Shown: positions 1-45,819, numbered from the stretch's first letter. The stretch is 45,819 bases of DNA from Bacteroidia bacterium (GCA_026391215.1 JAPLDX010000018.1:1-45819); one strand, 5' to 3'. A program made the numbers and translations. The notes: generated by a model from the letters alone, not told the origin.

Positions 1-114
1 GTTATTCTTATCAATACGGGCAGGGGTATAGTTTCCGACAAAACCGCCAAACCCCGGAACGATGACACAATCGTGGCTAAATAATAATTCCCGTATGAAA
101 GCTGTAATATCCAT
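1..114 (-). CDS. 5' part of an HU-CCDC81/SPOR-domain-type Bacteroidota protein (runs off the window edge)
   Basis: Not in the ORF track. Hand translation from the ATG at 114 gives MDITAFIRELLFSHDCVIVPGFGGFVGNYTPARIDKNN. The 'ELL..HDCVIVPGFGGF' N-terminus is typical of this family. Confidence 0.75.
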   Translation of the reverse strand, partial: MDITAFIRELLFSHDCVIVPGFGGFVGNYTPARIDKNN

Positions 115-191
115 ATTACATTTTCTCTTGTCATGACAAAAATAAGAAAAATCTTAGATATTACATCAGGGTCAGATTAAATCCGTAAAGT

Positions 192-233
192 CCTTTGCGC
201 TCTTGTGCGAACTTTGTGTTCTTTGTGGTTAAA
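192..233. repeat. Short CTTTGTG-periodic intergenic repeat (family 2, single arm)
   Basis: cctttgcgctcttgtgcgaactttgtgttctttgtggttaaa resembles 31227-31262. Confidence 0.5.
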
Positions 234-284
234 ATGAATAGCCGGAAAAATATTATCTTCGTGTTTTGTTAGATTCTGCATCTG

Positions 285-1418
285 ATGAGAGAAATATACA
301 TGGTTGACCTTAAGGCTCAGTATGAAAAGCTGGGATCAGAAATTGATGCTGCAATAAAAAATGTTCTGAATTCCACAGCTTTCATCAAAGGACCGGAGGT
401 GGGTTTATTTGAAAAAGAACTTCAGAAATACCTGGGGGTTAATTATGTCATTCCATGCGGGAACGGCACTGATGCATTACAAATCTCAATGATGGCTCTT
501 GGATTGAAACCGGGAGATGAAGTTATAACTACAAATTTTACTTTTATTGCAACCGTTGAGGTGGTCGCCTTGCTGGGTCTGAAGCTGGTTCTTGTTGATC
601 CTGATCCCTTTACTTATAATATATCACTTGAAGAAATCAAAAAAGCAATCTCTCCCAGGACAAGAGCCATAGTTCCCGTCCATCTTTTCGGACAGTGTGC
701 TGATATGGAGGGTATCATGAAAATAACCGGAGAGCATGGCATTTATGTAATAGAGGATACCGCCCAGGCAACCGGAGCTGAATATATTTTTTCAGATGGC
801 AACAGGAAAAAAGCAGGGACAATAGGAACTATCGGCACTACTTCATTTTTCCCTTCTAAAAACCTTGGATGCTACGGTGACGGGGGTGCTCTTTTCACAA
901 ATGATGAGATGCTTGCGAAGAAAATGAGAAGCATTGCCAATCACGGGATGAAAATAAAATATCATCATGATGATATCGGTGTTAATTCTAGACTGGACAC
1001 AATCCAGGCTGCGGTTCTGAATGTAAAACTGAAATATCTTGACCGTTTCAATTCTGCCAGAAAAGCCGTTGCAGATTTTTATGATGAGGCTCTTGCAGGG
1101 TGCAATTCAATAATCCTGCCTGAAAGATCAGGTTTTTCTTCACATATTTTTCATCAGTATACTATAAGGATTAAAAATGGTTTGAGAGATGAATTGAAGA
1201 AGTATCTCGAATCTGTAAAAATCCCCTCAATGATTTATTACCCGGAGCCGCTGCATGTTCAGAATGCATTTCGATATCTTGGGTATGCTGATAATGATTT
1301 TCCTGTGACATCCATGTTATGCAACGAAGTCCTTTCTCTTCCTATGCATCCTGATATGGAACAGGAACAACTTGATTATATTACACTTAACATTTTAAAA
1401 TTCTTTGAAAAACAATAG
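285..1418 (+). CDS. DegT/DnrJ/EryC1/StrS PLP aminotransferase (WbpE/WlbC/PorR-like)
   Basis: Motifs GNGTDAL, VHLFGQ, IEDTAQA and SFFPSKNLGCYGDGG (PLP Lys). First gene of a wbpE-D-B trio. Confidence 0.92.
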   Translation: MREIYMVDLKAQYEKLGSEIDAAIKNVLNSTAFIKGPEVGLFEKELQKYLGVNYVIPCGNGTDALQISMMALGLKPGDEVITTNFTFIATVEVVALLGLKLVLVDPDPFTYNISLEEIKKAISPRTRAIVPVHLFGQCADMEGIMKITGEHGIYVIEDTAQATGAEYIFSDGNRKKAGTIGTIGTTSFFPSKNLGCYGDGGALFTNDEMLAKKMRSIANHGMKIKYHHDDIGVNSRLDTIQAAVLNVKLKYLDRFNSARKAVADFYDEALAGCNSIILPERSGFSSHIFHQYTIRIKNGLRDELKKYLESVKIPSMIYYPEPLHVQNAFRYLGYADNDFPVTSMLCNEVLSLPMHPDMEQEQLDYITLNILKFFEKQ

Positions 1419-1420
1419 CT

Positions 1421-1999
1421 ATGGAGAAGGAGTATTTTGCTCATGAAACAGCCGTTATTGATGAAGGCTGCACAATCGGAAAAGGGACAAAAATATGGCA
1501 TTTCAGCCATATTATGGCCGGTGCCGAAATAGGGGAAAAATGCAATATCGGGCAAAATGTGGTAGTATCTCCCGGAGTAAAGCTCGGGCAAAATGTAAAA
1601 GTCCAGAATAATGTATCTATTTATTCCGGAGTAATCTGTGATGATGATGTTTTTCTGGGGCCTTCAATGGTTTTCACGAATGTCATCAATCCCAGAAGTG
1701 AAATAGTACGCAAAGACAGTTACATGACAACCATAGTCGAAAAAGGAGCTTCAATAGGGGCTAATGCTACAATTATTTGCGGTATTATTATTGGCAGATA
1801 TGCTTTTATTGGTGCTGGTGCTGTCGTTACAAAAGATGTTAAGCCATATTCGCTTGTGGTTGGCAATCCTGCACGGCATACAGGCTGGATGAGTGAATTC
1901 GGACATAAGCTAATCTTCGATGAAAAAGGTTTTGCCATATGCCCGGAAAGCGGCGAGAGATACCGCCTTGAACATGGCAATGTTTCTAAGATTATTTGA
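1421..1999 (+). CDS. wbpD: Hexapeptide-repeat N-acetyltransferase (WbpD/WlbB-like)
   Basis: HETAVID..IG.GTKIWHF, GPSMVFTNVINPRS and VVGNPAR motifs, plus a C-terminal CPES motif. Confidence 0.88.
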   Translation: MEKEYFAHETAVIDEGCTIGKGTKIWHFSHIMAGAEIGEKCNIGQNVVVSPGVKLGQNVKVQNNVSIYSGVICDDDVFLGPSMVFTNVINPRSEIVRKDSYMTTIVEKGASIGANATIICGIIIGRYAFIGAGAVVTKDVKPYSLVVGNPARHTGWMSEFGHKLIFDEKGFAICPESGERYRLEHGNVSKII

Positions 2000-2005
2000 T
2001 AAAAT

Positions 2006-2956
2006 ATGGATACAACTCCCAAAAATTTTGGATTGATCGGAGTGGCAGGATACATAGCTGTCCGTCATCTTAAAGCAATAAAAGATACCGGAAATAACCT
2101 GCTTGCAAGTCTTGACCGGTTTGATAGCGTCGGATTAATTGACAGTTACTTCCCGCAGAGTGATTTTTTTGTTGAATTTGAACGGTTCGACAGACATTTT
2201 GACAAGCTTAAAAGGGGCGGTACAAAGATTGATTATGTGAGTATCTGCTCACCGAATTATCTGCATGATTCCCATATCAGATTTGCTTTAAGACATCATG
2301 CTGAAGCTATATGCGAAAAGCCGATAGTACTTAATCCCTGGAATATAGATGCATTGCAGGAAATTGAGAATGAGACCGGACATAAGATCTACTCTGTGCT
2401 CCAGTTACGGCTTCATCCAAAAATAATCGAGCTAAGAAATAAGATTATGAATGGCCCCGCTGATAAGGTTTATGATGTTGACCTGACATACATTACCAGC
2501 CGGGGCAACTGGTATTACATCTCGTGGAAGGGTGACATCCAGAAATCAGGGGGTGTAGCAACCAATATCGGTGTTCACTTTTTCGACATGCTCGGCTGGA
2601 TCTTCGGAAGTACTAAAACAAATATTGTCCATATATCTGAGCCTAACAAGGCTGCCGGCTATCTTGAACTGGGAAAAGCCAGGATAAGATGGTTCCTGAG
2701 TCTTGACCATAATGATCTTCCGCCTTCTGTCGCTGCTAAAGGACAAAGAACTTACAGGACAATTCTGATAAATGATGAGGAAATTGAATTCAGTGAAGGA
2801 TTTACAGATTTGCATACACAGACGTATAAAGAGATACTTGCCGGAAGAGGCTTTGGTCTTCAGGATTCCCGCCAGTCAGTTGAAACAGCATATATTATCC
2901 GTAATGCAAAACCTGTGGGTCTGACCGGGGAATATCATCCTATGTTAAAAAAATGA
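2006..2956 (+). CDS. wbpB: Gfo/Idh/MocA oxidoreductase, UDP-GlcNAcA 3-dehydrogenase (WbpB/WlbA-like)
   Basis: GVAGYIA, CSPNYLHDSH, CEKP and SGGVATNIGVHFFD motifs. Confidence 0.9.
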   Translation: MDTTPKNFGLIGVAGYIAVRHLKAIKDTGNNLLASLDRFDSVGLIDSYFPQSDFFVEFERFDRHFDKLKRGGTKIDYVSICSPNYLHDSHIRFALRHHAEAICEKPIVLNPWNIDALQEIENETGHKIYSVLQLRLHPKIIELRNKIMNGPADKVYDVDLTYITSRGNWYYISWKGDIQKSGGVATNIGVHFFDMLGWIFGSTKTNIVHISEPNKAAGYLELGKARIRWFLSLDHNDLPPSVAAKGQRTYRTILINDEEIEFSEGFTDLHTQTYKEILAGRGFGLQDSRQSVETAYIIRNAKPVGLTGEYHPMLKK

Positions 2957-3984
2957 AAAAGAAAATTATTGTTACGGGAGGAACAGGATATATAGGTTCA
3001 CATACAGCTGTTGAACTTATTGAAAACGGGTATGAAGTTATTCTTATTGACAACCTGTATAATTCTGAAGCGATAGTCGCTGAATGGATAGGAAAAATTA
3101 CGGGAATTATGCCCCAACTGGAAATATTTGATCTTTGTGATATTAATAAACTGGATGATTTTTTTAGCAATAACAAGAACATTGCAGGAATAATTCACTT
3201 TGCAGCATATAAAGCTGTTGGTGAGTCAGTCAATAAGCCTCTTGAATATTACAGGAATAATCTTGTTTCCCTGATCAATATTCTTGATGCGATGAAACAG
3301 CACAGCATACCTGGCTTAGTTTTTTCCTCATCCTGCACTGTATACGGACAACCGGAGAAATTACCCGTGACTGAAGATGCTCCAATGCAACCGGCCATTT
3401 CCCCTTATGGGAACACTAAACAGATCGGGGAAGAAATAATCAGGGACACTGTCTCAACAGATAAGAATATCAACTCAATATCATTAAGATATTTCAATCC
3501 CATCGGCGCACATCCTTCGGCCATGATTGGTGAACTGCCCCGGGGTATCCCGGAAAATCTTGTACCGTTTATTACACAAACTGCTTACGGATTAAGGGAT
3601 GAGCTTAAGGTTTTTGGGAACGATTACAATACTCCCGATGGTACATGCATCAGGGATTATCTTCACGTGGTTGACCTGGCTAAAGCACACGTGACTGCAA
3701 TAAAGAGACTGATCGAAAAGAAAAACAGGGAAAGTTATGAAGTCTTCAACCTGGGAACAGGTAAGGGAGTCTCTGTACTTGAGGCAATTGAATCCTTTGA
3801 ACGTGTTTCGGGGAAGAAGCTGAAATATAAAATCACCGGAAGAAGAGCCGGAGATATTGAGAAGATATGGGCCGATCCATCATATGCAAATAAAGAGCTT
3901 GGCTGGAAAACTTTAAGTTCGCTGGATGACGCTATGAGAACAGCCTGGGAATGGGAAAACAATATCAGAAAGAGAAAACAATAA
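2953..3984 (+). CDS. galE: UDP-glucose 4-epimerase
   Basis: TGGTGYIGSH, HFAAYKAVGES, YGNTK, LRYFNPIGAH and DGTCIRDYLHV motifs. Confidence 0.95.
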   Translation: MKKKIIVTGGTGYIGSHTAVELIENGYEVILIDNLYNSEAIVAEWIGKITGIMPQLEIFDLCDINKLDDFFSNNKNIAGIIHFAAYKAVGESVNKPLEYYRNNLVSLINILDAMKQHSIPGLVFSSSCTVYGQPEKLPVTEDAPMQPAISPYGNTKQIGEEIIRDTVSTDKNINSISLRYFNPIGAHPSAMIGELPRGIPENLVPFITQTAYGLRDELKVFGNDYNTPDGTCIRDYLHVVDLAKAHVTAIKRLIEKKNRESYEVFNLGTGKGVSVLEAIESFERVSGKKLKYKITGRRAGDIEKIWADPSYANKELGWKTLSSLDDAMRTAWEWENNIRKRKQ

Positions 3985-3986
3985 TT

Positions 3987-5048
3987 ATGAAATCCAAAAG
4001 AGTAATTCTTATAACCGGCGGAGCAGGATTCATAGGATCTCATGTAGTGAGAACGATTGTCAGCAATTATCCTGATTACCGGATTGTGAATGCCGATAAA
4101 CTTACCTATGCCGGCAATCTTGAGAATCTTAAGGATATTGAGAATAAAGAAAACTATGTTTTTGAAAAAACTGATATTGTAGACAAAAAGGCTGTCGTTG
4201 ATCTTTTTGATAAATACCTGTTTGACGGGATAATTCATCTTGCAGCTGAATCGCATGTCGACAGGTCAATAACCGGACCAGATGAATTTGTCTTAACTAA
4301 TATTGTGGGTACCGTGAATCTTCTTAACGCTGCGCTTGCCCGCTGGAAAGGATCCTTCGATGGCAAGCTCTTTTATCATATATCCACCGATGAGGTATAT
4401 GGCTCTCTTGGCAGGGAAGGAATGTTCACAGAAGAGACGGCTTATGATCCTAAGAGCCCCTACTCTGCTTCAAAAGCCAGTTCCGATCATATGGTAAGAG
4501 CTTATAATCATACATTTGGAATACCGGTTGTAATCTCCAATTGTTCAAATAATTATGGTCCAAACCAATTTCCCGAGAAATTGATTCCGCTGGCAATAAA
4601 CAATATAAAAAACAATAAACCCGTACCCGTTTACGGGAAGGGTGAGAATATCCGCGACTGGCTCTACGTTGAGGATCATGCATCTGCAATAGATCTTATT
4701 TTCCATAACGGGAAAATCGGGGAGACATACAACATCGGAGGCAATAATGAATGGAAAAATATTGACCTGATAAGCTTGCTCTGCAGGATCATGGATAAAA
4801 AGCTTAATCGCCCTGCCGGAACTTCGGAAAAGCTGATAACATTTGTCAAGGATCGTCCGGGTCATGACCTTAGATATGCTATTGACTCGTCAAAACTTCA
4901 GAAGGAGCTTGGGTGGTCGCCGATACCGAGCTTCCAAACAGGGCTGGAAAAGACAGTTGCCTGGTATCTTTCAAACAGTAAATGGCTTGAAAATATAATC
5001 TCGGGCGATTACAGCAAGTATTATGATTCAATGTATTCCGGAAGATAA
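3987..5048 (+). CDS. rfbB: dTDP-glucose 4,6-dehydratase
   Basis: TGGAGFIGS, HLAAESHVDRSI, STDEVYG, YSASK and DRPGHD motifs. Start moved from 3951 to the ATG at 3987, just after the galE stop. Confidence 0.95.
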   Translation: MKSKRVILITGGAGFIGSHVVRTIVSNYPDYRIVNADKLTYAGNLENLKDIENKENYVFEKTDIVDKKAVVDLFDKYLFDGIIHLAAESHVDRSITGPDEFVLTNIVGTVNLLNAALARWKGSFDGKLFYHISTDEVYGSLGREGMFTEETAYDPKSPYSASKASSDHMVRAYNHTFGIPVVISNCSNNYGPNQFPEKLIPLAINNIKNNKPVPVYGKGENIRDWLYVEDHASAIDLIFHNGKIGETYNIGGNNEWKNIDLISLLCRIMDKKLNRPAGTSEKLITFVKDRPGHDLRYAIDSSKLQKELGWSPIPSFQTGLEKTVAWYLSNSKWLENIISGDYSKYYDSMYSGR

Positions 5049-5052
5049 AGCT

Positions 5053-7047
5053 TTATGATTTTATCTTCTGCAGCCTGCTGATAAGGCTGTCTCCCAGGAT
5101 TGATTTCTTCTTAATATGATCCTGGATTGCGGCAACAACAGTATTTGATTCAAATTCGCCCCTTACCTGTTCAAAATCGAGTTTTTTAATCTCGGCACCC
5201 CCGTCAATGCCAAATCCTGTCATTGATGATAAAGTAAATTCCTTATGCGCATCATCATAGAGCATTTTATCAAGATCGACCACGCTTTTCTTCCATCTTT
5301 TAACGATCCTGATTACATCGGCCACAGTGAATTTATCAACTGATTTACCTTCTTCTTCTTCGATCCTCTCACATGACCATGTCCATTCCCAGTCATAGTA
5401 AGACTTATGCATTTCCCTGAAAGAATCCTCAACATCTTCAATTTTCTTAAGCTTCCCTGATTCAATACCATCAAGAAGGTCGTCAACCGCCTGCTTCGGA
5501 GCAATGAGCCCGGCAATATCCACCCATTCTCCTGAACCCATTTTCTTATCAGGAGCAAGCCTCTTTCTTAGCGCAGCCGTTGTTTTCAGATCGTTTTTTT
5601 CAAGCCTTTTTATTAAAGAATTACCGAGGAATTTATTTATGCCAGTCTGATAAAGCTCAATTCCTCTTTCAAGGGATGCTCCTTTTATCAGCATGTTTTT
5701 ATAGGTATAGGTAGCAGAAACTTCTCCTGATAAATATTTAAGGTTACCAAGAAGATCCCTCCCTTCGAACATTTTGCGTATAGTATAGGGACTCAGCAGG
5801 TTAAAGTTGACCTGATCAATTTTCACCGGATCTTTTCTTCTGTCTCGCAACGGCCATTTCTGTGCATCCCTTATCGTACCGACGCTCCTTAGATTTATAC
5901 CAGGAACCAGTATGCTTTCATCATTGCTTTCAATGAGATATGAGAATGGAAGAGACGACGTATCCATATTCTTATAATGACGTCCCATTACCAGGGTGAA
6001 TGGTCCGATACGTGCAGGCCACAGCAGGTAGGAATCGCTGGTTGTTTTTGAACCGCGTTCCATAATACCCTGGTGGATCGGCCCGAGCTTATACATATGA
6101 TTGCTCTGGTTTGAGCCGCTTCCGGCGTTCATGAAAGAAAAGATACCTGCTATAAGAAGCGTTGATTTATGATGTGTGACAGTATATGGTCCTGCAAAAA
6201 TTGAACATGCTTCGCCATGATATCCTCCGCAATTGGCAAAGAAAAGCGAATTTTCGGCTGAATAGTGTTTCCCAAGAACGCATCCCTGGCCTATAAAACA
6301 TTTATCGATGAGGGTTGATTCGGTTATTATTGCTCCTGAACAGACAATAAAATGCTCCATTATCACTCCCGGACCTATATATACGGGATCTTCCTTGCAG
6401 CTGTTCACAGATCCTTCATTCAGGCTTACTGCGCCTTCAATGCGGCTGTACGGACCAATCTTTATATTTCTTATGTTGCTGCAGTTGAATATCCTGGAAT
6501 TCCCGCTTATTATTCCTGTATCTGATGCTACCGATTCAGAATAATCATTTATCATCTTTTCAATGATCTTTATAGCGTTGCTGCGATGACGGTACAGGGC
6601 GATTATATATGCTTCATGAGCAGAAAGGCGATCCCATATCCTGACCATTCTGCCGCCAGTTTCGTTCAGAACGGCAACAGGTGTCCCGTTACCGAATTCA
6701 GAAATGCCTTCAGTGTGTATCTTACCGCAGTTTTTAATAACAGCACCATCCTCAATATTGTAATTGGCAATATACTCACCTATATTATTAATAACCACAT
6801 TTGATCCGATTGTGCAGTTATGAAGCCGTGCATTCAGTATCCCTCCCGGTGTGCTCACACCCGACTCATCTGTGAAGGGTTTATCGAAAATGCCCAGTTT
6901 AATGTTACCGGAAAAGATTACATTTTTACATTGCAGAGGATTGAATCCTTCAAGCACAGATATTTTTCCCCAGTCTTCACAGCTGCAGCCGTTTGATATC
7001 ATTGACCGGATCTCGTCGCTTTTAATCTTCCTGTATCTTCCTCCCAT
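5053..7047 (-). CDS. DUF4954 family protein
   Basis: About 665 aa with beta-helix-like repeats. NETGGR, GEACSIFAGPYTVTHHKSTLLIAG and SNHMYKLGPIHQG are family motifs recalled from memory. Start taken at the ATG at 7047 (the track start 7098 overlaps glmS). Confidence 0.8.
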   Translation of the reverse strand: MGGRYRKIKSDEIRSMISNGCSCEDWGKISVLEGFNPLQCKNVIFSGNIKLGIFDKPFTDESGVSTPGGILNARLHNCTIGSNVVINNIGEYIANYNIEDGAVIKNCGKIHTEGISEFGNGTPVAVLNETGGRMVRIWDRLSAHEAYIIALYRHRSNAIKIIEKMINDYSESVASDTGIISGNSRIFNCSNIRNIKIGPYSRIEGAVSLNEGSVNSCKEDPVYIGPGVIMEHFIVCSGAIITESTLIDKCFIGQGCVLGKHYSAENSLFFANCGGYHGEACSIFAGPYTVTHHKSTLLIAGIFSFMNAGSGSNQSNHMYKLGPIHQGIMERGSKTTSDSYLLWPARIGPFTLVMGRHYKNMDTSSLPFSYLIESNDESILVPGINLRSVGTIRDAQKWPLRDRRKDPVKIDQVNFNLLSPYTIRKMFEGRDLLGNLKYLSGEVSATYTYKNMLIKGASLERGIELYQTGINKFLGNSLIKRLEKNDLKTTAALRKRLAPDKKMGSGEWVDIAGLIAPKQAVDDLLDGIESGKLKKIEDVEDSFREMHKSYYDWEWTWSCERIEEEEGKSVDKFTVADVIRIVKRWKKSVVDLDKMLYDDAHKEFTLSSMTGFGIDGGAEIKKLDFEQVRGEFESNTVVAAIQDHIKKKSILGDSLISRLQKIKS

Positions 7048-7072
7048 AATTATAATGTTTTGTTCAGATATT

Positions 7073-8908
7073 TTATTCAACAGTAACAGATTTGGCAAGA
7101 TTCCTTGGCTGATCTACATTACATCCCCTGAGGACAGCTATATGGTATGACAGCAGCTGAAGAGGAATTACTGCAAGAAGTGCTGAAAATACAGGCAGTG
7201 TTTCAGGAACCTCGAGCACATAATCGGCCATTTTGCTGATTATCTCATCTCCTTCTGTAACGATTGCTATCACCTTGCCTTTTCTTGCCTTAATCTCCTG
7301 AATGTTATTAATGATCTTATCATAAGTGTCGTCTTTTGTTGCCACAACGACAACCGGCATATTTTCATCAATAAGGGCAATGGGCCCGTGTTTCATTTCA
7401 GCAGCGGGATATCCTTCAGCATGTATGTAGGAGATCTCCTTCAGTTTAAGCGCTCCTTCGAGAGCAACAGGAAAAAGATATCCTCTTCCAAGGTAAATAG
7501 CATTATGAGTATCCCTGAAGATTTCTGATAGTTTTAATGTCTGGTCATTCACTTTCAGGGCTTTCTCAATTTTTTCCGGAATTGAGACAAGTTCGGTAAT
7601 GAGTTCTGTAAATACAGAATCTGAAATAATGCCTTTCAGGTGTCCTATCTCAAATGCCATCATTGCCAGGACTGTGATCTGGGTAGTAAATGCTTTTGTT
7701 GAGGCTACACCGATCTCAGGTCCTGCATGGGTATAAACTCCTGCATCGGTTTCGCGAGGGATGCTGCTTCCAACCACATTACAGATTCCCATCACCTTGG
7801 CTCCTTTTTCCTTTGCCAGCTTGACTGCAGCAAGAGTATCGGCAGTTTCACCGCTCTGGCTGATGGCAATGACAATATCACCTTTATTAATTATTGGATC
7901 CCTGTATCTGAATTCTGAAGCATATTCGACTTCAACCGGGATCCTGGTATATTCTTCAAACAGGTACTCTCCAAGAAGTCCTGCATGCCAGGAAGTACCG
8001 CAAGCTACAATGATTATCCTTTCTGATTTTGACAATGCATCCAGCACATCATGCAATCCTCCAAGCATAATACCAGAATGGTCAGGAAGCACTCTTCCTC
8101 TGAAAGTATCATGAATTGCCCTTGGCTGCTCAAATATCTCCTTCAGCATGAAATGTGCGAATCCCTCTTTGTCAATTTCTCCTATCTTAAGGTCAATTTC
8201 CGTGACTTCAGGTTTAATCATTGTACTCTTTATAGTTTTAAGAACAAGCTCATCTTTTTTAATAATAGCAATATCATCATCATTCAGATATATTACCCTT
8301 TGAGTATATTCAACAATAGGGGTGGCATCGGATGCGATGAAGTTCTCTCCATCTCCGACTCCAATAACAAGAGGACTCCCCTTTTTAGCTGCAAAGAGCC
8401 TGTCAGGTTCTTTTGTACAGATGATCACAAGTCCGTAAGCGCCTTCAACCCTGTTCAGGGCCATTGTAATTGCCTGTTCTGCAGTAAGGTCTCCCTCAAT
8501 ATAAAGATGATCCATCAGGTTTGCAAGCACTTCGGTGTCGGTCTGGCTGGTGAATTTTATCCCCCGTCCCTGGAGATGTTTTTTAAGCAGGGCATAGTTT
8601 TCAATAATGCCGTTATGGACAACAATGAAATTACCCTTGTAAGAGATCTGCGGATGTGCATTCAGTTCGTTGGGCTCTCCGTGAGTTGCCCACCTGGTAT
8701 GCCCCATCCCGGTGGTCCCGTCAAAATTTGATTTGTTTACCATCTCTTCAAGATCCATGACCCTGCCTTTACATTTGAAGATTCTGGTATCACCGTTTAC
8801 AAGCGCAAGTCCTGCGGAATCATATCCGCGGTATTCAAGGCGCTTTAATCCGTTAATAATTATCTGGCGGGCAGGCCTCGAACCAATATAACCAATAATT
8901 CCGCACAT
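7073..8908 (-). CDS. glmS: Glutamine-fructose-6-phosphate transaminase (isomerizing)
   Basis: MCGI N-terminus, LEYRGYDSAG, GHTRWATHG, SQSGET and C-terminal PRNLAKSVTVE. Confidence 0.98.
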   Translation of the reverse strand: MCGIIGYIGSRPARQIIINGLKRLEYRGYDSAGLALVNGDTRIFKCKGRVMDLEEMVNKSNFDGTTGMGHTRWATHGEPNELNAHPQISYKGNFIVVHNGIIENYALLKKHLQGRGIKFTSQTDTEVLANLMDHLYIEGDLTAEQAITMALNRVEGAYGLVIICTKEPDRLFAAKKGSPLVIGVGDGENFIASDATPIVEYTQRVIYLNDDDIAIIKKDELVLKTIKSTMIKPEVTEIDLKIGEIDKEGFAHFMLKEIFEQPRAIHDTFRGRVLPDHSGIMLGGLHDVLDALSKSERIIIVACGTSWHAGLLGEYLFEEYTRIPVEVEYASEFRYRDPIINKGDIVIAISQSGETADTLAAVKLAKEKGAKVMGICNVVGSSIPRETDAGVYTHAGPEIGVASTKAFTTQITVLAMMAFEIGHLKGIISDSVFTELITELVSIPEKIEKALKVNDQTLKLSEIFRDTHNAIYLGRGYLFPVALEGALKLKEISYIHAEGYPAAEMKHGPIALIDENMPVVVVATKDDTYDKIINNIQEIKARKGKVIAIVTEGDEIISKMADYVLEVPETLPVFSALLAVIPLQLLSYHIAVLRGCNVDQPRNLAKSVTVE

Positions 8909-8959
8909 ATGTCTGTTTTAGAAAACCGGATACGAATTTAGATAAATCGGCTGGAATAA

Positions 8960-10309
8960 TCAGAACCTGGTATAGGTTAATTCAAATTTTACGGGGAAGT
9001 TGCTGCTATTTGCCTTCAGGATTGCATTCTGAACTGAGCCTTCAGGAAGAGCCAGTTGAAATTCAGGCTTTAATGTACCTTTAGAATCATCCAGGAAATT
9101 TTGTACATATGAGGCTACATTAAAGGTATAATTCCCTGCTGTGGTATCAATCTTTCCGTCATAGAAAGACGTGCTGATACTATAATCAGGGACCAGATAT
9201 GTTTTTCCTGTATTAGTATAATATCCCATATATAAAAGTGACGGGAAAGATGCACCTATGTATGCATCTCCGTCATATTGAACAGGACAGATGATCCTCG
9301 CTTTATTTATATATATTCCTGAAAATGAAGTATCGTTCTTAATATCTTCCAGGCCCGGTAGGACAAACTTTGTGTAAACTCCGTTCAGGCATTGAACATA
9401 TGACAGCGTGTCTTTAATTCCGTCATTAATATGTACAATTTTTTTCCCGGCTTCTGCGGTGCTGTAATCATGCGAATATTTATTGAAGGCAGCATTTTTT
9501 GTTTTGGCATCCAGTATAAGATTTATTGACGAATTGACTGTATCCGCATCATGCATGTACACGGTCAGAACGTGTTTATATGTGCTAAAATTATCTGGCG
9601 GCAAAAGACTTAGCTTAATGAAGGTAGAATTTCCGGCAGATATTAGTTGGAAATACAAACCTTTAAAATAGGAACGGAAATCAGGTTCATCATCATTTTC
9701 ACTATAAAACAGCTTTGTTTTGTCGCGAATGAGATATTCTCCAAATGATGGAGGAAGATCAAGGGTTATGGTATTGACGGTATCTGATCTTAAAACAGGC
9801 AATACAGCCTCAACAGAGTATCCTGTAAGCGGGACCGGCTGGCTGGAAAAATAGGTTGAATCTTTAAATATTTCGTCTGAAATTTCTGATAATCTTATGA
9901 TGTGACCTGCAGATGTATCACCTGATACTTCTTCAAATGTAAGCATCAGCTTAACAGAATCTACTGTGTAAACCCCACTGCCTAATGTATCGTATAACCT
10001 GAGCTGAGAAACAAATTCCGTGATTGTTGTTCCAAAATAAGGATCATAAATCTGTCCCAGATATGAATATTCGGGATTATCAGATTCCAGGGAATCAGAA
10101 TACATTGTATAGGACCTGATACTTAAGGTATCTGTAGAATACATAGATATAAAATCGCTTCCCGGCAATAACTTTCTACCGATAATGGTTCCCTCTTCCT
10201 CGCATGAACTAAAAAGAACCAATATTCCGGCAATAATTGCCAGGGAAAAAGTCTTTAGATAATTAAATGATCTGCCGGATATTATTGAACTATGATAAAA
10301 TCTTGTCAT
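8960..10309 (-). CDS. DUF4270-family outer-membrane lipoprotein
   Basis: Lipobox ILVLFSSC followed by EEE, plus YLGQIYDPYFG, DSVKL, YFKGLYF and C-terminal ELTYTRF. It lies between the GT5 gene and glmS, as expected in Bacteroidota. Start uncertain (10345/10327/10309). Confidence 0.72.
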   Translation of the reverse strand: MTRFYHSSIISGRSFNYLKTFSLAIIAGILVLFSSCEEEGTIIGRKLLPGSDFISMYSTDTLSIRSYTMYSDSLESDNPEYSYLGQIYDPYFGTTITEFVSQLRLYDTLGSGVYTVDSVKLMLTFEEVSGDTSAGHIIRLSEISDEIFKDSTYFSSQPVPLTGYSVEAVLPVLRSDTVNTITLDLPPSFGEYLIRDKTKLFYSENDDEPDFRSYFKGLYFQLISAGNSTFIKLSLLPPDNFSTYKHVLTVYMHDADTVNSSINLILDAKTKNAAFNKYSHDYSTAEAGKKIVHINDGIKDTLSYVQCLNGVYTKFVLPGLEDIKNDTSFSGIYINKARIICPVQYDGDAYIGASFPSLLYMGYYTNTGKTYLVPDYSISTSFYDGKIDTTAGNYTFNVASYVQNFLDDSKGTLKPEFQLALPEGSVQNAILKANSSNFPVKFELTYTRF

Positions 10310-11096
10310 AAAAGTCGTTATAGGCATCAATATATTCTGTTTCATTCTTGTATGGAAGTACGGATTTGTTAATTGTCTTAAGGTACTTGCTTAATTCATT
10401 GTTTATTTGTTCGCTTCCGATAATGATTCCGTCGGAATATTTGATCGCCAGTTTTGAAATATTTATAAAATCGGGTTTTTTAAGCATTTTAAGATTTTCC
10501 CCGTCTATTCCGTCAAAACGCAGTTTATCGGCGAACGTCGATCTAAACGGCATTTTAAAGTCATTATTGTAAATTGAATAAATGATTTTATAATTATGGA
10601 ACAGGGGATCGTCACTATATATGTTCCGGAGATAGACAGGAACAAGAGCCGACATCCAGCCATGACAATGTACAATATCCGGAGCCCACCTCAGCTTCTT
10701 CACCGTTTCAATAACACCACGGGCAAAGAAAAGAGCCCGTTCATCGTTATCTTCAAATTCATTCCCGGCAGCATCGGTTACAATATGTTTTCTCTGGAAG
10801 TAATCATCATTATCGATAAAATAGACCTGCATCCTTGCACTCTGGATTGAAGCGACCTTGATAATAAGAGGATGGTCGGTGTCGTCAATTATCAGGTTCA
10901 TTCCGGAAAGTCTTATCACCTCGTGTAACTGATTCCGCCGTTCGTTAATACATCCATAGCGCGGCATGAAAGTGCGAATCTCCTTACCCCTTTCCTGAAT
11001 ACCCTGGGGTAGATATCTTCCGATCTTTGATAATTTGTTTTCCCCTAAATACGGAGTGATCTCCTGTGAAATGAATAATACCTTCCTGCTTTCCAT
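10290..11096 (-). CDS. Glycogen/starch synthase N-terminal-domain (Glyco_transf_5) protein
   Basis: EIRTFMPRYGCINERRNQLHEVIRLSGMN, DNDERALFF and PDIVHCHGW motifs. Start taken at MESRKV (11096), since the track start 11132 lies in the promoter. Confidence 0.85.
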   Translation of the reverse strand: MESRKVLFISQEITPYLGENKLSKIGRYLPQGIQERGKEIRTFMPRYGCINERRNQLHEVIRLSGMNLIIDDTDHPLIIKVASIQSARMQVYFIDNDDYFQRKHIVTDAAGNEFEDNDERALFFARGVIETVKKLRWAPDIVHCHGWMSALVPVYLRNIYSDDPLFHNYKIIYSIYNNDFKMPFRSTFADKLRFDGIDGENLKMLKKPDFINISKLAIKYSDGIIIGSEQINNELSKYLKTINKSVLPYKNETEYIDAYNDFYDKILS

Positions 11097-11129
11097 TACC
11101 TGCCTCGATAACCTCTTCGTAATAAGGTG

Positions 11130-11137
11130 CAAAGATA
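11130..11137 (-). promoter_or_regulatory. Bacteroidota sigma70 -7 element (TATCTTTG) for the GT5-DUF4270-glmS unit
   Basis: Matches TAnnTTTG about 35 nt upstream of the probable start. Confidence 0.6.
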
Positions 11138-11182
11138 ATAATAAAAAATGAGATAACTTACAAATTGTAAATCCGGAACAGT

Positions 11183-11190
11183 TAGCTTTG
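11183..11190 (+). promoter_or_regulatory. -7 element (TAGCTTTG) for panC
   Basis: TAnnTTTG 18 nt upstream of the ATG, divergent from the promoter at 11130. Confidence 0.6.
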
Positions 11191-11208
11191 CATGTTAAAT
11201 TTTCTTAA

Positions 11209-12066
11209 ATGAAGGTTATAAGTACTATTAAAGAGCTTCAGTCAACGCTTAAGAACCTGCATCAATCTCCTGTCGGATTTGTACCGACAATGGGAGCCTT
11301 GCATAAAGGCCATCTTTCTCTTGTGAATGCTGCGACCAGTCAGTGTCCTCTTGTGGTTGTAAGCATTTATGTCAATCCAACCCAGTTTAATAATAAGGAG
11401 GATCTCAGGAAATATCCCCGTCCTTTGAAAAAAGATCTTTCGCTTCTCGGGAAAGTGCTCAGAAATAATGATATTGTCTTTACGCCAGATGATAAAGAAA
11501 TGTATCCGGCTGAAGATAAAAGGATCTTCCGTTTCGGTAATCTCGATAATATTATGGAAGCTCTTCATCGTCCTGGCCATTTCAATGGTGTCACCCAGAT
11601 AGTCAGCAGATTTTTTGAAATAATTCGTCCCGACCTTGCATTTTTCGGGCAGAAAGACTTCCAGCAGGTAGCTGTAATTAAAGAGCTGGTCAGACAGAAC
11701 CGGTACAAAGTCAAAATTGCAGTGAATCCTATAATCCGTGAACCCGACGGTCTTGCTATGAGCAGCAGAAACGCGCTGCTTGAACCTTCGGTTAGGAAAA
11801 ATGCCCCTGTTATACATAAAGCAATCTATACAGCATCAGTAATGCTGGAGGGGAAGGATATCCCTGAAATCAGGGATTATGTAAGGAAAACAATTGAAAA
11901 GAAAGCAGGATTCAGTGTTGAGTATTTTGAAATTGTTGATGATAAGAAGCTTGTTCCCGTCAGTTCAAAAAAACAAATGAAAAAAGGGAATAGTTATTAT
12001 GGCTGTATTGCTGTGAGGGCAGGAAAGATAAGGCTTATTGATAATATCGAATTCCAATTGGTGTGA
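11209..12066 (+). CDS. panC: Pantoate-beta-alanine ligase
   Basis: GFVPTMGALHKGH, VNPTQF, RPGHFNGV, FGQKDFQQ, GLAMSSRN and RLIDN motifs. Confidence 0.97.
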   Translation: MKVISTIKELQSTLKNLHQSPVGFVPTMGALHKGHLSLVNAATSQCPLVVVSIYVNPTQFNNKEDLRKYPRPLKKDLSLLGKVLRNNDIVFTPDDKEMYPAEDKRIFRFGNLDNIMEALHRPGHFNGVTQIVSRFFEIIRPDLAFFGQKDFQQVAVIKELVRQNRYKVKIAVNPIIREPDGLAMSSRNALLEPSVRKNAPVIHKAIYTASVMLEGKDIPEIRDYVRKTIEKKAGFSVEYFEIVDDKKLVPVSSKKQMKKGNSYYGCIAVRAGKIRLIDNIEFQLV

Positions 12067-12080
12067 ATCAAAAGGATGAT

Positions 12081-12088
12081 TAACTTTG
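12081..12088 (+). promoter_or_regulatory. Internal -7 element (TAACTTTG) upstream of panD
   Basis: TAnnTTTG match in the panC-panD spacer. Confidence 0.5.
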
Positions 12089-12120
12089 CCATGTTATTTT
12101 GATTTATTTTATACCCTAAT

Positions 12121-12471
12121 ATGATTATAGAAGTATTAAAGTCCAAGATCCACAGGGTGACGGTTACTGAAGCAAACCTGAACTATATCGGAAGCATCAC
12201 CATTGATGAAGATCTGATGGATGCATCGAATATAATTCAAAATGAGAAAGTCCAGGTTCTGAACCTGAATAACGGGGAACGTTTTGAAACATATGTCATA
12301 AAAGGTAAAAGAGGATCCGGTGATATCTGCGTTAACGGCGCTGCTGCCCGGAAAGTCTTAACCGGTGATATATTGCTGATCATGTCTTATGCCTTTATGG
12401 AACCCAAAGAAGCTAAATCGTTCAATCCGGCCATTATTTTCCCCGATACAAAAACAAATAAACTGATCTGA
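12121..12471 (+). CDS. panD: Aspartate 1-decarboxylase proenzyme
   Basis: [14 protein letters not shown] autocleavage site, NGERFETY and NGAAAR. Confidence 0.98.
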
Positions 12472-12473
12472 TT

Positions 12474-13490
12474 TTGAAAAAGATCATCATACAGGTGCTG
12501 AAGTTTCTCGGATTTCTTGCTGTAGGGATATTCCTGTTGTGGCTGGCTTTCCGTAACGTTGACTTTAAAAGCCTCGCCAAAAACCTCAGGGAAGCAAATT
12601 ATTACTGGCTGATCCTGTCGGTTTTCTTCGGTTTCGTGGCTTTTATGAGCCGTGCCCGCCGATGGCAGCTCCTTATTCATCCGCTTGACTATCACCCTTC
12701 ATTCTGGCACACCTTCCATGCTATGATGATCGGTTACCTGGCAAATCTTGCCCTTCCAAGAATAGGAGAAATAACACGGTGCGTAGCACTGGGGAAAAAA
12801 GAAAAGCTGGCAGTTGACAAACTTATAGGAACTGTAATCATTGAACGTACAATTGATTTATTTTCGATCCTGATACTCCTTGTAATAATTATTTTTACCA
12901 GCGGATCGATCATTAATGAGTTTCTTAAAGAAAGCATCTTCATACCCTTCAGGGATAAAGTCCTTTCAGTGGTTAACTTATCATGGATCTTCTGGGCGCT
13001 TCTGATACTTGTATTTATTATTGCCCTGTACCTGATTATACGATACAGACAAAACCTGCGGAAAATAAGGTTTTTTTCAAAGATGTTTGATATCGCAAAA
13101 GGCATAATAAGCGGACTTAAAACTATCGCCAATCTGGAAAGAAAATGGGAATTTATTTTACATACCTTCATTATCTGGATCAGTTATGCCCTAATGACAT
13201 GGGTAGTCGTATTCTCCATTGAAAGCACATCACATATTTCGTTCTGGAATTCTCTTGTCATACTGGTAATCGGCGGACTGGGAATGTCGGTCCCTGTACA
13301 GGGCGGATTCGGGGCATTCCATTATGCCGTATCACGGGCACTCGTTGTTATAGAGGGGGTAAGCCTTGAGGATGGACTCACTTTTGCTTTACTTACGCAT
13401 GAATCGCAGATTATTTTTGAAATAATCATCGGGATTTTTTCAATATATATTATGTACGGTTGGCACAAAAAAGTAAGAAGCAATGGCTAA
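12474..13490 (+). CDS. Lysylphosphatidylglycerol-synthase TM / flippase-like membrane protein (UPF0104)
   Basis: Multiple TM helices with RARRW, GYLANLALPRIGE, ERTID and PVQGGFG motifs. TTG start. Confidence 0.8.
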   Translation: MKKIIIQVLKFLGFLAVGIFLLWLAFRNVDFKSLAKNLREANYYWLILSVFFGFVAFMSRARRWQLLIHPLDYHPSFWHTFHAMMIGYLANLALPRIGEITRCVALGKKEKLAVDKLIGTVIIERTIDLFSILILLVIIIFTSGSIINEFLKESIFIPFRDKVLSVVNLSWIFWALLILVFIIALYLIIRYRQNLRKIRFFSKMFDIAKGIISGLKTIANLERKWEFILHTFIIWISYALMTWVVVFSIESTSHISFWNSLVILVIGGLGMSVPVQGGFGAFHYAVSRALVVIEGVSLEDGLTFALLTHESQIIFEIIIGIFSIYIMYGWHKKVRSNG

Positions 13491-14844
13491 ATCCAAAACC
13501 GTTTTTGTCTGTCAGAATTGCGGTGTAGAATCTGCAAAATGGATAGGAAGATGCCCTTCATGCAAAGAGTGGAACACTTACCATGAAGAGATAATTGCCC
13601 CGGCTTCATCAAAAAGTCTTTCATTTGCTACTGACAGGGAGAAAAGTAAACCTGAGCTTCTCGATAATATCAAAGCAGATGAAAAAAACCGTCATAAAAC
13701 CGGTATCTCTGAGCTCGACAGGATCCTTGGAGGAGGAATGGTCGGCGGATCTCTGATTCTTCTCGGGGGAGAACCCGGTGTCGGAAAATCAACACTTGCA
13801 CTCCAGTTGGCCCTTGCATTGAAAAATACAACAATATTATATGTATCGGGGGAAGAGAGCAATGAGCAAATAAGCCTGAGGGCCCGCCGCCTTAAAGGCT
13901 CCAATCCATTGTGCTACGTACTCAGCGAAACAGAACTTGAAAATATTCTTGCCTATTCTGAGAACCTGAAACCGGGACTTATAATCATTGACTCCATTCA
14001 GACTATCAGTAACGGTATGCTGGAATCATCAGCCGGCTCAGTATCACAGGTAAGGGAGTGTGCGGCTCAGCTTCTCAAATATTCCAAAATATCAGGCATC
14101 CCTGTCTTTCTCATCGGCCATATTACAAAGGACGGAACCCTGGCAGGACCAAAAGTGCTTGAGCATATTGTTGATGTCGTCCTCTATTTTGAAGGAGATA
14201 ATAATTATGTTTACAGGATCCTGCGTTCAGTAAAGAACAGGTACGGATCGACCTCCGAGCTTGGCATATTCGAAATGGGTGAATCAGGCCTGAAAGAGGT
14301 AAATAATCCATCTGATCTGTTTATTAATCAACACGATGAATCGTTGAGCGGGATTTCAATTGCTGCCACTGTTGACGGTCTTCGTCCCTTCCTTATTGAA
14401 ACTCAGGCTCTCGTCAGCAGTGCTGTTTACGGAACGCCCCAGAGAAGCTCTACCGGATTTGATATACGAAGGCTTAACATGCTGCTTGCGGTGCTCGAGA
14501 AAAGGGCTGGCTTCAGGCTGGGGATAAAGGATGTTTTCCTTAACATTGCCGGGGGCATAAAAGTGAATGATCCTGCTATTGATCTTGCAATAATCAGCTC
14601 GGTGCTGTCATCAAATCTTGATATTCCGATTTCAAGGGAAGTCTGTTTTGCAGGAGAAACAGGGCTTTCGGGAGAAATCCGTCCGGTATCCAGGATCGAA
14701 CAACGTATAAGAGAGGCTTCAAAAATGGGATTTAAAAAGATCTGCCTTTCGAAGTATCACAGGAATGTTGATATAAAAGGGATTGAAATCGAAGTGGTAC
14801 ATGTAGGGAAGATTGAACATCTGGTAAGGTCGTTATTCAGCTGA
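13483..14844 (+). CDS. radA: DNA repair protein RadA/Sms
   Basis: C4 zinc finger CQNC..CPSC, Walker A GEPGVGKST, KNRYG motif and Lon-like C-terminus. Confidence 0.97.
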   Translation: MAKSKTVFVCQNCGVESAKWIGRCPSCKEWNTYHEEIIAPASSKSLSFATDREKSKPELLDNIKADEKNRHKTGISELDRILGGGMVGGSLILLGGEPGVGKSTLALQLALALKNTTILYVSGEESNEQISLRARRLKGSNPLCYVLSETELENILAYSENLKPGLIIIDSIQTISNGMLESSAGSVSQVRECAAQLLKYSKISGIPVFLIGHITKDGTLAGPKVLEHIVDVVLYFEGDNNYVYRILRSVKNRYGSTSELGIFEMGESGLKEVNNPSDLFINQHDESLSGISIAATVDGLRPFLIETQALVSSAVYGTPQRSSTGFDIRRLNMLLAVLEKRAGFRLGIKDVFLNIAGGIKVNDPAIDLAIISSVLSSNLDIPISREVCFAGETGLSGEIRPVSRIEQRIREASKMGFKKICLSKYHRNVDIKGIEIEVVHVGKIEHLVRSLFS

Positions 14845-14849
14845 AAATA

Positions 14850-14970
14850 ACATGTACCCACCCCCCGACCCCCTCCCTACTTCGTAAGGAGGGGGTGTAA
14901 AGTATTATATGTCAGCTATTTCCCCCTCCTTGCGACAGCAGGGAGGGGGATTAAGGGGGTGGGTACGTGT
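14850..14970. repeat. REPIN/MITE-like double-hairpin element, family 1 copy A
   Basis: Inverted termini acatgtacccaccccc ... gggggtgggtacgtgt enclose two internal GC hairpins and an AT-rich spacer. Lies between convergent radA and PBP1A. Confidence 0.8.
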
Positions 14971-14971
14971 C

Positions 14972-17323
14972 CTAATATCTATCCCTCAGCGGATTATCCC
15001 TCCTTGAACTTTCCCGTCTGACCTTTTCACAATCGAGCTCCATATTGAAGCCGGATGGACGTTCGAACTCATCTGTTTCCATGATCCCGAACTCCGGATC
15101 ATCATATATTTTTCTCAGGAAAATAGCGAGAATAGGCAAAGCCATTTCTGCTCCCTGCCCTTCTGTGAGGGTTTCAAAATGTATGGCCTGGTCTTCCCAT
15201 CCGCTCCATACACCTCCAACAAGATTTGGAGTTATTCCCATGAACCATCCGTTCGCCTGGTTTTGTGTTGTTCCAGTCTTCCCTCCGATCTGGTTTAACA
15301 GGTTATATGGCTCAAGTCTCATTCTTCGTCCCGAACCGGTTAGAACAACACCCTGCAAAAGGCTAAGCATCAGATAAGCCGTCTCTTCACTCAGAACTTC
15401 CTCAATCTTGGGCGTGAACCTGGAAATAACATTTCCGTTTTTATCCTCAATGCGGGTTACATACATCGGCCGGGTATAGACTCCTTTATTTGCAAAGGTT
15501 CCGTATGCCCCCACCATCTCTTCAAGCTTTATATCAGAGGTACCCAGGAAAATTGAATATACAGGATCAATGAAGCTCCTGACTCCCATTTTGTGCATAA
15601 GATCGACTACTGCAGTGGGTCTGAATTGTTCCATTAGCCAGGCCGAAATATAGTTTTCGGATTGCGCCAGTCCCCATTTCAATGTTACCATTTTCCCATG
15701 ATATGCTTTTGGCCCTGAGCTTCTTGGTGTCCAGGTCGTATCATTTACCACATCCTCAAATGAACGGGGAATATTTTCAACCTCATAGCATGGAGAATAA
15801 CCATTCTGCATTGCAATAGTATAAAGGAAGGGTTTGATGGTGCTACCGACCTGTTTCCTTTGCTGAGTAACAGCATCCCATTTGAAATACCTGAAATCTG
15901 GTCCTCCCACATAAGCTTTAACATGCCCGTTATGCGGATCTTCTACCATGAAAGAAGATCTGACAAAATATTTATAGTATCTGATAGAATCAAGCGGAGT
16001 CATTATTGTATCCCGTTCGCCTTTCCATGAAAAGATTTTCATCTTCACGGGCGTATTAAAGGCAAGCAAAATGGAATCTTCAGGAACCCCTCTGGCCCTC
16101 ATCACATAATACCTGTCGCTCTGCTTTAATGAATTCATTATCAGCACATCAATCTCATCTTTTGTCAGGTCGTCGGAATAAGGGGGATTCTTAAAAGTCT
16201 TTGTTCTTTCGTAGAAACCGGGCTGAACGTCCTTTGAAAGATGTTCAATAAGTGCTTCTTCTGCATATTGCTGCATTTTCGAATTAACCGTGGTATAGAT
16301 TTTCAGGCCGTCCTTATAAATATCATAGTTTGAACCGTCCGGTTTTTTATTTTTGTTGCACCATCCGTAAAGAGGATTATTTCCCCATTCCCATAATGCA
16401 TCCTCATAGGATGATTCCCTGACATATTTGCTCTTATCGGGTTCCGGACGCCGCATTGTGTTGCGGAGATATTCCCGCAGATAAGTGGCCGGACCTGTAT
16501 TATGATCTTCAATCTGGAAATCGAGTTCAATAGGCAGTTTTTTGACCGAGTCAGCAACTGAGGCATCGATATAACCGTATTTTGCCATCTGGGAGATCAC
16601 AACATTCCTCCTTTTGAACATGCGGTCATTGTACTTCTGAGGATTATATGCACTCGAATTCTTAAGCATGCCAATAAGCACAGCTGCCTCCTGAATATTA
16701 AGAGAATCGGGAGTGGTATTGAAATAGACCCTGGATGCCGAACGTATACCAATAGCTTGATACAGGAAGTCATATTTATTAAGGTACATGGCAATTATTT
16801 CTTCCTTTGTATAGCTTTTTTCAAGCTTGACGGCTGTCTGCCATTCCTTGAATTTGGAAACTCCAAGCCTTATAGTTCTTGTTATGGAGGAAACTCTTGC
16901 TGTATCCCTGGGATAGAGCAGCTTTGCAAGCTGCTGTGTTATTGTGCTTCCTCCTCCGGTATTCTGGCCAAGAAGAATAGTCTTGACTACAGCCCGTGCC
17001 AATCCGCGTATATCAATTCCCGAGTGCCTGTAGTATCTTATGTCCTCTGTAGTAATTAATGCATCGACGAGATAGGGCGACAGATCCTTGTAATCGGTCC
17101 ATGTTCTGTTTTCAATGCTGATCTTGCCAAGGAGCACCTCATCTTCAGAATAAACCTCCGCGGCTAAAAAATATTCCGGGTTTTCAAGTTCACTGAAAGA
17201 GGGCATTGTCCCAAGCTTTTCATTTGAAATAAGAATAAACAGAGTAACGACGAATACAACAGGCAATATGAATATGATCCAAAACCATATCAGGTATTTT
17301 CGATTGCCTGTTTTATCTTTCAT
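14972..17323 (-). CDS. Class A penicillin-binding protein (PBP1A; transglycosylase/transpeptidase)
   Basis: N-terminal TM; GT51 motifs EDIRYYRHSGID and GGSTITQQLAK; transpeptidase motifs STIK, SEN and KTGT. Confidence 0.93.
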   Translation of the reverse strand: MKDKTGNRKYLIWFWIIFILPVVFVVTLFILISNEKLGTMPSFSELENPEYFLAAEVYSEDEVLLGKISIENRTWTDYKDLSPYLVDALITTEDIRYYRHSGIDIRGLARAVVKTILLGQNTGGGSTITQQLAKLLYPRDTARVSSITRTIRLGVSKFKEWQTAVKLEKSYTKEEIIAMYLNKYDFLYQAIGIRSASRVYFNTTPDSLNIQEAAVLIGMLKNSSAYNPQKYNDRMFKRRNVVISQMAKYGYIDASVADSVKKLPIELDFQIEDHNTGPATYLREYLRNTMRRPEPDKSKYVRESSYEDALWEWGNNPLYGWCNKNKKPDGSNYDIYKDGLKIYTTVNSKMQQYAEEALIEHLSKDVQPGFYERTKTFKNPPYSDDLTKDEIDVLIMNSLKQSDRYYVMRARGVPEDSILLAFNTPVKMKIFSWKGERDTIMTPLDSIRYYKYFVRSSFMVEDPHNGHVKAYVGGPDFRYFKWDAVTQQRKQVGSTIKPFLYTIAMQNGYSPCYEVENIPRSFEDVVNDTTWTPRSSGPKAYHGKMVTLKWGLAQSENYISAWLMEQFRPTAVVDLMHKMGVRSFIDPVYSIFLGTSDIKLEEMVGAYGTFANKGVYTRPMYVTRIEDKNGNVISRFTPKIEEVLSEETAYLMLSLLQGVVLTGSGRRMRLEPYNLLNQIGGKTGTTQNQANGWFMGITPNLVGGVWSGWEDQAIHFETLTEGQGAEMALPILAIFLRKIYDDPEFGIMETDEFERPSGFNMELDCEKVRRESSRRDNPLRDRY

Positions 17324-17445
17324 AAGGGGGGAATATTTGTCTCAAAAATAGTAAAATATTAAAGAAACTTAACGGTTTATTTTGAAGTTTGGTCTCTAAA
17401 TGATTTACTTTGCCGTGTTTTTTAACTGAAATAATCTCGCTTTAG

Positions 17446-19749
17446 ATGATTGAAAATCTCGTAATTGTTGAATCCCCTGCAAAGGCAAAAACCATAGAAA
17501 AGTTTCTTGGAAAAGATTTCCGCGTTATATCAAGTTTCGGACATATAAGGGACCTTGCAAAAAAAAATCAGGGCATTAATGTTGAAAAAGACTTTACCCC
17601 TGACTATGAGATCCCAAAGGAAAAAGTAAAGGTTGTCAATGAACTCAAGAAGGCAGCTGCTGATGCAACAAATATCTGGATCGCTTCCGATGAGGATCGT
17701 GAAGGTGAAGCCATAGCATGGCATCTTACAGAGGTCCTTAAGCTTGAAGTTTCCTCCACCCGCAGAATAGTATTTCATGAGATCACTAAAGATGCAATTA
17801 CCAGCGCAATTGAAAATCCCCGACAGATAGATATGAACCTGGTCAATTCTCAGCAGGCCCGTCGAATACTTGACCGTCTTGTGGGTTTTGAGATCTCTCC
17901 TGTTCTCTGGAAAAAAGTTCAGCCCTCTCTTTCAGCGGGAAGGGTGCAATCAGTAGCCGTGAGGCTCATTGTTGAAAGGGAAAGAGAGATAATTTCGTTT
18001 AAATCCGAATCCTCTTTCAGGGTTATTGCAGTTTTCAGGATTGACCAAAAAGATGGTGAAAGTGCAATAATAAAGGCTGAAGCATCAAAGCGATTCAATG
18101 ACGGAAATGAGGCACAGAAATTCCTGGAACTCTGCGCTGGGTCTGAATATAAAGTTGCCGGTATTACTGTCAAACCGGGAACCAGGTCGCCTGCACCTCC
18201 CTTCACAACTTCAACCCTGCAGCAGGAAGCTTACCGGAAACTTGGTTTTTCTGTTGCACAGACAATGGCTGTAGCGCAAAAACTTTATGAGGCTGGAAAG
18301 ATCACATACATGAGAACCGATTCAACCAATCTTTCAAAGCTTGCACTGGCAAAATCGCGCGAAGTAATTGTTGACGGATTTGGTATAAAATACTCAAAGA
18401 CACGTCAGTTCAAGACCAAAACAAAAGGAGCCCAGGAAGCTCATGAGGCAATACGCCCGGCATACCTTGACAATTCAACTATAACAGGCAATCCGAATGA
18501 GAAAAAGCTCTATGAACTGATATGGAAAAGAACCGTGGCATCACAGATGTCAGATGCTGAAGTGGAAAAAACAACGATTTCCGTTGAAATAAATAACTCT
18601 CCGGTAACTTTCAATGCTTCAGGCGAAGTGATTAAATTTGATTGTTTTCTCAGGGTTTATACAGAATCGACCGATCAGGAAAACAGTGATGAGGAAAGAT
18701 ATGTCATCCCTCCTGTTAAAAAGGGAATGCCCCTTTACTATAATACAGTCACTGCATCTCAGAAATTTACATCTCCTCCTCCCCGGTACACTGAAGCAAG
18801 TTTGGTTAAGAAGCTTGAGGAGCTGGGTATCGGAAGACCATCAACTTATGCACCTACAATATCCACAATTCAAAACAGGGGATATGTTCTAAGGGAAGAC
18901 AGGCCGGGAGAAAAGCGGGCTGTCAGTATAATAACCCTTGAAAAAGGAAAGTTTTCAACCACATCAAAAACAGAGATAACCGGGAAAGAGAAATCGAAAC
19001 TTTTTCCACAGGACATAGGGATGATCGTCAATGATTTTCTTATTGATAACTTTTCAGATATTGTTGACTATAATTTTACTGCTGATGTTGAGGAGCAATT
19101 TGATGAAATTGCACTTGGTAATCTGAAATGGACAAAAATGCTCCATACCTTTTATGGCCCGTTCCATAAAACCATTGAAAATGCCCTGGAGAAGAAAGAC
19201 CATAAAACAGGTGCCAGGGTGCTGGGTAATCATCCCGAAACCGGTGAACCTGTTTCAGTAAGGATGGGGCGGTTCGGACCGGTGGCACAAATAGGGAACT
19301 CCGAAAACGGCAGCAAGCCAAGGTTTGCCAGCCTTTCAAAAAATATGCTGATAGAAACCGTCACGCTGGAAGAGGCCCTTGATCTTTTCCGTCTGCCACG
19401 ATCGCTGGGCATGCATGAAGGAGAAGAGATGATAGTCGGCATTGGAAAATTCGGACCTTACATAAGGTACAAAAGCAAATTCTTTTCGTTGAAGAAAGGT
19501 GTTGATGATCCTTACACCATAACTATGGACAGGGCTATTGAAATAATCAGGGAAAAGAACGAGAATGAGCAGAAGAAGATCATTAAGGATTTCGGGGATA
19601 TACTTCTCCTGAACGGGAAATATGGCCCTTACCTTTCGCGGGAAAAGCAGAATTACCGGCTTCCAAAAGGCACTGATACTGAAAAACTGACCAGGGAAGA
19701 TTGTATCATCATCATTGAAAAAAGCAATAAATCCAAAAAAAGCTCATGA
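17446..19749 (+). CDS. topA: DNA topoisomerase I
   Basis: LVIVESPAKAKTI, DEDREGE, SAGRVQS, ITYMRTDS and GIGRPSTY. The C-terminus has GRFGP/GKFGP/GKYGP repeats instead of Zn ribbons. Confidence 0.97.
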   Translation: MIENLVIVESPAKAKTIEKFLGKDFRVISSFGHIRDLAKKNQGINVEKDFTPDYEIPKEKVKVVNELKKAAADATNIWIASDEDREGEAIAWHLTEVLKLEVSSTRRIVFHEITKDAITSAIENPRQIDMNLVNSQQARRILDRLVGFEISPVLWKKVQPSLSAGRVQSVAVRLIVEREREIISFKSESSFRVIAVFRIDQKDGESAIIKAEASKRFNDGNEAQKFLELCAGSEYKVAGITVKPGTRSPAPPFTTSTLQQEAYRKLGFSVAQTMAVAQKLYEAGKITYMRTDSTNLSKLALAKSREVIVDGFGIKYSKTRQFKTKTKGAQEAHEAIRPAYLDNSTITGNPNEKKLYELIWKRTVASQMSDAEVEKTTISVEINNSPVTFNASGEVIKFDCFLRVYTESTDQENSDEERYVIPPVKKGMPLYYNTVTASQKFTSPPPRYTEASLVKKLEELGIGRPSTYAPTISTIQNRGYVLREDRPGEKRAVSIITLEKGKFSTTSKTEITGKEKSKLFPQDIGMIVNDFLIDNFSDIVDYNFTADVEEQFDEIALGNLKWTKMLHTFYGPFHKTIENALEKKDHKTGARVLGNHPETGEPVSVRMGRFGPVAQIGNSENGSKPRFASLSKNMLIETVTLEEALDLFRLPRSLGMHEGEEMIVGIGKFGPYIRYKSKFFSLKKGVDDPYTITMDRAIEIIREKNENEQKKIIKDFGDILLLNGKYGPYLSREKQNYRLPKGTDTEKLTREDCIIIIEKSNKSKKSS

Positions 19750-20927
19750 AAATCACCATGACAGATCTCAACGATTATTTTAATCCCGTCAGTATCGAAG
19801 GTCCTGGATTTGAACACCTGGCCAGACAGGCATGCTTCCCTCATAATATATTCGTGAATACCGAAAGCGTATCGATTAAAGATATCAACAAATATAAAAT
19901 AGCGCTGTTCGGGGTTCCCGAAGGAAGAAATTCTCCCGGAACAGGGACAATGAAGGGCCCTGACAGTATCCGGGGACAGCTTTACAGGTTGTCTAGGATA
20001 CCGGGAAAATCAAAGATCATTGACCTTGGAAATATGAAGCAGGGAGTTACCTTCAATGATACGATTGCAGGACTTACTGATATTCTCTGCTGGCTCATCG
20101 GTGAAGATATTTTCCCTGTGATCATAGGCGGAAGCAGCGCCCTGATAACTGCAATTGACGGTGCTATGTCAAGGTTGAAAACAAAGTATTCCCTCCTTGC
20201 GGTTGATCCGAGGATTGATCTTATTAATGAAAAAAAAGAGGCAGATTCTTTTAACTACCTCTATAATCTTATTCATAACCATAAAAGCTTTCTTGATCAT
20301 TATATCAATATAGGGTATCAGACATATCTTAATGATCAGCAGGTTATTAACCGGTTTCTGAAGCGCAAGTCAGAGATTATCAGGATAGGTGATGTGAGAA
20401 AGGCTATTTACCTTACCGAACCTTTTTTCAGAGACTCGCATGTAGCTGTTTTTGATATTTCAGCAGTCAGGCAATCAGATGCTCCCGGAACCATAAGTCC
20501 TTCTCCCAATGGCTTTTACGGAGAAGAGATCTGTCTGCTTGCAAGATATGCTGGCATATCCGACAACCTGAAAGTATTCGGTCTGTTTGATGTAAATCCG
20601 GATTTTGATATAAGGGCCCAGACTTCCGGTCTGGCAGCACAGATACTGTGGTTTTTCCTTGAAGGATTTTCACAGAAGCAGTATGAAGCTCCTGTTTTAA
20701 GCAATACTAATTCCGGAAGATTTATAAAATATCATGTAAGAATAACGGATCTTGATGAGGATCTTATTTTCGTGAAAAGCAATCTGACAGACAGATGGTG
20801 GATGGAATTGCCGGCCGGGGCCGACAGGAACATCTATATTGCCTGTTCTCATGAGGACTATCTTAAAGCCAACCGGAATGAAGTGCCTGAACGATGGATG
20901 CAGGGATATGAAAGGCTTAAATCATAA
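19746..20927 (+). CDS. Arginase/formimidoylglutamase-fold protein with degenerate metal site
   Basis: GP..IR.QLY, IIDLGN, IGYQTY and SPNGFYGEE motifs, with C-terminal KS..TDRWW and C..EDY. The canonical GGDH and DAHxD motifs read GGSS and DPRID here. Confidence 0.8.
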   Translation: MKITMTDLNDYFNPVSIEGPGFEHLARQACFPHNIFVNTESVSIKDINKYKIALFGVPEGRNSPGTGTMKGPDSIRGQLYRLSRIPGKSKIIDLGNMKQGVTFNDTIAGLTDILCWLIGEDIFPVIIGGSSALITAIDGAMSRLKTKYSLLAVDPRIDLINEKKEADSFNYLYNLIHNHKSFLDHYINIGYQTYLNDQQVINRFLKRKSEIIRIGDVRKAIYLTEPFFRDSHVAVFDISAVRQSDAPGTISPSPNGFYGEEICLLARYAGISDNLKVFGLFDVNPDFDIRAQTSGLAAQILWFFLEGFSQKQYEAPVLSNTNSGRFIKYHVRITDLDEDLIFVKSNLTDRWWMELPAGADRNIYIACSHEDYLKANRNEVPERWMQGYERLKS

Positions 20928-21031
20928 ATGCTCACTGGTTTCTGCTGTTTATCATCAGTACGGTACTGTTCATCATTTCATAAGGATATACTCATCAAAA
21001 CGATATTTTTTTAACACTAAATAAATAAAAG

Positions 21032-21039
21032 TATATTTG
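21032..21039 (+). promoter_or_regulatory. -7 element (TATATTTG) upstream of porP-gldKLMN
   Basis: TAnnTTTG match in the AT-rich spacer. Confidence 0.5.
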
Positions 21040-21106
21040 TTTACGTTTTATATTTTTATTTATTTTACTGATTCTGTTCACCCATATTGCATCTGCCATA
21101 AAAGAA

Positions 21107-22063
21107 ATGAAAAAACTACTTATTGCATTTCTTTTTTTAATCATGATACCCTGTGTCGTTATGTCACAGCAGGATCCGCTTTCTAGTCATTATATGTTTA
21201 ACACAATGACCTATAATCCGGGTATTGCAGGCACTTCAGGAATGATTTGTGCGACAGCCCTGAACAGGCAGCAATGGCTTGGATTTGAAGGTGCTCCATC
21301 GACAACCGTTTTTCATATTACCGCACCTATTTCCCCTTTCAGGATCAAAAGCGGTGTTGGACTTTTAATTGTAAGTGATAATATTGGCTTTGACAAGGAT
21401 ATAAATATCTCAGGTTCATATTCATATCTGATGGAACTGGGTATGGGAAAGCTGGGTCTCGGGATAAACCTCGGAATAATAAATAAGTCCCTTGAGCCGA
21501 GCTGGTACATACCACCCGGGGATGGATTCACCCAACCCAATGAGGATCCACTGATACCGGTAAATAAAGAAAGTGTAATAGCGTTTGATGCCGGGATCGG
21601 GGCATACTATACGACAGATAAATACTATGCCGCTGTTTCTGTCACTCATATTAACCAGCCTAAAATTAAATTCACAAAAGACAATTCTTCTGCTGTGAGC
21701 TATATCAGCAGGCATTATTACCTGACCGGTGGGTATACCGTTCAGCTGTCTAATCCTTCATTCGAGCTGCTGCCCTCGGTATTTGCGTTCAGTGATGGCA
21801 AGGTTGTCCAGTTCAATGTAACGTCCCTGGTGCGATACAATAAAAAGATATGGGGTGGCGTTTCCTACAGAGCCGGTGATGCTTTGATTGGCATGGTTGG
21901 CTTTGAGCTTTATAACGGGATACGGATTGGTTATGCTTATGATTTTCCCTTGTCGGATATAAGGAAAAACACAAGCGGATCGCATGAATTTATGGTGAAC
22001 TATTGTTTTGACCTCAGTCTCGGGAAAAGCCCGATGAAATATAAAAGTATCAGATTTTTATGA
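21107..22063 (+). CDS. porP: Type IX secretion system PorP/SprF family membrane protein
   Basis: Signal peptide then QQDP.SSHYMFN..YNPG.AG, RQQWLGFEGAP, GYAYD and GSHEFM. Directly upstream of gldK. Confidence 0.92.
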   Translation: MKKLLIAFLFLIMIPCVVMSQQDPLSSHYMFNTMTYNPGIAGTSGMICATALNRQQWLGFEGAPSTTVFHITAPISPFRIKSGVGLLIVSDNIGFDKDINISGSYSYLMELGMGKLGLGINLGIINKSLEPSWYIPPGDGFTQPNEDPLIPVNKESVIAFDAGIGAYYTTDKYYAAVSVTHINQPKIKFTKDNSSAVSYISRHYYLTGGYTVQLSNPSFELLPSVFAFSDGKVVQFNVTSLVRYNKKIWGGVSYRAGDALIGMVGFELYNGIRIGYAYDFPLSDIRKNTSGSHEFMVNYCFDLSLGKSPMKYKSIRFL

Positions 22064-22110
22064 TTATTTAAAAAAAAATACCTTACTTGCAATATAAATT
22101 ATTGAAAAAT

Positions 22111-23457
22111 ATGAAAAAGGTTATCCTATCTGCCCTGATAATAATAATCTTGTTGAGCGGGTGCGGTTCTTCAAATACTGGTGAGCTAACCGGTGTGCTG
22201 GGAAGGAAGAAGTTTTTTGAACCGGTCCCCATGGAAATGGCATTTATACCTGCCGGAAGTTTCGTAATGGGCCCCAGCGACCAGGATGCCGTATTTGCGA
22301 TGAACAGCCTTTCAAAGTCTGTGACGGTTGATGCTTTCTGGATGGACCAGACGGAAATAACAAATAATAAATACCGCCAATTTGTATACTGGGTTCGTGA
22401 TTCAATCCTCAGAACAAAGCTTGGCGAGGCAGGAATAGCTGAAAGGGAATATTTCCTTGTTGACGAAGAGGGCAATGTAATTGAACCAAATGTCATTAAC
22501 TGGGAAGAAAAAATTGATCCGGAAGAAGAAACAACGAAAGGAATTATCGAAGAGATGTATTATCCTCCCGAAGAAAGGTTCAACGGCAGAAAACAGTATG
22601 ATATACGCAAATTTAATTATTCCTATTTCTGGGTTGATTACCAGCAGGCTTCCAAATCAAGGTATGTCTATGATTATGAAAATAATACAGGGAAATATGA
22701 AGGACAGGTGACAAATCTTGACGGATCAAAGACTGACATTAAGGACCGTTCTTCATTTATCAAACACGTTATTATCAACATTTATCCTGATACTCTTTGC
22801 TGGATCAGGGATTTCACATATTCATTCAATGACCCGCAGGCAGATCTTTATTTCTGGCATCCTTCATTTGATGATTATCCTGTTGTAGGTGTAAACTGGC
22901 TGCAGGCAACGGCTTTCGGCAACTGGAGAACCGATTTTATGAATTCAGCCTTAAGGAAACAGGGTATTGTTGATGTTCAGAGATACAGACTCCCGCTTGA
23001 AACAGAATGGGAATACGCCGCAAGAGGAGCTCTTGACCTGTCAATGTACCCGTGGGGAGGTCCCTACACCAGAAATAATAAGGGTTGTTTCCTTGCTAAT
23101 TTTAAACCTTTGCGTGGTAACTACGTTGATGACGGAAATGTATATTCAGGGAAAGTGGCATCATACCTCCCCAATGAATACGGTCTTTTTGATATGGCCG
23201 GTAACGTTTCTGAATGGACCTGCGGAGCATATCATCCCTCAGCATATATCTTCCAGCATGACCTCCAGCCTAACTATGAGTATAATGCAACACCCCAGGA
23301 TCCTCCTGTGATGAAACGAAAGGTTATCCGCGGCGGTTCCTGGAAAGACATATCATATTTCCTTCAGACAAGTACCAGAGACTATGAATATCAGGATTCG
23401 ACCAAACCATATGTCGGATTCCGTAATGTAAGATCTTATATCGGAGCAGAAATTTAA
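22111..23457 (+). CDS. gldK: T9SS/gliding lipoprotein GldK/PorK
   Basis: Lipobox LLSGC and SUMF1/FGE-like motifs (TEITN..YRQFV.WVRDS, YPVVGV, RLP.E.EWEYAARG, MAGNVSEW, RGGSW). The ATG at 22111 is preferred to the TTG at 22087. Confidence 0.93.
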   Translation: MKKVILSALIIIILLSGCGSSNTGELTGVLGRKKFFEPVPMEMAFIPAGSFVMGPSDQDAVFAMNSLSKSVTVDAFWMDQTEITNNKYRQFVYWVRDSILRTKLGEAGIAEREYFLVDEEGNVIEPNVINWEEKIDPEEETTKGIIEEMYYPPEERFNGRKQYDIRKFNYSYFWVDYQQASKSRYVYDYENNTGKYEGQVTNLDGSKTDIKDRSSFIKHVIINIYPDTLCWIRDFTYSFNDPQADLYFWHPSFDDYPVVGVNWLQATAFGNWRTDFMNSALRKQGIVDVQRYRLPLETEWEYAARGALDLSMYPWGGPYTRNNKGCFLANFKPLRGNYVDDGNVYSGKVASYLPNEYGLFDMAGNVSEWTCGAYHPSAYIFQHDLQPNYEYNATPQDPPVMKRKVIRGGSWKDISYFLQTSTRDYEYQDSTKPYVGFRNVRSYIGAEI

Positions 23458-23485
23458 TTGAAATAACCCTTAAATAATCTTGTAT

Positions 23486-24385
23486 ATGAGCCTAGCAGAA
23501 TTAGTTCAAAGCAGCGGATGGAAGAATATGATCGCAAAACTCTATGGTTTGGGTGCTTCCGTCGTTATTATCGGTGCATTGTTTAAAATACAGCACTGGC
23601 CATTGGCTAGCTTAATGCTCACCGTTGGACTGTTAACAGAAGCTGTTATTTTCTTCTTTTCAGCATTTGAACCCTTGCATGAAGAGATTGACTGGACTCT
23701 GGTTTATCCGGAACTTGCCGGAATTCCCGAGGAAGGCGAAGAGCTGCCGGCTGGCGGCACCGGAAAGCATCGTGATGCTATTGGCAGAGGCGTTGTCGGC
23801 GGTGGCGGCGGATACGGCGGAGGTGCAGGTTCCGCAGCACTGGCAAAGTTCGATGAGATGCTTGAAAAATCAGAGATCACCCCTGACCTGTTCAAGAATC
23901 TCGGTGTAGGAATGAAAAAGCTCAGCGAAACGACTGCCAACATGAATGCTATGGGCGATGTTACTGCTGCTTCTACAAAGTATGCGAACTCTATTGGTAC
24001 AGCCACTGACTCGCTTGGCAAGCTTACAGAATCTTATCAGGTAACAACCAAGGCAATTAATGAAACCGGTTCAACATACAAGAATATGGCTGATTCGTTT
24101 TCAATAATTGAAGTCGGAGGAAAATCTTACCAGCAGCAGCTGGAAACGCTTAATAAAAACCTTTCTGCCCTGAATGCTGTTTATGAACTGCAGAAAAAAG
24201 GAGCAGATGACCATCTTAAAGAATCCGATGCTCTTTATAAAGGCATTCAGGGCCTGATGAAAGATCTTACCGATTCGTCAGGTGACACCAAAAAATACCG
24301 TGAACAGATTACCAAGCTTAACGATAATCTGTCGGCTCTGAATAGTGTTTATGGAAATATGCTTGCTGCTATGAATGTTAAATAA
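23486..24385 (+). CDS. gldL: T9SS/gliding motor subunit GldL/PorL
   Basis: YGLGASVVIIGALFKIQHW, TEAVIFFFSAFEP, DWTLVYPEL and C-terminal LNSVYGNMLAAM. Confidence 0.95.
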   Translation: MSLAELVQSSGWKNMIAKLYGLGASVVIIGALFKIQHWPLASLMLTVGLLTEAVIFFFSAFEPLHEEIDWTLVYPELAGIPEEGEELPAGGTGKHRDAIGRGVVGGGGGYGGGAGSAALAKFDEMLEKSEITPDLFKNLGVGMKKLSETTANMNAMGDVTAASTKYANSIGTATDSLGKLTESYQVTTKAINETGSTYKNMADSFSIIEVGGKSYQQQLETLNKNLSALNAVYELQKKGADDHLKESDALYKGIQGLMKDLTDSSGDTKKYREQITKLNDNLSALNSVYGNMLAAMNVK

Positions 24386-24422
24386 TACAGCATTTGTTTT
24401 ACTTATTTAAACTACCCGTAAA

Positions 24423-26024
24423 ATGGCTCACGAAAAGCTATCTCCGCGACAAAAGATGATTGGTATGATGTACCTGGTGCTTACAGCCATGCTTGCACTT
24501 AACGTCTCAAAGGATGCCGTGGAGGCATTTAAAAAGGTTGATAAGGGTCTGACTCTTACCGTTAGGAATTACGAATTGAAGAATAACCTCATATATGCTG
24601 ATTTTGACAGGGCCGCTGCAGAAAATCCCACTAAAGCAGGAAAATACAGAACGACTGCATATGAAGTAAAGCAACGCGCTGATGAATTGTTTGAATACCT
24701 CAATGGGCTTAAGTTATCGATCGTCACAGAGGCTGAAGGTCCGGAATTTCATGCTCTCAAAAATGGCATTGTAGTAATTGATTCCGTAAAAAAGATTGAT
24801 GAAATAAACATCCCTACCCAGATTCTTATTGGCGATGACGAGACCGGACTTGCCTTCAGGCTTAAGACCATGATAATCGATTACCGCGAATTCCTTATCG
24901 CAACACTCGAAGGAGGCAACCTGACTGCCGAAAATGCAATACGCAACAGTCTTAGTACCGAAGATGGCTTTGATACAAGTGGCGCTCCGGAAAAATGGGA
25001 ACTCGTCCAGTTCTATCATCTCCCGCTCGTTGCCTGTATAACCATGCTTTCAAAAATGCAGGTTGATATAAGAAACGCAGAAACAGAAGTCCTTAATTAC
25101 CTTTATACACAGATTGATGCATCCTCATTTAAGTTTAACAAGCTCAATGCGATCGTAATTCCAAAATCAGATTATGTGACACTGGGTGATACCTATGAGG
25201 CAACTGTATTCATCTCCGCTACCGATACAACAGTACAGCCTGAAATAAAAGTCGGAGAACAGATCCTTCCTCTGGACGAAACCAACAAAGGTGTTTACAC
25301 TGCACGTGCATCTTCACTTGGCTCGCATCCATGGGGTGGTATTATTTCATTGAAAGCGCCTGACGGAACTATTAAGCCTTATCCTTTCAATACTTCATAT
25401 TTTGTTGGTGAACCAAATGTTGTTGTTTCGCCTACTGCAATGAATGTAATGTACAAAGGTCTTGATAACCCGATTGATGTTTCTGTACCTGGTGTAAATC
25501 CTGACAGAATTAGTATCAAGGTTAATAACGGTACTTATGCCAAGAAAAGGATTCAGAATGCCAGGGGTGAGTTTTTCAGGGGCAACTGGGCAGTCAGCCC
25601 TGACCAGGTCGGTAAAAATGTTCAGGTTGTTGTTACAACGCAGGATGCAAACGGAAAAGCCACAAGCCATCCGCCTATCGAGTTCAGGGTAAAACCTCTT
25701 CCTACTCCTATTGCCAGCTTTGGCGGAAAATCATCAGGAAAGATCTCAAAAGCAGAAGCTCTTTCACAACAAGGCGTTTTTGCATCAATGGGGGCTGATT
25801 TTGACTTTGAACTCAAATATGATATATTGGGATTTACAGTTTCTTACTTCGACAGAGGCGCTGACAGGGTTGCAGACAGTAATAACTGGAAACTGACAGA
25901 GCAGCAAAAAACTATTGTCGGCGCTGTTACACGAGGCAGAGATCTTACGATAAAAAACATAAGAGCAAAGGGTCCTGATGGAGTACCAAGGGACCTTGGA
26001 GCAATAGTACTGACAATAGATTAA
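24423..26024 (+). CDS. gldM: T9SS/gliding motor subunit GldM/PorM
   Basis: PRQKMIGMMYLVLTAMLALNVS, MNVMYKGLDNPIDVSVPG and FRVKPLP motifs. Confidence 0.95.
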   Translation: MAHEKLSPRQKMIGMMYLVLTAMLALNVSKDAVEAFKKVDKGLTLTVRNYELKNNLIYADFDRAAAENPTKAGKYRTTAYEVKQRADELFEYLNGLKLSIVTEAEGPEFHALKNGIVVIDSVKKIDEINIPTQILIGDDETGLAFRLKTMIIDYREFLIATLEGGNLTAENAIRNSLSTEDGFDTSGAPEKWELVQFYHLPLVACITMLSKMQVDIRNAETEVLNYLYTQIDASSFKFNKLNAIVIPKSDYVTLGDTYEATVFISATDTTVQPEIKVGEQILPLDETNKGVYTARASSLGSHPWGGIISLKAPDGTIKPYPFNTSYFVGEPNVVVSPTAMNVMYKGLDNPIDVSVPGVNPDRISIKVNNGTYAKKRIQNARGEFFRGNWAVSPDQVGKNVQVVVTTQDANGKATSHPPIEFRVKPLPTPIASFGGKSSGKISKAEALSQQGVFASMGADFDFELKYDILGFTVSYFDRGADRVADSNNWKLTEQQKTIVGAVTRGRDLTIKNIRAKGPDGVPRDLGAIVLTID

Positions 26025-26054
26025 TCCGTTCAAAATAAAATAAATGTACCAGTG

Positions 26055-26882
26055 ATGAAGAAAATAGTATTGGGAATTATCGCCCTGACATTTATTGCCG
26101 GACTGGCAAGAGGACAGTCTTCTTTCGGTGATATTTACCAGAAATCAATACCGGATGCAAAAAAGATAAGTTATCCATACCTGAGGGAAGCTGAGGTTAT
26201 ATGGTCAAAAAAATATACCCGTTTAATAGACCTTAGGGAAAAGGTAAATCAGTCGCTCTATTATCCGACAATAAAATTAAACGACGGCAGAGAGAATTTT
26301 GTCAGCCTGTTACTTAATGAGGTTAAATCCGGAAGAGTTAATGTTTATGACTTTTACGATATTTCTGTGCCCAGAACTTATGACGATATTAGTAAAAATA
26401 TGGGCGCCAGGGAAAGAACAATCCAGGTACAGATTGATGCATTTGGTGGTACCAGGGACTCATTGATAAAAGACCCAGCTAAACCTGAAGACATAAAACA
26501 ATTAATGCTTTATGAAGAGTGGTATTTTGATAAAAAGCTCTCTAAACTTGATGTCAGGATTATTGCCATTTGTCCGGTTTATATGGGGATAGATCCTCAA
26601 ACCAGCCAACCGACCAGGGTTTATCTCGGGTGGGTCAAGTTCGACGAAATGAGGGATCTTCTTGCATCTAAGGAAGCATTTACATCAAATAATGATGCAC
26701 AGAGAATTTCCTATGATGATTTCTTCATGCAGAGAAGATTCAGCAGCATATTTTATGGTGAATCCAATGTATTTAATGACAGAATGATCAACGAATATTC
26801 AGTTGGCAGATCAACACTTTTTGAAGCCGAACGAATAAAGACAGAGCTTTTCAATTTTGAACATGACCTTTGGGAATACTAG
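26055..26882 (+). CDS. gldN: T9SS/gliding protein GldN/PorN
   Basis: [37 protein letters not shown] and C-terminal FEHDLWEY. Confidence 0.93.
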
Positions 26883-26889
26883 AAATATG

Positions 26890-26922
26890 AAAGAGGCGGT
26901 TTTGTACCGCCTCTTTTTTTTT
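26890..26922 (+). terminator. Intrinsic terminator after gldN (possibly bidirectional)
   Basis: Stem aaagaggcggt/accgcctcttt with a 5-nt loop and a T9 tract. Confidence 0.85.
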
Positions 26923-26927
26923 ATTCT

Positions 26928-28097
26928 CTACTTAATAAGGTACCATAGCTTCCCTAACCTGTGCGGATAATAAAGAATCGCTTTCCATCCACTGCTGCAA
27001 TTATACCTCTTTTTCATGAAACTAATTGAAGGGAAAAGATCCCCCAGGAGGAAAAGCATCTTTCTGTGAATTCCCGGAATCTCCTTCAACGTATTCCTGT
27101 ATGGTAATGCCTTATCAGGAGAAGGATTATTTTTCGGGCATTTTAGGAAGGATACAAACTTTTCAGCTGAATCAGGATTATGCCATTTTTCAATAAAACC
27201 ATCAAAAAATCCAGGGAAAGTTATTCCCCAGAAATCTCTCAGGATTTCAAGCTTCCCTGTAATTATTTCACTGATACCTGCCTGATCGGCTAACCCTGGC
27301 AGATCTTTGTTTATGATCTCATTCCTGAACCTGTCAAGCAGGACAACGAGATCGGTATAAAGCCGTAATTGTGATTCGTTGTTCATTTCATGGTAATGGA
27401 GATGTTTTACGAGGTAAAGAAATAAAAGCTTTGCTTTCGGGATATAAGTCCGCTCCCCGTTAATTTCTGTTTCAAAAGTGTCTTCATATAGCATTTTTGT
27501 CAGATCGTTTTTCCCGGCGCCGAAAAGCTCATGATGTATCTCTATTGAAAATCCGTTTTTAAGAAGTGAAGGCAGATGCTTCCCGGTATGCGTAATAATA
27601 AGATTATGAAAGTAAGACTTAACAGGCAGTGATTCAAATCCATCAGCCATCAGAAGCTCTCGTGCTTTTATACAGTTCTCCTTTGAGATAAGAACATCCA
27701 CATCTGTCATCTGCCGCAGCCCTTTATTCCCATAGACTGACATTTCAAGAGCCAGCCCCTTCAGAAGTACTGTTTTAATACCTGCCTTGTTCAGCAGATT
27801 CAGAACTCCTTTCATTTCACACATGTGTCTGGTATTCCTGGTAAGGCTCAGCATCAGGATGTTATGAAGAAATTTGGCTATCTCCTCTGGTATATACCGG
27901 AGAAATCCCAGCTCTTCGAGATTATGATATGCAAGTGCTCCCACTCCGTGTGCATTGGCAAGATCAGCAAAATATTTCCAGTCAACTGTTCCTGATACAC
28001 GGGTTTTTAATTTTTCTGTATGTTCACTGGAGAATTCAAGCCGGCATAACCCGATAAGCAATATCTCTTCGTTCCTTATAATAAGGTTATTGTTCAT
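26928..28097 (-). CDS. Nucleotidyltransferase family protein (NTP_transf_5-like)
   Basis: W......A..HGV, LLKGLAL...YG...LRQMTDVDVL (DxD), IEIHH, H...H and LRLYTD motifs. Confidence 0.85.
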   Translation of the reverse strand: MNNNLIIRNEEILLIGLCRLEFSSEHTEKLKTRVSGTVDWKYFADLANAHGVGALAYHNLEELGFLRYIPEEIAKFLHNILMLSLTRNTRHMCEMKGVLNLLNKAGIKTVLLKGLALEMSVYGNKGLRQMTDVDVLISKENCIKARELLMADGFESLPVKSYFHNLIITHTGKHLPSLLKNGFSIEIHHELFGAGKNDLTKMLYEDTFETEINGERTYIPKAKLLFLYLVKHLHYHEMNNESQLRLYTDLVVLLDRFRNEIINKDLPGLADQAGISEIITGKLEILRDFWGITFPGFFDGFIEKWHNPDSAEKFVSFLKCPKNNPSPDKALPYRNTLKEIPGIHRKMLFLLGDLFPSISFMKKRYNCSSGWKAILYYPHRLGKLWYLIK

Positions 28098-29881
28098 CTG
28101 GTAAATCTGCTCGTCTGTTTCGAGTACATGTTAAAGTACATTCCGCCCATCTTCATCAGCTCATCATGTGTCCCGGATTCAATAATCTTTCCCTTATCAA
28201 GCACCATGATCCTGTCAGCCAGGCTCACGTTGCTGAACCTGTGGCTGATAAGGATTGTGGTCCGTCCTTTTACAATGTTCCTGAACCTGCTGAAAATATC
28301 AAATTCAGTATCCGCATCGAGGGCGCTTGAGGGTTCATCGAGTATAAGTACCGGGGCGTCCCTGAAAAGAGCCCTGGCGAGAGCCAGCTTCTGCCATTCA
28401 CCCCAGCTGAGTTCGCGGCTGTCGTCAAATAGATTTCCTATTAAAGTGGAATATCCGTTCGGAAGATTCCTGATAAGATCATTTATACCGGTGATTGATG
28501 CGGCTGAACTTAGTTTCTCATCAGGATTTAATTCATCAATATTACCAAGCCTGATATTCTCTCCGGCATTAAGATTATAAAGCATAAAATCCTGGAATAC
28601 GACTGAGAAGAACTTCCTGTATTGCTCCGGATCCATATTCTTTATATCATTCCCGTCATATTTTATTGATCCTGAATCAGGGTCATATAGTCGGCAAAGA
28701 AGCCGTACAAGGGTGCTTTTCCCGGCGCCGTTCGGCCCTACCAAAGCCATTATTTCCCCTTTCTTTATCTCAAATGATATATTATCAATCGTACTGATTA
28801 GATTTCCAGGATAGGTAAAAGAAAGATTATCAGCAGAAATGCTCTTTTTAAGGGCTTCTGGCAAAACCACAGGCTGGACTGCCTGTATATTTTCCTTAAG
28901 GTTCAGAAACTCAAAGGTATCTCCAATAAAAAGAGAATCCTCGTAAAGTCCTGCCACAGAGCCAAGAAGATCTTTAATGCAGACCATACCCTGCCTGAAT
29001 GCCATAAGGAACATAGCCATCTGGCCCAGGGAAATTGTACCATCTACCGTACGGCTGGCAATGAACAAAAGAGTGACAAGGACGGCAGCTGCCTTGAAAA
29101 GATCGGATACAAGCTCTATTAAGGCTCGCTTTTTTACGATCCTTATCTCCTCTTCTTTAGTTTTCAGGAAAGATTTCCTGAAAAGTGAAATAAAATAATT
29201 CCCGAGTCCGAATAATCTGATCTCCCTTGAAGGGCGGTCGCCGGTCAGAAGCCAGTTAAAATAGGAGGTCTTCCTGGCTTCAGGAGTCTGCTGACGCTGA
29301 AAATTATAAAGTACTCCGGCATAATGCAGGCGGAGCCAGATTCCCGGGATATTGAAAACAAGAAGGAGCACTGCGATTGTCCAGTGGAGGGTTATAAGCA
29401 CTCCGGCCATAAGGATCAGCGACAGGAGTCCCCTGACCATTGAAACCAGGTTATTTAGTATACTGTTAGGCCGCCATGGAGCTTCCCTTGCAGCCCTGGC
29501 AAGACAATCAAAATATTCAGGTTTCTCAAAATTTATCAGGTCAAGTTTTACAGCTTTGGCATGAAGCAGATTATACATATATGCTTCGAGCTTCATTGAT
29601 TGTTTCTTGCGGACAAAATTGCCAAAGTCGGTAAAAGCTTCATCAAGGAACCAGACAATAACCACGGCTACGATGAGCCATATAATATTATCTATTGATG
29701 TTTGAGGTGCCTCCGATACAGCCCTGGTTATCCCATCTATCAAACCTTTCAGCAGCCATATCAGGACGAGCGGCAAAAAACTCCGTACAAGAGAAATGGA
29801 AAAGTTTGTCAGAGCCCAGCCCGGAGCACTTTGCCAGACAAGTTTAATGGCCTCCCTGAAGTATTTGATAGTCCGGTTCAT
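28094..29881 (-). CDS. ABC exporter, fused permease/ATPase (no C39 peptidase domain)
   Basis: N-terminal TM domain, Walker A GPNGAGKST, signature variant LSWGEWQ, Walker B LILDEP and ISHR switch. Confidence 0.93.
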   Translation of the reverse strand: MNRTIKYFREAIKLVWQSAPGWALTNFSISLVRSFLPLVLIWLLKGLIDGITRAVSEAPQTSIDNIIWLIVAVVIVWFLDEAFTDFGNFVRKKQSMKLEAYMYNLLHAKAVKLDLINFEKPEYFDCLARAAREAPWRPNSILNNLVSMVRGLLSLILMAGVLITLHWTIAVLLLVFNIPGIWLRLHYAGVLYNFQRQQTPEARKTSYFNWLLTGDRPSREIRLFGLGNYFISLFRKSFLKTKEEEIRIVKKRALIELVSDLFKAAAVLVTLLFIASRTVDGTISLGQMAMFLMAFRQGMVCIKDLLGSVAGLYEDSLFIGDTFEFLNLKENIQAVQPVVLPEALKKSISADNLSFTYPGNLISTIDNISFEIKKGEIMALVGPNGAGKSTLVRLLCRLYDPDSGSIKYDGNDIKNMDPEQYRKFFSVVFQDFMLYNLNAGENIRLGNIDELNPDEKLSSAASITGINDLIRNLPNGYSTLIGNLFDDSRELSWGEWQKLALARALFRDAPVLILDEPSSALDADTEFDIFSRFRNIVKGRTTILISHRFSNVSLADRIMVLDKGKIIESGTHDELMKMGGMYFNMYSKQTSRFTR

Positions 29882-29882
29882 A

Positions 29883-30335
29883 TTACCCTCTGTTTAATAC
29901 TTTCTTTAATCTGATTACAAACCAGACTAATAACCTGTTATAAAGATAATTGGGTTTACGGATAAGTTGATATCCGGATACTGTTCTTTTACCTGGTGCG
30001 CTTTCAACGCGGACAACTTTTCCCGCAACCTGATCTTTTAATACCGGCTGATCCTCATAAGCGCAGCTGTCGCCCCTGGTAATAAAGAATGTCTTACCCT
30101 CTTCACTGGTAATCCTTTTTAACCTGTGAACAACAAAACCTGCGTCTCTCTTCCATGATATGACTTCACCCGGAGCAGGATACTGATCATCAATAACAGG
30201 TTCTATATAAATTACAGATCCTGGTTTTATGGCAGGGTACATGCTGTAACCATCTGCTCTTATCCTGATGGTTTTACCCTCAGCCAGCAGAGAGAATCCA
30301 ACCTCCTTTACCATGTTATGATTGTCTCTGTTCAT
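29883..30335 (-). CDS. S24/S26-family (signal peptidase I-like) peptidase without membrane anchor
   Basis: GYSMYP (catalytic Ser), VVHR (His general base, SipW/ER type) and TRGD..D. No N-terminal hydrophobic helix. Start 30335 or 30314. Confidence 0.82.
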   Translation of the reverse strand: MNRDNHNMVKEVGFSLLAEGKTIRIRADGYSMYPAIKPGSVIYIEPVIDDQYPAPGEVISWKRDAGFVVHRLKRITSEEGKTFFITRGDSCAYEDQPVLKDQVAGKVVRVESAPGKRTVSGYQLIRKPNYLYNRLLVWFVIRLKKVLNRG

Positions 30336-31215
30336 TTTCCAGGATAAATTCAATTACACTTCTGTCAGGCCGGAAAAAAAGTTTTGCAGCCGGAACGGAT
30401 GCAATCATTGCTGATACTGAATCAAGAAGCCTGGCAATTATTCCAGGATCCCAGTTATGCTGAATGCAATTCGCCATTATCATGCTTACACTTTCAGCGT
30501 CTTTCACCGGGACTATTTCGTTCCTCTCTCCATGTTCAATAATGAATATCCTGTCAAGTCTGGATCTATTTGGAACATCATTATTATATACCGGTGTATT
30601 GTACATGACATAACTCCTGCCTTCTCTGCGGAGGATAAGCCTGTCATCGTGGATGATCCTGGCGTCCTCCTTATCCCAGAGCTTTGCCATGGTTGTTTTC
30701 CCCTTGCCTGAAACACCGCAGAAAAGAAAGCCGTGACCGGCATGATCTGCTCCAGAAGCATGGATCATGATATCGCCATGAACCACAGTAAGGTAATAAA
30801 GGATCAATCCGTCAAGAGGATATTCCATCGGATCGGATTCTTTATTCGTATTATCGAACCATAGATCCCAGTCTTTTCCTGTAAGTGAATATTGCAAAAT
30901 CGCTTCCTTCCTTTCAGCTGAGCCAGGAAAGATAATTTTAATGAACAGATCATCATTGTATTTATAAATGCTCCAGAAATCATCATTTTTTTTTATGCGA
31001 ATACCATTCAGCTCTTCAACAAATGGAGCATCAAATACTTTTTCAGCCCGGTGAGGAAGAATAAACTGGCCGGAATGAACCCGGATCAGAATATCGGGTT
31101 TGTTTTCAAAACAGATGTACCCGGTCAATCTTTCAGAAGGAACCAATTCAGGTCCGTCAGTACCGCTTTCAAATCTGATATTATACCCGGCGATATTTAA
31201 ATTATAACCTTTCAT
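30316..31215 (-). CDS. HPr-kinase-related P-loop kinase (lasso-peptide-kinase/ScmC-like)
   Basis: IHASG (His), Walker A GVSGKGKTT and IHDDR (Asp-Asp) give the His-Lys-Asp-Asp pattern of HprK-like kinases. Confidence 0.75.
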   Translation of the reverse strand: MKGYNLNIAGYNIRFESGTDGPELVPSERLTGYICFENKPDILIRVHSGQFILPHRAEKVFDAPFVEELNGIRIKKNDDFWSIYKYNDDLFIKIIFPGSAERKEAILQYSLTGKDWDLWFDNTNKESDPMEYPLDGLILYYLTVVHGDIMIHASGADHAGHGFLFCGVSGKGKTTMAKLWDKEDARIIHDDRLILRREGRSYVMYNTPVYNNDVPNRSRLDRIFIIEHGERNEIVPVKDAESVSMIMANCIQHNWDPGIIARLLDSVSAMIASVPAAKLFFRPDRSVIEFILENEQRQS

Positions 31216-31226
31216 TCTTCGTTCTT

Positions 31227-31287
31227 CCTTTGTGTTGCACTTTGTACTCCTGTGTGGTTATTTTTATACCACTAAGGGACACTAAGG
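31227..31287. repeat. CTTTGTG-periodic inverted repeat (family 2) inside the cassette
   Basis: Left arm cctttgtgttgcactttgtactcctgtgtggt and right arm accactaagggacactaagg. The left arm resembles 192-233. Confidence 0.55.
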
Positions 31288-31304
31288 ATATATGCTGTTT
31301 TTCA

Positions 31305-31592
31305 TTATTCTTTGATAATAAGGTATTTTGTCATTTCACTGAAAAATTCAAAAACATCGTTTGTTGCGTTCTTTTCATCAATATCATATTCTCTTATAAG
31401 GGCTTCAATCATATCTTCAACATTGGTTTCACCATCAATCAGTTCCCAGAGAAAAGCTCCGGTTTCATTAAGAGTATAGACACTGTTCATATCGGCAATA
31501 TTGTTGGTAACAGGAACAAGCACATATTCTTTCCCTGTTTTCCGTGTAACAACAGAAGGCGAATGCAGGGGGACAGATTTCAGATCAATCAT
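31305..31592 (-). CDS. Stand-alone PqqD-family protein (RiPP recognition element)
   Basis: About 95 aa with V.R..G.E.VLVP, YTLNETGAFLWELIDG, L..EYD and DV.EF motifs. Start 31592 or 31601; the track's TTG at 31613 lies inside the -7 element. Confidence 0.9.
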   Translation of the reverse strand: MIDLKSVPLHSPSVVTRKTGKEYVLVPVTNNIADMNSVYTLNETGAFLWELIDGETNVEDMIEALIREYDIDEKNATNDVFEFFSEMTKYLIIKE

Positions 31593-31610
31593 ATATACCA
31601 TATTATAAAT

Positions 31611-31618
31611 CAAATTTA
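31611..31618 (-). promoter_or_regulatory. -7 element (TAAATTTG) driving the PqqD cassette
   Basis: TAnnTTTG on the minus strand just upstream of the PqqD gene, back-to-back with a TACCTTCG variant (31641-31648) before rnr. Confidence 0.55.
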
Positions 31619-31664
31619 GGAAAATAATAGTTCATTTTCTTACCTTCGCAAAAACCAAAAATTT

Positions 31665-33800
31665 ATGAGCAGGAAGGGAAATGGAAGAAAGAGATCAGGT
31701 ATTTCAAGAGAATCAGCCACAGAACAGATACTTTCAATATTATCAAGAAGTCCGGAGCAGGGATTCAACTACAAGCAGATCGCCAAAAGACTCAACATCA
31801 ATGAAACGTCTGATAAACAGATGATCTCTGAGATTTTAAAGGACCTTACAAAGAAAGGTACTGTCAAGGAGATCTACCAGGGAAAATTCAGCGCCAGGGT
31901 GAGCCGGGGATACATAACCGGTACAGTTGACATGACCAGGAGCGGTTACGGATTCATCACTTCTGATGATATTGAAGAGGATGTTTTTGTTTCTGCAAAA
32001 AACCTTCGCACAGCTCTTCACGGTGATAAGGTTAAAGTCTGGCTCTTCGCCAGGAAGAAAGGTTCCAGGCCGGAAGGTGAGGTTGTCGAGATCATTGAAA
32101 GATGGCGCACTTCATTCGTTGGAACCATCGAGATAATGCCAAATTTTGCTTTCCTTATTCCCGACAACAAAAATATGCCTTTCGACCTGTTCATTCCGAC
32201 TTCAAAACTGAACGGGGCGAAACAGGGACAGAAGGCTGTAGCAAAAGTCATTGACTGGGATCCCAAATCAAAGAATCCGGTTGCAGAGATCATTAATGTT
32301 CTTGGTGATCCCGGGCTGCATGAAACGGAAATGCATGCCATACTTGCAGAATTTGAACTTCCTTATCATTTTACCGATGATGTTGAACATGATGCCGAAA
32401 AGATCAATGCAGGTATCACTGAAAATGATATTAAATCACGCCGCGATTTCCGTGACGTACCGACATTCACAGTTGATCCGGAGGATGCAAAGGACTTCGA
32501 TGATGCCCTTTCATTCAGGCAGCTGGATAATGGCAATTATGAAGTCGGTGTCCATATTGCCGATGTGACACATTATGTAAAACCGGGTTCGCTCACAGAA
32601 GAAGAGGCTAAACAGAGGGCCACTTCGGTTTACCTTGTAGACAGGGTGGTGCCGATGCTTCCGGAAAGACTTTCAAATCATATCTGTTCACTGAGCCCTT
32701 CAGAGGATAAGCTTACCTATTCTGCTGTATTTGAGATGAATGAAAAAGCGGAGGTGATAAATGAATGGTTTGGAAGAACTATAATCAATTCGGATAAGCG
32801 GTTTTCGTACAAGGGGGCACAGTACGTAATAGATAAAGGAGAAGGTGATATGAAGGAACAGATCCTGGTTCTTCATAATCTTGCACAGCAACTCCGGAAA
32901 AAACGTTTTTCCTCAGGAGCTTTTCTCTTTGAAAAAACAGAAGTGCAGTTTGATCTGGATAAGGATGGAAAGCCGCTGGGTATAAGGTTCAGGGATATGG
33001 GCACTTCAAACCAGCTTATAGAGGAATTCATGCTGCTGGCAAACAGGCATGTTGCGGAATTTGTCGGAAAGAAATTAAGGGGAAAAACTTTTGTATACCG
33101 TATCCATGACAAACCCGATCCTGAAAAAATTGAGAACTTCAGCCATTTTATAACCAGGTTTGGCTACGAGCTCATTGAAGATGATAAAACATCACTGCCT
33201 AAGGCTATGAACAGGCTGCTGAATTCTGTGGCCGGTAAAAAAGAACAGAATATAATTGAAACTCTGGCTTTGAGAGCTATGGCAAAAGCGGTTTACTCAA
33301 CAGATAATATTGGTCATTTCGGGCTTTCATTTAAATATTATACACATTTTACGTCCCCGATAAGAAGATATCCCGATATGATGGCGCACCGGCTTCTGAC
33401 CGAATACCTGAATAATGAAAATCCGGGAGGAAAGGATAAATACGAAAAGCTGTGTGAACACTCTTCAAAGATGGAGCGTCTGTCTGCCGAAGCTGAGAGG
33501 GCTTCAGTCAAATATAAACAGGTGGAGTATATGAGCGATAAGACCGGGAAAGAGTTTGAAGGAATTATTTCAGGTGTTACGGAATGGGGCATTTATGTGG
33601 AAATAATTGAGAACCAGTGTGAAGGGATGGTCAATATACGGGAGCTTGGAGATGATTACTATGAGTATGATGAGGATAATTACTGTATCAGAGGCAGATC
33701 TACAGGAAAAGTATATACGTTAGGCGATAAAGTTACAATTGAGGTGGTGAAGGCAGATCTTCAGAAAAAACAGCTCGATTACAGACTGGTCTCTATCTGA
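31665..33800 (+). CDS. rnr: Ribonuclease R
   Basis: N-terminal HTH and CSD domains, RNB motifs DPEDAKDFDDA and YTHFTSPIRRYPD, C-terminal S1. Confidence 0.96.
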   Translation: MSRKGNGRKRSGISRESATEQILSILSRSPEQGFNYKQIAKRLNINETSDKQMISEILKDLTKKGTVKEIYQGKFSARVSRGYITGTVDMTRSGYGFITSDDIEEDVFVSAKNLRTALHGDKVKVWLFARKKGSRPEGEVVEIIERWRTSFVGTIEIMPNFAFLIPDNKNMPFDLFIPTSKLNGAKQGQKAVAKVIDWDPKSKNPVAEIINVLGDPGLHETEMHAILAEFELPYHFTDDVEHDAEKINAGITENDIKSRRDFRDVPTFTVDPEDAKDFDDALSFRQLDNGNYEVGVHIADVTHYVKPGSLTEEEAKQRATSVYLVDRVVPMLPERLSNHICSLSPSEDKLTYSAVFEMNEKAEVINEWFGRTIINSDKRFSYKGAQYVIDKGEGDMKEQILVLHNLAQQLRKKRFSSGAFLFEKTEVQFDLDKDGKPLGIRFRDMGTSNQLIEEFMLLANRHVAEFVGKKLRGKTFVYRIHDKPDPEKIENFSHFITRFGYELIEDDKTSLPKAMNRLLNSVAGKKEQNIIETLALRAMAKAVYSTDNIGHFGLSFKYYTHFTSPIRRYPDMMAHRLLTEYLNNENPGGKDKYEKLCEHSSKMERLSAEAERASVKYKQVEYMSDKTGKEFEGIISGVTEWGIYVEIIENQCEGMVNIRELGDDYYEYDEDNYCIRGRSTGKVYTLGDKVTIEVVKADLQKKQLDYRLVSI

Positions 33801-33880
33801 CCCCCCATCCCCCCTAAAGGGGGGCTATTTGGGTTTCAAGCCCCCTTTAGGGGGCAGGCCAGCTTTAGCTGGCCGGGGGT
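33800..33880. repeat. REP doublet (CCCCCTAAAGGGGG / CCCCCTTTAGGGGG) with a nested 18-bp palindrome; overlaps the ispG 3' end
   Basis: Two inverted hairpins plus ggccagctttagctggcc at 33857-33874. Bases 33861-33880 are the exact reverse complement of 45800-45819. Confidence 0.8.
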
Positions 33881-35412
33881 TCCCCCCGATTCTCTTCAAT
33901 AATTTTCACCAACAAACTGACAGCATCCTCTTCGGGTATGTTCTTAAGTACCGGAGTTAATCCCCTGTAAATATGTACTTTCCCCTCTCCTGCTCCGACA
34001 TATCCGTAATCAGCGCCTGCCATTTCTCCGGGTCCGTTTACTATGCATCCCATAATTGCTATCTTAAGCCCGTTCAGGTGTCCGGTTGCTGCTTTCACCT
34101 TTTTCACTGCATCCACGACATTGAATTTTGTACGCCCGCAAGTGGGACATGAAATATAGCGGTTCCTTGTTATTCTCGCTTCTGTGGCCTGCAGTATGGA
34201 GAAAGAGAGTTCTTTCAGCTTTTCTCCCTGGACCTTACCGCTGTTTGTAATACAAATCCCATCTGCCTGCTTTAAAATAAAATAACGTCCAAGCAAAGCA
34301 GCTGCATCTATAATGAGCTTTTCAGGATCGTCTTCCGAAAAAACCGGGCTGAGAAAAATTTTTTCGTTTGACTGCTCTAACAGAAATGGAGGAGTTTTAT
34401 ATGTGAAAATGAGCATTTTACCCTGGAAAGGCTTTCCGTCTTCTTTAAGGTATCTGCCATTATCATAAGTCAATACCTCAGGTTTATAATGAGTATCCCT
34501 TGTTTTAAAATTCTGCGAAATGACTGGTGTAGTAACCCTTCCTTTTGATCCTCCAAGAAAATGCAATATCTCTTTTGCTACAGGTATCTCTTGTTCGGGA
34601 TCTCCTGTTAATGAGACCCTGATGGTATCTCCGATTCCTTCTGAGAGAAGGGCTCCTGTCCCGGTAGCTGACCGTATCTTTCCTTCTTCGCCTTCACCTG
34701 CTTCCGTAACTCCAAGATGTATCGGGTAAGCAACTCCTTCTTTCTGCATCATACTGACCAGTAGCCTGTTGGCTTCAACCATTACAACAGTATCTGAAGA
34801 TTTCATCGAGAGCACCAGGTTATTGAAATTCTCTGACCGGAATATCTTTATGAATTCCCGTGCTGACTGGACCATTCCACCCGGGGTGTTTCCATACCGG
34901 GTAATAATTCGGTCTGAGAGTGAGCCGTGATTAATACCAATTCGAATAACTGTATTATTTTGCCTGCAGATATTGATAAGCGGGAGAAGCCGTTCATGTA
35001 CACGTTCCAGCTCTTCTTCATATTCTGTATCAGAAAATTCTGTTTTTATGAAGGCTGCTCTTTTATCAGCATAATTCCCGGGATTGATCCTGATTTTTTC
35101 AACAAGCTTTGCAGCCGTTTCGGCAGCAGCAGGGTTGAAATGAATATCTGCGATGAGGGGTGTGCTGAAGCCTGCCTTATGCAGTTCGTTCTTAATGTTT
35201 TCAAGGTTTTGTGCTTCCCTGACACCCTGCGCCGTAAGCCTTACAAAATCTGCACCGGCTTCTATTATCCTTATGCACTGGGTAACAGATGCGCTGGTAT
35301 CAAGTGTATCGGTGTTAGTCATAGACTGAATACGGACAGGATAGTTGCCTCCGAGTGGGACGGAACCGATGAGTATTTGGTTTGAGATGTATGGAGTCGG
35401 GATTTGGATCAT
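33865..35412 (-). CDS. ispG: (E)-4-hydroxy-3-methylbut-2-enyl-diphosphate synthase
   Basis: QSMTNT, ADIHF, RINPGN, HLGVTEAG, GDTIRVSL, CPTCGRT and MGCIVNGPGE. The ATG at 35412 overlaps the cysS stop (TGATG). Confidence 0.95.
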   Translation of the reverse strand: MIQIPTPYISNQILIGSVPLGGNYPVRIQSMTNTDTLDTSASVTQCIRIIEAGADFVRLTAQGVREAQNLENIKNELHKAGFSTPLIADIHFNPAAAETAAKLVEKIRINPGNYADKRAAFIKTEFSDTEYEEELERVHERLLPLINICRQNNTVIRIGINHGSLSDRIITRYGNTPGGMVQSAREFIKIFRSENFNNLVLSMKSSDTVVMVEANRLLVSMMQKEGVAYPIHLGVTEAGEGEEGKIRSATGTGALLSEGIGDTIRVSLTGDPEQEIPVAKEILHFLGGSKGRVTTPVISQNFKTRDTHYKPEVLTYDNGRYLKEDGKPFQGKMLIFTYKTPPFLLEQSNEKIFLSPVFSEDDPEKLIIDAAALLGRYFILKQADGICITNSGKVQGEKLKELSFSILQATEARITRNRYISCPTCGRTKFNVVDAVKKVKAATGHLNGLKIAIMGCIVNGPGEMAGADYGYVGAGEGKVHIYRGLTPVLKNIPEEDAVSLLVKIIEENRGEPPAS

Positions 35413-36881
35413 CACTCCACCTCCCATTCTGCTCCATCCTTCATATCTTTCAGTATTATCCCTGTCTTTTTCAGTTCTTCCCTGATCTTATCCGAGATAC
35501 CCCATTCTTTCCTGTCTTTTGCATCCTGCCTGAGGTTAATTATGATCTTCATCAGATCACCTGTCAGCTTATCATTGGATTTGCCTGCTTCTTCATCTTT
35601 TAACCCAAGTATCTCAAAAACAAATGTTCTAAACAGGCTTTTCATAATTTCTAGATCGCCTGAAGCAAGTCTTTCCGTGCCATCACTGGCGGCATTGATG
35701 TATTTGACTCCCTCAAAAAGATATGATAACAGTGTTGGGCTGTTAAGATCATCATCCATTGCTTCATAGCATTTTGTTTTTAGAGTAGATATATCAACAG
35801 TTGATGAAAGGGATGGTTTAAGCTTTTTCAGGGTTTCATGTGCCTTCATCAGCTTCTGCAATCCTTTTTCAGCTGCAAGCAATGCTTCATTGGAAAAGTC
35901 AACAGTGCTGCGGTAATGAGCCTGCATGAGAAAGAACCTGATAGTCATTGGACTATATGCCTTGTATAGCAATGGATGATCACCGGAAAAAAGCTGATCG
36001 AGCGTAATAAAATTATTAAGGGAACGGGCCATCTTCTGCCCGTTAATGGTGATCATATTGTTATGCATCCAGTACCGGACAGATTCCTTGCCCAGTGCTG
36101 CTGTTGATTGAGCAATTTCGCACTCATGATGAGGGAACTGCAGATCCATGCCACCTCCGTGAATGTCAAAAACTTCACCAAGGTATTTAATGCTCATTGC
36201 AGAACATTCAAGATGCCATCCGGGATATCCCTCGCTCCATGGGGATGACCATCTCATTATATGTTCCGGTGATGCCTTTTTCCAGAGCGCAAAATCGAAA
36301 GGATTGCGCTTTTCTTCCTGTCCCTCGAGACTCCTGGTATTTGTTTGTAAATCCTCAAGAACTCGTCCTGAGAGTTTCCCGTAATCATATTTCTTACTGT
36401 ATTTATCGACATCAAAATATACCGAGCCGTTTATTTCATAAGCATACCCTTTCTTCAGTATTTTGCTTATAAATTCCTGTTGTTCAATAATATGTCCTGA
36501 TGCCCTTGGCTCAATTGAAGGATGCAGGGTATTTAGCTGTTCCATGTTTTTCAGGAAGTTGTTAATATATTTTTGAACCACTTCCATAGGCTCCATGTGC
36601 TCCAGCCTTGCTCTTTTTTCAATTTTATCTTCACCTTCATCAGCATCATTTTCAAGATGACCTACATCTGTTATGTTACGGACATAGCGCACCTTATATT
36701 CAAGATGCTTAAGATAGCGGTATAGCATGTCGAAGGTTACTGCCGGTCGTGCATGGCCAAGGTGGGCATCGCTGTAAACAGTGGGCCCGCAGACATATAA
36801 ACCTACAAATGGCGGATGAAGAGGCTTGAATGGCTCCTTCTTTCGGGAGAGGCTGTTATAGATTGTGAAGTTGTTATCCAT
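35412..36881 (-). CDS. cysS: Cysteine-tRNA ligase
   Basis: [39 protein letters not shown] and KMARS (KMSKS variant). Start at MDNNF (36881). Confidence 0.97.
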
Positions 36882-36900
36882 TGGTAAAATGATTATAAGA

Positions 36901-36908
36901 CAAAAATA
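36901..36908 (-). promoter_or_regulatory. -7 element (TATTTTTG) for cysS-ispG
   Basis: TAnnTTTG about 20 nt upstream of the ATG at 36881. Confidence 0.5.
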
Positions 36909-36947
36909 ACTTAAATCTTGATTCTGTCCCAACACAATTATTTTGCT

Positions 36948-37095
36948 ATGTACTCATCCCCCCAACCCCCTTCTCTGCTGAAGCAAAGAAGGGGGAGTAT
37001 TTTCTTATATTTCATTGATTATCAATTTATAACCAAAATACCTTCCCCCTCTTTGCTTCAGCAGAGAGGGGGAAAAGAAGGGGGTGAGTTCATGT
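36948..37095. repeat. REPIN/MITE-like double-hairpin element, family 1 copy B
   Basis: Termini atgtactcatcccccc ... gggggtgagttcatgt. Internal hairpins ctctgctgaagcaaag and ctttgcttcagcagag are in inverted orientation. Confidence 0.82.
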
Positions 37096-37122
37096 AAACA
37101 AAGTTGTTTACTGTCCTGTTTT

Positions 37123-37153
37123 TTTGCATTTTCCAAATTCCTTTATATATTTG
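37123..37153 (+). promoter_or_regulatory. Bacteroidota sigma70 promoter of the met operon
   Basis: TTTG (37123-37126), a 19-nt spacer, then TATATTTG (37146-37153): the full -33/-7 consensus. Confidence 0.75.
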
Positions 37154-37195
37154 TTCCCACAAATCAAATATTCCTTCCTTTTAAGGGTGTTTGGT

Positions 37196-37308
37196 TTTTA
37201 TTAAGAAGGGCGGAGAGAATAGGCTCTGCGAAACCCTGGCAACCAACCCCGAGTACTCGGGGGAACGGTGCCAAAACCTAATCCCGGAAAAGCCGGGAGA
37301 TGATAAAA
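37196..37308 (+). ncRNA. SAM-I (S-box) riboswitch aptamer
   Basis: P1 TTTTATTA/TGATAAAA; P2 GGG-CGGAGAG..CTCT-GCGAAA-CCC; loop TAGG pairing with CCTA as the pseudoknot; P3 TGGCAACC..GGTGCCA; P4 TCCCGG/CCGGGA. Upstream of met genes. Confidence 0.9.
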
Positions 37309-37323
37309 ATAAACACGGAAACA

Positions 37324-37392
37324 ATGAAGCTATTTCATCTGACCCGAAACAATCTTACGATGCAGCTCATGCCTATGGGCATGCGCCGGTAA
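37324..37392 (+). CDS. Putative Met-rich leader peptide MKLFHLTRNNLTMQLMPMGMRR (22 aa)
   Basis: Hand translation. A-rich initiation context; four Met codons within codons 13-20; lies between the riboswitch and metY. Confidence 0.6.
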   Translation: MKLFHLTRNNLTMQLMPMGMRR

Positions 37393-37447
37393 GGATCCTG
37401 ATTTGGGAATAATCAATTTTAATTCAATTGCCGGATCAATGCAATGA

Positions 37448-38805
<1,358 letters not shown>

Positions 38806-38806
<1 letters not shown>

Positions 38807-39825
38807 TGAAGACACTACAATACAATCTCCCGTTTAAAACTGAGACCGGAGTTATTCTGCCATCCCTGGAAATAGCTTATAATACCTGGGGAAAGATCAA
38901 TCCTGAAGCTGATAATGTAATCTGGGTTTGCCATGCCCTTACTGCCAATTCGGATGTTGAGGCCTGGTGGCCCGGAATGGTGGGAAAGGGTCTTCTGTTT
39001 GATCCTGAAAAGAATTTTATTATTTGCGCCAATGTTCTTGGATCTTGTTACGGTACAACTGGTCCGGCATCAGTAAATCAGGAAACAGGCAAGCCATGGC
39101 TTAACAGCTTCCCCCTTATCACTGTCAGGGACCTGGTAAATGTTCATGAGATACTCAGAAGTCATCTGGGGATAAAAAGGATACATACAATAATAGGCGC
39201 ATCCATAGGCGGATATCAGGCTCTTGAGTACAGCATCATGTTTCCGTACCTGATTCAAAGGCTTATTCTTCTGGCTTCTGGTGCCAGGCAAACTCCCTGG
39301 GCACTTGCTTTCAGCGAATCAATGAGACTTGCCATGGAGGCTGATCAGACATTTATATCGGGTGAGCCGGATGGCGGCAAAAAGGGACTTAAAGCTGCAA
39401 GGTCCATTGCACTTATCAGTTACAGGACGATGATTGCCTATAACAGGACCCAGCAGGAGGAAGATGATGAAAAACTCACTTCTTTTAAAGCAGCTTCGTA
39501 TCAGGCATACCAGGGCGAAAAGCTTGTAAAGAGGTTCAACCCCTACTCTTACTGGTGCCTTACCTGTCTTTCCGATACTCATAACATCGGCAGGGGAAGA
39601 GGAGGTATAATCAATGCTCTTAAAAATATTAAAGCAAAAGTTCTGTGTGTGGGAATAAAATCTGATCTTCTTTTTCCTACTGATGATCAAAAATTCATTA
39701 CTGAAAATGCCGGTAATGCTGAGTATGTTGAGATAGATTCATTTTACGGACATGACGGATTCCTGATAGAAACAGAAATTGTAACAGAAATTGTCAGGAG
39801 ATTCTGGGAAAAAACTTCAAATTAA
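38806..39825 (+). CDS. metX: Homoserine O-acetyltransferase (MetX family)
   Basis: CHALT, CANVLGSCYG, nucleophile GASIGG and YGHDGFL. Coupled to metY by a TAATG overlap. Confidence 0.93.
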
Positions 39826-39831
39826 AGAAAA

Positions 39832-41034
39832 ATGACACAAGAAAAATTAAGAATAGGAATGTTTGGATACGGCTGTGTGGGACAGGGATTGCATGATGTC
39901 CTAAACAGCAGTAAAGGCTTTAAGGCCGACATTGTAAGGATCTGTGTTAAAGACAGGAAAAAGAAGAGAAGGATACCTATGACGTATTTCACGTATGACA
40001 AGAATGATATCCTTAACGATCCGTCAATTAACCTTGTCGTTGAACTTATTGATGATGCTGATGCAGCATTCAAAATTGTGACAACGGCAATGAAAAAAGG
40101 AAAGAATGTGGTCACTGCAAACAAGGTTATGGTGGCAAAGCACTTTAAGGAGCTTGTTGACCTGCAGGAAAAATATAAAGTATCGCTTCTGTATGAAGCC
40201 TCTGCAGGTGCAAGTATTCCTATCATCAGGAACCTTGAAGAGTATTATGATAATGAGCTTTTATATTCATTAAGAGGAATTCTTAACGGAACAACTAATT
40301 ATGTCCTTACCCTTATGCACAACCAGGGGATTGATTATAATGTTGCCCTCAATGAAGCAAGGGAGAAGGGATTTGCAGAATCGGACCCTACGCTTGATGT
40401 TGACGGTTGGGACGCCAAATACAAGCTCTGCATCATTACCGGCCATGCATATGGTCTTTTTCTTGATCCGGATGAAGTATTTCACTACGGGATAAGCAAA
40501 ATCTCAAAATTTGATATTCAATATGCAAAAGAGAAAGGATTCAAAATAAAGCTTGTGCCCTTCGTTGGTAAAACCAATGAAAACACAATCACCAGTTTCG
40601 TGCTTCCCCGATTCATTTCCTCTGATAAATATCTGTATAATGTTGATAATGAATATAATGGAGTTATAGCTGAGGCTGCTTTTGCCGATAAACAGTTCTT
40701 TTCCGGCAAAGGCGCCGGCGGGCATGCAACAGGAAGCGCCGTGCTGTCTGATATTTCGGCCAACTCTTATGGATATAAATATGAGTATAAAAAATACCAG
40801 CAAGGGACCGTTACCAATTATACTCGTGATTTCAGGATTGAAGTCTATTTAAGGTATAATAATGAAAAGGACAGGGACTTATTTGGATTTGAGGAAGTGT
40901 CGGAATACTTTTGCAGCAGATTATACAAATATGCTATTGGTATTGTAAATCTCCAGCGATTATATACATTAAGAGAACAACTTGGTAAAATGGATGTTTT
41001 TATTATAAATACCGGAAGAAAGGGAATAAACTAA
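39832..41034 (+). CDS. hom: Homoserine dehydrogenase (monofunctional)
   Basis: GYGCVG, VVTANK, YEASAG..IP, GILNGTTN, GFAESDP..DVDG.D and GKGAG motifs. Confidence 0.93.
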   Translation: MTQEKLRIGMFGYGCVGQGLHDVLNSSKGFKADIVRICVKDRKKKRRIPMTYFTYDKNDILNDPSINLVVELIDDADAAFKIVTTAMKKGKNVVTANKVMVAKHFKELVDLQEKYKVSLLYEASAGASIPIIRNLEEYYDNELLYSLRGILNGTTNYVLTLMHNQGIDYNVALNEAREKGFAESDPTLDVDGWDAKYKLCIITGHAYGLFLDPDEVFHYGISKISKFDIQYAKEKGFKIKLVPFVGKTNENTITSFVLPRFISSDKYLYNVDNEYNGVIAEAAFADKQFFSGKGAGGHATGSAVLSDISANSYGYKYEYKKYQQGTVTNYTRDFRIEVYLRYNNEKDRDLFGFEEVSEYFCSRLYKYAIGIVNLQRLYTLREQLGKMDVFIINTGRKGIN

Positions 41035-41037
41035 ACT

Positions 41038-41166
41038 ACACGTACTCACCCCCCTATCCCCCCTCTCTGCTAAAGCAAAGAGGGGGGAGTAAAGATCTGA
41101 TTTACAATTAATTTCCCCCTCTTTGCTTTAGCAGAGAGGGGGAAAAAGAAAGGGGGTGAGTACATG
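41038..41166. repeat. REPIN/MITE-like double-hairpin element, family 1 copy C
   Basis: Termini acacgtactcacccccc ... gggggtgagtacatg. Hairpins ctctgctaaagcaaag and ctttgctttagcagag. Lies between hom and metH. Confidence 0.82.
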
Positions 41167-41194
41167 AATCTTAAGAAAGAAAATGTAATTTATT

Positions 41195-44100
41195 ATGAAA
41201 TCATTACTCGAAAATATTATTCAACAACGCATCCTGATCCTTGACGGTGCCATGGGCACTATGATCCAGAAACACGGGCTTCAGGAAGCTGATTACCGCG
41301 GAGCAAAATTTAAAGATCATCCGAAACTACAGAAAGGCAATAATGACCTTTTATCACTCACCAGTCCTGAGATTATTTTGGACATTCATAAAGGTTATCT
41401 TGAGGCCGGAGCAGATATTATCACTACCAACACCTTTAATGCCAATAGGATTTCCATGAGAGATTACGGCATGGAGGAACAGGTTTACAATATGAATTTA
41501 CATGCAGCCAGACTTGCTAATAAAGCTATTACCAGGTTTGAAAATTCAGATGAACCACAGCAACATTTTATTGCAGGAACCCTTGGCCCTACAAATCGCA
41601 CTGCATCAATGTCATCGGATGTTAATGATCCGGGAGCACGGTCAGTGACCTTTGATGATCTGGTGGCTGCATATTCTGAGCAGGCCCGGGGACTTATTGA
41701 CGGAGGTGCAGATATTCTTCTTGTTGAGACAATTTTTGATGTTCTGAATTGTAAAGCCGCTCTTTTTGCTATTGACTCGGTATTTGAAGAAAAGAATACA
41801 AAGCTGCCTGTAATGGTTTCGGTGACAATAACTGATGCCAGCCGAAGAACTCTTACAGGACAGACACTTGAAGCATTTCTAATCTCAGTTTCTCATTTTC
41901 CACTTTTCATTATCGGGCTTAATTGTGCGCTCGGAGCAGAACAGCTGAGACCGTTTGTTGAGGAATTATCTTCTAAATCAGGCTTCTATGTATCTGTCCA
42001 TCCGAATGCCGGACTTCCGAACCAGTTTGGCGAATATGACCAGTCAGCTGAATTCATGGCTTCAGTGACTGAAGATTTCATGAAAGAGGGATGGGTAAAT
42101 ATTATTGGAGGTTGCTGCGGAACAACACCTCAGCATATCAGAAAAATATCAGAGGCAGCAAAAAAATACAAACCGAGGATAAAACCGATAATTACCCGGT
42201 ATACAAGGCTTAGCGGGCTGGAAGCATTAACCATTACCCCGGAAACCAATTTTGTAAATATCGGTGAAAGGACAAATGTTTCAGGATCAAGAAAATTTGC
42301 TAAGCTCATTCAGGAGGAGAAATAAGGGGAAGCACTTGCAATCGCCAGGAACCAGGTGGAAGGAGGAGCGCAGGTAATTGATATATGTATGGATGAGGCA
42401 ATGCTTGATTCCGAAAAAGCCATGGTGAAATTCGTAAATCTTGTAATGTCCGAGCCCGATATAGCTAAATTGCCTTTGATGATCGATTCATCCCGGTGGA
42501 ATGTCATTGAATCAGCATTGAAATGCATCCAGGGTAAATCTGTTGTCAACTCAATAAGCCTCAAAGAGGGTGAAGAGGTTTTCCTTCATCATGCACGTCT
42601 TATAAGGAAATACGGTTCTGCAGCAGTGGTTATGCTGTTTGACGAAAAAGGACAGGCCGATACCTATGAACGAAGAATTGCAGTGGCAGAAAGATCATAC
42701 CGCCTGTTGATTGACAAGCTTGGATTTCCTCCGGAGGATATGATATTCGATCCTAATGTGCTGGCAGTCGCTACAGGCATTGAGGAACATAATAATTATG
42801 CAGTTAATTTTATCCGTACAATCCAGTGGATAAAGCAAAATCTCCCTTATGCAAAAGTCAGCGGAGGCATAAGCAATTTGTCATTTTCCTTCAGGGGGAA
42901 TGACAGGGTCCGTGAAGCAATGCATTCAGTGTTCCTGTTCCATGCAATAAAAGCAGGGTTGGATATGGGTATTGTAAATCCGGGCATGTTGCAGGTCTAC
43001 ACCGAAATACCTGAAGATCTTCTTGAACTCACTGAAGATGTTGTTCTGAACCGGAGAAAGGATGCTACTGAAAGGCTGGTAAAATTTGCCGAAGGATTGA
43101 AAAGTGAAGGAAAAAAGGAGGAAAAAAGTGATGAATGGAGATCATTGCCTGTTATCGATCGAATTAAACATGCTCTGATAAGAGGTTTTGATGAATACAT
43201 TGAACAGGATGTTGAGGAGGCACGTTCCCTGTTTTCAAGATCTATTGAGCTGATTGAAGGTCCCCTGATGGGAGGGATGAACGAAGTGGGTGACCTGTTC
43301 GGCTCTGGAAAGATGTTCCTTCCGCAGGTGGTAAAAAGCGCCAGGGTGATGAAGAAAGCTGTTTCCAGGCTGGCTCCTTATATCGAGAAAGAAAGTGAGA
43401 ATGAAGAGAAAAAGACAGCAGGCAAGATCCTGCTGGCTACAGTTAAGGGTGATGTCCATGATATCGGTAAAAATATTGTCAGCGTTATACTGTCATGCAA
43501 CAATTATGAGGTGATCGATCTGGGCGTGATGACACCAGCAGAAAAAATCATTAACACGGCTATAAAGGAAAATGTCGACATAATCGGACTCAGCGGATTA
43601 ATTACCCCTTCTCTTGAGGAGATGGTCCATGTCGCTGCTGAAATGGAGCGGAGGAAGCTGGCTTTGCCTCTTCTCATTGGCGGAGCAACAACTTCCGAGA
43701 TCCATGCTGCAGTCAAAATTGCACCTGCTTATTCACATCCTGTGATACATGTAAAAGATGCATCAAAAGCGGCAGGTATTATTTCTGAGCTCCTGCGCAA
43801 AGATAACAGTCAGTATGTTTCTTCAATATCCGTGAAGTACGGTAAACTAAGGGAAGAACATATCGCAAGGCGTGAAGAAAGAAAATTGCTTACTATAAAC
43901 GAAGCCAGAGAAAATAAGCTTATCACAGACTGGGATAATATGGAGTTTAATAAACCATTGAAACCCGGCCGTCATGTTTTCAATGAGCTTGACCTGAAAG
44001 AACTTACAAAATACATTGACTGGACATATTTCTTCTATGCATGGAAATTATCAGGAAGATATCCTGCAATTTTCAGTGATCCCGTCAAGGGCAGCGAAGC

Positions 44101-44836
44101 AAAGAAATTATATGACGATGCCCTGTCTTACCTTAAAGAAATAATAAGCCGCAAAATTATTACTGCAAAAGCTGTGTTCGGAATATATCCTGCTGTTTCG
44201 GATGGTGATGATGTCATTGTTTATCCGGAGACTAAACATAAGATTATTTTCAGATTTCTGAGGAACCAGGAACATAAAGAAAAAGGAGTCCGTAATCTTT
44301 CTCTGGCCGATTATATAGTTCCGGGATCCATGGGAAAAACTGATAATCTTGGCGCTTTTGTAGTGTCTGCCCATATTGATGAAAAGGCAATCGGCAGATA
44401 CAAGGATGATGATTATGCCATTATTATGATACGGATATTGAGCGATCGCATCGCCGAGGCTTCAGCAGAGTGGCTTCATGAAAAGATACGCAGGGAATAC
44501 TGGGGATTTGCCGCTTATGAAAAGCTTACTGTTGAAGAGATGCTGGCAGTAAAGTACAGAGGAATAAGGCCGGCTCCAGGTTATCCTGCATGTCCCGATC
44601 ATACTGAAAAACGAGTTCTGTTTGATCTTCTTGATGCAGAAAAGCTGATAGGCACCGGACTGACAGAGAATTTTGCAATGATCCCGCCTGCATCAGTGAG
44701 CGGTTATGTATTCTCACATCCTGCTTCATCCTATTTTAATATCGGTAAGATAGGACCGGACCAGCTTAAAGATTATGCTTCACGAAAGAACATGAATGTT
44801 GAAGAGGCTGCCAGATGGCTTGCCCAAAATTTATAA
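41195..44836 (+). pseudogene. metH: B12-dependent methionine synthase interrupted by one in-frame TAA at 42323-42325 (nonsense allele or sequence error)
   Basis: The two track ORFs are in the same frame. Motifs: [29 protein letters not shown] (B12) and RPAPGYP. The junction reads [14 protein letters not shown]. Confidence 0.85.
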
Positions 44837-44846
44837 TATATTAAAG

Positions 44847-45800
44847 ATGAGTGTTATAGACAAAATACAAAGTGCAAGGAGACCATTATTCACATTTGAG
44901 CTGCTGCCTCCGCTTAAAGGACACAGCATTGAAAGAGTATATGCGGCAATTGACAGGCTGGTCGAGTTTCAGCCAGCATATATAAACTTTACAACTCATC
45001 GTAATGAAATAACCTACAAGGAAAGGAGTGACGGGCTTCTTGAGAAACGGGTGACACGTCTCAGACCGGGGACGATCGCCCTTGCTGCAGCAGTAAAATA
45101 TAAATATAATATTACTGTAGTTCCCCATATCCTGTGTGGTGGTTTTACCAGGGAAGAGACTGAAAATGTGCTGATTGAAATGAACTTCCTGGGTATTGAC
45201 GATGTCCTTGCCTTAAGAGGAGATCCCCAGAGAGGCAGCCGCATCTTCATACCCGAAAAAGAAGGGCATACTCATACCTTTGAGCTAGTGAAGCAGATAG
45301 TCAATATGAACAATGGAAAATACCTCGAAGAATCTCTTGAAGACACCATTTCCACCAATTTCTGTGTTGGTGTCGCCTGTTATCCTGAAAAACATGTTGA
45401 AGCTCCAAACATTGAGACTGATATGGAGAACCTTAAACATAAGGTCGAATCCGGGGCAAGTTATATTGTTACCCAAATGTTTTTTGATAACAGCAAGTTT
45501 CTCAGGTTCAGGGATGAATGCAAAAAGATTGGGATTAATGTCCCTGTAATCGCAGGACTGAAGCCAATATCAGCTCTTAATGATATAAGGCTTCTTCCTC
45601 AGACCTTTCACATTGACGTACCTGGCGACCTTGTTTCAGCAATAAAAAAATGCACAACGGATAAAGAAGCCCGGGAAGTCGGGATAGAATGGGCGGTAAT
45701 GCAATCAAGGGAACTTATTAAAGAAGGTGTTCCCGGAATACATTATTATACTCTCGGCCGGTCAGATAATGTTGCCAGGATTGTGAAGGCAGCTTTCTGA
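44847..45800 (+). CDS. metF: Methylenetetrahydrofolate reductase
   Basis: FELLPP, RPGT, PHILCGGF, ALRGD, VACYPEKH, VTQMFFD and HYYTL. Start taken at MSVIDKI (44847). Confidence 0.95.
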   Translation: MSVIDKIQSARRPLFTFELLPPLKGHSIERVYAAIDRLVEFQPAYINFTTHRNEITYKERSDGLLEKRVTRLRPGTIALAAAVKYKYNITVVPHILCGGFTREETENVLIEMNFLGIDDVLALRGDPQRGSRIFIPEKEGHTHTFELVKQIVNMNNGKYLEESLEDTISTNFCVGVACYPEKHVEAPNIETDMENLKHKVESGASYIVTQMFFDNSKFLRFRDECKKIGINVPVIAGLKPISALNDIRLLPQTFHIDVPGDLVSAIKKCTTDKEAREVGIEWAVMQSRELIKEGVPGIHYYTLGRSDNVARIVKAAF

Positions 45801-45819
45801 CCCCCGGCCAGCTAAAGCT
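45800..45819. repeat. Start of another REP element with the GGCCAGCTAAAGCT palindrome, cut off by the window end
   Basis: acccccggccagctaaagct is the reverse complement of 33861-33880 and directly abuts the metF stop. Confidence 0.75.

Follow-up and report, generated by a model that had tools for sequence, protein, structure and literature searches.

The closest described counterparts of the locus analyzed here are the clusters for linear polyphosphorylated peptides (LPPs), a RiPP family of the Bacillota whose small peptides are phosphorylated, trimmed, and exported (PMC13381572, Nat Commun, 20 May 2026). As described there, an lpp cluster, with that of Paenibacillus alginolyticus DSM5050 as the model, encodes an RRE (LppB), a kinase (LppK), an SpI-like peptidase (LppS), an exporter (LppD), and an NTP transferase (LppN). 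This cyclase-free set was found by experiment to be functional alone and to act on a peptide. Products of the family are linear peptides in which a single Ser bears several phosphates. The published clusters are located in capsule loci; according to the same account, LPPs are confined to Bacillota and have no known role (PMC13381572). Our literature search returned no further LPP paper and none on such a cluster in Bacteroidota, with the proviso that the SpI-by-phylum supplement of PMC13381572 may list non-Bacillota matches. Similar parts, namely a lasso B1-type RRE, a Ser-acting HprK-like kinase, an NTP_transf_5 enzyme, and an ABC exporter, are described for the paeninodin and pseudomycoidin lasso clusters (PadeK/PsmK, PsmN; PMC6993621). 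A pair of PqqD-like and HprK-like proteins also occurs in the small peptide-maturation cassettes SynChlorMet (Scm) and HPr-rel-A/HprK_rel_B (TIGR04248-04252, TIGR04352-04355).

A five-gene operon between gldN and rnr

The window, that is, the whole 45,819-nt stretch that was analyzed (GCA_026391215.1 JAPLDX010000018.1:1-45819), belongs to an uncultured Bacteroidales bacterium with a genome assembly of 98.9% completeness in 135 contigs. A first-pass annotation had pointed out five co-oriented genes for an RRE, a kinase, an anchorless peptidase, an exporter, and an NTP_transf_5 enzyme. Open reading frames and family scores bear this out: the five minus-strand genes at 26928-31618, between gldN and rnr, are real, and their order in the operon is PqqD-kinase-S24-ABC-NTP_transf_5 (B-K-S-D-N). 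The features are as follows.

31611..31618, minus strand: candidate promoter box TAAATTTG (TAnnTTTG, Bacteroidota-type -7), 18 nt 5' of the PqqD ATG at 31592
31305..31592, minus strand: discrete RRE of the PqqD family, LppB/B1 equivalent, 95 aa (PF05402, 67.3 bits vs. cut-off 23.4)
31216..31304, no strand assigned: PqqD-kinase spacer, 89 nt, with CACTAAGG as a tandem octamer and repeats of the matching CACAAAGG type
30316..31215, minus strand: HprK-like P-loop kinase, LppK equivalent, 299 aa (conserved motifs, weak family matches)
29883..30335, minus strand: archaeal/ER-type signal peptidase I (S24/S26), LppS equivalent, 150 aa (TIGR02228, 57.9 bits vs. cut-off 51.85)
28094..29881, minus strand: MsbA-like half-transporter ABC exporter, LppD equivalent, 595 aa (ABC_tran 116.9 bits, ABC_membrane 33.1 bits)
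26928..28097, minus strand: NTP_transf_5 enzyme, LppN/PsmN equivalent, 389 aa (PF14907, 145.6 bits)
26889..26917, no strand assigned: bidirectional terminator-like hairpin (12 base pairs including 6 G-C; with T runs on either strand)

The kinase and peptidase genes overlap, as do those for the exporter and the NTP_transf_5 enzyme (by 4 nt). The peptidase and exporter genes are 1 nt apart, PqqD and the kinase gene 89 nt. The hairpin separates the last gene of the operon, that for the NTP_transf_5 enzyme, from gldN. Two reading frames extend beyond the most likely start codons: the PqqD ORF covers 31305-31613, with upstream stops in the relatives L067 and L093 favoring the ATG at 31592, and the peptidase ORF covers 29883-30353, with upstream stops in relatives favoring the ATG at 30335. 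PqqD and NTP_transf_5 genes are each present once in the genome.

TAnnTTTG is the promoter consensus of Bacteroidota. The idea that the operon has a promoter of this type can be upheld as far as the box TAAATTTG is concerned, which sits within the 72-nt divergent spacer common to rnr and PqqD. But the window as a whole shows no enrichment of the motif (30 matches vs. 41.6 expected) and a match by itself is therefore no proof of a promoter. A scan for σ70 promoters gave 17 matches vs. 13.8, which is not above chance.

Gene neighborhoods were compared in 80 loci of the uncultured Bacteroidales genus, counting in each case the loci with enough flanking sequence. The kinase is accompanied by PqqD in 75/75, by S24 in 72/75, and by the ABC exporter in 67/67 loci, and rnr adjoins the cassette upstream in all 67. 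Among 59 related cassettes, 28 have a full-length NTP_transf_5 gene and three more a remnant of it. All five genes are under purifying selection, with median dN/dS values of 0.164 (PqqD), 0.082 (kinase), 0.218 (S24), 0.076 (ABC), and 0.149 (NTP_transf_5), compared with 0.046 for rnr, and intact reading frames are found in more than 65 species. Across the order, the same machinery occurs in 60 of 401 sampled genomes, which belong to 47 of 236 genera.

Conserved residues of the cassette proteins

Across 42 RRE sequences, only two columns are invariant, N42 and D79. They align with N33 and D70 of LppB in 9x8z_B, and F83 of the window protein aligns with LppB F74. In the LppB crystal structure, N33 and D70 are reported to grip leader residues P-13 and Y-16 (PMC13381572). 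By this alignment, the RRE retains the residues that grip the leader Tyr and Pro in that structure, and it would bind a precursor leader. The RRE was the one cassette protein compared with the Bacillota Lpp proteins, and the similarity is weak: its profile scored 34.3 bits against TbiB1, 32.7 against PbaB1, 30.4 against TfuB1, and 29.6 against LppB, all of them weak matches. Since LppB thus ranks below the lasso B1 proteins, descent from an lpp cluster and parallel assembly from lasso-type parts are both possible.

In 16 relatives, the kinase motifs H152-A-S-G, G167xSGxGK173T, and D190-D191-R192 show no or almost no variation. Family scores are weak (TIGR04355, 26.7 bits; TIGR04249, 25.6 bits) and far below the cut-offs, and the closest PDB match, HprK 1jb1, covers exactly the conserved motifs (E 0.085). 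Distant relatives of the kinase (kinase-profile E 1e-15 to 1e-22) have as many as three radical SAM genes as neighbors.

The peptidase scores just under the cut-off for PF00717 (23.1 vs. 23.3) and, when translated from the ATG at 30335, lacks an N-terminal membrane anchor. In 40 sequences, S31 and H70 never vary and D95 is at least 90% conserved, and their spacing is identical to that of S29/H68/D93 in LppS, residues that were proven by mutation (PMC13381572). The anchorless enzyme is presumed to be the leader peptidase. A homologue search with it returned the same clade only, under the names "signal peptidase I," "S24/S26 family peptidase," and hypothetical protein, and so provides no bridge to Bacillota. 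The co-folding recommended in the first-pass annotation gave the RRE-peptidase complex a score of 0.57, compared with 0.01 for the best of three controls; of the 80 solved complexes, 58 passed the mark used, as did 2 of the 110 mismatched pairs, and at scores up to 0.60 it was passed by only 7 of those 80 and by both of these mismatches. Contact agreement between runs was at least 97% and partner pLDDT at least 84. The model thus lends weak support to the predicted pairing.

The exporter has MsbA as its top NCBIfam match and is devoid of a C39 peptidase domain. At locus L161, an S24 domain is fused to the exporter N-terminus, while the window has separate genes, and this fusion suggests that cleavage is coupled to export. 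In this respect L161 resembles C39-domain bacteriocin exporters, which likewise carry the leader peptidase at the exporter N-terminus, but its fused domain is a serine peptidase of S24/S26 type and not a C39 cysteine peptidase. The NTP_transf_5 enzyme contains D132xD134 (DVD at 132-134), comparable to D134/D136 of PsmN, which are reported to be required for adding a hexose (PMC6993621). For LppN, no detectable activity is reported, even in the model system (PMC13381572).

A precursor family outside the operon

No precursor gene was found in the window or its genome assembly by motifs, two HMMs, and a profile search, nor within as much as 9 kb of sequence to either side of the 80 genus-level loci. 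The candidates that came up in the genome were rejected as artifacts: one runs antisense to an 815-aa ORF, three that are paralogs lie on the strand opposite to the 5' ends of genes encoding large proteins, and another is a carrier-protein-like ORF. The spacers of the cassette were dismissed as well. In relatives, the PqqD-kinase spacer measures between -7 and 605 nt and holds GxxExxY genes or repeat footprints; it is filled by such a gene (TIGR04256, 122.9 bits) in L033, L037, and L049, and the CACTAAGG/CACAAAGG-type repeats are the footprint of this insertion site. The S24-ABC spacers are variable and repeat-filled, with no conserved ORF, and the rnr-PqqD inserts of five loci contain ORFs that, judged by eye, are unlike cluster genes.

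Relatives do encode a precursor family, with a YxKP leader and a proline-rich core. The peptides are about 55-65 aa long, with the consensus KK.Y.KPE[IV]..I.LDNSISLVMMT followed by a proline-rich core ending in PFQSPFGDKPF[GS], and the leader pattern for Bacteroidales is YxKPxIxxIxIDxxISLxMxS. In other Bacteroidales families, the precursor gene adjoins the RRE or kinase gene: of 25 non-genus loci, 15 have a conserved YxKP-leader peptide next to the cassette, and so do L161, L164, and L050. Within the genus, it is unlinked from the cassette, at a distance of 78-86 kb in three chromosomes. The unlinked gene is present in 5/5 large or closed genus assemblies, in 29 of 60 genus genomes, and in one of the five closest relatives; it was not found in the other 31 genomes and four relatives, some of which are 97-100% complete. 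The label "orphan" thus fits the locus and this assembly but not the genus.

In 25 of 30 loci, the precursor gene directly follows a gene whose product carries a C-terminal type IX secretion (T9SS) sorting domain, and the locus adjoins NusG/UpxY-like and Bac_transf (polysaccharide) genes. Genus members have NTP_transf_5 either in the cassette or at this locus, and in five genomes whose cassette is devoid of the gene a copy lies 3-6 kb from the precursor gene. A tblastn search of the window genome with the relatives' precursors and neighboring genes matched only a ubiX-like and one other neighbor, neither of which adjoins a precursor gene; the genes that flank the precursor gene in relatives (for a 552-aa protein, a NusG-like protein, and a sugar transferase) were not found in the genome.

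Relation to known clusters and competing readings

The window shares five functions with the LPP clusters (RRE, HprK-like kinase, anchorless SpI, MsbA-like exporter, and NTP_transf_5-type enzyme), again with no cyclase. Its discrete RRE has the Tyr-type leader pocket, and its peptidase the signal-peptidase character in both the TIGR02228 match and the triad spacing. Furthermore, the relatives' precursors carry a YxxPx[ILV] leader, their locus is linked to polysaccharide genes, and some genus members also have paeninodin-like lasso clusters with WxxP leaders. The differences are equally clear. The host belongs to the diderm Bacteroidota, and the gene order is B-K-S-D-N instead of A-K-B-S-D-N. 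The lpp precursor is encoded in the cluster, whereas that of the genus is unlinked and none was found in this genome. The lpp leader reads YxxPxVLxHQxIxFETxxS, of which the Bacteroidales peptides match only YxxPx[ILV], with a proline-rich core. The cassette holds one chromosomal position across the genus, in contrast to the patchy gain and loss described for Bacilli (PMC13381572). Finally, the precursor follows a T9SS cargo gene in relatives, and NTP_transf_5 may belong to the cassette or to the precursor locus.

Unlike the paeninodin and pseudomycoidin clusters, window and genome hold neither a macrolactam synthetase nor a B2 cysteine protease; PF13471 had no match in the genome, and a serine peptidase is present instead. 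PF00733 (Asn_synthase) matched at only 42.9, 25.1, and 22.9 bits, all away from the locus. SynChlorMet differs in its scores (ScmD 33.1 vs. 100, ScmC 25.6 vs. 125) and in its ScmE and ScmF radical SAM/SPASM genes, which are absent from the window locus; no radical SAM gene was noticed in genus-level flanks and insertions read by eye. A true Scm cassette, in L176 (ScmF 557.6 bits, ScmC, ScmD), looks different. HprK_rel_B is equally distant (TIGR04355, 26.7 vs. cut-off 200), with no match to TIGR04352 (cut-off 200) among those listed.

We consider the cassette to be probably, with a probability of about 0.7, the part of an LPP-type RiPP pathway that processes and exports the peptide, in a form found in Bacteroidota whose precursor gene lies outside the operon. 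The 95-aa RRE would bind the YxxP leader, the HprK-like kinase would add one or more phosphates to Ser/Thr near the leader-core junction, and the anchorless SpI-like Ser/His/Asp peptidase would cut the leader off the RRE-presented substrate. The NTP_transf_5 enzyme may decorate the phosphate further, possibly with a hexose, and the MsbA-like pump would carry the product across the inner membrane. The sole direct support for this scheme comes from the conserved catalytic and binding residues. The first-pass annotation had proposed a similar pathway of binding, phosphorylation, nucleotidylation, cleavage, and export. Its outline agrees with the architecture of the experimentally studied LPP family, but nucleotidylation is doubtful, given that PsmN, the single homologue for which an effect has been demonstrated, is required for adding a hexose and that LppN is reported to be inactive. 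The accompanying view that the product class is uncharacterized has been superseded by the description of that family (PMC13381572).

That the cassette is instead decayed and drifting, as what is left of a lasso-peptide or radical-SAM RiPP cluster after loss of the scaffold enzyme, appears extremely unlikely. Such a past could be read from the kinase, NTP_transf_5, RRE, and ABC exporter, all standard parts of paeninodin-type lasso clusters, from complete lasso clusters in two genus members, from the radical SAM neighbors of distant kinase relatives, and from the absence of NTP_transf_5 in about half of the cassettes and its three remnants. But the selection on all five genes, the intact frames, and the fixed position beside rnr argue against decay, a published cyclase-free set works alone (PMC13381572), and in five genomes without NTP_transf_5 in the cassette a copy lies near the precursor gene. 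The first-pass annotation saw neither a lasso cyclase nor a B2 protease or radical SAM enzyme beside the cassette and named recurrence of the gene set without a cyclase as supporting evidence. The neighborhood survey shows this recurrence, with no cyclase or radical SAM gene noticed among the ORFs of six gaps and 16 downstream flanks read by eye, which speaks against a decayed remnant. Very unlikely, too, is a function with no peptide, in which an MsbA-like flippase, the nucleotidyltransferase, and the kinase act on an envelope lipid or polysaccharide intermediate and PqqD and S24 are accessory. The MsbA match, the NusG/UpxY-like and Bac_transf genes beside the relatives' precursor, and the capsule loci of published LPP clusters (PMC13381572) would suit it. 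However, the RRE keeps the exact leader-contact residues and the peptidase its triad, a conserved YxxP peptide accompanies the cassette in many families, and the homologous Bacillota set works on a peptide (PMC13381572).

It is less improbable, but still unlikely, that the cassette is truly orphaned in this organism and its closest relatives, either with the YxKP precursor lost and the enzymes acting on another, unrecognized substrate, or with the enzymes having only recently fallen idle. The failure to find a precursor in a 98.9% complete genome, in four of the five closest relatives, and in the 97-100% complete G008, G012, G013, and G014 speaks for it, as does the lack of the precursor-flanking genes in this genome. 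On the other hand, the window proteins retain the leader-binding residues and every catalytic residue, and the presence of the precursor in all five long or closed assemblies suggests that short-read bins miss it, its gene being located behind a large T9SS cargo gene and next to polysaccharide genes.

Under the LPP-type reading, what is new is a split-locus Bacteroidota variant of this machinery, which adds to the published LPPs a new precursor family, the split-locus arrangement itself, and a recurrent link to T9SS cargo genes. We tentatively suggest, as a possibility that we would not call probable, that the Bacteroidales pathway is inherited vertically and has a physiological role linked to the cell surface instead of being a sporadic weapon. 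The peptide, encoded behind a T9SS cargo gene beside polysaccharide genes, would be matured in trans by the cassette tens of kb away, pumped to the periplasm, and act on T9SS cargo or surface glycans or become linked to them. The kinase/RRE/peptidase core may, in addition, have become part of radical-SAM hybrids whose Cys-rich peptide products end in Ser. Cluster-based RiPP mining tools will miss a precursor located about 80 kb from its enzymes. The LPP-type family would be widened to diderm bacteria by the cassettes described here. In addition to supplying precursor-enzyme pairs for expression, the results offer a testable lead to a role in secretion or at the cell surface.

The five-gene operon

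The G000 assembly comprises 3.39 Mb in 135 contigs and is 98.9% complete; the window is one entire contig of it. Here, five ORFs on the minus strand are flanked by gldN and rnr.

Features of the operon
ATG at 31592, minus strand: PqqD-family protein (PF05402, 67.3 bits)
minus strand: HprK-like protein of 299 aa with weak family matches (TIGR04355, 26.7 bits; TIGR04249, 25.6 bits)
ATG at 30335, minus strand: short S24/S26 peptidase, passing the cut-off for archaeal-type signal peptidase I (TIGR02228, 57.9 bits; cut-off 51.85)
minus strand: ABC half-transporter, MsbA-like
minus strand: NTP_transf_5 protein (PF14907, 145.6 bits)
18 nt 5' of the first ATG (31592): candidate promoter box TAAATTTG
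26889-26917: bidirectional hairpin that closes the operon

The start codons of the PqqD protein and the peptidase were set from relatives having upstream stop codons. Since the peptidase starts at ATG 30335, only about 30 residues precede its catalytic serine and an N-terminal anchor is absent. The first-pass annotation had described a five-gene operon with an anchorless S26 peptidase but neither a lasso cyclase nor a B2 protease, and the family matches and searches confirmed this description. In G000, PqqD and NTP_transf_5 are each encoded once, no transglutaminase-like B2 protein was found, and there was no credible match to an Asn-synthetase-type cyclase. Elsewhere in the window, a SAM riboswitch (RF00162, 74.6 bits) lies at 37195-37309 (+), within the 567-nt gap 5' of a 434-aa ORF starting at 37502.

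Conservation of the cassette among relatives

In the genomes sampled, 21 of 24 from the same genus carry the kinase, as do 2 of the 16 other families of the order. By tblastn, the order ispG, rnr (divergent), PqqD, kinase, S24 and ABC was found in all 20 mapped loci as far as the contigs extend, with NTP_transf_5 next in eight of them. An independent scan of species-representative genomes yielded 80 loci, all titled uncultured Bacteroidales or related bins, which overlap the set of 20. Counting only loci with sufficient flank, PqqD precedes the kinase in 75/75, S24 follows it in 72/75 and ABC comes after in 67/67, while rnr is divergent and upstream of the cassette in 67/67. In the neighbourhood survey proposed in the first-pass annotation the set thus recurs, with no cyclase noticed in the flanks and inserts read by eye. 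NTP_transf_5 is full-length in 28 of 59 cassettes with sufficient flank and a remnant in three. The cassette adjoins gldN only in the window, where it abuts the gldL/M/N genes, and in one relative's locus (L053).

Median dN/dS values (Nei-Gojobori, pairs with dS 0.05-1.5) were 0.164 for PqqD, 0.082 for the kinase, 0.218 for S24, 0.076 for ABC and 0.149 for NTP_transf_5, with 0.046 for rnr. The conserved synteny and low dN/dS mean that selection maintains the cassette, which is therefore no remnant in decay. On its 3' side, 45 of the 80 loci (e.g. L059, L061, L064, L065) carry a conserved HTH-like ORF of 68-77 aa on the same strand, and some (L076, L077, L081) encode GG-leader bacteriocin-like small ORFs farther downstream; both are absent from the window.

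Where DNA is inserted between rnr and PqqD, and 3' of cassettes without NTP_transf_5, the ORFs are unlike the cluster genes; they include glycoside-hydrolase-like, epimerase-like, histidine-kinase-like and outer-membrane-like ones, and no cyclase or radical SAM enzyme was noticed among these translations, which were judged by eye. Among relatives, the spacer separating PqqD from the kinase ranges in length between -7 and 605 nt. In three of their loci (L033, L037, L049) it holds a GxxExxY gene (TIGR04256, 122.9 bits) with short CACTAAGG/CACAAAGG-type repeats on its flanks. The window spacer (31216-31304) contains repeats only, the GxxExxY gene being missing, and resembles an empty or excised insertion site. 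No conserved ORF was found in the S24-ABC spacers of the relatives' loci.

Likeness to linear polyphosphorylated peptides and an unlinked precursor

Linear polyphosphorylated peptides (LPPs) were defined by Popov et al. (Nat Commun, 20 May 2026; PMC13381572). According to that paper, LPP clusters have no cyclase, the kinase LppK adds up to four phosphates to core Ser3, the peptidase LppS (S29, H68, D93) removes the leader only with the RRE protein LppB present, and deletion of lppN causes no change. The window operon encodes the same five functions, so that the cyclase-free modification and export pathway suggested by the first-pass annotation appears right in substance.

The individual proteins point the same way. 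Across 40 sequences of the peptidase, S31 and H70 never vary and D95 hardly does, and their spacings of 39 and 25 residues are exactly those of LppS. N42 and D79 are the only two invariant columns in 42 RRE sequences; when the profile is aligned with the 9x8z LppB chain, this RRE chain in the PDB being the Lpp protein sequence compared directly, they fall on N33 and D70, and F83 of the window protein on F74. In LppB, N33 is reported to hold the kink at leader P-13 in place, D70 to form a hydrogen bond with leader Y-16, and F74 to sandwich the proline (PMC13381572). The kinase retains the H...GxSGxGK[ST]...DDR core, and its best solved-structure match, HprK, is weak (E 0.085) and spans exactly that core. 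NTP_transf_5 of the window has the motif D132xD134; in PsmN, D134 and D136 are described as required for hexose addition onto a lasso peptide's phosphate (PMC6993621). The predicted RRE-peptidase complex scored 0.57, against 0.01 for the best of three controls, and lends weak support: of 80 solved complexes 58 pass the mark, and of 110 mismatched pairs two do; with a score of 0.60 or below, only seven of the 80 solved complexes pass, along with both of those mismatches. At least 97% of contacts are the same between runs, and partner pLDDT is 84 or higher.

A candidate substrate was found among the relatives. Kinase-profile matches at E 1e-10 or better occur in 60 of 401 sampled genomes of the order (47/236 genera), and at E 1e-5 or better in 27 of 401 genomes of the phylum sample, many of them weak. 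A small ORF adjoins the RRE or kinase gene in 15 of 25 non-genus loci of the order sample (1.5-kb flanks) and also in the relatives' loci L161, L164 and L050. The linked ORFs share the consensus K..Y.KP..E.I.ID..ISL.M.S.PPGDP, with Y, P and D invariant in 17 aligned sequences, and no NCBIfam model matched them. The LPP precursor leader is given as YxxPxVLxHQxIxFETxxS (PMC13381572). Around the 80 genus-level loci, the flanks (at most 9 kb per side) contain no member of the linked-ORF family. Whole-genome searches with the alignment of the linked ORFs located this family in 5/5 large or closed genus assemblies (E 5e-11 to 8e-19), 29/60 genus genomes and one of the five closest relatives of the window, these sets overlapping. 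From the coordinates, it lies 78-86 kb from the cassette in three chromosomes. The genus consensus is KK.Y.KPE[IV]..I.LDNSISLVMMT..PPNPPPRGGGSKG.DTPFQSPFGDKPF[GS]. In G000, two HMMs gave nothing significant (best E 1.6 and 0.2), a separate profile search was also empty, and the genes flanking the precursor in relatives are absent as well. Because all long assemblies contain the precursor and about half of the short-read bins lack it, we consider a binning or assembly gap likelier than loss.

In 25 of 30 precursor loci (L204-L222, L181-L203, L161; 17 genus-level, 13 other), the gene just upstream encodes a protein with a T9SS sorting domain (PF18962) at its C terminus. This test covered the last 120 residues of a same-strand ORF ending at most 700 nt 5' of the precursor; L220 (same place as L206), L209 (weak match) and four loci whose examined DNA contained no such ORF were left out. 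Also close to the precursor in L223 and L227 are genes for a NusG-like protein and a sugar transferase of the Bac_transf type, echoing the capsule-locus context described for Bacillota (PMC13381572). Among genomes whose cassette is without NTP_transf_5, five (G818, G822, G004, G015, G024) carry, 3-6 kb from the precursor, a homologue 34-36% identical to that of the window. Two other genomes were tested: no such copy was found in G005 (79% complete), and the copy in G008 belongs to a lasso cluster. Taken together, the comparisons identify the system as a putative Bacteroidota version of the LPP pathway with a split locus.

Hybrid clusters, fusions and origin

The first-pass annotation had taken a lasso cyclase or radical SAM enzyme consistently present in homologous loci as the mark of a decayed remnant. 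None was noticed in the genus-level flanks and inserts read by eye, but distant kinase relatives from another family of the phylum are accompanied by up to three radical SAM genes (L167). A radical SAM domain is fused to the HprK-like domain in L167, where it is N-terminal, and in L169-L172; L166 and L168 are hybrid clusters as well. The radical SAM genes and a GNAT gene of L167 were assigned by Pfam; S24, NTP_transf_5 and ABC were matched across the group by tblastn. Nearby ORFs encode WxxPx[LI] leaders and Cys-rich cores with a terminal Ser. A separate locus with a weak kinase-profile match (L176, genome G066) is a bona fide SynChlorMet cassette, with ScmF (557.6 bits), two ScmC, ScmD and a weak ScmA-like ORF.

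In L161, a single 757-aa ORF (9860-12133, +) combines an S24-type peptidase domain with an MsbA-like ABC exporter. By analogy with C39-ABC exporters, from which it differs in having a serine peptidase domain on the exporter, this fusion supports the view that cleavage may be coupled to export.

Lasso clusters occur in the genus as well. A complete paeninodin-like cluster lies within a glycosyltransferase locus of G024 (L234:4615-10840), with Hpr_kinase_C-like, NTP_transf_5, Asn_synthase, Transglut_core3 and PqqD assigned by Pfam, together with a 44-aa ORF (6795-6929) that has a WNRP leader; G008 has the same gene order at L233:9306-14224 (ORF translations, by eye). Therefore, the genus harbours both leader types, WxxP (lasso) and YxxP (LPP-like), as PMC13381572 also reports for Bacilli. 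That paper describes LPPs and paeninodins as 'restricted to the Bacillota', and its text does not mention Bacteroidota. The Bacteroidota system may descend from the Bacillota family, or it may have been assembled in parallel from lasso-type parts.
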